The position numbers and the translations under genes were made by a program. This document shows positions 1 to 64,000 of a DNA stretch of 64,000 nucleotides, piece by piece. Within the stretch, counting starts at the first letter, position 1. Every line of letters begins with the position of its first letter. The notes beneath the pieces are model-generated. The model was not told the DNA's origin. It did not search any database and worked only from the letters and a program-made list of their open reading frames with translations. The stretch spans positions 10,726,001 through 10,790,000 of the forward strand of contig OZ249445.1 of the NCBI GenBank assembly GCA_965235115.1, given 5' to 3'. The stretch is from Laetmonice hystrix (lineage: Eukaryota).

Positions 1-121
1 ATAATTAACTTATGAGTGAAGTGAAAGTGTAATCTTTTACAAAGTTTTAAAGATTTCCAGCCTGTATGGAGTAACATGAAAGCAGATTTCACTAGAGCTA
101 GTTATTTTTGTTTGGTCTTAG

Positions 122-277
122 ATATTGCCCCGAATGCTGGAGAGTTTAGGCTTAGCTAGCAAGCCTCAAATGTACTCGCGGTTTGTGGAGGTGTACAAAC
201 AGATGTGGGCATTGAATGGAGACCACGTGAGTCGTATCTATGCCGGAACAGGTGCACTGGGTGGAGGCAAATCAAAG
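122..277 (+). CDS. SYNJ1: Synaptojanin exon: end of SAC1 domain ([10 protein letters not shown]...[20 protein letters not shown])
   Basis: Acceptor ttag at 118-121, donor gtaag at 278, phase 0/0. Confidence 0.95.
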
Positions 278-3200
278 GTAAGATTGCAGAGTAAATGGTT
301 CAGATATTTGTGCTTTTTTTTATTACTTATCTTGGAGGATCTAGGATCTTAAAGAAAGGAGTATCCAAATCTCCAGTGATGTGTTTGCAAAGAGGGTCAA
401 GATTCCCCACTGTCTATCTCACAACACTAAAAACAAGTGTTCTGCATGGAAAAGTCGCCAGAAGAAGCTGGTATTCAAAAATAGTAACATTTCCTTTACT
501 TTCCCCAGATATGAATCCTCATGTTATCTAGACACTGTTCAACATTGCACAGTAAACAGTAGTCAGAGATGGAGACTGGTTATGTTCAAGGGATTGTGAA
601 ACCTTGCAACAAGGTCTTTTCCTGATGGTTTATAACTAGAAATGTTTTTCAGCGTAAGACTGTGATATTTCAGCACTACAATGACGAATTAAGACGAAGT
701 GCCATGGTCCGGCAGCTGGTAATTTTGTAGTAGTAGTAAGATGCAAAATGATTAGGAAGAGATACTCCTTTAAAATAAACGAATTTATAAAGTGATTGTG
801 ACTGATAAAGATCCAAACTGTCCATCACTAACAAGTACTGAAGCATGGAACCATGCATCATAAGTGATGTTATGAATATTGCCTTCTATGCATGGTCGAA
901 TCATTGCTTTGTGCATGATTGCACCAACAGAAGACAAAGCTTGATGGCAACCGTGGCGACAGTTACTAATACCCATCTAAGTTTTGTTTGAAAGGGTCAC
1001 AAGTAATGCCTGTGGAGTGAATGATACGGCTGGGCGAGTTCTTGTCTGTGAAGGGTTTCCAGCATTTCATACAACTCGGAGGCATGGACAGCATTTTGTA
1101 TGTCTGGGAGGCAGGGACAGCCGTGGTTCAGCTGTATGGGTATTCGGGTTGTTCCCCTCAGTCACTTCTGTATTGACTCTAAAATAAACCAGATGGTGAC
1201 GCCCCAGTCAATGAGACATTTGACTAACATTTGTTAGTTAAGCATAATGTATTTGATAGACTCTAAGGTGACTAACATAACGGCCAGTAAACTTTTAATA
1301 GCATTATAAATGGCAGACTGATGCAGAACATTTTTATTCAACTTTCATGGTATGTAGATCCAATGTGAAATAATAGATACAAAATAATTTAAGAATTATA
1401 CCCCAACATTAATCAAAGAGCACTTTATTTTTGCCGTATGAAGGTTCACCAATCGGTATGTGGCCTCCTGCTTACTTATAATCCTCAGTCCCTAGTCCCC
1501 CAGCCCCAGCTCAGGTTGACCTTTGGGAATCCGTGGAGGTTTGGAGGTTAGGAATAATGCCTCTGGTAAATGTTTTGGGGGTTTTTTTTAGTACCAGTAT
1601 TTATGCCAGATCGTAGGGGGATCTTTCTGAAATGTGCAGAAGGCACTGGTTATGTAACATATTTACAGTAAGAAAAGTTAACTTATGTGCATGTCTTTTT
1701 ACCTTATTTTACTCTTTGGATGGTATTATTATCTTGGGCTTAGAAAAGTGATCATTGGGAATGCAATGGAGTTTTTTCCTATTGGTGATGGATTTCATTT
1801 TCATCTCAAAAGAGCATTTTCGGGACATCATCAGGTGCATGTACTGGACCATTGGAGAAGGATCACATTTGTTATTATATTGATAGTGATATACATAAGC
1901 TCTGAAAAAGAAATGTTTTTTTTTAATCAAATACTAATTAAAAAAACACATCTGAAAACACAGAAGTCATTCAAAGAAACATTTACCTTAGATGGCGCTT
2001 GTTTTGAAGAGGTAATATTACTATATCCTCGGGATAGGGTAGAGCACTGTTGGTAGATCTATGGAGAGTACATCAGGAATGTTGACCTATTTTTTGTAGT
2101 GTTCTGATGGTTTTATTTGATTTGCTAGGCAGGGGATGCAGCAAGGTCAGCAACAAGAACAATCCAGAACAACTTCCTCGATACCAGCAAACAGGAGGCC
2201 ATCGACGTGTTGTTGCTAGGCAACACTTTGCGAGGAGACTTGGCTGACAAGGCCAGGGCCCTTCTCTCCAGCTCTAGTCTTCACGGTACGTTACGGAAGA
2301 TCTTTCTTACACACAAAAGTCAACTCAGACTATATGTACATGTACATTTCTTTTAGAATTTGAAGTCATAAGATATTTTGGACTTTTTTTTTTGTAGTAT
2401 GCAGGTATAGAATGCAGTTGTTGAGATTGATGTGTTTGTTGTTGTGGTCATGTAGCGGCACCCAACATCCTCAAGTTGATGATTGGACGACACCCAGACT
2501 ACACCACAGTATCCAACCTACGAGTGGCCTGTGGAACATGGAATGTCAACGGCGGCAAACATTTCCGTAGCATTGCCTACAAACACGAGTTGATCACCGA
2601 TTGGCTCTTAGACTTGCCACAGCTCACCAAGGAGAGCAGACCAGGTAACGTTTACAGGGGTCAATACCAGCTGTCGGGTGTATTCAGTTCTCAATGTTCC
2701 AGGCATTTAAATTTAAAAGTAATTAGTCAATACAAGGCAAATGTGCAAGAGTCCAAGAGCCACCTAACTCTGTCACGGTAATGGACAAAATGTTTTGTCC
2801 CTGTGAGAAAACCATTATCAAAACATTTTGTCCATTACTACGACAGAGTTAGGTAGCTGTTGGACTGTGGCACATTTGCCTCGCATTGACTAGTAAAATT
2901 AAAAGTAAGAGCTTCTTTCCTTAACCAAATCTAACATACTGCACAGTGCACATATATCTAACATTAATATTTTAGCATGAGATATCATAAATTTGCATTC
3001 ATGCCCTTGGGGAAAAGTGATGTTAATTCTGTTATTTTGAAAGACTGGGAAAAACTTATGTAGTGCTCTGTTTCTTTGATTAAAATTCTCTGTTGTGCCG
3101 TTTCTCTTGAAGACCTGATATCACCAGAATGCGACACCAACATCCCTATTGATATGTTTGCCATTGGTTTTGAGGAGATCGTGGATTTGAACGCGAGTAA

Positions 3201-6200
3201 CATCGTCAGTGCCAGGTGTGAATTCGTGACATCTATGCATTAATTATAGATTTAATTAAATTTCTCAAACTCAGTTTAATGTTGATTACTATTTATGTGA
3301 AATTTTTACTCAGAAATGTGTATGTGTCTTTCAGCACCTCAAATCAAAAAGAGTGGGGTGCATTCCTACAGAAGGCTCTCTCCAGGGACCGGAAATACAT
3401 CCTACTGACATCAGCCCAGCTTGTCGGGGTCTGCCTCTTTATCTTTGTAAGGCCCCACCTTGCTCCAATCATAAGGTAACACTCATTTTAAGTGTAATCA
3501 TACAAATAGAGACAACAAAATTGTGATATGTATTAATGGCAGAGATATCTGCCGAACGAATATTCATAGATCTATCACAGTGTTACTCTGAATGCCGTAA
3601 AGCTAAATATTTTTATGCCCAATCAGAGAATTGGGTCTTATGTTACAGTTGCCCTGAACTGTGTTGAGCGAATATTGAATATTGAAACCAAAAAAAAAAT
3701 AGAAGCCCATTATGTTCCATTTTTGTCTGTAAACTTCCAGGGATGTTGCAGTTGATACAGTTAAGACTGGCCTAGGTGGCGCCACGGGAAACAAGGGAGC
3801 AGTTGCTATTCGCTGTATGGTCCACAGCACGTCTCTGTGCTTCATCTGCAGCCATTTTGCTGCTGGACAAAAGGAGTGGAAGGAACGCAATGCAGATTTT
3901 ACTGAAATCTCTCAAAAAATATGTTTTCCAATGGTAAGTCCTTTTTTGTCTGAATACTACAGACTCTTAGAAAAAGATATGCTCCAATAATCTACTTTAA
4001 ATACTTGGAAAAGTAAGTTCCATTAAGTTAAAATAATATCAAGAGAAAGACATTGCTATAGTTGCATAAGTCTCAGAGCCATAAGTCTCAGAGCTAGAGA
4101 ACTGGATTGCTAGAGAAGTAACTTAACAAGACTGATCAAGAATGATTGTGTCCAAGACGTTTGCTTCTTTTATATGATAGATGATAGGTGAAGTCTGTAT
4201 TGATACTAGATATGGTTTTGTAGTGATTTCGGTCAGTCTTTTAGGAGTGTTACATTTCTGTAGATGTCACCCAATGTGAAGTTCTGCTGTCATGTTTTCC
4301 CAGTAGAATTTGAAACTGTTCTGACCTCAGGATATTTTTCAGATAAGTTTCTTTATCAAATTCCCTGGTGATATTTAACATAGATTTTGTGTGCACATGT
4401 ATGCAGGTTGTCAGCCTATCTATACCGGTGATGCAATTTTATGAGTTAATCATTAATGGTGAGATGTAACACTTTCTGTCTTTTTTCCTGCAGGAGTTTT
4501 GCAGGGTAGGTTTTTCTTGCATAGTTTCACGTTTTTGGTATACCCCTGACATGCCTGAACTAATGCATTGACCTGTAGCGTGATGAACCCAGATCCAGTC
4601 AAAGTCAGGCTGACCAGGCTTCAGTTAATGCCAAAGAGTCGGTATAATACTTATGTGCTTGGAACATTAATTTGGCATATGATGTATTGATTTGTGTGAA
4701 AGAAGAAATTTCTGTTGGATCATGACTTTTAGTTTGGATGAGAGCACTGCTTGTAAATGGTGCAGAACCTTACACAGCCATATGTATAGGTACTTCCTCT
4801 AGTGGAATGGGCTGCATCGTAACTTCTCCCAGAAAACCCATGAATAATGCATGCAATATGCTTGAATATACGCATATTATTATAAATGTTGTGCATGAGA
4901 CTGATAGCCTACCATCCAGAGAATTGTGTAGGCGGGGTAAAAGGTGAAATCATTAATTACAAAGTTTATAAAAGGATTGCTGGGAATGCATTATTTCATC
5001 CTGGTCATCAGCTATGAAAAAAAGACGGCGCTTTCATGTCTTTGAAAATTCTTTACATTATGGTCTCGTCCATTAGAGTATCTATTGATAGAGTTTCCAT
5101 TCTGATTTATGAATGTTTGGTGCAGTGTAGAACCCTTAGTTCATAGTTTATTGGTTTTCAGGCTTACTATGTAGGCCTACTCTTGCATGAGATACCAATA
5201 GATTCAGTTGGTGCATGTGTTTTAATCAGACAGTTATCAATTTGAAATTGTGATTTCTGTACTTGGCGTTGATCAGAATTCTGCTTTCATTTTGACCTTT
5301 AGTAGAAAATCTTGTCAGTGATAAGCACAGTAAACTGATAGAGCATAGAACTTTCTCTAGAAACGGTATTGTCTAGAAAACCACATTTGGTATTGTTGTA
5401 AATGTTTCATGGTCTTGAAAGCTCTTATCAAATGCAGCAGATTGAGCCTTTGGTGTTGACTTTAGCCAGAGGATCAACAAGGTATCATCACTGGCAAGAC
5501 TCTCACTTTGAGTACATTGTAGTTTGTGAAATGTTCACTAGGTGGTCGCTCTTGCATCACCTTCAAGTTCTCTGGTACCCAGGCACAGTGAGATATGGAG
5601 CAAGACTGTTGAGTCTTCCTCCAGGAAATTAGAAGAAGCAGACACTGGAAATTGTTTGCACTAATAAAGGTGTTTGTCTTTTCTATGTATCAGTCAGTGT
5701 TTACTGTGTTGGACACAGTACACAGTTGTTGTTACTGAGATCACGTAGCTGATCTTTGTGTCATCCAGGCCCGCTCCATCTGGTCACATGACTACATCTT
5801 CTGGTGTGGCGACTTCAACTACCGGATTGACTTGACCAATGCCGAGGTGAAGGAGCTGATATCACAGGAGAACTGGGGAGCACTGCAGGCCTGCGACCAG
5901 CTCAACAAACAGAGGGAGGCTGGCAATGCAAGTACATTCAGCTCTCTACTAATGGTTGAGAGTCAACCAGATTACAAACAGTTGTGTCCAGGGTGCTAGT
6001 GGTAGTAATATAGTTAGTAACAGATTTTATTTGGAATGCATGTATTTGGAGTTTCCTTATAATATCATAATAACAAGTTGGCATATGATGAGTATAACAT
6101 ATATAATTGCATATTATAAATACGTATCTGTATTTTGTTTTCGTCGGCAGGTGTTCAAAGGGTTTGAAGAGGGGCAAACCAATTTTGCGCCAACATATAA

Positions 6201-9200
6201 GTACGACCTTTTCTGTGATGACTATGACACCAGTGATAAACACAGAACACCAGCATGGACAGACCGGGTCTTGTGGAGGAGGCGCCCTCTCCCTCGGCAG
6301 AAAGGTACTCTACTAATTCTGTCTATAAATCAAATTATTAACCAAATCAGGACAATTAGTACAAATTTTGGTTGATTCACATGTAAAATATTCTCAATTA
6401 TCATTTTCTGTGATGTTGTCTTAAGAGCCAAAAATTTTGGGCCGATAGGTCCACCTCCAACTTTTTCGGGTCTCCAACCACCCCTGATGTTTCTGCAGTT
6501 TTCTTTTTTTTGTCAACTACCCCCGGTAATGCATATTTTTAGCTTTAGGAATAGTTAAGTTATGGTCTGATAACTAGATCAATTTCATCCCATGGCCTGT
6601 GTCAGTTTGTGCATGGCTTGCAACTATAGAAGATTTCTTTTTTTCTGTACCCCTACCATTGATCATGTTTGTCTTCTTTCCAACTCCAAGTAATCCCAAT
6701 TAATAATTTTGCTTTTGTTTCAACCTTCTAAAGGTTCTAAATAAAATTTTGTGAAATAGTTTTAAAAGATCTATTTCCTTTGCAGAGTATGAAATTTGCC
6801 TTCACTATTACACCAATCCTCTTAGACAGCTAACCATTGCTAAAATAGCATTCGCAAAATTTAAGGTTGTGAAATTTTTCAAGCGTGCAGAATTCACAAA
6901 CTGTAAATACCGGTATATACCGGTACTTGGAAGTTTGATTAGAAGCATGATTTATTTTACATAGTAGCAGTTAATGATGTTTTCAACATTTATTTTTCCT
7001 TCTGTTGTATTCGCCACATTATTTTGTTGATTTGTTTATGATTTGCTGATGTTTAGATGATGAGCTGTCTTCAGAAGCTGAAAGTGTTTGTGGTGAGTTT
7101 GCCCAGTCCATGTCAGTATTGATTTTCCATCTGTGCTGCCAACTATTGGGTTACTACAGCAGGCCTGTAACTTGGTAGATGGTGCGGATGGGTGGGAGGG
7201 AGCGGGGGTGATGATATTGATGCCGATATTGTCCAAACTTTCCACTCTAAGAGTTTATTAGAATAAAGACAGAAAAAAGAGCTTCTGATGTATCATTTTA
7301 AAGGCAGGTCATAGGGTTTGGGTTGAAGGTTGCACCTACTTTGTCATGTAACTTGCTGTATGAAGTTCTGCTATCTTTGCCCACACACATACTACAGGGA
7401 AATACTACTGGATTGCTGATGTTGATGTTTGAACATTAGAAAATATATTGAATTATTTTAAAATAACCTGTAACTTTGCAATATTTTTACACTAACATAG
7501 GAAGTAAGTCAATAATCAAATTCATATTTTTTTGCATTGTGTAGGTAGACCAAAGAAATAATGTGGCTGTTCTCATAATCCTTTATGCATGTCTATACCT
7601 GTATTGTAGGAAGTACCACTTAATGACAAACTTAAAGAAGACAAGATTTTAGTCTGAAAGCTGTCAGCAAGTTCAAAGAATTGTTTCCCACCCCAGTCGA
7701 AATGTATAAAGGATCATTTGAACATGCCATCCTCCCATATCTGACTGTTGATCCCTCTCTGACTTTATGAACACCATCTCATCTGTTCTTCTGTGCATGT
7801 CTCCCTGGAAATTGTGGGCATGAAAGTAATACACAGTACAAGTCTTTTCTGACTAGGGTTAAATATTTATACCTAAATTAGCCATTTTAAAATGTACAGT
7901 TTCATGTTTTATGAATTTTGAGCATTTGTATGTGTGTGTGTGTTTGTAGTGTAAACTGGTCATTGGGTGATTACCAGATTGAGTGATTAGAACATTGTAT
8001 TCTGTACTCTCTAATTATATCCTTTAGCTCTCTCATAGTTTTACGAAAGTCAGGTACTTAGATATACAGTTTTCTACCATTGTTTTTTACTGCTGTAGTA
8101 TAGCTTAAGATTTCCTCATAGACACATGTACCAAATCTTGCAATTATGATAGAAAAATCTCATCGATTTATCTGAGGTTTTCATGAGCCAGGATTCTCTC
8201 CTGAGATCAGTATCTCAGAAGTCAAGGTTCATTCTTGGCTATAATGATGATGACACCATTGTCGTTTCAGTGTAAGTACCTGGTATTGTTGGTAGCTATT
8301 GTTGGTAGTCTTTGTACTGTATATGCCAAAAAGAAGTGCAGTGAAAACAGTTTTCATCGTCTTAACAAATGCTTTTTTTGTTGAATCGCTAAAGAAAAAG
8401 TTATACACTGTTTCTGTACAATCCAGACTTGGATCAGTTCCTGCACTGGAACCCTGGCAAGCTGCTGCTCTATAACCGGGCCGAGTTCAAGACGTCAGAC
8501 CATCGGTGAGTACCTGTACTTCACGCATCTGATTGTATAGAAGTGGAATGCTTGGACCCTGCACCAAATGGCACAAAGGGAAGTAGACTATAGGTACAGT
8601 GAAGTATTTCCCGAAAAGTTACAATACCCATTGACCTCAGTGACCTTAAAAAAGAACTCTAGGGAAGAGCCACACTCCCTGCCCCTGGTATTGATTCATT
8701 GTAGAGCGCCTGCAAACATACCCATTAAATTTACCATCACCGTTACATTCTGGTTCATTGTGACCTTACAGGCCAGTGATGGCCATCCTGGATGTGGAGG
8801 TGCTGACCCTGGATGACGAGAGACGTCAGCAAGTATATGAGGAGGTGATCGCCCAGCAAGGTCCTCCAGACAGCACCATTGTGGTATCCCTGACAAACCA
8901 GGAGGAGGAGGAGGAGTTCAATGATGACACTGTAGACCGGATACTGGCTGCGTTTGGGGAGATCGGCGAGATAATCCTTGTTAGGTAAGGTTGTCACATA
9001 CTCGTCAAGATTGGCTGGGGTTTAGGAATGGAAGGTGAAGCGAATGCAGGTGGAAAGTAAACGACTCAAATGATAAAATAAAAATATGATTGTCTGACTG
9101 CCATGTCAATTTTGGTCTCTTGGTAGTCAGTTTATGAGTGCTCCTAAAACTCTGAATGGAGTGTGCGATTCACTCTAACTTAGCCTCAGTATGTTGTGGT

Positions 9201-12109
9201 TTCTTGCAGGTTTGTGGACAACAACATGTTACTCACCTTTAGATTTGGCCAGATCGCACTGCAAGCAATCAAACTTAACCAGACTAAGGTGAGAATTTTA
9301 TCATTGATCAAAGATTCAAAGATCATTTTGGCAGTATGTTAGGGACTGATAAACCTATCAAAAATAAGAGAAGAAGTAGATAATGAGCTGTGCCTGTTAT
9401 TTGATTGTACAAGTATACCCACGTGGAGTAGAGTATAGCTGTCTGTATGTTAGTGTTACCTGTCCACTGACTGATGTGTGATGTCAGATTGGAGATCACA
9501 TCCTGAGTGTCCAACTCAACACGCCGCACTGGGAGGACCAGATCCAGAAGGAGATGTCACTATGTAATGCCAACACGACGGCACTCTACGATAACCTCAG
9601 CAACAGTCTGCTAACTGAGGATTTCTCCATCCCTACCATGTCCTTCGACATGGACGGTACGTACAGCATGTCGCTTTCAGTGTTTGCTGTGTGCTGTCTT
9701 ACCTTAGTACTGCATGGTAGCACTGCATCCAATGTGCTTCAAACAATAAATCAATTCTATGCAGCTTACCGGTAATATCTGACCTAATTATTCATCGAAT
9801 GATCCTGACTGGAAGCCAGGACATGAAGGGCTATGTTACCATTTATAGGAATTCTAGGGAAATTTAGTTCTTCAATTGTCAGAGAATCTTCAGATGTGGG
9901 AGACATGATTGGACCTGTTGATTGAAAATTGTTTGTCTTACACAGATGGTGATGATGAAGAGGTTGCAGGCCTGATGATAGAGGGCACCACCAGTGGAAG
10001 AAGGTCCCGTAGTGCCAGTCCTTGCCGCTCAAGTAAGTATTCATATATTCAGTAGAGATTACAATAATTTGATATTTTCATATACCACGGATCAAAGAGA
10101 TAATGACTTCACCAATGATAACACAAAATGGTGTCCTATTTACAGGAGGAAGCAGTCCTCAGCCTGGCTATGACCCATCGTCCCAGGCGATCCGACCATC
10201 TCAGCCTCCAGCCAGGCCGGCCTCTCCACGGCTACCTCCGGCACGCCCTGCTGTGTCTCCCTCTCAGCCACCGCCAGGGAATGACATCGTTGTCCCTCAG
10301 GTTGAGCCAGTGTTTGCAGCTCAGCCACCCAGCACAGAACCTCAGGTCAGTTTGATGTTACGTAAAGAGGCTACCTTTTGAAGATGCTACATGGCTCGGT
10401 ATTACATATAACAATACAGCTGATAAAGGTGTAGTGAGAGAGGCTTGGCCACATATATGATAGTCCTAGCTTCTTTCAGAATAGTAGTCTGCTCATTCAG
10501 GTATCAGGTTAAAGAAAGGTATAGAGAAGATTGTTTTTGTGGTAATAGGACCAACAAGTTATATGTTTTTTTTTTTAATCTGACGGTGACAGAAGCCAGA
10601 GAAGCCTAGGCCCCCTCGCCCCGGAGCACCTCCCAGCCGGCCACCTCCACCATCCCGTCCTCCAGGTGTTCCCGTGAGGTCAGCGGCAGGAGCAGCTGTA
10701 TGTCCTGGATCTCCCAGTAGGGGGCACCACGAACATGCACCAGGCTCCCCAGGGCGAAGTCGACCAGAAAAAACAAGACAGCCCATGCGGCCACACATGA
10801 TGCCAAAGTCCAAAAAGGTCATTAGTCCATATTCTATACAGTTCTATCCATTGTTTAGCAATCATATAAAATCAACTGACCGATTTCATATTTTTTAGGA
10901 CTATTAATTTTGAGCTTAGAATAAAATAAGATATGTGCTATTTGTTACAGATTGGACAAATAGGTCTTCCCACGAATGTTGCTCACACGGGACATGCACG
11001 AAGTGTTGAAGAGGCTGAGAGACTGATACAGAACCTGATGGCACAGACTGCATCAGTCGACAACCCGACACTGCCTGCACCTCTCCAGCCAGGTGAATAA
11101 CCTATTTTACCAAAACAAGTGAAGAAATAAACTGTTTATGAAAATGTGGACAGCTACCCGTTTATTCCTCTGTCATAAAGTTTTTTTCATTATAATGTGT
11201 ATGGTTACATTTTTCCTAGCCTCTACACCTCCTGACGGACAGTCCACAGGTTTAGAAGCACCTACGATCCCACGCACTCGGAGTGCTGTCGACTTCTCCA
11301 CAGTGAATGGTGGCTTACCCCCGAAACCATTGCCTCGTCACCAGAGTGAAGACAACCTGGCAGCTGCTGCTGAAGCAGACCAACCAAACCAGACTGAGGA
11401 GACGGCTGTGCCAACTCCTCGGCCAAGGACAAGAAAGGGCGCCAGCGAGGACAAGTCTTCTCCTGCTACGCCTGTCAATGAAATCCTAGTTCCCTCGCCT
11501 CTGGACACCTCCATCCCTGGAGTCAATGACGAACCATTGATTCCATCTCCTGAAGATGGACCAAATGTTGCCAATCGTGGGCCGCCACCTGCAGTACCTG
11601 CGGTAGGTCCAAGTGCTGACCCTCCAGTGCCCCAGTCCAGAGGGCCACCACCAGCAGTTCCTCCAGCAAACTTCTCCAGGGGAGCACCACCTCCAGTACC
11701 TCCTACCCGCCCTGTTGCCCTGACTGGATCTGCTGTAAGAGAACCCCCTGTACCTGCTCCCAGGAAGACACTGTCATGTGATGAGGATGGCACCCCATCA
11801 CCGTCCGATCAGGCTATTCCCCCTAGGCCTGCCTACGTCCCACCCCCCATAGAAACCCCGCCTCCACCCCCGAGAACAGCCTCAGACCTCGGCAGCCCGG
11901 GAATGGAGTGCCCGCCCCCACCAGATATGTCCCCACCCCCACTTCCCAATGACGGTCCGGACACTAACGGAGTATGTGACCAACCCGGAGCCACTGGTCT
12001 GCCAACTGTTCCTCCTCGGCCCAGTGTGGTTCCAATGCCCGCTCTGAACCCAACCCCTCCAGTCGCCCGGGGCCCCCCACCAATCCCACCACGTCATGAC
12101 CTTGCCTAA
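122..12109 (+). CDS. SYNJ1: Synaptojanin-1-like polyphosphoinositide phosphatase, 5'-partial spliced gene (17 exons in window)
   Basis: Exons 122-277, 2129-2285, 2456-2644, 3113-3215, 3335-3475, 3741-3933, 5769-5927, 6151-6304, 8427-8505, 8772-8984, 9210-9288, 9488-9656, 9946-10032, 10146-10345, 10593-10817, 10951-11092, 11220-12109. Intron phases all match and the frame stays open to TAA at 12107-12109. Motifs: [12 protein letters not shown] and RTIQNNF (SAC1 end), [53 protein letters not shown] (5-phosphatase), [10 protein letters not shown] (RRM-like), proline-rich tail. Confidence 0.97.
2129..2285 (+). CDS. SYNJ1: Synaptojanin exon ([32 protein letters not shown]...)
   Basis: ctag| acceptor, |gtacg donor; closely resembles the vertebrate SYNJ1 SAC1-phosphatase linker. 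Confidence 0.95.
2456..2644 (+). CDS. SYNJ1: Synaptojanin exon: start of 5-phosphatase domain ([16 protein letters not shown])
   Basis: tgtag| acceptor, |gtaac donor, phase 1/1. Confidence 0.95.
2762..2854. repeat. Intronic inverted repeat / hairpin (about 36-bp arms, about 21-nt loop)
   Basis: acctaactctgtcacggtaatggacaaaatgttttg ... caaaacattttgtccattactacgacagagttaggt. Confidence 0.85.
3113..3215 (+). CDS. SYNJ1: Synaptojanin exon ([23 protein letters not shown])
   Basis: gaag| acceptor, |gtgtg donor, conserved GFEEIVDL motif. Confidence 0.93.
3335..3475 (+). CDS. SYNJ1: Synaptojanin exon ([18 protein letters not shown]...[13 protein letters not shown])
   Basis: ttcag| acceptor, |gtaac donor, phase 2/2. 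Confidence 0.95.
3741..3933 (+). CDS. SYNJ1: Synaptojanin exon ([24 protein letters not shown]...CSHFAAGQ)
   Basis: ccag| acceptor, |gtaag donor, conserved GNKG motif. Confidence 0.96.
5769..5927 (+). CDS. SYNJ1: Synaptojanin exon ([16 protein letters not shown]...[11 protein letters not shown]), GC donor
   Basis: ccag| acceptor; catalytic GDFNYRI motif; frame joins the next exon at a |gcaagt donor. Confidence 0.92.
6151..6304 (+). CDS. SYNJ1: Synaptojanin exon (VFKGFEEG...PTYKYD...PAWTDRVLW)
   Basis: ggcag| acceptor, |gtact donor; second catalytic motif. Confidence 0.96.
7057..7092 (+). CDS. SYNJ1: Probable 36-nt cassette mini-exon of synaptojanin ([12 protein letters not shown])
   Basis: T-rich tract plus tttag| acceptor, perfect |gtgagt donor, phase 1/1, open frame; falls in a variable loop of the phosphatase domain. 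Confidence 0.6.
8427..8505 (+). CDS. SYNJ1: Synaptojanin exon ([20 protein letters not shown])
   Basis: ccag| acceptor, |gtgag donor, SDH motif. Confidence 0.95.
8772..8984 (+). CDS. SYNJ1: Synaptojanin exon: end of phosphatase and start of RRM-like domain ([10 protein letters not shown]...[10 protein letters not shown]...GEIILVR)
   Basis: acag| acceptor, |gtaag donor. Confidence 0.95.
9210..9288 (+). CDS. SYNJ1: Synaptojanin exon, RRM-like domain ([19 protein letters not shown])
   Basis: gcag| acceptor, |gtgag donor. Confidence 0.92.
9488..9656 (+). CDS. SYNJ1: Synaptojanin exon ([15 protein letters not shown]...[16 protein letters not shown])
   Basis: tcag| acceptor, |gtacg donor. Confidence 0.92.
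9946..10032 (+). CDS. SYNJ1: Synaptojanin exon, acidic/Ser-rich linker
   Basis: acag| acceptor, |gtaagt donor, phase 1/1. Confidence 0.85.
10146..10345 (+). CDS. SYNJ1: Synaptojanin exon, proline-rich tail
   Basis: acag| acceptor, |gtcagt donor; PPARP repeats. Confidence 0.88.
10593..10817 (+). CDS. SYNJ1: Synaptojanin exon, proline-rich tail ending in basic KSKK
   Basis: acag| acceptor, |gtcat donor, phase 0/0. Confidence 0.85.
10951..11092 (+). CDS. SYNJ1: Synaptojanin exon carrying CRIB-like motif ([30 protein letters not shown]...)
   Basis: ttacag| acceptor, |gtgaa donor, phase 0/1 bridges the flanking exons. Confidence 0.85.
11220..12109 (+). CDS. SYNJ1: Synaptojanin terminal coding exon, proline-rich, ends ...[11 protein letters not shown]
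   Basis: ttttcctag| acceptor, 890 nt open frame, TAA at 12107-12109. Confidence 0.92.
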
Positions 12110-12643
12110 TGAGTAAATTCATCATCAAGGCTGCGCCATACATGTATATATACAAGTATATACATTCCACTAATTAGTATACATGTTTAAAGATGACGCA
12201 CCAGCAACTAAAAGTTCTGGTAATATGATTTCTATATGACAAATCTCATATATATGTTGTATGGCATGGAAAAGATTAACAGTGAATCTTGAAAATGAAG
12301 GTCAAAATTTAGGACACGATTGCAGAAGCTCAATGGCACCATAAGTAAAAGAAAGACGGGTAGTAGTACGGCCATTTCTTGCACAAGTGTGTGAGTGATG
12401 CTCGACACTAACGATATTAGACTAGTAATGTGACTGTAGAGAGTTGTTTTATTTCCTGTCATTTCAAGAGTACTGGTATAAGGGGTGTATTTCAGTGTAG
12501 CACTGTAAACTGTGTTTGTGAAAGTTAACTGGTTTGCTGGGTTGACCGCCATTAGTCGGTCACTCTGTGGACTGGGACGTAATATTGTAGGGAGTTCAAC
12601 ATCCATACAGCACATGTCAAGTGTGAATTTAGCATTTGCGTGA

Positions 12644-12649
12644 AATAAA
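12644..12649 (+). terminator. Candidate polyadenylation signal (AATAAA) for synaptojanin 3' UTR
   Basis: AATAAA about 535 nt after the stop; later copies exist (e.g. 13505), so the true site is unresolved. Confidence 0.3.
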
Positions 12650-13250
12650 TTCCCTATGTTTTGGTATCTGGTAGACCTTGTGCGTAGAAAGGGAAGTTAT
12701 CTAAGGAGAGGCGATGCACTCCATGATGTCAAAACTAGTGTGTGCCTAAGAGTAGTTACACAGGAAGACCGTGCAGATGCAGGTCTCTTGATGTAGAAGA
12801 GAACAAACCGTTGGTATTTAAAGGTATATGGTGTTGTCTGTTTCATTGAATGCTGTTATGAATTTTATTGCGTAATCCCTGGCATAGTGACACTGTGTGT
12901 TCTTACATGGCTAAAGGTCATACCAAAGGCTTAGTTAGGTGTGTACATGTATTGTGGTATTTTGAAGTCCTAAATATGCGCTTTGTGTCGTACACTGTAA
13001 ATTTGAGATTATTTCCAGACAGATATTTACAGGACAATGATATTAATGAGCATAGGTTAGTGAATTATACCCGAAACTGTTAGTGCTGAGACTTCCCATA
13101 TTATCATAAACGTGGTGTTGAACAGTTCTGTTACTTCACTAAATCCACGAGTACCATTATATTCCTTGTTGTGAAATTGTGAGAGTACTCGGCATTGTTA
13201 AGTTGGCCTGTTAGAAAGGATTCTTTTAGTAGTAATTATATATACCAGTA

Positions 13251-13687
13251 AAACCTGGGTCGGGGCCCATAAATGTTACGTCAGAATTTAGATAGCCCAT
13301 AATCACTTATGTCAAATAGAAGTAACCGACGTAACTGACGCAAGGGGCTTATTTCTACGCAGGTGGAGCCTGCCTGCGTAACTTCCTAAAATAAGAATTA
13401 ATGTACGAAACTTTGAATTAATGTAGTTTATAATGTTACATCAACATATATGAAGTTTCATGGTGGCACGAGGAACATACTCTATGTGGTGCCATTAAAG
13501 TTTTAATAAAAATTGATGTAGCGTTGAAATAAAGGCCCACATCACGCCAAAGAAAAGTCCCTACCGAGGCTCTCCACTTGGACGGAGGCGGGCCTACGTC
13601 AAATCGGTATAAGAAGTAGCATTCTACTTCTTACGTCAACGCTACGTCAATTTTTAGGCAAAAATTTATGGGCCCCGACCCAGGATT
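13251..13687. mobile_element. MITE (about 437 bp) with terminal inverted repeats and probable TA target-site duplication
   Basis: cctgggtcggggcccataaat (13254-) ... atttatgggccccgacccagg (-13684); TA on both flanks. Confidence 0.8.
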
Positions 13688-16045
13688 TACGCTTGCAATG
13701 ATTAGATGAAGACACACTTCTGTATCTCGTAATGAAATGAAAATCGACACCATACTATAAATAGATTTAAATTAAAACCACCAAGACAGATCTTTTCTCG
13801 CCTACTGCCTCATTTTAAAGATATAAATAATATAAATATGTGTGTAAAGTTGGCAATGCTTATACCATGGCTATGTTTACATTTTGGCAAGGTCAGATTG
13901 TACATGGACTATATACATGGATTATATACATGTCCTTGTTAAATTAAATTTAACCTTACACATATCAACAAGAAACGTGTACTGGGAATTAGTTGTGAAA
14001 TTTATGTATTTGGTGGTTGGCACAAATTTCAAATTGCTTGACTTGGTAAAATAAACAGGGGTACGCATTCTACCTGAGTAAGGTGTGCCGGTAGACATAA
14101 GTCTATGTAGTATTCTGTTGACAGGTACAGGTAAATTGTTGATGATGCGTGTGTGGGTGTAAATGGCAAAATGTTAAATAAAAAAGTAAACATCTTAGCT
14201 AAGTATTGTAACGGTATCAGAAGTTTAAGACATATAAATACATAAGTACTTAAGAAGTAGGATGAATTTGTGATCAGGAAGAGTTGTACTGGCGAACAAC
14301 GTAAAAATGTCAAAGGATACCGACCAACTGAGAATATACATAATCAAAAGTTAAAGGCTCCAAGAATTGAAAATATTGTAGAGGGTGAACCTGAAGACTC
14401 AGATGATCCCGGGATCACTACCTGTGTAATGAGGGAGACCGTTTAGTCAACTATAATAGTATTAGTCGGTAAATTAGTGCATCATTAATAACAATAAGTA
14501 AAGAAATGAATGATAATAAGATATAGAATATATTATTTATGTGAAGGTGAGATGTAAACTTGTATATACCTTGCATGATAAAGTGGGGCCACACCTACAC
14601 ATTCCATCTAGGAATCTAGGAAAGGTAACCATACAAATATAAAAGTATAAAATCGAGAAATATAAAGGATGGAATACGAAAGCTCTTCGATTGAAAATAT
14701 AAGATACATGTACACCGAAAAATTAGGGCAGTAAGTAATGACTTGTTTAGGAGTCGGGTTAGATTAAAGCATGCTTTTGTTTTAAAGGGATGAAATATTA
14801 GTTAATGTAGTTGTCAGAAAAGGAGTACATTATAATACAGTAACTGGAGACCCCTCCTTGACGACTCCTGTTATAGTAGCTATGAACACTGTAAAGACTG
14901 TTTTGAAAAATGTGATAATGGTCACCCAAATTGTTACTTGTATTGGGATCTACATTCTTCACAGGTTGTACATAATATGGGTTGATCTTTATTTGTGGTT
15001 AATTGAGAAAGTATCCAGTGACGATTGGAAGCATAATGAATTGATATATTGTGTTTCTGCATGGGAGTCTTAAGTACGCCTCCGTACATAGTCATGTTAT
15101 GTGTACATTGGAATGCTTCGTCAAATGCGAAGTGAACTGGAATTATTTAGAATTATTAAACTGATCCTGTAGGAGGCCTGGTGGTTGTAGTTATGTATTG
15201 ATATTGTGGTCAGTACTACTATGAGAAATAGTTATACATTAATTAATGTAGGCCGAAAGCTAGGTCGGTTCCGTGCTTGGTTGATTGTACCGCATTCTGA
15301 CTCTTTGTACTTGGTTGAATTTTATGTTTGTTGTCTTCCACATTCTGGCAGAATTGAAGGAAATGGTCACAGATTGCCAGCAGTACAGTTGAGGTTAAGC
15401 GTTATGTCTGAAAATGGGCAGACCATGGTTAGAGGTCTTAAACAGAGAGTAATATAATCTTGCGGGGATCTGTATAATTTCTGATGCAGTTTAGAATAAT
15501 ACGTTGAGTACATGTACTAGTGGTCAGTTTGAAATATAAACGTGATTGATCTAGTTCCGTATGCGTAAATTCATGTGGTGTGTTATTATTGTTTCCTATG
15601 TGGGTTAGATCATCAGAAAGTAGTGAAAGTAGTGGGTAATAGCTAAAGATGCAACGTGTAACTATGGCGTAAGGTGGTAAGAAAATGGACTACATGTACT
15701 TGAATCCTTGGTTATAGATGCTGTTGTTCATGCATGCAAGAATAAGTCTTTTTCTAGCTGTGATTCTTTTATTTGTACAGAATAACTATTCGAATATATT
15801 GTTATGTTGATGTACAATCAACTTGTAAACCGTTGTGAGAAAACCTTACTACCTTGTGCCCTTGCTACTGAGATTACGTTATCTCCCTTACTTAGGGGGA
15901 TTCAACCCATTGCCGACGAATCTGTCTTACCCGTCTTCGATTCCCAGCCCAACTTATTTATTGATTTGAAAAAAGGACAGTATGATCAAGTATAGAGGTG
16001 TGAACCAAGAGTTATGCTTCGCAAATTGAATGTCTAAGTATCATT

Positions 16046-16946
16046 CAGGGCTGGAATTTCAAATTTTAGGCTACTTGCCCGTCGGGCAAGTAGCCTGAAA
16101 AAGTTACTTGCCCAGATCAGAAGTTACTTGCCCGGATTTCAGAAAGAAACTAAGATAATAGGCATGGTCTATGAGTATTACGCTTTAATTAAACAGTCGT
16201 AATTTACCAGCCAGTCAAGTTATTTGCAATCACATACACCTCTGTCATACATAAAAACGTTCAATAAACCTGAGCATATATGGGCTTCATGGACCACTGA
16301 ATGCTTTTCAGATTTGCGCTCCAGTTGATCAGGACAGCAAATTGAATCATATGTCAAAGTCCCTCTCAAGGTTTTCCAAAAAAGTCGCTATTTGTCTCCA
16401 CCAGAGAAGAACAGGGGTTATTTTCAGGACTTTGAATTTCTCTATGACGTGGGCCATAAGGCCTTGTGTCTAGCCTCCTGCGGCCATGCTGATTCCACAG
16501 GCGTCCCTGTCATGTCTTTTTTCATCATTCAATCGGCGCTTTGGGGACGATGCTGGTTGGTGGGGGGGGGGGGGGGGGGGGGGGGGGGAGGCCCGTGTTT
16601 CCAGTTGCGATGCATGTCGGCAGATTACCTGGCTCAGAGATAAGTGTAGCTGGGCCACGCTGATGCTGCGACAGCCACTCAGGACACACACTGAACAAAC
16701 AACAACACATGAACAAAAGGAGCACTCTGGCGGCACACAGGTGGCCAGTTGAAACACACGGGCCGGGGTCAGCTGAGCCAGCCAAATGACCCCCGCTGTT
16801 GTTACTGCACTGGAGAAAGATTGAGCCGCCAAAAGGTCACCCCATTTAAACAACAGTAACCAAAATAGTTACTCGGCCGGCGGACGAGATACTGGGCTAG
16901 ACTTACTCGTCCGGACCGAAACTTACTCGTCTCGGGCGGCCGGACG
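16046..16946. mobile_element. Non-autonomous DNA transposon remnant (hAT-like terminus) with ttacttgccc/ttactcgtcc subterminal repeats
   Basis: Begins cagggctgg; palindrome ggctacttgcccg-t-cgggcaagtagcc at 16069-16095; related motifs at 16866-16946; internal G27 tract at 16562-16588. Confidence 0.5.
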
Positions 16947-18036
16947 GTGTCGGTGTCGGTGTCAATGATTCATTGACACCGATGACAAGTTGCGAAGTGA
17001 AAATCTGTACCACAAGACAGAGCTAAGTTACCCACGTGTAGAAAAGTTAGATGTCTACGAGAATCATGAAAAATGTTTTACATCAGCACCCAGAAGTTTC
17101 TAGAAGTCGTAGGTCTGACCAATCTGAGGCGGTTTTAGAATTTGGGGATACCTCACTGCAGGGGTGGATCCAGGGGGATAGGCTGAGCTAGGCACAGACA
17201 CATACCCCTGAGTTGACACACATCCTGTAATTCCTGTGTTCCCTATACGCAGGCACAAATATATAATATCAAGAACAAATTTGAAGCAAATCTTAAAAAA
17301 TTGTTACAAATTTATGTTGTCATTGGACTGATGGTATATGGGCCAGTAAAAGCTGTTTAACTTTAGGAAATGGAATTTTTAATTGTAAGGGCAGTATGAT
17401 GTGTATGATTATAAAACCAGTCATAAGACGCAAGGCACTGTTAATTAGCTTCATCAAGACAGGATATAAAGTTGTCCAAGATAAACCTGTATCCTTCCGT
17501 CTAAAGTCTAAACCCTGGGTCTGCTATGTAATTTGTCGATCTGTCGACAGGTGGCGTGACATGCTTGGAATAGAACCCTACGGTTTCCCCGTTCGGGGCG
17601 CTAGGTGTTCACCATAGTCTCCGATTGGACAGATCATAGGACTCGAAATCTATTTCGAGTAATGGTCAGATGTTACATGTAGGACCACACTGGAAGTGAA
17701 CGCTAGGAGAAAATTAAATAAAATTAAAAATCAATACTATCGGTCATTGTTTTTATTTTATTTGTGGGAGAGACATGATGGATATTGGATATTTGGGTAT
17801 TTTGTTTTAGTTTGAAAATCTCCTTCATTCCTTTTTCTTTCTCCACGTCCACCCTTCCCCTTGCTAGCTTCTTTTTCTTTCGATCCATAATTAAGGAACA
17901 AGACAGCAGAAGTGTAGTCTTGATCACCAGCCCCTTTTTCCCGCTAGAGGACGCTCGTCAGACCGTCACATCCTCGGCAGACTGGGGCTACATCCCCGGC
18001 TTTAATCAGTGGTAACTGACAAGTAACTGGGACGAT

Positions 18037-18145
18037 GCTAGATGGCACTGAATAGGGTGCTGCCATCTATCCTTTTAACGCTGAACTAATATTAAGTTCC
18101 AAGTCAAAACAGTAGATGGCAGCACCCCATTCCATGCCATCTAGC
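18037..18145. repeat. Inverted repeat built from four AGATGGCA cores (CTCF-like)
   Basis: gctagatggcactgaatagggtgctgccatcta ... tagatggcagcaccccattccatgccatctagc. Confidence 0.8.
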
Positions 18146-18547
18146 GGAGATTATACGAATCACGATTCATTGGTAGCGGTGGAACTTCGCTTCGGTTCGG
18201 CGCTTCAAACGTTCATAATGAGGAACGAAATAATGATTATCGCGTATCAAGAGGTACGTGTGTAGTTAAGGAATTAAAGGCTCGAATAATGATTGGGGCT
18301 TCTGCAGATTCTAAGTGAATTGTCAAACGAATCGTGTTGAACGTTTGGTGTTGATGTAAAATAATTTCACCTTCAAGGGTTCATAAAAGTGCCGCCAGCA
18401 GGCGCTGGTGTATATTGACCGTTCCGACCATTTAGCTCTATGTTCCGACCATAGACCCGAAGTAGGCCTTATGGGTGGCACGGTGGTGTGTGCGGGACCT
18501 CCCAAAACCTCTCACCACTCCAGGCAGAACTCCAATGAGCATATAGC

Positions 18548-18855
18548 ATAGGCGCCGGAACCGAGGGGGGGGGGGGGGGCAAGGGGGGTCCCCCCCCAGC
18601 TCAAAAGCTGGGGGGGGGGGGCAAATTGTTTTGAGATGGTCAGGCCGTCAGAGGGCCTAGATTTTGTTCTCAGATGCCAGGAAAACGAGTATTTGGCACC
18701 AATTTTTGACCCCCCGCCCGCAGACCCCCCGCCCGAGCTTTCGGGCCTTCGGCGCTCGCATGACCAGCATTTCAAATCTTGGAACTTGGGATAGATGATT
18801 TGGTCTCTGCCCCCCCCCCCCCACCCCCCACCTGTAAATATCTTCCGGCGCCTAT
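18548..18855. mobile_element. MITE with ataggcgccggaa terminal inverted repeats and internal poly-G/poly-C
   Basis: ataggcgccggaa at 18548-18560, ttccggcgcctat at 18843-18855; agc on both flanks. Confidence 0.8.
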
Positions 18856-19689
18856 AGCCGGCCTTGGAAGCTAGGCCGGGAAAACAAGTCTGTCAAGAGG
18901 GGAGGACAGGGACCCTTATAGCTATAGGCATATAGGCTTATTCTTATTCACCGGAGAAGAAACGCCTGGGGGGGGGGGGGGGGGGGGGGGCATTAATTGC
19001 CCCATGCTACAGGCCTGCGTCCACCTTGCAGTTAGGCTATAGGCCTAGTCACTTCTCGATAAGGCCCTGAGTATGGCCAAATTTAGGCCTAGGCCTATAG
19101 GGCCTACCAGGCACGAATCGAGGATATTTTTAAGGGGGGGGGGGCACAGGCTTTTTAAGGATAAGCATTCATTAAAACTCTTAATAGGGGGCTATAGGGC
19201 CCTATAGAACCCCGGGGTTCGGGTTGTAAGAGATGGGCTAGAGATAGGGTTACGTGATTGGGAGATTTGCGGACCGAGGTCAGGGGTTAGGCTTATAGGG
19301 TCAGATTTAGGGCAAGCAGTGCTGGCATAGTGTAGGCTATAGACTTTTACTTCTTGCAAGGGCGGGGGGGGGGGGGGGGGTGCGAAAGGTGCGTACGCCC
19401 CTCCCGCATGAGCCACCACGGTCCATGCCTACACTATGAAAAACACGGGGCTCGGAAATTCATTGAATAAATTCATTCATGGCCCTCCCCACAAGGCGTT
19501 GCATGTAGGCCTACGAAGCTTGTCAGTAGGCCCTATCACTCCCAAAGGTCCATTTTCAGAAGACCCCCCCCCCCCCCCCTCCCGAAAATCCCGCGTAGAC
19601 CCTTCAGGTCTGGAGATGTTGCCATGCATGCATGACCCCGTACGTGAAACCAGGGGGCTGTTTCACTAACAGCGACGGATGGTTGTAGG

Positions 19690-19936
19690 GCCTGCAATTT
19701 TTGGCCCGTCGCCGGTCGGAAGGTCCCACGCGCTTTGTGAAACAGCCCCCCAGGCTACGCTGGTTCCCGATCCCGTCGCTAGGTGGAGACGGGGGCGAGA
19801 CCAGCCAGTTTACCGACGCTGTGCGACTTCAAGTGGCGGATATTAGAACTAAGTCTAAGTTTCGCTCGCGGACGCGTGAAAGGAGTTCTTGCGGACAATT
19901 TTGGACATGATCTAATGATAACTATTTCAGGTAAGT
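19690..19936 (+). promoter_or_regulatory. Putative CpG-rich promoter and non-coding first exon ending at donor CAG|gtaagt (19930/19931)
   Basis: Locally dense CpG, perfect 5' splice site, no upstream acceptor or long ORF. Confidence 0.5.
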
Positions 19937-19982
19937 ATATAAAGTAGCCTATAATACGGAGTAGGCCTATTCTTAAATCCAC

Positions 19983-20205
19983 TATAGTCTGTTCGCTCTA
20001 AGAAGAGCTCGACCTCGGCCTCATTAAAGCTCTGACCTGCCCCCCTCCTCCCGTCTACCCACAGTGCACAGTTGGCGTATTACAAGTCATCACCGCCTGT
20101 CATTCAAGAATATGACCAAATTCCACGTGGTTCTGTATTACCCCAAATGAAGTAACAGCTTTAATGAGGCCGATGTCGAGCTCTTCTTAGAGCGAACAGA
20201 CTATA
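19983..20205. mobile_element. Young MITE (about 220 bp) with about 46-bp terminal inverted repeats and TA target-site duplication
   Basis: ta|tagtctgttcgctctaagaagagctcgacctcggcctcattaaagct ... agctttaatgaggccgatgtcgagctcttcttagagcgaacagacta|ta; one mismatch. Confidence 0.9.
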
Positions 20206-20305
20206 TATCAAAAGTAGGCCTACTATTTGGAGAATTTGGATGCGGCCATCTATATAATTAGGTCTAGGCCCTAACGTGTTAGGCCTAGGCCTATAGATGC
20301 ATTTT

Positions 20306-20742
20306 TAGGCTGTCCATACATTACGTAACGCCCCGGGGGTGAGGGGGTTGGGCCAAGCGTTACGGGCCATTATTATAAACTAATAAAGATCCATTGAAAG
20401 CGTTACGGGGCTGGGGGCTTTTTTCCTCCACTAAAAAAGTAGATCGCATCAACACTGGCGGATCCAGGGGCCCACCCCCTTTAAATTTTCCTATAGGGGG
20501 GTGGGGTGAAGATGCCCCTGAAACCAGGATTCCAACATAAATTTTTTTGTTAAAAGCCTCCTGTACGTGATTGTAACATCGGGCCCCTAAAAAGGCCCTC
20601 CTGAAGTCTAACAGCGACACAACTATGCCTCTGGACATGAAAAAATATTTTTAGAAGGTTTTTATCTTGTGACGGCCAGAAGGGGGGGGGGGGGCGCCCC
20701 TGCGCCCTCCCCCTGGATCCGCCACTGCTCAGGACAGCCCCT
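20306..20742. mobile_element. Harbinger-like MITE remnant, apparently interrupted by a second MITE
   Basis: Left ggctgtccatacattacgtaacg, right ggacagcccct. Confidence 0.45.
20453..20727. mobile_element. MITE with ca(g/c)tggcggatccagggg terminal inverted repeats
   Basis: cactggcggatccagggg ... cccctggatccgccactg. Confidence 0.8.
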
Positions 20743-23700
20743 GAGGCCTACTAAATGAACATCGTGTTAGGGCCTAGATCTAGATCTAGGCCTACTACCA
20801 AGACTTGGCCTAGCCCTAGGCTCTGAATCCATTCTGGAGTACGTTTCACCACCTGTCGTTAGCTTGTCGTTAACACCAATGTATTTCCAATTTTAACGCA
20901 CGACAGGATTATACGATGTTTGTGAACCAGGCATGTCTAGTTACCGCGTAGGCCTATATCCATACCATGAGATTTGTTCCCTTGAAAATGAGGCCTAGGC
21001 CTAGCGAGCGAGATAGAGTGACTGAGTGTGTGAATTGGAGGTAGAAATAGAAAGAGTTGCTGCATTTATTGCGTGGGGTTCGAGGTTCAAATCCCCTTTG
21101 GCAACCAATTTTTCTGTTAAAATTCCCCCATAGAACTTGAATTGACCATGCTCAACCTCCTAGAAATTTCTTCCCCTCACCCCCCGGTCATAGTCACACA
21201 ACTGCTTAGGTGCCCCATAGGTCCCCCCTAGATGTGCCTGGTTAAGCAGTAAATGGTAATGTGGACCCTTGCCATTGAGGTCATTTGAGGTTAAGGGAAA
21301 CTATGTGCCTCCATCCTATTCCAAATTTGAGAAGCACTTCTTGCCAGCCTAATCCCTTTACCAATAAATATGCTGCATTGCAGGGTTTTTGCAGCTACTC
21401 CAGCTGAGCCAGTGTCGCCACTCTCCCTGATTTGTCAAGCCTATAAGAATCTTTATTCTGCCAACCCGAGCTATTATGTTGACTTTTACTTTGTGAAAGA
21501 CAAGAAATTGTCTGCAGCACTATCTCAAATAAAGGACGTCTTCAGATAAATATGTATGTTTTTACCTTACAAGTGCCATGATTAGAAGACAAATCTTCGA
21601 TTCTATTAAATGCAATGGTGGTCATGAAGCTATCAATGAAATTTGTTGGATTCAGTCCAAGTCAAGCAGGACTGTGCTGAGGACAAGTAAATTCTGAAAT
21701 GCTAATGCCCTCAAAGTGGTGGCAAAGCTGATAATGGTACTTGTCTTATAGTGAACAGCTCTACATTCAAACAGCCGCTAACTGCATTTCTTGGTAATGT
21801 TGGCTGGAATGCAATTATAAAGGAAGAGCATACATGTCAAGAATCATGCATTGCAAATTACATTCTTGCTCACATTGCTTGCTTACTTGCTTGAGAGGGC
21901 TCAAAGGAAATGTCGTGATGATTAAAAAAGACCTACTATGGAGTTAATGTTGCCAAATTCATCATAATTTGACAGCTATTTGCTCTTGAATGTTGGCCCA
22001 AGGCGCTGTTATTTGACTTGCCACCCATTGGAAAGGTTTTGTCGTGTAGATTGGTTTTGGCTAGCAGGCATAACAAACAGTTAATAAAAGTGGCATATCC
22101 AAAGAGTGCTGAATCACATATCAGGTATGGCAGACCCATTCCCTGGATTCTTGAACCCGTTTGGGAAGTTATAATGCATATTCAAGGGTTGTCAGTCTTT
22201 CAAGAGTGTACTCTGTAGGATTGTAATACTTCATGACGTAGGACCACTGTCATGTACATGCAATCCCAAGTATAGTTTAGTGGAAACAAATTAGCTACAT
22301 TTTGTACCAACAGACATGAGGGAAGTGAGCCAGAGTCAGGTGTCCTAGTAACATGGCTGAATGTCCACATCAGCTGCCATTGTGTCTTAGATTGCCATAA
22401 ATAGGTGTGATAAGTTGCAGTCTCGCTTCCAGTTGCTGTGGCTGTGACTGGAGAAGTTGACTGAACATCTCTGGCAGGAGCTGAGGTGTCAAACACTCCT
22501 GCAATATTGAAACAGTTTTGTTGAAAAATAATAACCTCGCAAATTTGTTCCTAAATTGGTCAGTTCAGTATACTGTCCTTGAGGGGTATCTGCACCCTGC
22601 CAAAAGGGCGTCTGACTGTATTAGAGTTGGACCATGAGCGTCGCTCAAGGGAAAAGTTTTTACCATTAGTATAAATCTTCCAAGAAGCTAGTGTGTCACT
22701 TGAGGCTCTTTATCTAGGATCATGGCAGTCTAGTGTGATGCTGATATGAGGATTTAATGAGCGTCCCGCCTCAACACTGGGTAACTCTTACGAAGCCTCA
22801 AGCTAACGAAAATGACTGTCCGTTGCACCACTTAGATTTGGAGGATCTACTTAGTTGCATTTTAGCGTGAGGTAATGACCATACATTCGCGCGTGTTAAT
22901 ACATTCACCAGGATCATAATCTCATGTTTAGGTAGGTGGATGTTACCATAAAAACCTAATAGTCTATCAAAATTACTTTTTTTCTAAAAAGCTTGGATCC
23001 CTACTTCTTGCATAGAATAAATTATGTTAGGCAATAAGAGGTTCAGATTGGCGTTATCCCCAAACAGCACAACCCATCGAAGGTATTACAGTTCTCTTAT
23101 AGAATCGATGATGTATGGCGCTGATTATTTTTGCGAACCTAGCTAGGTCAAAACAAGTTGCGCAGTGCTGCAAATGTGAGAATTGTTCAAAGAACATTAC
23201 TGCGGTAATAATATTTTAGGATGAAGTTACTGTATATGGTTATCTTTGTACAATTCACAGGGGGCATTGCCCCTTCTGTCCACATCGGTGCCATGTCTCG
23301 TTATAAATGAAAGTAAGGTGACGTTGGTATAAAGAGCTTGATGTTAAGATTCTGCTAACATCGAGATCAACGGAATTTCCTCACAGACCTAATGAAATAG
23401 AAGTTGGACAGTAATAAATGTGTGTTTGTAAGTGAGTTAATTATTTGAGTATGGTTGCTTGTTTATTTTTTTCACTGTCGGTCATTTTGTTAAAGTTTGC
23501 AGGCGAGGATGGAGGTTGGACTCAGTTTTAGGCAGTGTTTCATGATCACTGCAAATATTGGATTTGAGGATTTGATGCTTGGAGACCCCATATCCCTTTT
23601 CCTTTAAATTACACTGAAATGCACCGAGTAAAATGTGGGATTCTGTGTGAAAATCTTATTACGTGAAAACCAATGAATTATGTCAGATTTGCAGCCTTAT

Positions 23701-26700
23701 CAAGATGTTCGAAATTCCATGCACGGATAATTTGGCCCTGTAATGTACTGCTGTGTGGTTGCTACCCAAAACATGTATCACGAAACTAATGTAAACCATG
23801 ACCCCTCGTCAGAAGGTTTGATTGAGGAGGAAGGAGTGAGGGGAATTAGGGACCAACTTTCATTTACTCAACTAAACTGGTTATTTGAGAGGTAGCGTAG
23901 AGTTCAAATTGTCTATACCGGTACATGACGGTACTGTTGGGAGAAATATGCACGTCGCAAAGCGGTATTACGGACGTTTATTATCTCGTTTTAAATTATA
24001 TTTGAGCAATAAAATCGAATGGTGGGATCCATCTGAGCATGAAGATACAGCGAGTGATTGTATTGAAGTTATTGTGCTTGCCAACAGATATTGACAGTGT
24101 TAGCAATATGGCAGCAGGATTCTATCGTGATAGAGATCAGAAAATTAGAATGAAGAAAAGTGGAAATGAAGCCAGATTAGAAATGCCAAGAATGTAGCAA
24201 AATGTTCTACTTTCGTAATTAGAGGAAGGAATTCCTCATGTATTGGACAGTTACATTTTGAAAGAGATAGCAGATTTCACGATAACGGAATGCTTTCAAA
24301 TAGCTCTCCAATAATTTTCATGAGTAGAATTAATAATATTGATTTTCTACTATCAATTCTTGAGATATAATCAGATGCCTTATCAAAGATCAATAGCCCA
24401 GGACCATTGTCAATGAGAGACAACCGTTATTTGAGCTCCTTAAGCACTTCATCAGCACCAAGTTCTCTGTAAAAGGCCGGGATGGAGGCCTTAAAGCAGG
24501 AGATGCTGGGAGAGCCACCGTTAGGGCAGTCCGTTCATGCTTAGATCTATGCCTTTTCTTTTGACCTAAGCTGTGTCCATTGACTGATACCTCGCTTCAT
24601 GCTACATGGTTCTTAAAACAAATAAAGTGACAACGACCGAGAGTCAGTTGAAAAGTTGAGACTGCAGAGGTTTTAGGAAATTTTTTTTTTTTCATTTTGT
24701 GTGGCTTTCCTTGCACGCATTGTTGCATCAGTTTGAAAGAGGATAGGCGGCCCTCCTTGCGCTGGAATCTGAGCGTAACCCATTGTAATACTACAGTTTA
24801 GTAGACAGCTGATGGGAAATTGATTTTGCTATTTAGTAGGAAAGGGCCCAATATATTGAAAGTGAGTTGGATTTGAGAATATTCTTCGTTTCTTTTGGAT
24901 GATTGGAATGAAGCGTTGGTCGGATGGGTTATTATTTGCTGTGAGACACTTTGGCTCAGGGCAATGTCAAACTTATTAACTGGAGGTATGGACGAGAGCC
25001 CTTCAAGTGGCCTTGTCCCTTGGCGTGCCACTGAAGTAAAGTGATAGACAGACCGGACCTTTTTCGGGTCAAGGGCCACGCCAGAGACATTGACGCTGGC
25101 CAACATGGTTGCCTTCTCGCTTGGTGGCAATTGTTTGCTCATCTCCCTGAAAGAAAGCGTGGCTTATGGCAGGAGAGGTCATAACTTGAGCTGTGGTCTG
25201 AAAGGGAGTCACCATGTGATCTCTGTTACGGCTTCTTCTCAGACGTGCAGAGCTGATCTACCAGTAAGAGTGCTGTGATCATAGTAGGAAACTTTTCATT
25301 CCTTATATTAATTGTATTCCACCTCAATGTTTCCCCCTAACGATAGCATATAAAAAGGGGAAGCTGGGTCTGAAGATTATGGGATACATAATGGCCCTCA
25401 AAAGCCTTTTAGAACCAAAGTGCCTGCTCAGTGGCGGGGCATTCAACGTCAGATGAATTGCCCTTACATACCATCTTGGCCCTCTGTCTTTTATAAGGAA
25501 TACGATAAAGTGCAGATGTATTAAATGTACATTATACACATTATTGATTGTATTTCACATCCCTGAGTTAAATGAGTTGAATAAGAAGGTTTCTTATTCA
25601 ATCCCGAAAGATTGCTCTCCCATAGTCGTTTATCATCGTGCTATCAAGGCTCCAGGGTCGTCCTCAAACGTGTAAAGGCCTCTTCAGTAACCACCAGTGG
25701 ATCCAGAGGGGTCTCTTGCAATTGCCTCAGGGTTGGACAGTGCGCAGAAACCTAGACGCCGCAAAATAGAAGTGACCACTGAGAGACCTGCCAATTCAGT
25801 TGGAAACAACTTCGGCATCGATCAGACAGTTGGGGTGCAGCTTCGTGGGCCAGGAGACCCAGTGCTCAATTAGCATATCTTTGTCTATACCTTACAGGAA
25901 ATAGACCTATGTGGCCAAATTTATGTTCTTATAAGTTGATTTATGCTATGAGCAACGAATGTGCGAGCTGTGCAAAACTTCCAATGTATTTGGAGTGAGC
26001 AATGATCTCTACTTCCGTACCCAGTAATCATCAGTTGGGATGGAATCTTTAGGGACGGTAGAAAATAATGGTGTTGTGGGAGAGACCGAGAAAAGGAGCC
26101 CATTGCGGGTATTGATAACAGCAATGACAATGACACGGCTAATTTGTTTTTGGAATGTCCAAGACCCTGTTTTTCTTTCTTACGTTTGCCCCACATATAT
26201 TATCTTACCCTTGAGCTTGGATATGTCGATCTTTGGATCACATAAAGGCATTTTTCTCACCCTAAATGGAACTCTAAAGTGAATGTACTCACTTGTAAAA
26301 CGTCAAAGCCTCAAATATTCTTAAGCATCAAGGTTACCATAGGATCATTATTATATTATAACATTATTAGACTAGCCATGCTTTGATGTCAATTACCTGA
26401 TATGAGGAGATGTCATGTTATGAGGAGATATGAACTGTGAGAGATCATTTAGGAGCGTTTTTCTGTATCGTGCTACTCCGTATCCAATTTAGACGGTGCT
26501 TGGGGCCGTAACAGATAATTAGGCGTGTGATGCCATTCTAAGGTCACGGTGAATAGGTGCAGTTAGATGGAATTGCGTTCAGAAGGCAACAATTGCAAAG
26601 ACATTTTAGAAAGTGATGTGTAGGAAAGTAACGTCATGGCCATCAAGTATAGATGCTACTGGTCACGGAATTAACGTAACCAGCGAGTAAAAAAAGGTAC

Positions 26701-29700
26701 AAATCTTTGAATAACTTTCAATCCGTTGCAATTCAATTCAAATGCTCGTTTATGGAGTCAGTGGCATGTCTACAACAAGTCAGTTTGCCAGTTCATCTAA
26801 CATGAAAGCTGTATCCTATGGGATGACTCTTAGTCTTAACGAACAATATTTAAGTACCCACTTGCCTCATAGTTGCTTTACTTTACGGTTCTAGTCCTAC
26901 ATCAAGGAAATCGATGCTAGGAGAATCCCTGGATTTCTCACTACACAGATTAAAATCAAATCTCACGAGACCCTACTTTGAGTTATGGTCATAATGTTTT
27001 ATCTTTTGTGTGTAATATCAGATTAAAAGGCAGCACTTCTGCTGTCGGAGGAATCAAGGATCAATCAATGTTCCCAGAGGGCACATCCAAGAGTCCTTGG
27101 CTAGGGGTCTCTTGCTCTGGTCACATCCTGGCTGCAAGGAATGCCATTTAGCAGTCAATTGATAGCCATACATTTTACATTAGTGGCCTCATCAGACAAA
27201 TGGCTCATGACAGAAGAACGCTCTGTAGGTGGCAGCCAAAATGGATAGCAACAGACAAGGGATCTGCCGTGTAATTTGTGGTCATTTTATGGCTGTGCCA
27301 AGCTCCAGAAGTCAATATCTGATGTGGAGGTGCCCACGAAAGTTTCATGCTTTAGGTATCGATGTTCACATTGACGAGAAGATGAGGCTAGGCAGACTAT
27401 AGAGACCAAAGATAAATGCTTGATTCTGTTGATGTCAATTTTTAGCCGACTTTTTCACGACATTGTATAGAGAAGGGAGACGGTTGATGAAATCCACTTG
27501 GCTGGTATCATTTTACTGTGTTCGGATTACATTTGTTCGCTAAATTTTTCAAGGTATCAAAAGGTTCTCTATGCGCGGCAAGGTAAAGTGGTTGGGTTTC
27601 TAAAATTGTGCTTCAAAAACCTCTTAGCTGCCCCTGTGAAACATGAAACATCCACATTGATTTTCTGGGGGGTCTTCAATGGATCGTACTTTAGATGATG
27701 CCCAAAGCTTTAACATATCCGTTAGTAGCAAATCATTGCCGTCCACCTTTCGTTTGCTGCAGACACTCTCAACCTCAACTCCTATTGTGATTTCAGAAAG
27801 AAAAATATACGGGTCACATGGCCCCATGGTAAGATAGTCAGCCTCCCGGCGAAAAATGTCAAAGAAAAACAATCAGTGCAGAGACAAGAAGTCCTTCTGG
27901 GGGTACTGGCATCCATTTTCCCTGTTCCTATACTGGCATGTCGCCAAAGTGCCATATCTGTAAGGGATGCTGCAAGTAATGCGTCGTGACAAAACCAGCC
28001 AATATCGGTATATGTCATTCTTTACATTCTGATGTGCAGGCAGTCAGAGACCAAAATACATTCATAAGCACATCAACTTAAAGATGTCCAGTTCATTGAA
28101 ATGAATGCGAGATTTCTCAACATTCAATTATGTACCATGCACATTGTTTAATTGACATACGGTATGAATATAACATGCTAGGGGAAGCTGGGATTGCATC
28201 ATTAGATCTAATACCTCCACATTAATACTGCTGTTGTTAATAATAGAACAGATTCATGTCAACGGCCAATATGCTATTTGCTACCACTCGAGCAATTTTA
28301 GAGCCTTTCTGTAAATTGCATTGCGCAGCAGCAACCCTGTGGAGACACGTTTTTCCCGGCAGCATGTGACCTAATGAAATACTAGAGATAATAAATGGAA
28401 GCACCAGTGATGAGCACTTGGCGGAGAATAAATCCGTGGTAGATAGCTAAGATGATCAAGAGATAATGTGGGGGACCTGTTCAAACTGAATCCTTGATCT
28501 AAAATATAAGCTTCCATGATCAGTTGATGTCTAAAGCTACAGGCAATATCTAACACGCTTTTGTTGATCAAAAATGGTTATGCGTGAAATAATGACATTT
28601 GTAGCAATATCATAATGTCAGTGTACAAGAGGGATTATTTGTAAGTCAGAACCATTTTTTCTGCAAAGGATCAGCTTGTGGGGCACAGAATTTATCTTAT
28701 TCAAATATTTGGTTATTCTGAGGGCATATCGGTGTATCGGTTATATTTTAAGATATTGGCTTATGAAACGTATTGGCTTATAAAGTGTACCTGACCCAAA
28801 CTCTGAAAGCTATGTTGTATGCGAGACAGTTCCAGCCCAGCAGAGCCTTTCAGGGGAATATAGGCATTGTGGAATAGAGCCCTTGAATCAACCGGAATCA
28901 ATTTGAATTGACAAGCGCCTGAATTCTGGACTGTTGGGTCCCATAAGGCCTCATTCTCGTGGCCAGGGGAGCATGTAGGAGAAACTCCAGGCGCATGATA
29001 ATCACGAAATAAGTCGTGTAATCTTCACTGAGATGATAAGGTTCATTTATAACAATTTAGTGTATGGTGATATGAAATATAAAATCCCCGACGGATTTGA
29101 CATTTCCCAGGGCATGTTCGTTGCATTCAGTGCAATTATAATGAGAAATGGGGAATAGGGCTTGAATAGGTTCACACGTGTATGGTCCACTTGAAAATAA
29201 CTCCCTGAACAATAATAGTAGCTTTGTGTTGTAAACTACGTCTTTGTTATTTTCTTTAAAAATTACTTCGAATTATTTCAATGAAAAGGGGGTTAAGGGA
29301 CAGCAATCCCAACTTTATGACACGTCTTAGATGTCTCAGAACTAGGCTAAAACTATCACGGATACGTTATGGAGGTTCTGGGATCCTGGGCAACTGTCCA
29401 ATATTTGAATTAGACTAGCCTTGTCTGGCTGCAGCCTGGAAGGCATGACGCTATTACCATGAATGTGTGTCTCTGCAAGCTTTCAAACATCATCAAGCTG
29501 ATACTGTTAGCATCGTAAAGATATTTGTTGCCAAATGCAAATCAATATTCGTATTCTTTATATGAATTCAGTAGGATTTGTTGACACATTCACCAGTCAG
29601 CTGAAATTGGATCCCATTAGAAGACGGACGAACATAATTGGAAAAAGTTTCAACCAAATAAGTTGGGAAGGGGGATAGGATGGAGCTAACATGAGATGGC

Positions 29701-30295
29701 GGTTCCTTGACGGTGACTTGACTGAACATGGAGAATGGCTTGAAAGGAACGGTGTAAGATCAAAGACATGCACTGGAAATGTTCTTACGGCAAGCCTTGC
29801 ACAAACACTCACATCCAAAGTAGCCGTAATTTTGGGGGGAGAAGCATTGTGTTTAGTACCATTAGGAAGATCAATATTCATCAAGCCTGTTTTATACGCT
29901 CTGGCAAAGTTCTTAAAGATACTATTTGGGAAATGTACCATGGGCCCTGGTGATACTAATGAGTGATATCGTGAAGTGCAGAGGTGATATGGTTTTATAT
30001 ATTGCATCATTAGTAGCTTCACATGTCGTGCTGAACGCGCCGTTCGTAAGGAATGTAGATAAAATCTCGGAACCTACTGGAGAAGGTCATTTGCAGGCTG
30101 TGACCCCAAGAAGGCCACAGAGATTTTTGTGGACCCACTAAAAGATTAGATTCTACTTTGATGTCACAAAATTGCTACCCGTAACTGCAACACTCATGGC
30201 CGCAAGAAAAGTAAACGGCTCACGATGGCAACATAGCTTGCTCCATTCCACTTGTGTAATATACAGTATTGGTATTTGGAAATCAGCATGAAAAA

Positions 30296-30746
30296 GTGAT
30301 TAGGGCCCTATATATACCCCACCTGCCTGTAGTGATTAGGAACCTATATACCCCACCTGACTGTAGTGATTAGGCCCATATACCCCACCTGACTGTATTT
30401 TTCTTTTGAAATGCACGGGCATCAGGGGTAACCCAATTACTTTGACAATGTCCCTAAAGAGAAAAGTTGTATAGTCCTCAACAGGAATCGAACCCCGGCC
30501 CCAAGATTACTGCACCCTTTCGCATAGCATAAGGTGTCGACACCCATGCCCACTAGGCCACCGCCACTCCCGACGATTAGGTCCCTATATACCCCACCTG
30601 GCTGTAGTGATTAGGTCCCTATATAGTATATACCCCACCTGGCTGTAGTGATTAGGGCCCTATATACCATACCTGACTGTAGTGATTAGGCCTATATACC
30701 CCACCTGACTGTAGTGATGAGGCCCCTATATACGCCACCTGCCTGT
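30296..30746. repeat. Minisatellite, about 33-bp unit (gattaggNccctatataccccacctgNctgtagt), 3 copies left and 5 right of a SINE
   Basis: Direct tandem copies at 30296-30397 and 30572-30746. Confidence 0.9.
30398..30571 (-). mobile_element. tRNA-derived SINE
   Basis: Minus strand: A box GTGGCCTAGTGG (30561-30550), B box GGTTCGATTCC (30494-30484), A-rich tail caaaagaaaaa; no full cloverleaf. Confidence 0.7.
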
Positions 30747-33504
30747 GAGTCGGTTATTCATTACAACTTGGATTCATCCTCGAGAAAAGTTTTACATAGC
30801 TCAACCGCCCCAAACCTCTCCAACTATCTCACGGGGTCTGGTCTCCCGCTGCTCTCTAATTAGGGGATGAAATAATTAAGTATTCAGGAACGATGCTCCC
30901 AAGCTAAAAGAGGTGTGAAAAGACACTATTCATTTGCAATATGGTTTTACTATTAAGCAGCGTATCCTGGCTCTCTGGCTGTGTTGAACTTGTAGTTTGT
31001 TGGGCCGTCTTGCAGTTGGAGCCTGACTGTCTGTGGTAGATTATAGGGAGCTCGCCAACAATAACAACTGCTTTAAATGCCCTTCGCCCCTCCTGGGATA
31101 CTGATCAAAATATATTGCTATCATGCAACTCTTCATGTGGAAAGTTGGTTCGTTTCTCATTAGATCTCAAACCCGACATTAGCTTTGAAAGCTTCCTCTA
31201 CAGAAGCTCTCTTCCTTATGCACATTTTCATTTAGCTGATTACTGCCCGAATCCGTATAGGCAATATGGAGTGGTGGCTGTGTAGGTCCGAAGGCACAGC
31301 CTTACAAACTGATAATGTTTCCATGTAAACACGTCAGGAAGAGCGAGACGCGATTGTATGCGGTGTACTGCTGCGATGTCCGGGAAGATGCACTCAGTGG
31401 GGAACCCTTTCCATTCCAGTGCAATTGTAAGCCAAATTGATTATACTTTATGGTGGCATGCAAGATTGGTTTTTGTGCTAATTAGAGGCTTGACTGATTC
31501 CAGGATCTGTGTTCTACTGACTGGTCGAATGCTCCAATGACTGCGTCATTATCATCAGGTGGCAACCTGAGGGCATCAGGAGTAAGGAGCCATCGGTCGT
31601 TATGAAGGTCACTGAGACGCTGGATCCCCGCAAAATATGCAGGTCACCTGGGATTAGCAGGTAGGATTGGTGGCTTCCTTCACACCCTTAACAATAAATG
31701 TAAGAATATAATTTTACAATGTAGTATTTGATTTCCAATGAAAGTGTTATTTCTATGTGATATGTTTTCTGATGCACAGTCTAACCGCGCTTTATAGACT
31801 ATGTTAGTAAACAGAAGTAGGATGCATGATCAAATTATGCCATGTTTGTAGATATCTGCTGCATGTCAGAACTACTATCTTTTGTACAACCACCAGCCAG
31901 CTGTCTGTTGGAGATATGCCGTTACTGCAGTGTTGTTTTGCGCCGCTCCACTGACCATGCATTATAGATCCTGACATATAAATTGAGAAAATAGCAATGA
32001 AATGAAGTTCCACATTTGCTTCCTTCATTCTTGTTCCATTCTGCCTTTTTACTTTGGCAGAAATAAACGCTCCTGTTAAATGTTTACATGTTTCCACAAA
32101 CAGGGAAGGTGTGGCCCCAGTTTCTACAGAATTTAGTATACCTCCTCAGTAGGTTTACTCTGCCCAACCATGCTCATTCATAAGTCGCCCATCAGTTATG
32201 AGGAAAACAATAATTTCCTCATATTTTGACGACTTTCCATGCGCGAATGTTATCAATATGGAACCCATCAATAAATAAAATTAATATAGGCAATAAAGGT
32301 AAAGTGCCGCGGTTAAGAAAATATCACTGTTATCGAGGCACTTTGCTCCATTCAATTCAATTCGCTAAAGAAGACAACCAATGAAAAGGCACAGTAGTGG
32401 CATGACATCTTTTTTCTGCGGCATCCTGAAGATATCTTATATCGAATCAACGTGATAACAGCGAAAAGTACCAGAAAATGGATGAGAGTGAAGGGTTCGA
32501 GATAGTCTGTTAACGAGGTAAGTAAACGTTCTTTAGATTTTTTAAAGGATTTGCCCAGTTTGAAGATGTAGATTGTTTTTAATCATTAATGAAATACCAG
32601 TTACTCTAGAGACAGTTAAGAAAAGTGTCAAGGAATTGAACAGACCGTGTGAGTGAGAACTTGTTCGTTGCCAGGGTGACAGTCCGATGGCCTAACTTCC
32701 TGTATCTGAAGGGCATCAGTGGTGGCCAGAATGGGTCAGATGACATTATTTAAGACAGGTCACTAGGACACCCTGAAAATCCTCGTGATGTGTGATCTTT
32801 GAAGTCCAGGCAAAATGGAGGAGGATTGCAGGCAGGTCCAGATTGGTTTTTGGTAGATATTGGCAGCAGCTCTGCCTTAGTGGTGAGATGGCAGTAATCT
32901 GTGACCAGCTGTCTACACGAGGGTTACTATCGGCTTTGTGGTGCCACAGGAGGCAGCAACTGCAGCTCCCCAGCCACCAATAAATGCTATCAAGCCTCAC
33001 TCGCATGCTGGTATAGGCACAGGGATTGACATGTGCTGGCATCAACTGTCTTGGGCTTTATAGCCCGAATTTCTTTCACTTGATGAAGTTCCAGTTTAAA
33101 TCTGTTCATGCTCGATAGAGTGTTCCAAGTATATTATCAATATCGTGCTTCTTGGCTGTGGTAGTCAAGTCAATGGAGACATTTGAAAGAGATGTATAAA
33201 TAAATGGGAGTATTTATTGAAAATTAGAAAGAAACTATCTGACAATGGATCATTTATTCAAACTGAATTTTAGAACTTAGAACTTTTAGAAAATGGGAAT
33301 AGCAGCCCAAGTCAAAAATTGGCCACGTGCCTCTCAAACAAAAATAATTCGGGACATAAATAATTTTCAACCTCAATTGCATGGATTTATAACGGAATAG
33401 ATTCGTTTGAATCAAACAATTGACATTTCCGGAACTTCTTTTCAGGTTATTGATAGTCAGTAAAATATTATACTCTCTATAGCCTTAACTTTTCAATTTT
33501 ACAG

Positions 33505-33572
33505 GAGGACGGAACCAGTCAGTGACACGTCATCTCTCTCCAGATATAACGCTTTCAGTGCACATTACCCAG
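33505..33572 (+). other. Candidate internal (probably 5' UTR) exon of the downstream transcription unit
   Basis: ttttcaattttacag| acceptor and CAG|gtaacg donor; no ATG. Confidence 0.35.
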
Positions 33573-36500
33573 GTAACGTATTACGTGTTATATTACTGAA
33601 AAATCATTATTGACAGCGGATTACCCTGCATAAAGAGTTCTGGACGATGTTTGGAAATAAGCATGTTTCTGGTTAATTAGTTTATTGCCACCATGAATTA
33701 TAACCGTGTATGAAGGGCTGTATGGGAGAAACATTAATACGATATTTAACAACCGGTACGTCATGGGGGATATGCAGGTAAGAGATGGTGTCCAGTACCT
33801 ATGCTGAACTTTTATATAAATAAGGGAAAAGGCCTAGTCTGTACACTGTACACTAGTCAGGTATGTAGAGTGGCTTCCATAGCTGGGTTTCTTCCTTCTG
33901 AAGCTACTGGTAGATCAGTATACGTAATGTATACTTCATCAAGGGAGATTTGTCAGCTATAGAATTTTGGAAGCTGCGGTGGATATGAACTGCCCATTGG
34001 CGTCTATCCATTTTCTTGGTGCACAGTGACAAATTAACCCCCGTTGTGCGGGGGTATCATGGCTCGAATGAGCTTTTACCGATTTCCTTACAAGTTTCAT
34101 TGTGCCTTCTGTAGGGCTCAATATTCTTATTGCTCAAGGGTAGGAAAGTCTCATTTTAAAGCCAGCATCACACGGGGCACAGTCAATATAAAGAATCAGT
34201 TTTTACCGGCATGGACTGCGCTTAGACACGCCGGTGGGTAGGTCAAGTGCATGAAGTCGATGGAATGCCCCCTGTCTCTGTACCTCGCGCCCTGGCGGGT
34301 AAATAGATGTTAACCTGTCATGTCTTCATCTGAAACATTTTGGGAAAGCTCTCACTTGAAAGGAGACCGGTTTTCATGCAACAAAAAACCCACAACCATA
34401 CATTTCAAATTCCAGTAACTCTGTTTAGTGGTGAAGATAAGAATTCAGCTGCAGCTTTTAGGCTGTGAGTGGGTTGAAGCGGACTAATGTGAAGGAGCCT
34501 ATACTGGAATTCTCTTTTTGGTGTAGGAACTTGAGAGATCTGCCATGGAAAGTCGCGCTCCATCAGATAAAATAGGATTTGTGTATAGGAAAAAGTCGCG
34601 CTTACTCCTGCCTTGTGCCCTGGATTAAAAAGATTCCATTTCTAGTATTGGTCAGTTCCATTTAGTCTCAAAGAGGTGCTTAATATTGCAGATTGTATTG
34701 GTGGATTTATTCCGGAGAGTGTTCTAGCACAAACCATAAATTGGGTGTTTGATTATAAAATGAAGAGAAAAAGTCAATTCTATGAAATATTCGAGTCTCT
34801 TGAATTTCCAAGTGGCTCACAACAATGCATAATATGAGCGACAATACATTTAAAATCGACCCGCGGAATATGTGCATAATTACGAAGAAGGTATGGGGTA
34901 TGAAGAAAGTAAGACTGCACTTTAAAAAGAAGATTTCTTATTAATAAATTATATAATAGGTGGGACAGGATTGTATTTTAGACAACGGTACATGTTTTAA
35001 ATCATGGTGATTTTTTTAATCTTGAAACGCATACTGTCATCGCCTTAAGCTCAACTGAATTGGTATAGTAGGGCGATGAGACATTTGCAGGATCTTTAGC
35101 AGTGGCTCCACAGTTTTTATGCAGAAGAGATGTTTGCGTCATGACAGGGACTACAACTGACACTCTGCAGAATGACCAGGGAGGAGGAGTGCAGAGAAGG
35201 TGCATTAAGGAGCACTGAGGGTGTGGGGGTAAATCATGTCTTGAGATGCCGAATGTGTGAGAGTCTTATCCTATGCCACCTGGTACAAGCGGTAAGTAAT
35301 AGCTTTGTTCTCATCACTCACCGCCCCTGATCTCTACCAAGCTTTGAAGCCTGGAATTGAGACTAGACAACATTCTGCACACAGAATATTACCTTGAATC
35401 TTTCTTTGATGACTTATTATTTGAATCCAGAATCACCTACTGGAGCCGTACTCAAATGCCTATTACCGGCATACAGACACTCTGTGGAACCTAATAAGCA
35501 CATGTATGCGGTCCTTTTCTTCACCTGGCGTTTGTAACATGACACCTTGTCTATTGAACTTCCTAGAAATTGTGGACTTTATTCGCCGTGAATTTATGTA
35601 TGAATCGCAATCTACTGAGGTGAACACATTGACAGCCGTAGGGCTCCGTGTGAAAGACATTCACCTCACGAATAGGAACCTGTCTGCGTACACGTCCAAT
35701 GTAACGGTCATGTAGGTCCATTTCTGTATTAGTTATTCAGGTCAGCCAAATGGCATGAAATCAGATCATCCGTAGGGTAATTGCTGCACCTGAGGCAAGC
35801 TCTGTGCATCGTTGACATTGCAAATGGAGGGGACTATCGCTTTTTTTTACAACAACGGGGTAGACAGTGCACGTACGGGTTCTTTCTCAATGTGGTTCAT
35901 TTGGTCCTTGCAAAACAGCAAGGAGGCGATGGGGGTGGGATCAAAGGTAAATGACTAAAGTGTCGTAAATTCATGCAAGTGCAAACATTGGTACAGATTT
36001 GTAACACCTGTGGCGATTAGCTCTGTCACTGGCCGATTGAGGTTATTTTCAGTCAATTAAGAAGGCTATATTATGTAAAGACTATAATACTTGGCAAATG
36101 AAGTGTTCAACAAGATTAGGCTTCTCGGCACAACTACAATGTAGCATTTCTGGATTCGTTATCACCACATTTGCTGTAGTGTTTTTGCTGTAAGTTGTGG
36201 TTGCAATAATTTTAATCTATAGCGAGACATATTGAAGAATCATCCATAGTGTACCGTACTACCGTAGCGCTTCTATTATAACGTGAGTCTGGGAATTTTC
36301 ATTTCTTTTAGTAATACTGGTTACTCAAAGCACGAAACATTACATTTTTTGGCACATCAATTTTAGACCCCATTACTGTGTTTTTGTCCGTACATACTTT
36401 CACGTTTGACACTTGGGCTACTCGCCCGACGTCTTCTCCTATCGGCTGGCAAAGCCAGACATACATCTTTACGGTTGCCTCTTCCGAATGAGGCCATTCT

Positions 36501-39500
36501 GGCACTTTCCTTTTACCGTTTTCTTGGAGAAGATAAGGCACAGTATATTTTACGCTACGCCTTGTATGACCAGGTTTGAAGAGGCCCCATTACAGGGTGG
36601 ATAACTTGAGCGAGCCTGCGGAAAATAATACATAGACACATATTTATAGCTGCACTTCTCAGCGGCCCAGGTCCCTTTAAGTAGTCTGGGTAAATGCAAC
36701 ATTATGCAAACCTGCATGTTTTCAGATTGTATTTTAGATTTTAAAATCTCTTTGTGTTTACTCTTTGACTAGTCATAATAGCCATGAACGTTCAGTTATA
36801 GTCTGGGATTTGAACGCCAGAGATTTCTCAAGTGTCTACAATAATGTTCGAGGGAGAGGGAGTTGATCTCCTAGGTTGATGCTGCTGCCAATCCCCACAA
36901 TCTTAGTGAGGGATACCTCTTGTTGGCTGTAGCAGTTGTGCAGTTGTGATGTTCATGTGATAAACGTCTCACTTGAGATTGTATTTCCCATGTTTGTAGC
37001 CTGTAATCTGTAGATCTTCTGTAGGTGTGACACTGCCGCGCCTCATATATTTCAGACCTTCCTCTTACCTAAGAGATATGATCCGACGATCCCCCTACAC
37101 TTGAATCTTGGCTCGCAAGACTTCAGAGAAATCTTCTTAAAGTATATGGCAAAGACGTATTCCCTGGTTGAGATATGAACTGAAAAAAAATTTAGATATC
37201 CTTGGTATGAGTTTGTTGCAATCGAAACATATATCATTCGTGCAGAAATGTAGAAATTTGGTAGAATCTCCCACATATCAGGATGTTTTGGCCTCATCAT
37301 CTGTACGTCTCGATCTGTGCAGACAGCACGTTATAAACACATATGTTATCCAATGTTTGATTACGAACCTGCAGACTGGTGAATAGTAAGAGGGTGAATA
37401 AACCCGGGCGAAATGTTGGCGTGGTGCCCCTACAAAACCAAGTTCTTATTTACATAGCAACCACAGGATACACCATCTGAAATTACTATCTGTTGAGATT
37501 AGGGGTGCAACACAAAAGAGCACTTTGCGCAGTCAGGGAGGTCGGTTGTTTCAGCCAGACTAAGCTGAGTGGTGAGGATTACACGATAATCCAGGACCCG
37601 TGTAGGGATTAGGACTTCATCTGGATCTAATTAAGAAGGCAGTTTGAAGATGATAGGCTCATCGGCGTCATTTTATGTGCATGATACAGAAAACATCAGT
37701 TGAGGCCAGCGCTGCCGGAGGCAGGACATGGCGAGCAAACTATGGTTGGGCGGGAGGTTTGTTATCCCTGCTTGATAAAACTAGTAGAGAGGGAATAATC
37801 AGGATTTTAGAATGGGGATGGAATAAACAAGACACCATCAGGCGTCCATCAGTCGCGGGCCATCAATATATTTTGCGGGTGGCGGCAGCTGGGGGTGTCG
37901 GTGGACATGGTATAGAGCTTTTATCAAAACTGTATAGCCTTCTTCATTATAAAACTACGAACTCCTTGAAACACGTGCCTGCGTGCAGGCCTATTCACTG
38001 AACATTTGTACAAACTATAAAATCTACCAATATCACATGGATGGAGCAGTGGAAAGCTTGGCCACGCTGGCCCGGCCATCAGTGCTGTATAATCTGATCA
38101 AGGAGGCGTTTGGCGGGGTGTGATATGGTCATCGCAAGGCCTGTCGCTGTTGCCCAGAGATCTATGACATTGAAAGGGGCGCTGGACGAGGAAGACATTA
38201 TAGTAGTTTCTGACATAGAACCAGCAGCGACCAGGGAGCAAGAATTGGTGTGGACGACCCTCAATGTTAAAATATATTCCTTTTTTTCAAAATTGTCAGT
38301 TAGGATCCGAACTTAGTGTCTTTGCGGCGTCAATGTCTCAAAAAGCAAGGCTTGATTGAAAGCAGGTGTGAAAGGAATGTAAGTCCGCCGGACCAAGATT
38401 CCCTGGGTATGCAGGTCCTACCTAGATCGTTAACTTAATGGTATAAGGCAATACCATTACGAAAATAGATATGGATTAGGGTTAAGGTTGGGATAAGTGT
38501 TATGATTATGAAAAGATATTGATTAAATCACGGACTTTATTCCTGGGAATGCAGGTCAAGTATAGACCTGTATTGCGGGTATTGCAGGACTGCATTTCAG
38601 GAAGACTTGGAAATCTGTTACACCTGCCACTGCTTACTAGAATTGTGTAAAGGCAAGAAAAGAACGTAGCAATGAATTTTGAAACCAGGCTGCTTTGAAA
38701 CAGTGTATTTTGGGGCATCTCTTTGGAAATACGATATGTGCATTGGATATTTAGAATGTGATCAAATTTAACAGAAAAAGTGGAGAATAAAATGGATATT
38801 CTTGAAGAGTGCCTAGATTACGGGTATTGTCACATTCGTGGTGGATAGTAGAGGATTTTTAGCATTGATGAAAGGTAGAGTTTTGGCAAACAGATGGAAA
38901 ACATTTCACTAACTACATAGAAGTTCTCCATTATGTCGGTGTGTTATTCTACCTGGCTTTCGTCCCTGTCTTCAACTCGTGTTGGCTGTGTTGTAAACGC
39001 CACTCTGCTTTACATGTAGGAGTCAGTAATTCTCCGTAATGAGAGACGGCCGCTGTCTATTGTCAGTTGGGATTGACTGACATGAGCTGTCCCTTTTACT
39101 TGCGGTTGTACAAGAAAGGGCCATTTCGACAGTAAGACCACTGAAGCAGCTGCCTCAAGGAATAACTATGATGACAGGCTCTATCCATCCCAGCCACAGG
39201 TTTCCATTGTGGTGAACCATCAGTTGGCTACTTTCCTTGGAGATCTAGCCCAGAATGTTGATGTACGTTGTTATGGACGTCTTGATTAAGAGAATAAAAG
39301 AGTCTTTTCGATGAAAGACTCGGCGTTTTCTTATCAAGAAAACAGATCCGCTTCCACGTTCCAAATGTAGGAGACTGAATTAGAGATGTTGTCAGTTATG
39401 CCAGCTGAGCAAACACTCCTTTCTAACTTTACTATGGCCTTAGCGTTTCCTTTAAATCAGCATGCACTCAGTTTAAAGGGCTAATGAAATTACGCTCATA

Positions 39501-42500
39501 TTGGAATTTATTTTTCTTAAAGGAAATATGTCACGGGGGTATCGACCGAAATCTTCAGTTTTCTGCTTACCTGCTCACCACTAACGTACTTTATGGAACT
39601 GATTGTATTTGATATTGATTCTGTTAACACATACTACGAGTAGAAATTAGCTGTGAAATTCTCCCTAATGTAGAAACATGAATAAAACTAGCTGCAGTGT
39701 CCGCAAAGTGCGATGAAGTCGCCATTTTGGCCCCTTTTGGCTGCCGCGAATCGTTTGAACGGGTCCCATGATCACGTGACTCTCGCTGTGATTACCCGAG
39801 ATGTAATGATAGTGGGATAGTGGGACTATAATGGCCCATCCGCCGATCGTGTGAAAAGAGTGCAAAACACAGCCGGCTGCAAATCCCGGGGTCTCGGAAT
39901 CGAAGTGTGTCATTTTCAGTGACCGCATTAAGAATTGGCGATTTTTTTATATAAAATATCGGTCAACGCTACATAAACAGGTAGGGGACCAATCGGGGGT
40001 AGAGGCCATATCGGAGAACCGCAATGCAGACATATTTTTGCAGAAACATGACGCATTATTTGAAATTCGTGACATGTTACCTTTAATATAAAGTGACTCT
40101 GTACTAGCTGCCGTTGGCGGATCAGGACTGTGCAGAGTCCCAGAACGTATTCTTTTGGAAGGGAACATGCAGTATTGTGTAAGAGAAGTGAGAGACGTTT
40201 TAATATGTCATGTACCTCGAAGCAGTCGAACGTCTCACCTTAGTCTGAATAATGTGAATCGTGTCGAAGTCCCCGACTGACATATGCTTCCTGCCGGTAT
40301 GTTTCCGTGCATGCATCAGATGGCATTCCTCTGTGTCACATTGAGGTACAATCCGGGGCTCTCTTCCCGCACTAATGATAAGGTGAAGCCGCGCTCCACC
40401 ACTCCCGGCGATGTTTCTGTCAGTTAAATTAAATCCTCAGGTGAGAAGACTGACATTTTCCCCTGTCTGGCTGGCGCCATCAACCTGAGAATTGGCACCA
40501 TGTGAATAAACACAGCAGTCAGCACACAAGGCGTGCTGGTCTACCTTCAGACCGACACTTAACAACGGGCCGACCTGGAGGAACTACTTCTGCTAGCTCT
40601 CATATTACCAGGGGAGAGATTCCCTGGCTGCGGGATTTCCCACACATACACTTCTGATGAGCGTCTCACTCATGGTGCGGAGAAAGGGCCTTACAGCATA
40701 TAGCTCTTCAGTCGTTGAGGATTTTACTTCAACAGTTCTACGCTGGTACCGTTTGCTGTGAAATTGTGCCGGGGAGGGGGGATCTATATTTTTGTCGTAC
40801 CAATGCTGGGTGCTGGGTGTTGTTTAATTGTAGACAAGGCCCGTTCACAGGTCTCTCCAGACGACGTGATCGATACAGTGATAGATTATGCAAGAAAGAC
40901 AAACTATTACTTGGTCTGGAGGATTATCACTTGGCTGTGAGCCACCATCAACATCTGTCAACGGGGTGTGTGTATTGGTTTCACTGAGAACAGAAAGCCT
41001 ACGTGCATCCCCTATTCTAAAGGTTGGAGTCCAGTTAATCGTGAGCCAACACTGGTCATCATGTGCGGGCCGAGGGTTGTCTACGTTTGAAAATCCGTTT
41101 TCTTGTGGAAGATGATCGTTTTGTCGACTTTGGAATGGCTTTCTTTAAAAAGAGAGAGGTTGGATAAGGTTGAACCAAGCTAGTTCGTTTCACATCATTG
41201 AGCGCATTTCTGGGCAGACTGGATGGGCGCAGCTGTTTATTGCTTCCAGGGTTAGTGACTTGCTCCATTCATACATTCATTGAATGGGTCCTGACGGGCA
41301 CCCCTCTCCGGGTGGGAAATGGTACAGTCCATGTGATAACAGCTCCCACTGCCCCTGTTGATGGGGAATGGTAGATGCAGCAGCATGGGCGGGTAAGGAC
41401 TTGGTTGGATAGGCGTGGTTGGCTGTCAGTTGTTGGTTGTACGTGTACAGCGACACCGTTCCACGCTGTTGGCACAGGCACTGTTACATGGAACTACTTT
41501 GTGATCAGGCAATCCGTCACCTGCTTCAGTGGGGATGCAGCGAGTAGTGGCGAATACCACGTGGGGGTCTTTTCTAGGCAGCGCATAGATTGACTCCTCC
41601 TCACAGTCAGTGTTGGGGACTGGGGACTGCATTCAACCGTCGACGGTTTCAGGTGGTGGACTACCATAACGGTCCTCCTCGGTTTACACTACTTTTTGCA
41701 GCCAGATTCAGCACCACTGGTACAGAAGCAAAGTGAAAGAGTTGAGACCCTTCTACATGGCCACAGGTAGGTGATGTTCGGATTTCTTCTGGCCAGCTGG
41801 TTTGTGGTACAGGGTTGTCAGTGGGCGAAACGGGGCTCCCCCAGAAACAGACAAACTGCCGCATAAAAAGGGCATCAACAGTTTATTCTGTCATCACTTT
41901 GGCAGATGCCCAGTAACCTGATAGCTTCTTGTGAGAGGGAAACGGCAATTATGTAAGTAATGATGAAAGGGTGCAGCCGGAAGTATGGAGTCTGTCCAAC
42001 TAAAGATCTTCCTGACATACAGGCAGATTTCACGAAACTAGCAGTTATCAAAGAAAACATTGGCATATTAGTGGCCAAAAGAAATGGAAAGTTTAAAGTG
42101 TGTTTACACAGAAGAAAATTACTGTCGGCTCCAGGCCTAGGTGGCCCGTATCAGGAGTCGTTTTTGAAATCAGAAATGTGGTTTGTCTCGGCCAAAAGAG
42201 CAAATACTGTACTTTTGACATAGAGGCTTTGCTTCGCTTGTATTTCAACTGAAGTAAAGCGGTTGTATATAAAGGCAGACGAATTTGTTGGATGTTAACA
42301 AATGAGAATGTCTTAAAGACTTAATTATCCAAGCCATTCACCCCATTATCTTTATGATAAAACTGAGAGCAAGACAAGTACAAAGCTAAATTCATCTGGC
42401 AGCATGCCTCAACAGTCCAACTGCAAATGTGTAGGCAGCTCTGTGGGAGAGGACGTATGAGCAACACATTGAGAAGACCTCAAAATGCCCAGGAGGTTCT

Positions 42501-42944
42501 CGGACCTGTTTACTGTTTTGGGAAGAACTCCTGTTTGAGATTAGTCAGGCGGGAATTTGACAAAAATAGTGTAATCGAGAAAAGATAACAAACTCCATGG
42601 CTTTGTTTGGCCATCAGTATAAAATTACTATTATCTTTTCGTTAAAGTTTGTGTAATGACATAATTGAATTTTAAGAACGGTAGGTGATCTATCCCATAG
42701 ATTGGACACTGATGGGACTCCACCTGGGTAACTGCATGGTTCACGGAGTAGAACTGATGTGCCGCGGGTTAGACCTTCAGCATGTGGCCTGCCATATTAT
42801 ACAGAGAAAACTAACTACATGAGGATATTAAATATGAGCACTCTCAAAGCTGTAACCGTCTAACAACTTTCTTATTCACGTTGGCCAGCAACTAAGCGAA
42901 GACCGCCGATATAAGACCTAATTTTTCCTAGTATTGACCATCTG

Positions 42945-43231
42945 GACTGAAAATCCTTGAAAATCCTGGGAAAAAAAGTTGTCCTGGAAAGTTCTGGAAA
43001 ACTGGCAAAACTCCAGTGATCCTGTAATCCTGTTAGCCAGGTGTGAATTATTCTGAAGAATTAAATACTTGCGGGTTCATATTATACTGCAGTGACTGAG
43101 TATACTAAGATCATTTAGAAGAGAATGAAGGATAATATAAAACCCCATGAGCTCCCGGAAAAGCATTTTTTATCCTGGAATATCCTGGAAAACTTCTGAA
43201 AAATTGGTTTGCTAAATGTGTGGGAACCCTG
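42945..43231. mobile_element. MITE remnant with repeated (t)cctggaaa subterminal motifs, terminus gtgggaaccctg
   Basis: Several tcctgg/ctggaaa repeats; only one terminus recognisable. Confidence 0.45.
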
Positions 43232-43352
43232 TGTTATAGACTGCCCAGTGTATGAAAGCTGTGGTTTCCAAAGGTTTTGGAAATACACATTGATTCTGTG
43301 CAGTTTGTCGCTTTTTGTCCTTTAGGCTATCCTCTCGAAGGAATAACCAGGG

Positions 43353-43943
43353 TCAGCGGTCAAGGTATGGTATAATGGGGAAAAGGTAAAGTAACAAAAG
43401 TGATGGATGTAGTGGTATGGTGAAAATTGATGTGAAGTGGCGTCGGAGATAATCCACGCAATGGTTTGACCTGATGTGGAGAAGAAAGTCATGAATATTA
43501 TGATCAAGGTCATCTTCAGTATTGACATTGAGTTTTTTTATCTGCCGGTGAAGTAGGACCTTAGTATCGGCCGTGTATTCATCATTTAGTGCGGCATACC
43601 GACACAAGGAAATGGATGGCTGTTTCCTAACCATTTTTAGGTGGTTATTCATTACATAAAGGCCATGAATTGACTGCCAGGAGATTAAATTAGAACTCTA
43701 TGTGTCGTCCTTTTTGCCAAACGACGCCGGTTGCTCTATTTTCCAGAGATACATTGGAGACCAAGGTTTGTGTGAGCCTGGAGTTATAGATACGTCTTTT
43801 ATTCTTTTGTAATCGTTGGTCTGTTTGACCCCTCCTAATACCTTAGTCACCTGATACATCTAGTCACTTGCAGGTTGTACAGAATTCATTTGGCCTAGCG
43901 CAATTTGTTCTATGAAAGCTTTGACATCTCGTCTATCATCCAT
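43353..43943 (-). pseudogene. Decayed coding remnant of unknown family (about 197 codons, two internal stops)
   Basis: Single frame from ATG at 43943 (MDDRRDVKAFIEQIALG...) runs into ORF 43353-43652 with two TAG interruptions. Confidence 0.3.
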
Positions 43944-46900
43944 GTTAATATTCCCCTAACACTAATATTTGGTATGCTCTGAAACTCTGCAGTAGTATAG
44001 TGATTAGAGTTGCAACGCAGGCATCTTTAAACAGAACTCTTAAATCATAGTATCTCTGATACTGTAATATGTCTTCTAAAAGTAAGCAAGTTGCTAGGTG
44101 CCGATTACAAGTATATAAATACTGGGCTATGAATATAAGACGGGCCATGATGGAAATGCTCTAGATGCATGATCATCGATGAGCCGTCAGTTTTCTTTGC
44201 ATATATTACCATATGGAGTATATGGCTTACAAACAGGCCTTCTCACCAACGTATTTTAAAGCGAATCCTTTTCCAGATAGGTCAGGTTCGATTTCCATTA
44301 TTTGGATAGTTGGTATGAAAATATTCATTTGAGAGTGGCCGTTTGTTTAGCGGCACAGCTGTGGCACACTGAGAGGAGATCCATGAGAAGGGTTCCCGCT
44401 GCAGCTGTGTTTTCCACGAGGAGGTGGCGAGGACGTTGCCGTCGGTGAGCTCGGGTGCACTTAATGTCCTTGCTGCCTCTGCTTCTCTGCCACCTACACA
44501 ACCTTGGTTGGGTCTTTACTGCCACCAACTCCTTTTGATGTGTGCAGAACTTGGACTGATGCCGTATGCAGTGGGTTGGGTCGATAGACAGAGCAGTGCT
44601 CACTAGTTGGATACATTGTATTTTTGTTTGTAGATGTAAGTAAACCAGATGTCAATACTACAGTGGGACCTCTGGGGGCCGTTCTTTTAATCTCACAAAA
44701 TTTTAGGGTTCTTGAGTTCGGTAGGAATGGGATTAAAATCAAAGTTTACGAGTTTACAGGGAATTGAGACATATTCGTTGCTTTTGAAAAGCGTCCCGGC
44801 CTCGCCCTCAATAAATTATTTTCTTCAAGATTATGGCGTGTGTATTAGAAATGGTGGGTGCCGCCTGTGTAGGGACCATGCGATGGGCATATCATTTACA
44901 GGAGTCACCTTACATCAAAGAACCGTACCATGGAAGACCAAGCCCGATGTTTGCCTCTGTCATCAGAAAACAATGTTGACGTGACGTATGTCTAGCAAAA
45001 CAGGTGGTGTATATTCGACATGTGGAGCCACATTTCGAACACCAAAAAATCAAACAGTGCTTGTTTGCTTTGATGTGTACGGAGTGGAGGGGAAACTCGC
45101 CAGGAACCTACCCCAATCTCAGGCAGGTTAGATTCTGTAAGGGCTGTGGACTTGGCCGCCAACATTAGAGTGCCCACTGTTGAAAATTGATGTCAACGGA
45201 TGGCGTACTTTCTAAGAATGCAAAAGAGAAAGATGCATACAAGTTCAGTAAGGCTGGCTTTCTCCTTTCCTTCCCACACAATTGAGACAACCCCGAGGGA
45301 ATGTTCACGTCAGGCCTGACATCTTGCTTTTCTTTGTGGGGAATGATTTTAGGGAAAACTAATGAAATGCCATGTCAGTTGAACCCGTTTGATGTATCAT
45401 AATTTTATTTATTTACGGTAATGGTAAAAATATGTTCACAGAATTCTTTAGACTACTACCGGAGAGTCCTATGAGTCGCAGAAATATCACCTGGTACGGG
45501 CGGAGAAATCGTGTAGTTGATGTATTACTGTCTGACCGACACAGTCATAATGTCATGCTGGACCCATGGGGCCCATCTGTGAAAGAAAAGGACCGGCATA
45601 GCAGTCACTTACTCGCTGACTTACTGATAAGGATGTCTATGTATATGATTCCCCATGGCTTTGAATGGGTGAAACTGATATTGGACACTTTCTTATATCA
45701 TTCTGGCGTCTCTGCAAGTTTCGACCAGAAAGGTAAAAAAAAAAGTCATAGAATTTTATTATTCGGTTCTACAGAATACTGAAACGTGATTGGTCAGTTC
45801 TTTCTCAATATAAAGCTGTCCTACGGGGTTGATCGAGGGTTGAACGTACCATGCGCTGATATTTCCTGTATTATATGTTTCGCTTTGACGTCACCGTTTG
45901 ATAACCAAATAATAAAATCGTCATCTCATGTCTTATATATTGGCCGGTTGCGCACGTCTGTCTCAAGTTGAGGTTTAGACCCGAGTTTAGATACGGACTT
46001 GGGGATTGGGAAATCCCGTCTCAAGACTTGGGTCAAGCCAAGACTGAGAAAGGTTGTCTGGTTTGCACAAGGCTGGATTGACCCTGGATCCGATAAGTGC
46101 AGATCGCAGTATAAATAACTAGTCAGTGTGACATAACAAGATTAAGTGCGGTCCCGCGATTGAGATGGTTCTCAAGAAAATCGCCAGGTGTGCAACCGAA
46201 ACATGGTTATGAGACCAGCTTCAATCCGGCCTTGACCCAGTCCTAGCTCAAGCCAGACGTTCAGGTCTCGTATCCCATTCGGCCTTCGACCTCATGGGAT
46301 ACGGGACCTTCAGGTATGTAGTATAGATCACTGATAGTATCAAATAAATGCATGCATACCGTGGTTCTAGGCTAATGCACCCAATTCTAAAACCTACAAC
46401 TTTCCTGTGACACAACATCCCCTTTGGAAAAACCCTTGGAGAATCCATAGGATATACCCAAATGGGCTTTGTCCGAGGGGGTTGGGATAGGAAGCTAAAT
46501 GAGTTTTAGGCGAGGGAGCATATAATTTGCTGCCGGCTACCAGATCGTCCCTGGCAGCTTGGTATGATACCATTCCCTGGGGAAAACAGTTAACTCCCAG
46601 GAGACCATTTAAAGTAAAACATATTTGTTTTCTTTGACAAAATCATAGTGTTGATCAAGGGTTGCAGGGCAGAGAACGAGCAATTGTTGAGGAGGGAACC
46701 ATTAGGCAGCAAGTTTCTTTTGAGTAATCTCCGCCTGGATGCGGACAGCAGTCCCGTTTTTGCCAGGACAATGGCCTTAGTGCCAAACACGGTGTAAAAA
46801 TACCACTACGCGCATACTTTTTGAATCATCCAATTACGGTGAAATGATGCTGTTATAATGGTTAGTTTCTCTACTTCTAACGGATTTAAAATAGGCAGTT

Positions 46901-49900
46901 AAAAGCTTTTTTAAAAGCCTAGCCGTGAAGTACCTCCGTTTCCTTGCATTTCTTCGGATGCTTACCTCAGGAAAATATTACCGGTAATGATCCTGAGGAA
47001 ACGACCTTCGTCGGGTGCAGATAGAAATGTTTCTTTTTTTAGAACGTTTGGGTGGAATAATTCATTTGGCGCTGTGCTTCATGAGTATTGACACTTGAGA
47101 AGTGAAAGGAATTTAAAAGTCTGATGGCATTCTCCTTATGTAATTTGTTAGACGGAGCACCGTGCTTAGGCTGCAGGGGCCTATCCCTGTAAACACAAGA
47201 GTGTTATACGTAAGTACAAGGTGCAAGTCAGACGCTTGATAAAGCCACACCCAGGATGAACTGAGAGGAGTTTACCAAGATAGAATGTGAGGAGTACAGT
47301 CTGCCGCCCAGTTTCTGTCAGCAGGTACGTATCAGGTGCCAACCCATTCATTCGCTCTCCGCGGTGGAATATTTACTGTCTCTGTTGGCAGTCTGTCACT
47401 CTGTCTGAGATGTTTACAATTAATCTGCGCCATATCATGGCTCCAAGGCAAGGAGGCAGCCTCGCGTCCTGTTGGTCAGAAGAAGGATGATCCTTATGGG
47501 AATGAGAGGCCATTAGTTAGACCTACCGAGTGCCTCTATACACTCGCACCAGAACGTTGAGAAGTCATCGTACAACATTTGTCATCACTGTCAGTCTCAC
47601 TCCAAGGACACACAAGGTCCACAGGGACAAAGGTTTAGTATTCGTCGTTGAATTGGTCGGGGACCCCGAGGGTGTGCCATCTTCCTGTCCGATTTCTATG
47701 GCGGTAGCCGGTTAAAGCTTCCTGCTGGGTCATCTGGTGCCAGCCCTATTAGTGGTGCTGGCCTTGAACTGATGGCCCTCACAGCGACTAGACACTGATT
47801 ATTGATGAACACTAGTCAGTGTCACATTACTTACTTTAACTTCGCCTTTGATCGTTTCAACGCAAATAGAAACTTTGTTCACTAGTTCTTTTCCTAGGTG
47901 GATTTGAGAAACATATTTAGGTCTGAATATTGTATCCAAAGGAACAACAATGTCAGAACGAATGTGAAATGCTCTGTTTCTTTGGTTTCATTCAAGTAAT
48001 GTGATTCAGACGTATAGAAAAAAGTAGTTTTTTTTATAGCTTTCCCCCCCTGTAAAACCTATACTTTACGAACTATGCTTCATTCTGTACACATTGTGCT
48101 GCCCAAAGCAGCCTGTTCCAATCAGACGGGCATTGAGGGCCTCTTTCAGAAGGAGCAGGGTGGAAGCAGTTAGATTACAATGTTGTCGAAGTAGATGCAG
48201 TTCATCACGCACAAAGTTCCCAGCCACTGGGAACATGTTTTGGTGACAAGCCTTTGGGTCCGTACAGTCTGAACGCATTCACCCAGGATAATCAGTATGT
48301 ACACGGCATCCATGCGGAGCACAAGGTTGACTGATGGGTAAAAGTGGTGTCAAACGGATCTCACACATTGTCATTTCTGATACATTAAATTGATCTTCAA
48401 TGTGATAGCTGCTGGGGTTTTTTACTTCCCTTAAGGGCGGTACAGCTCGTTTCCTCCTTCGTCAGACAGAGGGTGTGGTAGGCCAATATTCCAACACCCC
48501 GAACATTTTGACAGATACGCCAGCCTTGTGTTGTGTGACAGTCTCGTTTGGAGAGATCTATAGCATTGTTACCATGAAGACTGAGGCCACGGTTAGCGGT
48601 TGGCTCGTAATTTTCTTTGATCACACATTGCTAATCCCGAATCTTTAAACAAATCCTTCAAAGTTACTCTCATTTTATCTAAGGAGAGTATTTCTGGGGT
48701 ATCTACATTTTTCATGGTTGAATAAATAGAGTCTACATTTATAATGTCTGGAGATCTGAAACTGCTGGTCAAAGTCTTCATTCTCCATTTCGTCGTTGGC
48801 GTGGTACATGTATTTCATTGAAGCTAAGAGAAAGTGACATTTAATACTCGGTCCACATTTTCAAGTAGAAATAGCATAATGTTTGATTTGTTCTTAATTG
48901 TTCCTGTGTCTGGTCAATATTTCGATTTTTTATGAATTCTGACAAGGGGTTATAGAACTTTATGTAGAGATGGATAGAGTGCGGAGGTAGATGACGAAAT
49001 GTGCACCGTCAGATTCTTTTAGCCTGGCATCAGTCTCGACATGTGATTTGGTCGAGGATGATGTTCCAGATGATTGGTTCGAGGTAGACAGCGGTGCTGT
49101 CTGACGGACCTCAGTCGGTCATCGTGGGAAGACGACCTCAGGCGTGATGGACAGGTCAATCAATGTGCATTTATTAGGACGGATCGGATGGCGCCATCTC
49201 GGCCTGCATCAGGTGGCGCTGTATAGAGAGGTCAGGTTGGCAGGACTTTGTTAAGGCCCACGTCGGGTCAGGCTGCTGGTCAGGTCGGCCAGATTCTTCT
49301 TACCACTCACCTGATCCACCATCCACAGGTCAAAGGGAAAACATGATAGACTTAGACAACTTGGAATGAAGTTTCAAGGAGTTATCGTCCCTGACTATTT
49401 ACTGGGGCTCTATAGAAGGACAGATGTAGATTCTTTTGGGTATAAAACTTCTAAACAATTAAGCGCCTAATAGCAGAATATCTTAGACATATTACACAAC
49501 CTTGTTTGATTTCTTGTGATTTTAGCATGAACGAATGTATAAATCTAGATCTGCCCATGATGAAATCTAACATTTAAAAAAAAATCACTAGGCCTGCATT
49601 CTAATATTGTTGGTTTCGGTAGCTTGAATGCGTATGCTTCCTACATGTTGTTGAAATCTACGAAAGCAGCATTTAATCTATTAACCGTAATCAGCAAAAT
49701 TACTTGCCTTAATTGGAGCCATTAAAACAGTAGATAATCTTTATGTAAATTGTCTCATGTTGATTAGATACTTTAGTCTGCAATAGGGGACATTATTGGT
49801 TCATTTTTATGCAGACTTTCAAAATGTATTAGGGACTAATAGAATTGCCCCTCTAGTGTAAAGTCGTTTCTGGCAGATGCTGGTATAGAAATGATTTTAT

Positions 49901-52900
49901 TGCCGAGCAGGAGAAGTGCGAATGTCAGCGCATACTTTACACCCTGTCCCCTGAAGTCTGAATGTGACATGTCTGACAGCTGGCTGGCTGTACCTTGACC
50001 ATGGCTACTCGCTAGATTGGGGACCCTCTCTTATAATTAGATCCCACCAAGGGCACAACCATCAAGGCTCAGAAATCTTTGGTAAAAATAGAATCCATCG
50101 CCGTTTTGGCAATGTGATACGATACCGCAAATGTGTCTTCCTATGATGTCGGAGGAGACGATAGGGAAAATCTCCAGCAGATATGTTTCATGTGACGAAG
50201 GACTAAGGCCAGCTTAGACCGTTGACTGTGTAAAATTGGAACACCTCTCCATTCAGTCTTTAAATTCCACAAATTAAAGGGTATGTCAGTATTGCCCCCA
50301 ATGTGTATCTTTTATATGTATAACATGGTGGATAATGATAGAATATTCTTTCTATCTCTTGAAGTAAGGGAATGAGCATGAACAGGGTAATAAGTTACCA
50401 GTGTACGTTTTGAACATAGATTTAACCAGGAGAAAGACGATATGATACTCATTTGATTGATTATCCTACCTCTCGCCATTTTTATAAATCAGTACTTCTA
50501 CGAGAATATCTGCAGTGTTACCTAGAATTTATATGTTCTAATGACATATAAATTAAGACAATAATTTCTGATGTCAGTTTTCTGACCACTGATACTCAGT
50601 AATTGGAGACTGAAAGATTAGGAGGTCTCTCTAATCGGAATTAAGCTTCTATATAAATAGGATCATATTACTAGCCGCACAAAAAATATCACGTTTGAGT
50701 GATTCGACAATGGGATTAGCTATGCGAGATTGAATTTCAGCTGCATTGATTTCTGTAAGATTTCTGATTACATTTCTCTCCTTGAGGCCCAGAAGACTGG
50801 TGGTGTTGCTAAAAGTTGTTACGGATCAGTCACTGCCGTATTTTATGCCAGTCAGTCAAACAACCTTAACAAGTGTAAGACAATATTGATGGTGAACTAA
50901 ATGAACAGGATATACGAATAGAGACTTGGCCGCAAATACACGACACGATTTCTGTACTGAAATAAGGATATATTCACACCCATATGTATACATGTCTAAA
51001 ATTAATGAACTTGTAGGTACTTGCAGCAGAATTGCTAAGAGTTAATCTTGTTTCTTTTTATGTCACACTCCTGCGATTGTAGTCTTCCAACTGTCTGGGA
51101 TTTTATGGGGATTGGGCAGAAACTCTTATTACCAAGAGTGTGTGACCTTCTAAAGAATGCTCTGGGAAAGCCGGTATGCATCGTCACGAGGTCTGTATCA
51201 ATCAAAGCGAGAGAATTCCTTTGCCTTTCAACTGTTGTGGGTATGTCCAGGCGAATTCTTAGGTTGCGTTAAGAAGTAGACTGTTTTGTTAGGCTACATT
51301 AAACAAAAGGAACCAAACTCACGAACCTGAACCTCCCATCCACTTCCATTATTAAGGACAGGACTGACTAAAGACGGTGGTGCCAAATACCCTCCTTGAG
51401 GCAGCTACGTAATGAAGGTAGTTTGGTCAGGAGCTGTCCGTCCGTGTGTCCGTGTGATCGTGTTCCGACCACCTTCAGACACGGCCCGTCTACTGGCCTG
51501 GACACAGACGGTGCCCATTAACGACTCTTCTCTCGACACTAATCAGATATAGAACTGGCCAGCCACTGACATTGGAGGCTGTCATTGGAACTAATCAGCT
51601 GCTTTCATTATCAGATTCAGTATGCTAATCAAAATATCTATTGTAGGATGGATATGCATCTAGAATCTTATAAACGTGACATTTTTTCATGGCTCTGAGG
51701 AGACTGTCCTTATCTAACTAGGCCTAAAGTCTTGGTATTATTGCGAGGGACTAGGTTGGAACCGTTCATATCTGGTCTTCCCTTATGTGTCGGCCTGTCT
51801 AAACAATAGCCATGGTTGAGGCTGGCTGCCAGCATGCCGTTCATAGGCTATACGTGCAGACATCAGTGTCTGATTGGTCTTGTATTACTCGGATACCCTG
51901 CTTCATTACTGTCATTACGGTACACTTCTTTCTACGCAGGACTTGACAGATTATTTATGTCTGACCACTTATTCGATCACTTTGTATTAGGTTCCCATCT
52001 GACAATATTGACAAACAAAACAGACAGCATTGATCAAAGATTCATGTTAACAGCGGATTACAGCCACACCCTCTAATCCCCCTCCCCCCGACGGAGTACA
52101 TGATAAGAACATTACTTCAATTACTTGCCCCTGTGATTTCCACCTCAGTACGTAGAAGGTTCAGTACGCACAATACACTTCTTACTTTGTTCATCATGTG
52201 AATATAATCCTAATGCTGCTAACCTTTGGATACTATTATATGCATTAATTCCAGATGAAGACGGTGTATGGCAGGTTGGCAGGATTAGTGTGATTGACAG
52301 TCACCTCCCCGACTGGTTTATTGGCAATGTAGAGAATGAAAACATCTCTATCCGCATTAGAGAAGGCATGTATCATTATCAAGATACCTGCCAGTGATAT
52401 ATTAGAATGGTATCACTGACTGTATCATAGCCGGCTGCGGATTAATTATCCCTAAATCAGTTTTTACATCCAAACGTGAATTTAATGCTCCGTCTGCGTG
52501 GTGCGTTATGATTAGGCTTGATGAGTCAGTTTTCCCTGTGACGAGAGTATGCATATTATAGGCAAACAAACTGTGAATTCGACGGATATTGAAATAAATG
52601 TAGCATCCTACAAGAGTAAGTGTAAACCTGCCTTGAGTATTTGAAATGGCAACAAACAGCATCAGTCATGGGCTTCTTCTATACATGAGCTTCAATGTAA
52701 GTGAGGTGTCTCCGTCGAATGTAGTTTGCAATTCTGCTAGGAATTTTTATCGAGTTCATATTTATGTAAATGTGTCAACCTGTACATGGTGCACATTCTA
52801 CAGTGAACATTTAGATGTTGCACTAGCATTTTCGTTCAGAAATGTATAGTGCAATCTGTGTATAGACATCTTGTATTTGCCAGAACTTTGTGAGACAGCT

Positions 52901-55900
52901 GTCCGAGCTTTTCAGTATTCCCTGCTTGCTACAGGCTGTATAATTACGACTTTCGACCCTTGTAATCTAAGATCTCGTGAGGTTAAAGTCAAGGCTAGCG
53001 ATGATCGGACCTTTAATTTACAACAGTGGATGCGTTGATGTGCTACTACCGGTCGTGACCTTGTGGACACAAATAGTGGACACACCTTGACGGAGGACCG
53101 GGAGAAACCCCTAGTTTTACAAGGGACTGAGGGAAAATTATGTGGGTCCACTACCAGTGTGCAACCACACATTTAATGTGGCCATTAATCACAGAGAACC
53201 AGCGTTATTCTGCTTCACCGATTCCATGATGTGAACGAACAGACGTGTTGTCATGTCGAAAAGGAGTTTGTAATCAGGCAAATGTCCTTGGTAACTTTGT
53301 CATTTTGTGAAATTTTATACAGGGTGGGCTGTTCCTTGCAATAAATTGCTATCACCACAGTGCCCATTCTGTGTGCAGCTGAAACCAGGGTTGCTTACAC
53401 CCCAGTAACATCCGACAAAGTATTGTGCCATGGTAGAACAACAATATTTGCCATCTCCATCGGTTGAAAGATCAGAGATCTCGATTAGCCTCAGGGTTGT
53501 CATGTCCCACGCCTTACTTTAGGCCGTTCCTGCCAAACCGCAGCAGGATTGACAGTTAAAAATGCCTGTCATTGAGGCTGACACCCTAAGAATCGCTCTG
53601 TAATGACAGGATTCATAAACTTTCATTAGGCTGGCAGTGATGAAGTAATGTTTTTCTGGTAGCACGAGTCATGTTTTCGCCTGACTTGGTGTGCTCTCCA
53701 GGGTGGCGACGGGTGTGCTGCTTGTGCTTGCAAACCTCAATGGACCGGCTTCCAGGCAATCCTTCAGTCAGCTTCTGTATTAAGCAAACGTGAAGGCAAA
53801 GAGAAAGAAGACAAAGTAGATAAGGTCTTGACCTGCAAGACAGATGTTTCTACCCTCACATTGCATTCTGTTTGACATTATGACATCTATTGTACAATAT
53901 GGTATCCTTTAAACCCGAGGACCCGCGAATCACCATGCACCTGCAATTTACAGCTCAGTCGTTTCCAGTTTCACTAAATTCAGTATTTTTGTCATGTAAT
54001 ATTGCACGGGCGTTGTTCTAAAAAATTTTAATGTGCAGTAGTAGAAGGGGTTAGGTTGTTGTAAAACAAAGCACAGGCTCTCGTTTCTGTCGGCAGTGAG
54101 TCTAATAGCGCTATTGAAATGTATTGTGACATGCAGTTGAATAACGTCCAGTTATTTGACCACTGTAGTGACTGTGCCTGACAGAAAGACAGAATTACAA
54201 CAGCTTTATTTGCTTTGTCCCCAAGTGGATATTACACATTGTTAGTTCCCAGTTCCATAAAGAAATGCTGTACAAGTTGCTAACAGTCGTCAGGGCGTGG
54301 ATAAATTTATACCTTCCATTGAAATGTGTGGTGCGTCAGCTTGACTTTGCAAATACTCCGCAGAAACCGGCTTCTGTGGCCTCCTGCCAAGGGAAGTTTC
54401 TACTTACATACCTGCTTTGATTGATGTATCGGTTGTTTAGGGACAGCTGGGTTCATTTCCGCCTATGAACTGTGATTAATTACTCGGGGTAGTTGGATAC
54501 GCAGCTGGCAGTGCCCACTCGTACATTCATATACTCGGACACCGCTGTCTCTGGTTTACCTTCCGCTTCTGTTTTGCCCAACTTCAAAATTCACGTCAAA
54601 GTAATAATATCAGAAATGACGTTTTGATGTGTGTACTTGAAGGTGCCAGTAACTTGAGTGGGTGGTAGTGTTTTCATACAGCTGGAAGCAGGCATTGCGG
54701 CATCGGTGGGTGGAGAGGTCTGGAATATTCCGTAAGGGTCCGTGTAAGCCATAAGATCAGATATGTTTTCAAACTAGGGTGATAAAATTGCTGCCTATGC
54801 GTTCTATGGTCATTTTTGTAACATACAAAATTTAGGAGAATAATGCCAATGATCCGGACCAAGGTAGGCCTACGGAAAATAGGCATAAAGGATTCTTGCT
54901 TTTTTCTTGCTCTCAAAGATAAAAGTAGACCCATAGATAACTGGATTATATTTTATTTCTTGATATTGAAAAAAGGCAGGGCTGCTTCTTTCCATACGAT
55001 TTGGCTACATGGAGTCATGTTTATCAAGCCGAGAAGACTACCTCCTCCCCCGTCTCAGATAAGTAGAGAGTCCTCGGCTCAGTTGGCCTGCTGGGATGGT
55101 TTTATACTGGCGATGCGCCTTAGGCTGCCTGCCATGAGCATGGCTTACTAGAGAACATGTCCCATCGCGGAATGTGACCCTAATTGTCACCAAATGATCC
55201 TGACATTCTAGCCGCCGAGTGGATCACTTGGGTCCATCATTACAGTACAGAGGGCACAGTGGACCGGAGCAGCTGCCTCTTAAAGTCCCTTATTAATACC
55301 TACCCACGGGGTTGGAGGAGCACGAAGGCAGGCAGTCAGAGTGAAACCCCACCACCCGGTGCCGATAGCAGGCCGTGGGGCACGGCAGCGCATTGAAAGC
55401 TCGGTTGTGGCGGTCACAGTTAGAGACTATGTCTCCTCGTGACAAATGATGATGGCCACCTGATGTTGAGATAGGTCGCCACCCTTACTTCCGCTTCTCG
55501 ATCTCATCTTATTCCGGGGCAAAGCAGAATTGTCTTTAAGAACACATGTCGGCCGTCATGTATGATAAATCTATGATGATGTACAGCGACCACAGCCGTG
55601 TGAGAGAGGGTTGGGTGATGACGGAACAAGAAGGACCTCCCCGTCACATTCTATCTCCTTTAGGGCATAGAAGTTCACGTACATGATTCCCAACGACAGT
55701 TGTCAGAGTCATGATGTTCCAAGACTGATGTCTGAAAAACGGTGCCTTGAAATTCTATCCCGGATACGAAAGTGCTGCGGGGGAAACGCACCCAGTAGTG
55801 CTTTACTCTCACAAAGAGCCTGCCGCCCTCCATGTAATTAATCTCCTTAGCTTCCGTACCTGTCTAGAGGGGATACATTGATACACCGATAAGTTTATTA

Positions 55901-57071
55901 AACAGTGGGAGGGACGAGGCAAGTGGTTTCAATTGAGGCAGCCCGATACTGTAAGGTATTGCCACGAAGAAAAAGTGGTTGGTATGCCGGTGAATGAGGC
56001 GGTCTGCATTATTCAATGGTCCCTCCCTCAGCCTCATCATTCAGCGGCCTCTTGGTGTCTGGTGCAGGTTGGCAGGTGATTGCAAGATGTAAACTTCTCG
56101 CTCAGAGCTGTAACTACTGGTACAAATCAGGCTGGATTGGTGTAGTAACGGCTGATATAGAGGTCACAAGCCTGGGCGTCAAGGCGAACCGAACCGAGTG
56201 GCACCCAAGGACAGAGGGTGGACGGTAGATGTTCACACGACATGCGCCTTTTGTTCGCCTGCAAATACTACAGTCTATTCTATTTTGTAAGTCCCCGTCA
56301 ATAGGGCTTATCGCACCAGGAATAAATAAGGTGTCAGAATGGGACTTCCATGGTAACTATAACATGAGAAAAGCAACATTTTCAAAGGAAGTATAACTGC
56401 AGAAAGTTTTCGGAGTGGGCAGCTTATCTCGGCATGGAGATAACCCGGGTAGGTTCTGGCGTCTTCTGAATAGTTGACACTAAGTCTGGAATGGAAGGAT
56501 AAATGATGCTAATATAGATTGTTATAATATTCAACATGTCATTCTCTGAATAGTTGGTGTTGAGAGGCATGGAAAAACAGTAATTGAAAGAGCTTATTAT
56601 TTTGCATGTCTCATTTTTTTCACACTGAGTGCATGCAAAGTATATAGGGGAATACAAAAAATGTAGATAGGTATAAAAGAGTGTAAGCATTTTAGAGACA
56701 CACTTAATTTAACGAGGGCTGAAATGCAGTGCAAAAAGCTGTAGAGAAACCTATATATACTCAGGAAGCTGGATGATGAAGTAGCCGGAATGGCCTGAAT
56801 CAGTTCCATAGCGTTTGAAAGAGCAAAAATATTTTAAACACTTTATATGTAAAGCAGGGGCTATATTGGAGACGGTCGATCAAATCATAACATACGCTAA
56901 ACTGTGTAGCGTGTATTCCGGATTGGATTACTGGTTAAATCAAGATGTTGCATGGTGAGCCGCATGCCTTAATACGGGAGACTACAGTGTGGTAGTTGTA
57001 GAAAGCTAAATGTGATGTGTGAACTCAAGGGATAGGGCGGCACCCATACCGTATTTAGGCCTATAAGTGAG

Positions 57072-57310
57072 CATGCGCCTATATACCCGGATACAGGCGC
57101 ATGTCTGAGTGTCGGTGGCAGTATTGCACTCTACCATTAGGGGTGTGCATACATGTGCGCCTATATGTGAATATTGGGGTGCGCCCATATGTGAATGTTG
57201 GGGGGTATGCTTATACCCGGATATAGGCGCATGTGCCTATATATCTGACGATTTTTTATTTTGAAATTTCCTCAAAAAGAAAAATCCACTGATAGGCGCA
57301 CGCGCCTAAA
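57072..57310. repeat. Cluster of short palindromic/tandem repeats (gcgcctata...ataggcgc)
   Basis: Hairpin at 57072-57103, partial copy at 57212-57233, about 24-bp tandem duplication at 57157-57206. Confidence 0.7.
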
Positions 57311-58308
57311 GTGCCTCAATACGGTGGTGGCATGCCTGGCACCAATTAATCACGCTAACATAGCATTTACTAAACCCCGTTTGTGTGTGTGCAGCTCATT
57401 CAGGAGAGACCCCCATAATGTGGGTCAGAGGGCAGGGTATGGGCCTCAGAATTAGAGGATCTCCCGGGTACAGCCCTACCCCCAAATATGCTGTAATCAC
57501 AGACACATTGCATGCCTCAATGACTGACTGGCTCTTTGGAACGTGGACTTGTTGGTCGTTCTCGAGATGCGATGGGAGCGTTATGGACTTGACTTGTCGG
57601 AGAAGTGTCTGAAAGCATATGCCATTTGCATTGTTATGCAGATGTCCACGGGGCGTGCAGTAGGTGCTGCCAGTCTGTGAGAACGTCGGCGAAAGCATAG
57701 CCATCACCATATTCTAAGCATGGCCTTGCGGCAGAATTATACCATCCACTTTTTTTATCACCTTGAGAATATGTCTGGTGTAAGATAGAGACACTGCAGA
57801 CAATGAGAAAAGCCATAATGCTTTCAATATTCAAGGAGTTCCCATGGCATTGTGCTTTTTGCCTGTGGGCTAGGAATGTTAGGATGTTTGTTACCTCGCT
57901 TGGCGTTTTTTTATTGAGGAAGAACCAACTTCTTAGTTGCATATATCATTCATGAGATCTTGTAATATTCTAAAAGCTGTCCACATAAAACTTTAGGTGT
58001 TTACATTAGTAGTGATTGTCATCCAAACCAATCAAATGTGAAATCCAATGCAGACTAAAACACAAAAACAAAATAAAAAGTGCTTTGGTTTTTTGTTTTC
58101 CTTATCAGCTGGTTGGTGAATTGATCAACACATGTGAGAGAGCATTACTTGTTTAGATCTGTGGAAAACATTTCGCTGTTATGTTTAACACTCGAGAATG
58201 ATGTGCATCATATTCTAGAGTTGTCTAGGTATTATAAATGTGTTGTCAAGTAGTGGGACGTCTATAACAATACCAGATCTAGTTCAGATTGGTTTTCTAT
58301 TGTTGTAG

Positions 58309-58379
58309 GTGTCATCCATGACATTGGATTTACGATTACGGCGCATACTTCCTGTCATATGTCGGTACATTCATAATTT
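58309..58379 (+). other. Candidate exon, possibly the first coding exon (MTLDLRLRRILPVICRYIHN...)
   Basis: ttttctattgttgtag| acceptor, |gtaagt donor, ATG at 58318 open to the donor. Confidence 0.25.
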
Positions 58380-61312
58380 GTAAGTAAAATGTTTCACTTT
58401 TCTAATTTAAACTTATATTTGACTGATCGTTTAAAAATTGGTTTGTTGAAGGAAATCTAAACAGAGGGTTTATTAAGTGAGTCAGGTGTTTCTCACAGGA
58501 TGCTTTTTGTCCCCAAACGTTTGGTGTACTATAATGATTCATAAAATCGATAATATGCAACATGATTCACTGCGTTTATACTGTTTAAGTTGTTTTGATG
58601 TATAGAAAAATGCAAGGAAGGCAATTTCTCCTATATTTGTTTTTACGTGTACTTCATGGTAATCAGTGCAGTTTTCTTACAGCGACATAATGAACATGTT
58701 ATGTGAGATTTGAGTCCCTGGCCATAATTGAAGGAAAGCCGTTTGATCCTCTACAAGGCTGTATCTGATTGGTTCCTAAACAGAATAGGACATAGCAAGT
58801 CAATGCCCATCTTTTAGCCAATCTAGTCTCCTGCATGAAGATCCTCCAGAGATTTGTGTACCATTATAGGCATGATCATGAACATTGCAGACAGTATCGT
58901 TTGAAGCTGTAGTCCGCAATATTATATAGGGATAGGGTGGAGATCAAATCTCACTGCTTAAGGCATGCTGACCCGCAAGGTCCCTTTTCGGTGCCAACTT
59001 ATAAAGCTCAATTTTGGTCATAGCGGTTGGTCTGACACAAGTAAATTCTATCTTCTTTCAGTGGCTTTCCTATGCCAAATGTCGATCATTCGATCCAAGT
59101 TGCAGTTGTAACAGAAAATCACCAGTGACCCATGCAACGTTTGTTAAGAAAAAGGGTGACTGGCATGTTAGATCTTGCAGAGCAAAATTCTTGCATGACC
59201 AGAGGATACGAACCAGATAACTAATTTAAAATTCTGTATCATCTAGTGGAATTAGGCTAGTTTTCCAATACCTTCCTAGAGAGTTCTTTCCAAGTGTAAG
59301 TGCCGACGATACAATTTAACTAGGCTAATAGATGTTTCGCATATTAATTATTTATTCACCTTTGCCGCTGTCAGGTACATGTGTTCGATAATTAGACATG
59401 TGGTACACTGAAGTCGATGGCTATGCAGGTTTATAATTATAATGCTACGGCTTAAACCATGTCGCTATTACAGAAATGACAGATCTGTTTGGGAATTTGC
59501 ATCTTACATTGTGCACGTAGAAGGATAGAAGATGGCAGAAGATATGTATAAGTTTTTTTAACAGAATCTATAGAAACACTTTGGACCTTAATAAATATTA
59601 CGGCTTAATACGGCTGAGAAGTCCTCGGATGGTATTCAGAATGTCATATATACTCATATATACTCATATATACATATGTGTTTATTTCTAAGAGTAGATG
59701 TCCTTTAAGCAAGAGTAGTAGTCATGGCGTAGTTAAAGATGTTCAGAGGGTGGTTTGGGGATGTTTGCCGGGCAGGTCACCAACGGGCGATCAATGACGG
59801 CCGAGGGTGGGGCGGGGCGGGGCGGGGGGCTCCAGGCTGACAGACATGCTATTGTGTCACTCTTCATTATGATGTATCTGACGGGGCTGAAAACTTTTAA
59901 GTTGGTCAGCGTTGGCTCCCACTCACTCAGTTCACCAAATGGCAAGCCCGATTTAGTCAATGCTGTAAACCTCGTTTAAGCTAACTGCTAACATGATTGT
60001 AGCTTAGCGAAAAACTGAGAAAACTCATTTTCGCGCAAGGGCCTTTGATTTGAGCTTGATTGAGGTGGTTAAGAGCTGACGTGGCGTTGCCAGCGTGCAG
60101 AGATTGGCTACCTTGTCAGGCGTGATTTGAATATCGTCATCCCTCATTGACCAAATCATGCCACTTGTAGGCAAGTCACCAGTTTCCAGCCGGTCAATCG
60201 TTGTCCACTTTACATGCGGTGAGTAACCAAAGTCTTCCTTACCAGAGTCATCGCACATATCGCACACTGTTTCTTTGATTATCAACCAATTATTTGTAAT
60301 CCGTTTTAGCAAGGGTAGATATGTAAAACTGTATAGGCAGTCGGAACAAATGAAGAGAGATAATTGGTAAGATTCTGGTTTTCTCAAGCTCAGGGAATAT
60401 ATCAGTCCAAAAACCTGCTAAAGCATGATGGTTACGACCGAGGCGGTGACTGTTTTTTAAATATAATTTTATATATTTGTATATTTTATGAGAGTATTTG
60501 TTGGTTGATGGTTATGTTCTTAACGTTCTTTACGCCCCTTTAAGGAGAGACCAAACCATGTTTGGCTCAGATGCACGTCTCAGGTGGTACGAGCTTAGAG
60601 AGATGATCAGAGGGAGACGTCAGTGATACCACCGGATAATCCTAGTGCTGAGTGTCCTGTTCCCCGTAGATACTCGGGGAATAATCTTATATTATGTGCT
60701 GATACTGTATATTCCACACATCGGATGTTTGGCTGGCTGATCTTAGCTCAACAGATCGGCTTATCCAAGATCTCTCGAAATAGGTGTAGAATAGAGGTCA
60801 TGTCTGTACTGTCGATGTCCACAAATGTGAAGTGTCTTTTCCACCTGGGCAAAATCAGTGTACACCACTCTCAACTAGTCGTCTGGTATGTGTAAGGACA
60901 GAGGTCGAGGAGTGAGTTTTTATTAGGTATTAAGGTTGGGTTCCCAGTGTTTATCGAGTTGCCAGGGTTTCCATACTTTTATAACTTCTTTATAGAGAGT
61001 CGAGAGTACCAGTAATCGAGGTGATTAATCAATAAATCTCTTCACGACTCTTAAGGTCCTAGATAAGGTAAAGGTCGGTAGAAGTAATTATGTGGAGGTA
61101 TTATACATTTTGTACCATTATGAAGGTACAGTCCGGTCTTCCGTCCCTTCTGATCTGGACTCAATTTGAGTTCCTTACATGTCGTTTTAAGGTATAGCTA
61201 TAGTGGTGGTACAAACATATAGATATAACAGTAAACATAATAAAAAAACATATACAGAGTTTTAGTTTTACCTAGAGTCGAGAGACAGGGTGAGATATAT
61301 AGTAAACCGAAT

Positions 61313-61555
61313 ATTGGGGAACTAGGCCTTGACAATGGATTCCATAATTTTGACCTGGTTATTCTTTCATTCCCTGGTAACTTGCATTGAAGCACTAAGT
61401 TTTTTGGCATCAGGTGGAGTTTGGCTACGCTAAATTTCATTTGCCTTATCGTTGTCCTGGCATATCTTGGCCTTAGCCCATTGGTCGGCATGTTCTGCTG
61501 ACTTGTGGACTTTTCCATCGTATTAGACTGGGCCTATATAGAAATTGCTAAGGAA
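61313..61555 (-). pseudogene. NADAR (YbiA/DUF1768-like) domain pseudogene
   Basis: Frame reads FLSNFYIGPV*YDGKVHKSAEHADQWAKAKICQDNDKANEI*RSQTPPDAKKLSASMQVTRE*KNNQVKIMESIVKA*FPN. This matches the NADAR pattern LSNFY..P...DG..Y.SAEH..Q..KA....D......I....TP..AK.L........W......M..I..AKF. Four in-frame stops. Confidence 0.8.
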
Positions 61556-64000
61556 ACATTAGAAAGGCAGATACCGAAGAAGTATGGGCCACAGACTTAA
61601 CACCTGAATTCTGGACCAATGCCATTCCACATGTGTCAATTGTAACACAAGTAATACATTTTATAGTACGTAAAGAAAACCTGACATTTCCTCAATAACT
61701 GACGTGATGATGTTTATCCTTGAGGGACGCGTGATTAGAGCTTTAGAAGACCTTTGGGTTGCCAATCCGCTCCACTGTGGATAGACGTGGCAGACTTGCT
61801 GTCTGTTTGCTGTCGGTAATTCTTCAGTCATCAAAACGGGTTTATGCTGGTGAAGGTACTTACCAGAAACCGTTACCAAGGACCAAGGAATTAGTTTCTT
61901 AATGAAAGGCGGTAGATCTCTCATAATCCTCATACTGCGGAATGAGACCAATAACACAAATCGTATCAGTAAATACAGTTCTGTGCCCTTGCAGCCTTTT
62001 ACATGTATGGCTGCATTCCCTCAAAGGTATTCTGAAAGAGAACTAACTTTTTGTATTAGCTCTATTGGCCTACAGTCAGCAGAGGCATTGTGACAACAAT
62101 TTGTTTCAGTATGATAATTGGAAAATATCAATCGGTATTATAAAAGACATTGTACATTGGATAGTGATCAAATTAGATTTTGAACACTACCAAGTTCAAT
62201 ATTTGTTTATCGCTGCACTTTTGCAATTGTTATGGATACTTCACTCTTACAATGAGTTGAGTCAATGGGGGCAGGAATTGCCGTTGTACAAAAACCTAAC
62301 TGAAATCGTGTACTGCTTACTCTAAGGTAATTGCCAAGTAATGTTTGCATCCTTTATAATAGTAATTTCAGTGTATTCAGGTAATTTCGAAATAGGAATG
62401 TGCTCGACCACCATATGTCATTATTGTGGAGCTGGTTATCACCGATGCACCCAAAATGTGGAAATATTATTCCAATTAGGTCTACAAGAATCAATATAAG
62501 AAGGCCCGAGGATAATTGGGAGGATCACGTAGATTTTTACACGATCCTCTTGGTAATTAGAATGTCATCCATACAGCTTTCAACAGCAGGAACTAATACT
62601 CCATTACTCCTATGGAAGTCATTTTTTTACCACTGTAGTGGTGAACTTGCTATTTTCTGAGATGTATGGGAAACATAAATTTGTTGTTTCTGTGATTGAT
62701 GGAGATAAACCCATTAAATGTGTCCTACGACGCATCATCTCGGGTGCCCTAATAATTTAAATCGCTTCACTAATTTACTCATGTACCTATAAATGTTGAA
62801 ATATTGATGTCCCCTTCCCTTAATGTAGGCCTAGAACACATTGGATGGAATTAGGACTCGTCCATTAAATTATGAAATATAAAATGTAGGTCTCCATGAT
62901 ATGAGAAGGTCAAACGACGAGTTTATTATCACGTTGGAGCATAGTGAATAATCGAAATAGGACAGCCTGAATAATGAACTTGCATACTTTGCTGGAATCG
63001 GTGGTGAATCTAGTGTATGACCGTTCTGAAACATAAATACAATGTATGTGCGGGTTAGATATGAATGAGGAACGTCTGTAAAGAAAGAGTCCCTGTCTTG
63101 GTAATCTGGGCAGGATGTGGCTGTTAAAAAAAAGAATGATATGGTCAAAGGACACAATAATTTTAAGTAATATAGGAATTAGCTAGAGCTGTATTAAAAT
63201 GATGCCCTGGACATATTAATAACAAATCTATAGATAGTAAAATTGCATTTTTCACCAATTCCCGAAAATTCGTGGAAAAGTATTTGTTCTATAAAATATC
63301 AACAGCAACAGAAAAGAGGCCAGTGTGTGCGCCATCCAGATTCACATTGCTCAGAGATAGTAAGTAATCTTACATAGAATGATACTCTATCAGTATTTAT
63401 CATAAGATGTAAAGAGATGGAGCTCTTATCCTAATCCCTCTTGATGAAATTTGTATATGTTTCAAACTTTCATGCAAATAACATAAATTTAGTAATTAAT
63501 TATTGCAGAATAGGAAATAGGAAAATATTGGAAATTTGCAATTGTTACAATACTGGGGACAGTGATAAAAGCTTGCCAGTGGTTGCACCCCCCCGTCAGG
63601 AAGTATTTTTTCTGTTTTTCTGCTTAAAAGGTTCACACAAAACATACTCAACCCCCCCCCCCCCGCACCCTCGCCCCTTAGCACCCCCCTACCCCTACCC
63701 CCCCCCCTTGGCGCAAATCGCCCCTGCTTGGCCTTCTTTTTCTGAACTTGATTTGAAAACTCGTAAGAAGTCTAAAACATTGGAAGCTTTTATTTAAGGA
63801 CGTCGGACTCTAAGGTTGAAAACTGGCCCTAGGATTGAAAACTAGTCTAACGTACATAAACTATTACATTTTGTATATTATATAATATTATACCTATTAT
63901 AAACATTGCATGAAGAGATAGGCAAATATGAAACGTATAATCCAGCGCGTCTCCCAGCTGTACCTCTTCTGTTGAAATCAAACGTTGTCCAGTTGAAGGT

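What the first reader, a model, noticed from the sequence alone, without database searches (positions are those of the whole stretch)
10806..11040. Synaptojanin with a CRIB-like (Cdc42/Rac-binding) motif in its tail
Seen: the spliced protein reads KSKK|[30 protein letters not shown], a non-proline island in the proline-rich tail (core at 10960-10998) followed by a likely amphipathic helix. Known: the CRIB consensus is I-S/G-x-P-x2-4-F-x-H-x-x-H-V-G, often preceded by a basic patch as in PAK and WASP; ACK has HTGH. Here I, G, P, H and H match, with F replaced by V and VG by AR. I know of no canonical CRIB in vertebrate SYNJ1; SYNJ2 is a reported Rac1 effector through a non-CRIB region. Inference: a direct Rho-GTPase-to-PI(4,5)P2 phosphatase link in this lineage, encoded on its own exon.
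Basis: partly seen in the sequence, partly recalled or inferred. Interest (0 to 1): 0.8.

Follow-up and report, generated by a model that had tools for sequence, protein, structure and literature searches.

The report
CRIB-like motif in invertebrate synaptojanin tail
A small exon in the tail of this animal's synaptojanin gene encodes a short motif that closely resembles the site other proteins use to bind active Cdc42/Rac; the motif is conserved from molluscs to sea urchins, which suggests an undescribed but still unproven link between Rho GTPases and this lipid phosphatase.

Summary
Window 10951-11092 (+) is a 142-nt exon with AG/GT borders in the proline-rich tail of a synaptojanin gene. After a KSKK patch from the previous exon it reads [17 protein letters not shown], then a helix and LPAPLQP.

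It is not chance. Relatives of the exon occur in synaptojanin-1 of gastropods, bivalves, a chiton, octopus, a brachiopod, a nemertean, hemichordates and echinoderms. In 58 distinct copies the most conserved positions are the CRIB consensus positions: I, G/S, P and the first H 58/58, V 56/58, the second H 56/58.

Support for CRIB-likeness:
- A profile of the motif matches a profile of eight true CRIBs from the same genome (hhalign 95%, E 2.6e-8).
- An HMM of those CRIBs ranks this exon first against a 268,000-residue background.
- The genome's CDC42SE-like CRIB is 11/14 identical.

Against membership: Pfam PBD stays below its cut-off (11 of 32 orthologues sub-threshold, the window's copy none), HVG is replaced by HA, and the PBD beta-hairpin is missing.

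A predicted complex with Cdc42-GTP gave weak support (0.49 against 0.00 for controls). Binding is untested, and no RNA data exist for this species.

The motif was not found in the vertebrate SYNJ1 or arthropod proteins sampled. Vertebrate SYNJ2 could not be checked.

The parts
122..9658 (+). Upstream exons of the same synaptojanin gene: end of the Sac1 domain, 5-phosphatase domain, RRM-like DUF1866 domain. The N-terminal part lies outside the window.
   Evidence: tblastn of named synaptojanin-1 orthologues (Lingula P0056, chiton P0040, Lineus P0053) gives collinear HSPs covering orthologue residues ~400-1000; ORF fragments.
10593..10817 (+). Proline-rich tail exon ending in the basic patch (my reading of the acceptor at 10590-10592; phase 0 at both ends).
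   Evidence: Sequence and translation ([25 protein letters not shown]...MMPKSKK). It resembles the RPGAPPxKPPPPQRP stretch just upstream of the motif in P0014 and P0021. The 5' border was not verified with RNA.
10806..10817 (+). Basic patch KSKK directly upstream of the motif.
   Evidence: K/R/Q-rich columns precede the motif in orthologues. hhalign aligns this stretch with the basic stretch before true CRIBs.
10951..11092 (+). Motif exon, 142 nt, with ag/gt borders, phase 0 in and phase 1 out.
   Evidence: An intron lies at the same place (three residues before the motif Ile, with a read-through ...Q from the cag acceptor) in at least 12 genomic ORF hits from other genomes. Unique in the own genome.
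10960..11001 (+). CRIB-like core [14 protein letters not shown].
   Evidence: Top hit (23.1 bits, iE 4.7e-6) of an HMM of the genome's own CRIBs; 21.0 bits without the CDC42SE-like sequence. hhalign 95.2%. 11/14 identical to L011 [15 protein letters not shown]. Predicted coil when folded alone.
11005..11049 (+). Amphipathic alpha-helix [15 protein letters not shown].
   Evidence: AlphaFold2 on alignment A1: helix at residues 19-33, block pLDDT about 89. Ala 58/58, Leu 52/58 and Leu 56/58 across orthologues.
11071..11091 (+). Second conserved element, LPAPLQP (LPxP[LM]xP), at the 3' end of the exon. Function unknown; possibly an SH3-type ligand.
   Evidence: Recurs at the same distance in mollusc and brachiopod orthologues and in genomic exon ORFs.
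11220..12109 (+). Last proline-rich exon seen (many PxxP sites) up to the stop codon.
   Evidence: The frame continues from the motif exon. No homologues were found with this exon alone.

Best explanation
The exon encodes a divergent, short CRIB-type motif: a basic patch, then I-[G/S]-x-P-x-x-[V/F]-x-H-x-x-H-A, then directly an amphipathic helix. It sits in the disordered proline-rich tail of synaptojanin, a Sac1 plus 5-phosphatase enzyme that removes PI(4,5)P2. The most likely mechanism is that the extended core pairs with strand beta2 and switch I of GTP-bound Cdc42 or a close relative (Rac, TC10-type), as CRIBs of PAK, WASP, ACK and CDC42SE do. The upstream lysines would help on acidic membranes, and the helix would add contacts in place of the beta-hairpin and helix of a full PBD. 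This would bring or hold the phosphatase where the GTPase is active, coupling Rho-GTPase and actin signalling to local PI(4,5)P2 breakdown. Shown here: the exon, its conservation, its sequence and profile likeness to true CRIBs, and the coil-plus-helix prediction. Inferred: GTPase binding, which GTPase, and any effect on recruitment or activity.
For: Conservation:
- The exon is conserved in synaptojanin-1 of Mollusca, Brachiopoda, Nemertea, Hemichordata and Echinodermata.
- In 58 distinct copies, I, G/S, P and the first H are 58/58, V 56/58 (one F, one A), the second H 56/58 and the following A 56/58.
- Deuterostome copies read ISTPFEFNHDIHA (crinoid) and ISKPFEVSHKAHA (starfish), nearer to the consensus ISxPxxFxHxxH.

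Likeness to true CRIBs:
- hhalign of the motif profile A1 against A2 (eight CRIB exons of the same genome, found with Pfam PBD): probability 95.2%, E 2.6e-8, 22 columns including the basic stretch.
- Column-shuffled A1 scored mean 7.6, maximum 21.5, against a real score of 35.8 (0 of 300 reached it).
- An HMM of those CRIBs ranks the window exon first among 268,284 background residues. The next ~55 hits are all synaptojanin motifs, and the best unrelated hit scores 6.0-6.6 bits. This holds with or without the nearly identical CDC42SE-like sequence.
- A true PBD of this genome (L001, 59 bits) also has G at the S position and V at the F position.
- Pfam PBD is the family that most A1 members touch: 11 of 32, best E 0.0038, HMM positions 2-14.
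- The A1 profile picks out the CRIB cores of N-WASP, PAK1 and PAK4 chains among its 11 PDB hits, at a non-significant E of about 1.

Structure predictions:
- Predicted complex with a 191-aa Cdc42 (residues 1-179) plus GTP and Mg: ipSAE 0.49 (0.48/0.50/0.49) against a best control of 0.00. Runs agree in at least 91% of contacts and the partner pLDDT is at least 75. The tool's verdict is 'weak support': the mark was reached by 51 of 78 solved complexes and 2 of 108 mismatched pairs, but scores of 0.60 or under came from only 5 of those 78 and from all 4 mismatches that passed.
- Folded alone, residues 1-18 are coil and 19-33 are helix.

Expression in relatives: the motif is present in mRNA-like contigs of a relative assembled in four sequencing runs.
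Against: - Pfam PBD never reaches its 21.3-bit cut-off, and the window's own peptide gives no hit even at E<=10. The genome-wide PBD search did not pick up the exon.
- The consensus V-G after the second His is A-[S/T/K/R] in essentially all copies.
- The roughly 10-residue beta-hairpin of the PBD is absent, and the helix does not align with the PBD helix: hhalign aligns only 22 columns.
- Two orthologues have lost the second His while keeping the helix (Solemya HxxT, Lineus HxxC), so the helix may be the more constrained part in those lineages.
- The complex score is in the band the tool calls weak. Peptides are outside its calibration, and solved CRIB-Cdc42 complexes could be recalled 'from memory'.
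- The PDB matches are not significant. One of 300 column shuffles of A2 exceeded the real hhalign score (an outlier of 132).
- The alignment A1 and the motif HMM were seeded with a regex that required the CRIB pattern, so their 'invariant' columns are partly by construction. The unbiased phmmer hits show the same pattern.
- No RNA run exists for this organism, so inclusion of the exon here is unproven.
- No binding experiment was found in the literature searched.
Confidence: 0.52

Rival explanations
1. It is a conserved short linear motif plus helix with a partner other than a Rho GTPase, such as an endocytic adaptor or an intramolecular, autoregulatory contact with the Sac1 or 5-phosphatase domain. 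On this reading the likeness to CRIB is convergent.
For: Pfam PBD is below its cut-off and gives nothing on the window copy. HVG and the beta-hairpin are missing. The helix (A 58/58, L 56/58) is as conserved as the core and survives in the two orthologues that lost the second His. The complex prediction is only weak.
Against: The positions kept over the protostome-deuterostome split are just those of the CRIB consensus. Profile-profile and HMM tests single it out against true CRIBs. The deuterostome form moves towards the consensus, not away from it. No other Pfam family is touched by more than 2 of 32 members.
Confidence: 0.33
2. It is a metal- or pH-sensing histidine motif (HxxH with nearby acidic residues) that tunes tail conformation or membrane binding, and is unrelated to GTPases.
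For: There are two near-invariant His three residues apart, followed by a conserved acidic pair. In many copies the residue after the first His is also His (17 of 58).
Against: This does not explain the invariant I-[G/S]-x-P and V upstream, or the match to CRIB profiles over 22 columns. Two His alone make a poor metal site. No metal-binding family was hit.
Confidence: 0.05
3. It is a chance resemblance in a lineage-specific or unexpressed exon with no function.
For: There is no RNA evidence for this species. The 13-residue core alone cannot reach significance in PDB or Pfam searches.
Against: The exon and its intron position are conserved across several phyla. It is present in RefSeq-type models and in mRNA-like contigs of relatives. 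Skipping the 142-nt exon would truncate the protein.
Confidence: 0.03

Closest known systems
CRIB of CDC42SE/SPEC small effectors (own-genome copy at locus L011)
   Same: A basic run followed by [15 protein letters not shown], 11 of 14 residues identical to the window's [14 protein letters not shown]. Both are short linear motifs without a full PBD. That CDC42SE proteins bind Cdc42 through this motif is from my own knowledge, not tested here.
   Different: L011 keeps F and H-I-G. The synaptojanin motif has V and H-A-R and is followed by a helix. The host protein is a 1,300-1,600-residue lipid phosphatase, not a roughly 80-residue adaptor.
P21-Rho-binding domain (Pfam PF00786) of PAK, WASP/N-WASP and ACK
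   Same: The core pattern I-S/G-x-P-x-x-F/V-x-H-x-x-H after a basic region. Sub-threshold PBD hits fall on HMM positions 2-14. PAK1, PAK4 and N-WASP CRIB chains appear in the PDB profile search.
   Different: The score is below the gathering cut-off. V-G is replaced. The beta-hairpin and the PBD helix that contact the switch regions are missing, and a different helix follows after three residues.
Par6 semi-CRIB
   Same: It is a precedent for a partial CRIB that still binds Cdc42 (my own knowledge).
   Different: Par6 lacks the two His and needs its adjacent PDZ domain. Here both His are kept and no folded domain is adjacent.
Rac1-binding domain in the C-terminal region of vertebrate synaptojanin 2
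   Same: It is a Rho-family GTPase binding site in the tail of a synaptojanin. SYNJ2, but not SYNJ1, is reported to have it (PMC3547897, citing Malecz et al. 2000).
   Different: The vertebrate SYNJ1 isoforms sampled lack the motif.

Membership tests
CRIB / PBD (Pfam PF00786; consensus I-S-x-P-x(2,4)-F-x-H-x(2)-H-V-G) | Consensus residues I, S (or G), P, H and H at the right spacing | tested here: met
   The window reads [12 protein letters not shown]. Across 58 copies, I, G/S, P and the first H are 58/58 and the second H is 56/58.
CRIB / PBD (Pfam PF00786; consensus I-S-x-P-x(2,4)-F-x-H-x(2)-H-V-G) | Aromatic F before the first His | tested here: inconclusive
   V in 56 of 58 copies and F in the crinoid. 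A true PBD of the same genome (L001, 59 bits) also has V there.
CRIB / PBD (Pfam PF00786; consensus I-S-x-P-x(2,4)-F-x-H-x(2)-H-V-G) | V-G (or I-G) after the second His, leading into the beta-hairpin and helix of the full domain | tested here: not met
   A-R in the window and A-[S/T/K/N/R] in orthologues. The helix starts three residues after the motif. hhalign aligns only the first 22 columns.
CRIB / PBD (Pfam PF00786; consensus I-S-x-P-x(2,4)-F-x-H-x(2)-H-V-G) | Score over Pfam's gathering cut-off (21.3 bits) | tested here: not met
   The window peptide gives no hit at E<=10. Orthologues reach 12.7-13.1 bits. 11 of 32 are sub-threshold, best E 0.0038. The exon was not found by the PBD search of the own genome.
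CRIB / PBD (Pfam PF00786; consensus I-S-x-P-x(2,4)-F-x-H-x(2)-H-V-G) | Profile-level likeness to bona fide CRIBs, including the preceding basic region | tested here: met
   hhalign 95.2%, E 2.6e-8. Shuffle controls. Top hit of the own-genome CRIB HMM at 23.1 or 21.0 bits.
CRIB / PBD (Pfam PF00786; consensus I-S-x-P-x(2,4)-F-x-H-x(2)-H-V-G) | GTP-dependent binding to Cdc42 or Rac | not testable with these tools
   Only an in-silico complex was possible: ipSAE 0.49 against a best control of 0.00, verdict 'weak support'. The mark was reached by 51 of 78 solved complexes and 2 of 108 mismatches; scores of 0.60 or under are weak.
Synaptojanin (Sac1 + inositol 5-phosphatase + RRM-like domain + proline-rich tail) | Collinear Sac1, 5-phosphatase and DUF1866 exons upstream of the tail on the same strand | tested here: met
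   tblastn of named orthologues carrying PF02383, PF22669 and PF08952 gives collinear HSPs at 122-9658. Only the end of the Sac domain lies inside the window.
Synaptojanin (Sac1 + inositol 5-phosphatase + RRM-like domain + proline-rich tail) | Motif exon spliced into the synaptojanin mRNA | tested here: inconclusive
   No RNA run exists for this organism. The splice sites and frame fit. In relatives the motif lies inside full-length models and mRNA-like contigs.

The most novel reading that the evidence does not exclude
The synaptojanin of the bilaterian ancestor was a direct, GTP-dependent effector of Cdc42/Rac through a minimal CRIB-plus-helix module on its own exon. The module is kept in spiralians and ambulacrarians and was lost in arthropods and vertebrate SYNJ1. 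The Rac1-binding site of vertebrate SYNJ2 may be its remnant. If so, Rho GTPases would switch PI(4,5)P2 removal on at the same membrane patches where they drive actin assembly.
Probability: 0.4. Interest if true: 0.78.

Novelty: new variant of a known kind. Interest (0 to 1): 0.62.

Why it matters
Synaptojanin is the main PI(4,5)P2 phosphatase of endocytosis and synaptic vesicle recycling. Its tail is thought of as a string of SH3 and adaptor ligands.

A conserved CRIB-type site would add a direct input from Cdc42/Rac. It would give a simple route for negative feedback on PI(4,5)P2-dependent actin assembly. It would also offer an evolutionary origin to test for the long-known but unmapped Rac1-synaptojanin 2 interaction in vertebrates.

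The idea is directly testable with a roughly 50-residue peptide and standard GTPase pull-downs. The motif defines a compact CRIB variant (core plus helix, no beta-hairpin) that current domain models miss.

Tried and rejected
- Last proline-rich exon (11222-12106) as a search query: no homologue at E<=1e-3.
- RNA evidence: both run searches returned only DNA-type contigs of one sample. Laying X1, X3 and X4 showed unspliced genomic contigs and no joints, so expression here is unknown.
- The top three phmmer hits (P0001-P0003) are bacterial TPR/CHAT repeat proteins that match the helix part repeatedly. P0018 and P0023 are low-complexity repeats. All were rejected as spurious.
- PDB profile search: the best hits are helices of V-ATPase subunit F. 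The CRIB chains appear only at E about 1, so this was not used as evidence of homology.
- ESM Atlas look-up of the exon: no usable hit.
- Cluster look-up gave almost no taxon names for the short genomic ORF hits, so the species of the window and of many hits remain unnamed. The window's synaptojanin is about 60% identical to chiton, scallop, nemertean and brachiopod proteins, hence a spiralian of a group not among the named hits.
- The Cdc42 of the own genome is split into exons (L052). An intronless Rho gene (L014) is RhoA/B-like and unsuitable. A full-length Cdc42 ORF from a metatranscriptome contig (L078) was used instead.
- Malecz et al. 2000 is not held in the paper library.
- Complex prediction gave 'weak support' only and returned no interface. 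Rac could not be tried.
Full report
**What is in the window.**
On the + strand, an exon ending ...MMPKSKK at 10817 (followed by gt) is followed by a 133-nt intron. The next exon is 142 nt long (10951-11092, ag...gt). It reads [47 protein letters not shown] plus one base. The next exon (from 11220) continues the frame through 296 proline-rich residues to a stop at 12107-12109. Upstream, collinear exons at 122-9658 match the end of the Sac1 domain, the 5-phosphatase domain and the RRM-like domain of named synaptojanin-1 proteins, at 50-87% identity per exon. Because the exon is 142 nt, skipping it alone would shift the frame and end the protein 11 codons later (read). The exon occurs once in the 627-Mb genome.

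**Is it more than chance?**
phmmer with the 47-residue exon against 1.84 billion representative proteins gave 28 hits at E<=1e-3. Five are spurious: bacterial TPR/CHAT repeats that match the helix, and two low-complexity proteins. The others are synaptojanin tails (P0014, P0019, P0021) or short ORFs called on genomic DNA. Those ORFs start with a read-through ...Q of a cag acceptor and then read I-x-x-IG[LVM]PT[NQ]VxHxxHA...EEAxxLIxxLM...LPxPLxP. This shows the same exon with the same intron position in many genomes.

Searches with the Biomphalaria protein P0014 returned named orthologues. The motif is present in:
- gastropods, bivalves, a chiton and Octopus;
- the brachiopod Lingula;
- two hemichordates, a crinoid, two starfish and two sea urchins.

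Patella, Solemya and the nemertean Lineus carry variant copies. A motif HMM found nothing in about 70 vertebrate SYNJ1 isoforms, four insects, a pycnogonid, a holothurian model or a partial amphioxus model. In sea urchins, one predicted isoform lacks a 160-residue block that begins three residues before the motif Ile. A relative's full-length protein with the motif (P0058) sits on 5-kb contigs with UTR-like flanks, assembled in four sequencing runs. These are mRNA-like. No RNA run exists for the window's own organism.

**Which positions are conserved.**
In 58 distinct copies aligned to the motif HMM:

| Position | Count |
|---|---|
| I | 58/58 |
| G or S | 58/58 (G 46, S 12) |
| P | 58/58 |
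| V | 56/58 (F once, A once) |
| first H | 58/58 |
| second H | 56/58 |
| following A | 56/58 |
| helix Ala | 58/58 |
| two helix Leu | 52/58 and 56/58 |

An S/T/N position and an acidic pair lie between the core and the helix. The invariant set is therefore the CRIB consensus set I-S/G-x-P-x-x-F/V-x-H-x-x-H. The ambulacrarian copies (ISTPFEFNHDIHA, ISKPFEVSHKAHA, ISTPYDVAHSGHA) are closer to the textbook consensus than the window's copy. One caveat applies: alignment A1 and the motif HMM were seeded with a regex that demanded this pattern. The regex-free phmmer hits show the same residues, and the HMM also recovered the three variant copies.

**Tests against real CRIBs.**
- Pfam PBD (PF00786) does not reach its 21.3-bit cut-off on any copy. 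The window peptide gives no hit at E<=10. The crinoid and Octopus give 12.7 and 13.1 bits on HMM positions 2-14. Of the 32 members of A1, 11 touch PBD (best E 0.0038), and no other family is touched by more than two.
- A PBD search of the window's own genome found 11 CRIB exons, but not this one. Among them is a CDC42SE-like peptide, [24 protein letters not shown], which is 11/14 identical to the window core. Another is a strong PBD (59 bits) reading IGEPMNVKHEWHVG, which has G and V at the 'S' and 'F' positions.
- I aligned eight of these as A2. hhalign of A1 against A2 gave probability 95.2%, E 2.6e-8 and score 35.8 over 22 columns, basic stretch included.
- With A1 columns shuffled, the score was 7.6 +/- 2.0, maximum 21.5 (0 of 300 reached the real score). 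With A2 columns shuffled, 1 of 300 exceeded it, an outlier of 132.
- An HMM built only from the own-genome CRIBs was searched against all six-frame ORFs of the window plus every fetched protein (268,284 residues). It put the window exon first (23.1 bits, iE 4.7e-6). About 55 synaptojanin motifs followed. The best unrelated hit scored 6.0 bits.
- Leaving out the CDC42SE-like sequence changed little: 21.0 bits, with the best unrelated hit at 6.6.
- The A1 profile against PDB sequences lists the CRIB cores of N-WASP (8s5t), PAK1 (1e0a_B) and PAK4 (5upk) among 11 hits, but at E about 1, which is not significant.

**Structure predictions.**
AlphaFold2 on A1 predicts residues 1-18 as coil and 19-33 ([15 protein letters not shown]) as a helix, with mean pLDDT 73.5. 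This fits a linear motif followed by an amphipathic helix.

For a complex I needed an unspliced Cdc42. The genome's own gene is split into exons (L052). I therefore took a 191-residue ORF from a metatranscriptome contig (L078:133-705), which differs at 2 of the first 96 residues from the own exons.

The complex was Cdc42(1-179) plus GTP plus Mg plus the 34-residue peptide:
- ipSAE was 0.48, 0.50 and 0.49, against a best control of 0.00.
- The runs agree in at least 91% of contacts, and the partner pLDDT is at least 75.
- The tool's verdict is 'weak support'. The mark was reached by 51 of 78 solved complexes and 2 of 108 mismatched pairs. Scores of 0.60 or under came from only 5 of those 78 and from all 4 passing mismatches.
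- Peptides and ligand-bearing jobs lie outside the calibration, and solved CRIB-Cdc42 complexes may be recalled from memory.

This raises my odds a little. It is not evidence of binding.

**Interpretation.**
The best reading (about 0.5) is a divergent minimal CRIB. It keeps the strand-forming I-S/G-x-P, the hydrophobic position, both His and the basic lead-in. It replaces H-V-G and the PBD beta-hairpin with H-A-[S/T] and an immediate helix. By analogy with PAK, WASP, ACK and CDC42SE (established knowledge, not tested here), it would bind GTP-loaded Cdc42 or a close relative. That would localise or hold synaptojanin where the GTPase is active and promote local PI(4,5)P2 removal.

The main rival (about 0.33) is a conserved motif plus helix with another partner or an autoregulatory role. 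Three things favour it: the failed Pfam threshold, the missing hairpin, and the two orthologues that lost the second His but kept the helix. A histidine metal or pH sensor and a chance resemblance are unlikely.

**Comparison with what is known.**
I found no paper describing a CRIB in any synaptojanin. Vertebrate SYNJ2, but not SYNJ1, is reported to carry a Rac1-binding domain in its C-terminal region (PMC3547897, citing Malecz et al. 2000). The original paper is not held, and I could not fetch a SYNJ2 sequence. Whether that site descends from this motif is open and is the most interesting follow-up. I could not check whether automatic PROSITE or SMART annotation already flags these proteins.

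The distribution across spiralians and ambulacrarians implies presence in their common ancestor, with loss in the arthropods and vertebrate SYNJ1 sampled.

**Verdict.**
The feature is real, conserved and CRIB-like by several independent sequence tests. It is not a member of Pfam PBD by that family's own threshold, and its function is unproven. I class it as a new variant of a known kind, of moderate to high interest.

Noticed in passing
window 11071-11091: A second conserved element, LPxP[LM]xP (here LPAPLQP), closes the motif exix in molluscs, the brachiopod and many genomic exon ORFs. It always lies about 10-20 residues after the helix. It may be an SH3-type or other ligand that works together with the CRIB-like core.
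   Followed up: partly
P0072 versus P0073 (sea urchin synaptojanin-1 isoforms), residues about 1128-1290 of P0072: The predicted isoform X2 lacks a 160-residue block that starts three residues before the motif Ile. This suggests regulated inclusion of the motif in echinoderms.
   Followed up: partly
L001/L002 (G000:C13:3939037-3939875, minus strand): Two PBD matches lie about 600 bp apart. One is a strong PBD with the unusual core IGEPMNVKHEWHVG (V in place of F). The first match contains stop codons, which may be an intron or a tandem arrangement.
   Followed up: no
L014 (G000:C11:19871882-19872523, minus strand): An intronless RhoA/B-like GTPase ORF of 214-217 residues lies on the same chromosome-scale contig as the window. 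Several other Ras-superfamily genes in this genome are also single-exon.
   Followed up: no
L007 (G000:C3:12347456-12347665, minus strand): One ORF carries two CRIB cores 33 residues apart (ISAPSNFAHVSHVG and ISGPTNFSHIAHIG). This is a double-CRIB protein of unknown identity.
   Followed up: no
P0001-P0003 (bacterial TPR/CHAT proteins): The helix half of the exon ([16 protein letters not shown]) repeatedly matches the TPR repeat unit ...RYARTGQLADLEEAIRVYQQAV..., which produced the three best phmmer E-values. This is a reminder that the top hits of a short query can be repeat artefacts.
   Followed up: yes
P0036 (Haliotis cracherodii 'synaptojanin-2-like', 2239 aa): This gene model fuses synaptojanin domains with protein-kinase domains (PF07714/PF00069) and lacks the motif. 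It is probably a merged prediction.
   Followed up: no

Follow-up and report, generated by a model that had tools for sequence, protein, structure and literature searches.

A probable dead, internally deleted copy of a NADAR-carrying LINE in Laetmonice hystrix and its intact relatives

In work of 2009 attributed to Kapitonov and of 2013 attributed to Schneider, esterase (SGNH) domains were reportedly recognised in ORF1 of CR1/L2-type LINEs. The fusion of ORF1 to a NADAR domain is already known: the relevant passage of a Genome Biol article from 2025 (PMC12477816) notes for Pacific oyster Tx1-type LINEs in Repbase, in passing, that their ORF1 proteins possess YbiA-family NADAR domains, and the role guessed for them there is processing of the RNA intermediate. 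A literature search pairing DUF1768 with LINE returned nothing. NADAR from Phytophthora nicotianae and YbiA from E. coli hydrolyse guanosine-ADP-ribose (PMC11543638, PMC11125620), and NADARs linked to DarT1 are of the BC4488 type, with an Asp in the last strand, a position occupied by His in phage NADARs (PMC11543638, PMC11257639). Animals also carry NADAR proteins, and the role of NADAR in animals is an open question (PMC11125620).

The locus described here lies within a 64,000-nucleotide stretch of the Laetmonice hystrix genome (contig OZ249445.1, positions 10,726,001 to 10,790,000; hereafter the window). Positions 61109-61557 on the minus strand are very likely (probability about 0.92) to be a dead copy of a poly(A) LINE with a NADAR domain in ORF1, 5'-truncated and internally deleted. 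The features, in minus-strand order, are as follows.

61558-61960, no strand: single-copy flanking DNA outside the element, with a 98-aa ORF lacking a Pfam match
61319-61557, minus strand: NADAR half-domain piece of a LINE ORF1, N-terminal half, aa 262-340 of the 422-aa intact protein
61523-61525, minus strand: stop 1, TAA in place of the CAA (Gln) of intact copies
61430-61432, minus strand: stop 2, TAG in place of the GAG (Glu) of intact copies
61367-61369, minus strand: stop 3, TGA in place of the TGG of intact copies (a family-invariant Trp)
61322-61324, minus strand: stop 4, TAG in place of the AAG of intact copies (Lys in the invariant motif AKF)
61302-61318, minus strand: junction of 17 nt without clear match, marking an internal deletion of approximately 4.7 kb
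61109-61301, minus strand: LINE 3' UTR remnant, element nt about 5943-6191, 74-84% identical to the intact copy L051, with indels

Translation of 61555-61313 on the minus strand gives the 81-codon frame with a NADAR signature that an earlier sequence-only reading of the window had described, and its four stops are found exactly where that reading placed them. The last two had been interpreted as single-base changes (TGG to TGA at a Trp, AAG to TAG at the Lys of AKF), and comparison with the closest intact copies bears this out and extends it to the other two. A PF08719 profile search of this frame, proposed by the same reading and performed with stops masked as X, returned a NADAR match at E 1.2e-6 and 29.3 bits, a score under the Pfam curated cut-off of 35.1 bits because only half a domain (profile positions 13-101 of 163) remains. 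The fragment still contains the codons for the first catalytic Glu and the catalytic Lys, and the last-strand region of the domain has been deleted. Positions 61557-61319 align gap-free over 239 nt with an internal piece of ORF1 from the intact copies L051, L052 and L053 at 88-89% DNA identity, so that the fragment is very probably not a host-gene breakdown product, and a tblastn search of intact ORF1 against the fragment gives 81% amino acid identity (E 1.8e-33). DNA homology to the family is limited to these positions, and the last two codons (PN) of the 81-codon frame fall outside it. Within the range 61265-61960 originally assigned to the feature, the NADAR homology is therefore confined to 61557-61319, whereas 61558-61960 is unique flanking DNA that does not belong to the element. 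The setting among mobile-element debris did not hold, as the immediate flanks of the copy are single-copy DNA; searches with ORF2 and the esterase ORF as tblastn queries recovered no other remnant of the LINE family in the window, and five neighbouring window ORFs had no Pfam match.

The intact relative, a poly(A) LINE of 6.2 kb, contains three ORFs. ORF1 (422 aa in L051) possesses, in order, a coiled coil, an RRM, a CTD and a NADAR domain, the latter matching its profile at E 7.9e-30 and 104.7 bits. The second ORF (232 aa) is GDSL/SGNH-like (E 3e-5) and had no match among solved structures; it is dispensable, given that a variant missing approximately 550 bp of it is abundant. ORF2 (950 aa) contains Exo_endo_phos and RVT_1 domains (APE and RT) and aligns with human L1 ORF2p across both. 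The 3' end of L051 carries AATAAA and a poly(A) tail, and the three full-length copies (L051, L052 and L053) are 99% identical to one another. By sequence, intact ORF1 has no Pfam Transposase_22 match. In Foldseek searches, an AF2 model of ORF1 from the intact relative (pLDDT 85) matched the P. nicotianae NADAR with ADP-ribose (8BAU; E 1.8e-10), E. coli YbiA (2B3W; E 2.2e-9) and the human L1 ORF1p trimer (2YKP; E 1e-6), with 2YKP, 2YKO and 2LDY ranging from E 1e-6 to 6e-5. The modelled structure thus points to an L1-type (type II) ORF1p architecture of coiled coil, RRM and CTD.

Of 741 candidates in the genome, no fewer than 150 score above the Pfam NADAR cut-off and 146 of these are stop-free, so that the intact family members envisaged by the sequence-only reading do exist and number in the hundreds. 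These copies are dispersed over many chromosomes, and 5'-truncated copies start at various query positions (494, 502, 543, 626 and 661). Each close relative of the fragment is part of a LINE ORF1, preceded by a coiled coil and RRM and followed by an APE-RT ORF; diverged subfamilies, whose layouts were read from loci of ±1.5 kb, likewise show ORF1-NADAR followed by an APE-containing ORF2, and the same ORF1-NADAR/ORF2 layout is present in other assemblies. The family is a LINE by its APE and RT ORF2, dispersed copies, variable 5' truncation and the poly(A) tail of relatives, of which ORF2 and the tail are absent from the window copy. The proposal that the fragment belongs to a retroelement ORF1-type cargo is supported, since its nearest relatives are intact ORF1 genes of an APE-RT, poly(A) LINE and it lies 17 nt from the 3' UTR of the same LINE. 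Horizontal acquisition, the other origin suggested, is not needed for the window copy. Open frames of 1649-1660 aa containing NADAR also occur in the genome. Contigs matching the element represent a multi-copy DNA repeat, and no occurrence of the element was found in runs on record as RNA.

The deletion in the window copy spans element nt 1267 to about 5942 and removed the rest of the NADAR domain, the GDSL-like ORF and the entire ORF2. What survives (79 NADAR codons with four stops, and approximately 190 nt of 3' UTR) is without function. With its poly(A) tail missing and no convincing target-site duplication around it, the window copy gives no direct sign of insertion by target-primed reverse transcription. 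Compared with L051, the 3' UTR piece has diverged further than the 89%-identical ORF piece, and so the true parent subfamily is not among the copies compared; a 74-nt module within it (61126-61199) is 97% identical to many other copies (L033-L035). Folding of the 3' tail showed nothing special (z = -0.95). A template jump during reverse transcription is the most likely origin of the deletion: the reverse transcriptase would have copied the 3' UTR, jumped upstream on the RNA and stopped early. Two further copies carry internal deletions of their own that likewise reach into the 3' UTR, joining element nt 3611 to 5843 in L054, which is 99% identical to the intact element, and 1409 to 6134 in L055. 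An ordinary genomic deletion, following insertion of a longer 5'-truncated copy, is a possible though less probable origin: the window copy is old (11% diverged, four stops), leaving ample time for such an event, and no microhomology was seen at its junction. However, all three independent copies, one of them barely diverged, have their 3' breakpoint within the final 90-380 nt, and for this reason a jump soon after priming fits better than random deletion.

The NADAR domain of intact ORF1 belongs to the YbiA subfamily by its profile, its fold and the Glu, rather than Asp or His, in its last strand. E282, K289 and E360 correspond in alignment to E43, K50 and E125 of P. nicotianae NADAR (PMC11543638). 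In 15 diverged ORF1s sharing 23-58% identity, E282 and K289 never vary and E360 is kept in at least 90%, with Lys replacing this second catalytic Glu in subfamily L002. The invariance of the catalytic Glu and Lys and near-invariance of the second Glu across subfamilies only 23-40% identical favour catalysis, and from these residues the domain is predicted most likely to be an active glycohydrolase. It is doubtful that the domain is instead a non-catalytic module binding nucleic acid or ADP-ribose, or a metabolite N-glycosidase akin to E. coli YbiA in riboflavin damage control. Such roles would suit the position of the NADAR domain, which sits where L1 ORF1p has its RNA-binding surface, and the failure to find a writer of base ADP-ribosylation in the genome, where PF01375, PF03496, PF22596 (Scabin-like/pierisin), PF14487 (DarT) and PF01129 had no match, the control genomes being silent too. 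They sit poorly with the conserved catalytic residues and with the activity of YbiA-type NADARs, all of which, among those tested so far, hydrolyse guanosine-ADPr (PMC11125620, PMC11833690), and a riboflavin-pathway function would bring no evident benefit to a retrotransposon.

For a catalytic NADAR domain, a tentative proposal is that ORF1p would hold it on the LINE ribonucleoprotein, where it would free guanine or cytosine bases in the RNA or cDNA of the element from ADP-ribose. The domain may in this way erase base ADP-ribosylation placed by the host on retrotransposon nucleic acid, as an animal counterpart of the orphan NADARs that phages direct against DarT1; we consider this reading possible rather than probable. 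The sequence-only reading had proposed looking for an endonuclease, a reverse transcriptase and an ADP-ribosyltransferase beside intact copies: APE and RT are indeed found next to intact ORF1s, whereas base-targeting ADP-ribosyltransferase families were not detected in the genome, with control genomes also silent. An exon-by-exon search located PARP (PF00644) at about 8 loci, which shows that such a search works in this genome. Since no known base-targeting family was found, the writer under an eraser function would have to be one of these PARP-type enzymes or a member of an unknown family. Pierisin-like (CARP-1-type) guanine ADP-ribosyltransferases of shellfish were also considered as the activity countered by NADAR and found no support, PF22596 being without a match in this genome and in the equally silent control genomes.

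Two further explanations concern the fragment itself. That it is a pseudogene, processed or duplicated, derived from a cellular NADAR gene of the host and having no link to a mobile element, is very improbable: the occurrence of NADAR proteins in animals (PMC11125620) would permit it, and the window copy has no ORF2 of its own, no poly(A) tail where its 3' end was read directly and no convincing target-site duplication, the lone 7-nt word shared around this ~11% diverged copy not being adjacent to its ends. Against this, all close relatives lie within LINE ORF1s with coiled coil/RRM and APE-RT neighbours, and the fragment adjoins the LINE 3' UTR in the order and orientation of the intact element; a single-copy, intron-containing host parent, which would have spoken against mobile cargo, was not found as the nearest relative. 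Chance resemblance in non-coding DNA has a negligible likelihood despite the sub-threshold Pfam score, in view of the E-value of that match and gap-free 89% DNA identity to intact genes scoring 104.7 bits.

The dead LINE copy in the window is ordinary debris and has no importance of its own. The family, however, provides a clean natural example, abundant and apparently young, of a retrotransposon with a putative nucleic-acid ADP-ribosylation eraser. If NADAR is needed for retrotransposition, this would point to base ADP-ribosylation as a host restraint on mobile elements, and if the domain is an eraser, invertebrates would possess an undescribed anti-transposon defence based on ADP-ribosylation. 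Natural intact copies, nearly identical to each other, exist for direct testing.

Compared with human LINE-1 ORF1p (2YKP, 2YKO), the modelled ORF1 superposes over coiled coil, RRM and CTD and belongs to an element that likewise ends in a poly(A) tail and encodes an APE-RT ORF2; L1 ORF1p, in contrast, has no enzyme domain, and its Transposase_22 signature is not matched by ORF1 here. The CR1/L2-type LINEs with esterases similarly encode a hydrolase besides APE and RT, and the present element has a GDSL-like ORF as well, but here the esterase is a separate, dispensable ORF and its enzyme class differs from that of NADAR. DarT1-NADAR systems and the orphan NADARs of T4-like phages may offer a parallel in which a genetic parasite carries a possible nucleic-acid ADP-ribosylation eraser, but the last strand here has the Glu of the YbiA type, and DarT (PF14487) was not found in the genome, nor in the control genomes. 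The oyster Tx1-type LINEs, as described in the passage concerned (PMC12477816), are alike in combining a LINE ORF1 with a YbiA-type NADAR in a marine invertebrate, and by that description are set apart by the additional GDSL/SGNH-like ORF that lies between ORF1 and ORF2 in the present family. The P. nicotianae (8BAU) and E. coli (2B3W) enzymes share the fold (TM 0.72-0.77 on target), 27% identity and the same Glu/Lys/Glu set; they are free-standing cellular proteins, whereas the NADAR domain here forms the C-terminal part of an RNA-coating protein encoded by a retrotransposon.

The item near the 3' end of the window is an ordinary decayed LINE remnant carrying half of a NADAR domain. Translation of window 61555-61313 on the reverse strand gives 81 codons with an FLSNFY motif at the start, and the four stops reported by the sequence-only reading for this NADAR-signature frame were recovered exactly (61523-61525, 61430-61432, 61367-61369 and 61322-61324). 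With stops set to X, the translation hits Pfam NADAR (PF08719) with E 1.2e-6 over profile positions 13-101 of 163, confirming the assignment; as half of the domain is missing, its score of 29.3 bits falls below the curated cut-off of 35.1. Each stop differs by a single base from the codon of the closest intact copies (CAA>TAA, GAG>TAG, TGG>TGA and AAG>TAG), and the last two affect family-invariant residues, as their described conservation had implied. Codon positions 1, 2 and 3 carry 7, 5 and 14 of the 26 differences from these copies in 239 nt, a spread suggesting that the divergence stems partly from an active lineage under selection and partly from neutral decay.

A six-frame PF08719 search of the same genome (627 Mb, 35 contigs; window at C11:10726001-10790000) yielded 741 NADAR candidates. 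All of the 150 that were scored exceeded the cut-off, and 146 are stop-free; the open frames around most of them measure 400-480 aa and are spread over many chromosomes. The nearest relatives of the fragment are three copies (C3:1500094, C4:40428660 and C7:9355750) with 88-89% DNA identity, the DNA match being limited to window 61557-61319. These are 99% identical to one another over 6.18 kb, and each contains the following:

ORF1: 422 aa, NADAR at aa 258-398 (E 7.9e-30)
GDSL/SGNH-like ORF: 232 aa (E 3e-5, below the cut-off)
ORF2: 950 aa, Exo_endo_phos and RVT_1

At its 3' end the element has AATAAA and a poly(A) run, and ORF2 aligns with human L1 ORF2p over the endonuclease and reverse transcriptase (RT). 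The proposal that the NADAR frame is retroelement ORF1-type cargo is therefore supported, as its nearest relatives are ORF1s of a LINE, and the intact copies that were to be sought exist with an RT and endonuclease ORF alongside. In a variant of this young LINE about 550 bp of the GDSL-like ORF are missing (L051:7158-7707, compared with L053, C7:9352000-9361999; both belong to the three nearest relatives), and the contig joint 7154>7708 occurs in three runs. The depth of this joint is no lower than that of the form with the esterase, so the element seems able to spread without that ORF.

Aligned to the intact element (L051 numbering), the window copy consists of the following:

61557-61319 (-): LINE ORF1/NADAR piece, element nt 1028-1266, 89% identity, gapless
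between 61319 and 61301 (-): junction, 17 nt without match
61301-61109 (-): 3' UTR piece, element nt about 5943-6191, 74-84% identity, with indels

The remaining NADAR, the GDSL-like ORF and the entire ORF2, about 4.7 kb, are gone, and tblastn found no other pieces of them in the whole window. The flanks (61558-62050 and 60300-61110) are single-copy in the genome, so the window copy, about 450 bp long, is an isolated insertion and, contrary to what had been supposed, does not lie among mobile-element debris. The range originally proposed, 61265-61960, holds for its lower part; the upper 400 bp are unrelated to the LINE copy and contain a 98-aa ORF with no Pfam match. The copy's end lacks a poly(A) tail, and the sequence around it shows no convincing target-site duplication.

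A 74-nt module of the 3' UTR (window 61126-61199, reverse strand) is 97% identical in many copies (among them L033, L034 and L035), against only 74% for the adjoining UTR. It may be an RT recognition part or a SINE-shared tail, and folding predictions show nothing special for it (z -0.95). Elsewhere, window 63582-63705 (124 nt) is an unrelated short repeat with 77% identity to L054:2869-2988, beyond the LINE copy at that locus, and GC reaches 0.51-0.53 at 10001-12000 and 18001-20000 against a background of about 0.41, which may mark exons or a CpG-rich feature.

Comparable internal deletions occur in two other copies: L054 (C1:61608000-61617000) joins element nt 3611 to 5843 between blocks 98.5-99.7% identical to the intact element, and L055 (C12:21874000-21883999) joins nt 1409 to 6134. 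The two are independent, and both have their 3' breakpoint within the 3' UTR, as in the window copy. This clustering probably reflects a template jump, in which RT would copy the 3' end and then jump upstream on the template, leaving an internal deletion. A later genomic deletion is possible for the window copy, which is old. L055 retains almost the entire 5' region, ORF1 and the final 90 nt, an ORF1-only layout that recalls HAL1-type half-LINEs.

Family ORF1s only 23-58% identical to that of L051 retain the NADAR hallmark residues: there is no variation at E282, Q286, K289, W324, K339-F340, D364, G368 or G370, and at least 90% keep E360. Alignment to the structure 8BAU and published mutagenesis (PMC11543638) map E282 and K289 to the conserved catalytic Glu and Lys, and E360 to the Glu in the last strand by which the YbiA subfamily is defined. 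The L002 subfamily (C5:34541996-34545436, ORF 595-1953) has Lys in place of this last-strand catalytic Glu, and despite that its NADAR profile score is among the best. In several diverged subfamilies ORF1-NADAR is followed by an APE ORF2, directly or via a GDSL-like or uncharacterised small ORF. Proteins 28-41% identical in other public assemblies have the same APE/RT downstream, with a GDSL-like ORF in one case. One relative from another assembly, P0021 (551 aa), combines NADAR with a zf-CCHC knuckle (PF00098), suggesting that NADAR has joined a CCHC-type LINE ORF1 too. Two open frames that greatly exceed ORF1 in length, one of 1660 aa (NADAR at G000:C1:23020367-23020792) and one of 1649 aa (NADAR at G000:C8:28856722-28857147), also contain NADAR and could be ORF1-ORF2 fusions or a different architecture.

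From 15 natural family members, AlphaFold2 modelled ORF1 with a pLDDT of 85. Structures that match this model include 8BAU, the NADAR of P. nicotianae with ADP-ribose (E 1.8e-10), YbiA of E. coli (2B3W) and 2YKP, the trimer of human LINE-1 ORF1p (E 1e-6). ORF1p is thus modelled as an L1-type protein of coiled coil, RRM and CTD that carries NADAR at its C-terminus.

According to published work, NADARs strip ADP-ribose from cytidine and from guanosine, the latter in DNA as well as RNA, and leave ADP-ribosylated phosphate ends untouched; one animal enzyme, from a sponge, has been assayed (PMC11543638, PMC11125620, PMC11833690, PMC12945103). As the coat protein of the element's own RNA, ORF1p would let a fused NADAR act on the LINE ribonucleoprotein, where the domain's role would most plausibly be to clear base ADP-ribosylation from element RNA or new cDNA. 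The genome has about 8 loci with PARP domains, and gave no match to the writers DarT, Scabin-like/pierisin, Enterotoxin_a, ADPrib_exo_Tox or ART, a blank that is weak because control genomes were silent too. A counter-defence role for the LINE NADAR is a tentative hypothesis, and rather unlikely.

The interest lies in the LINE family behind the window copy. No other paper in the literature searched links a NADAR domain with ORF1, and the fusion itself has a precedent: one passage of a 2025 study of transposons in brown algae remarks that several oyster Tx1 LINE ORF1s in Repbase appear to contain a YbiA-family NADAR (PMC12477816).
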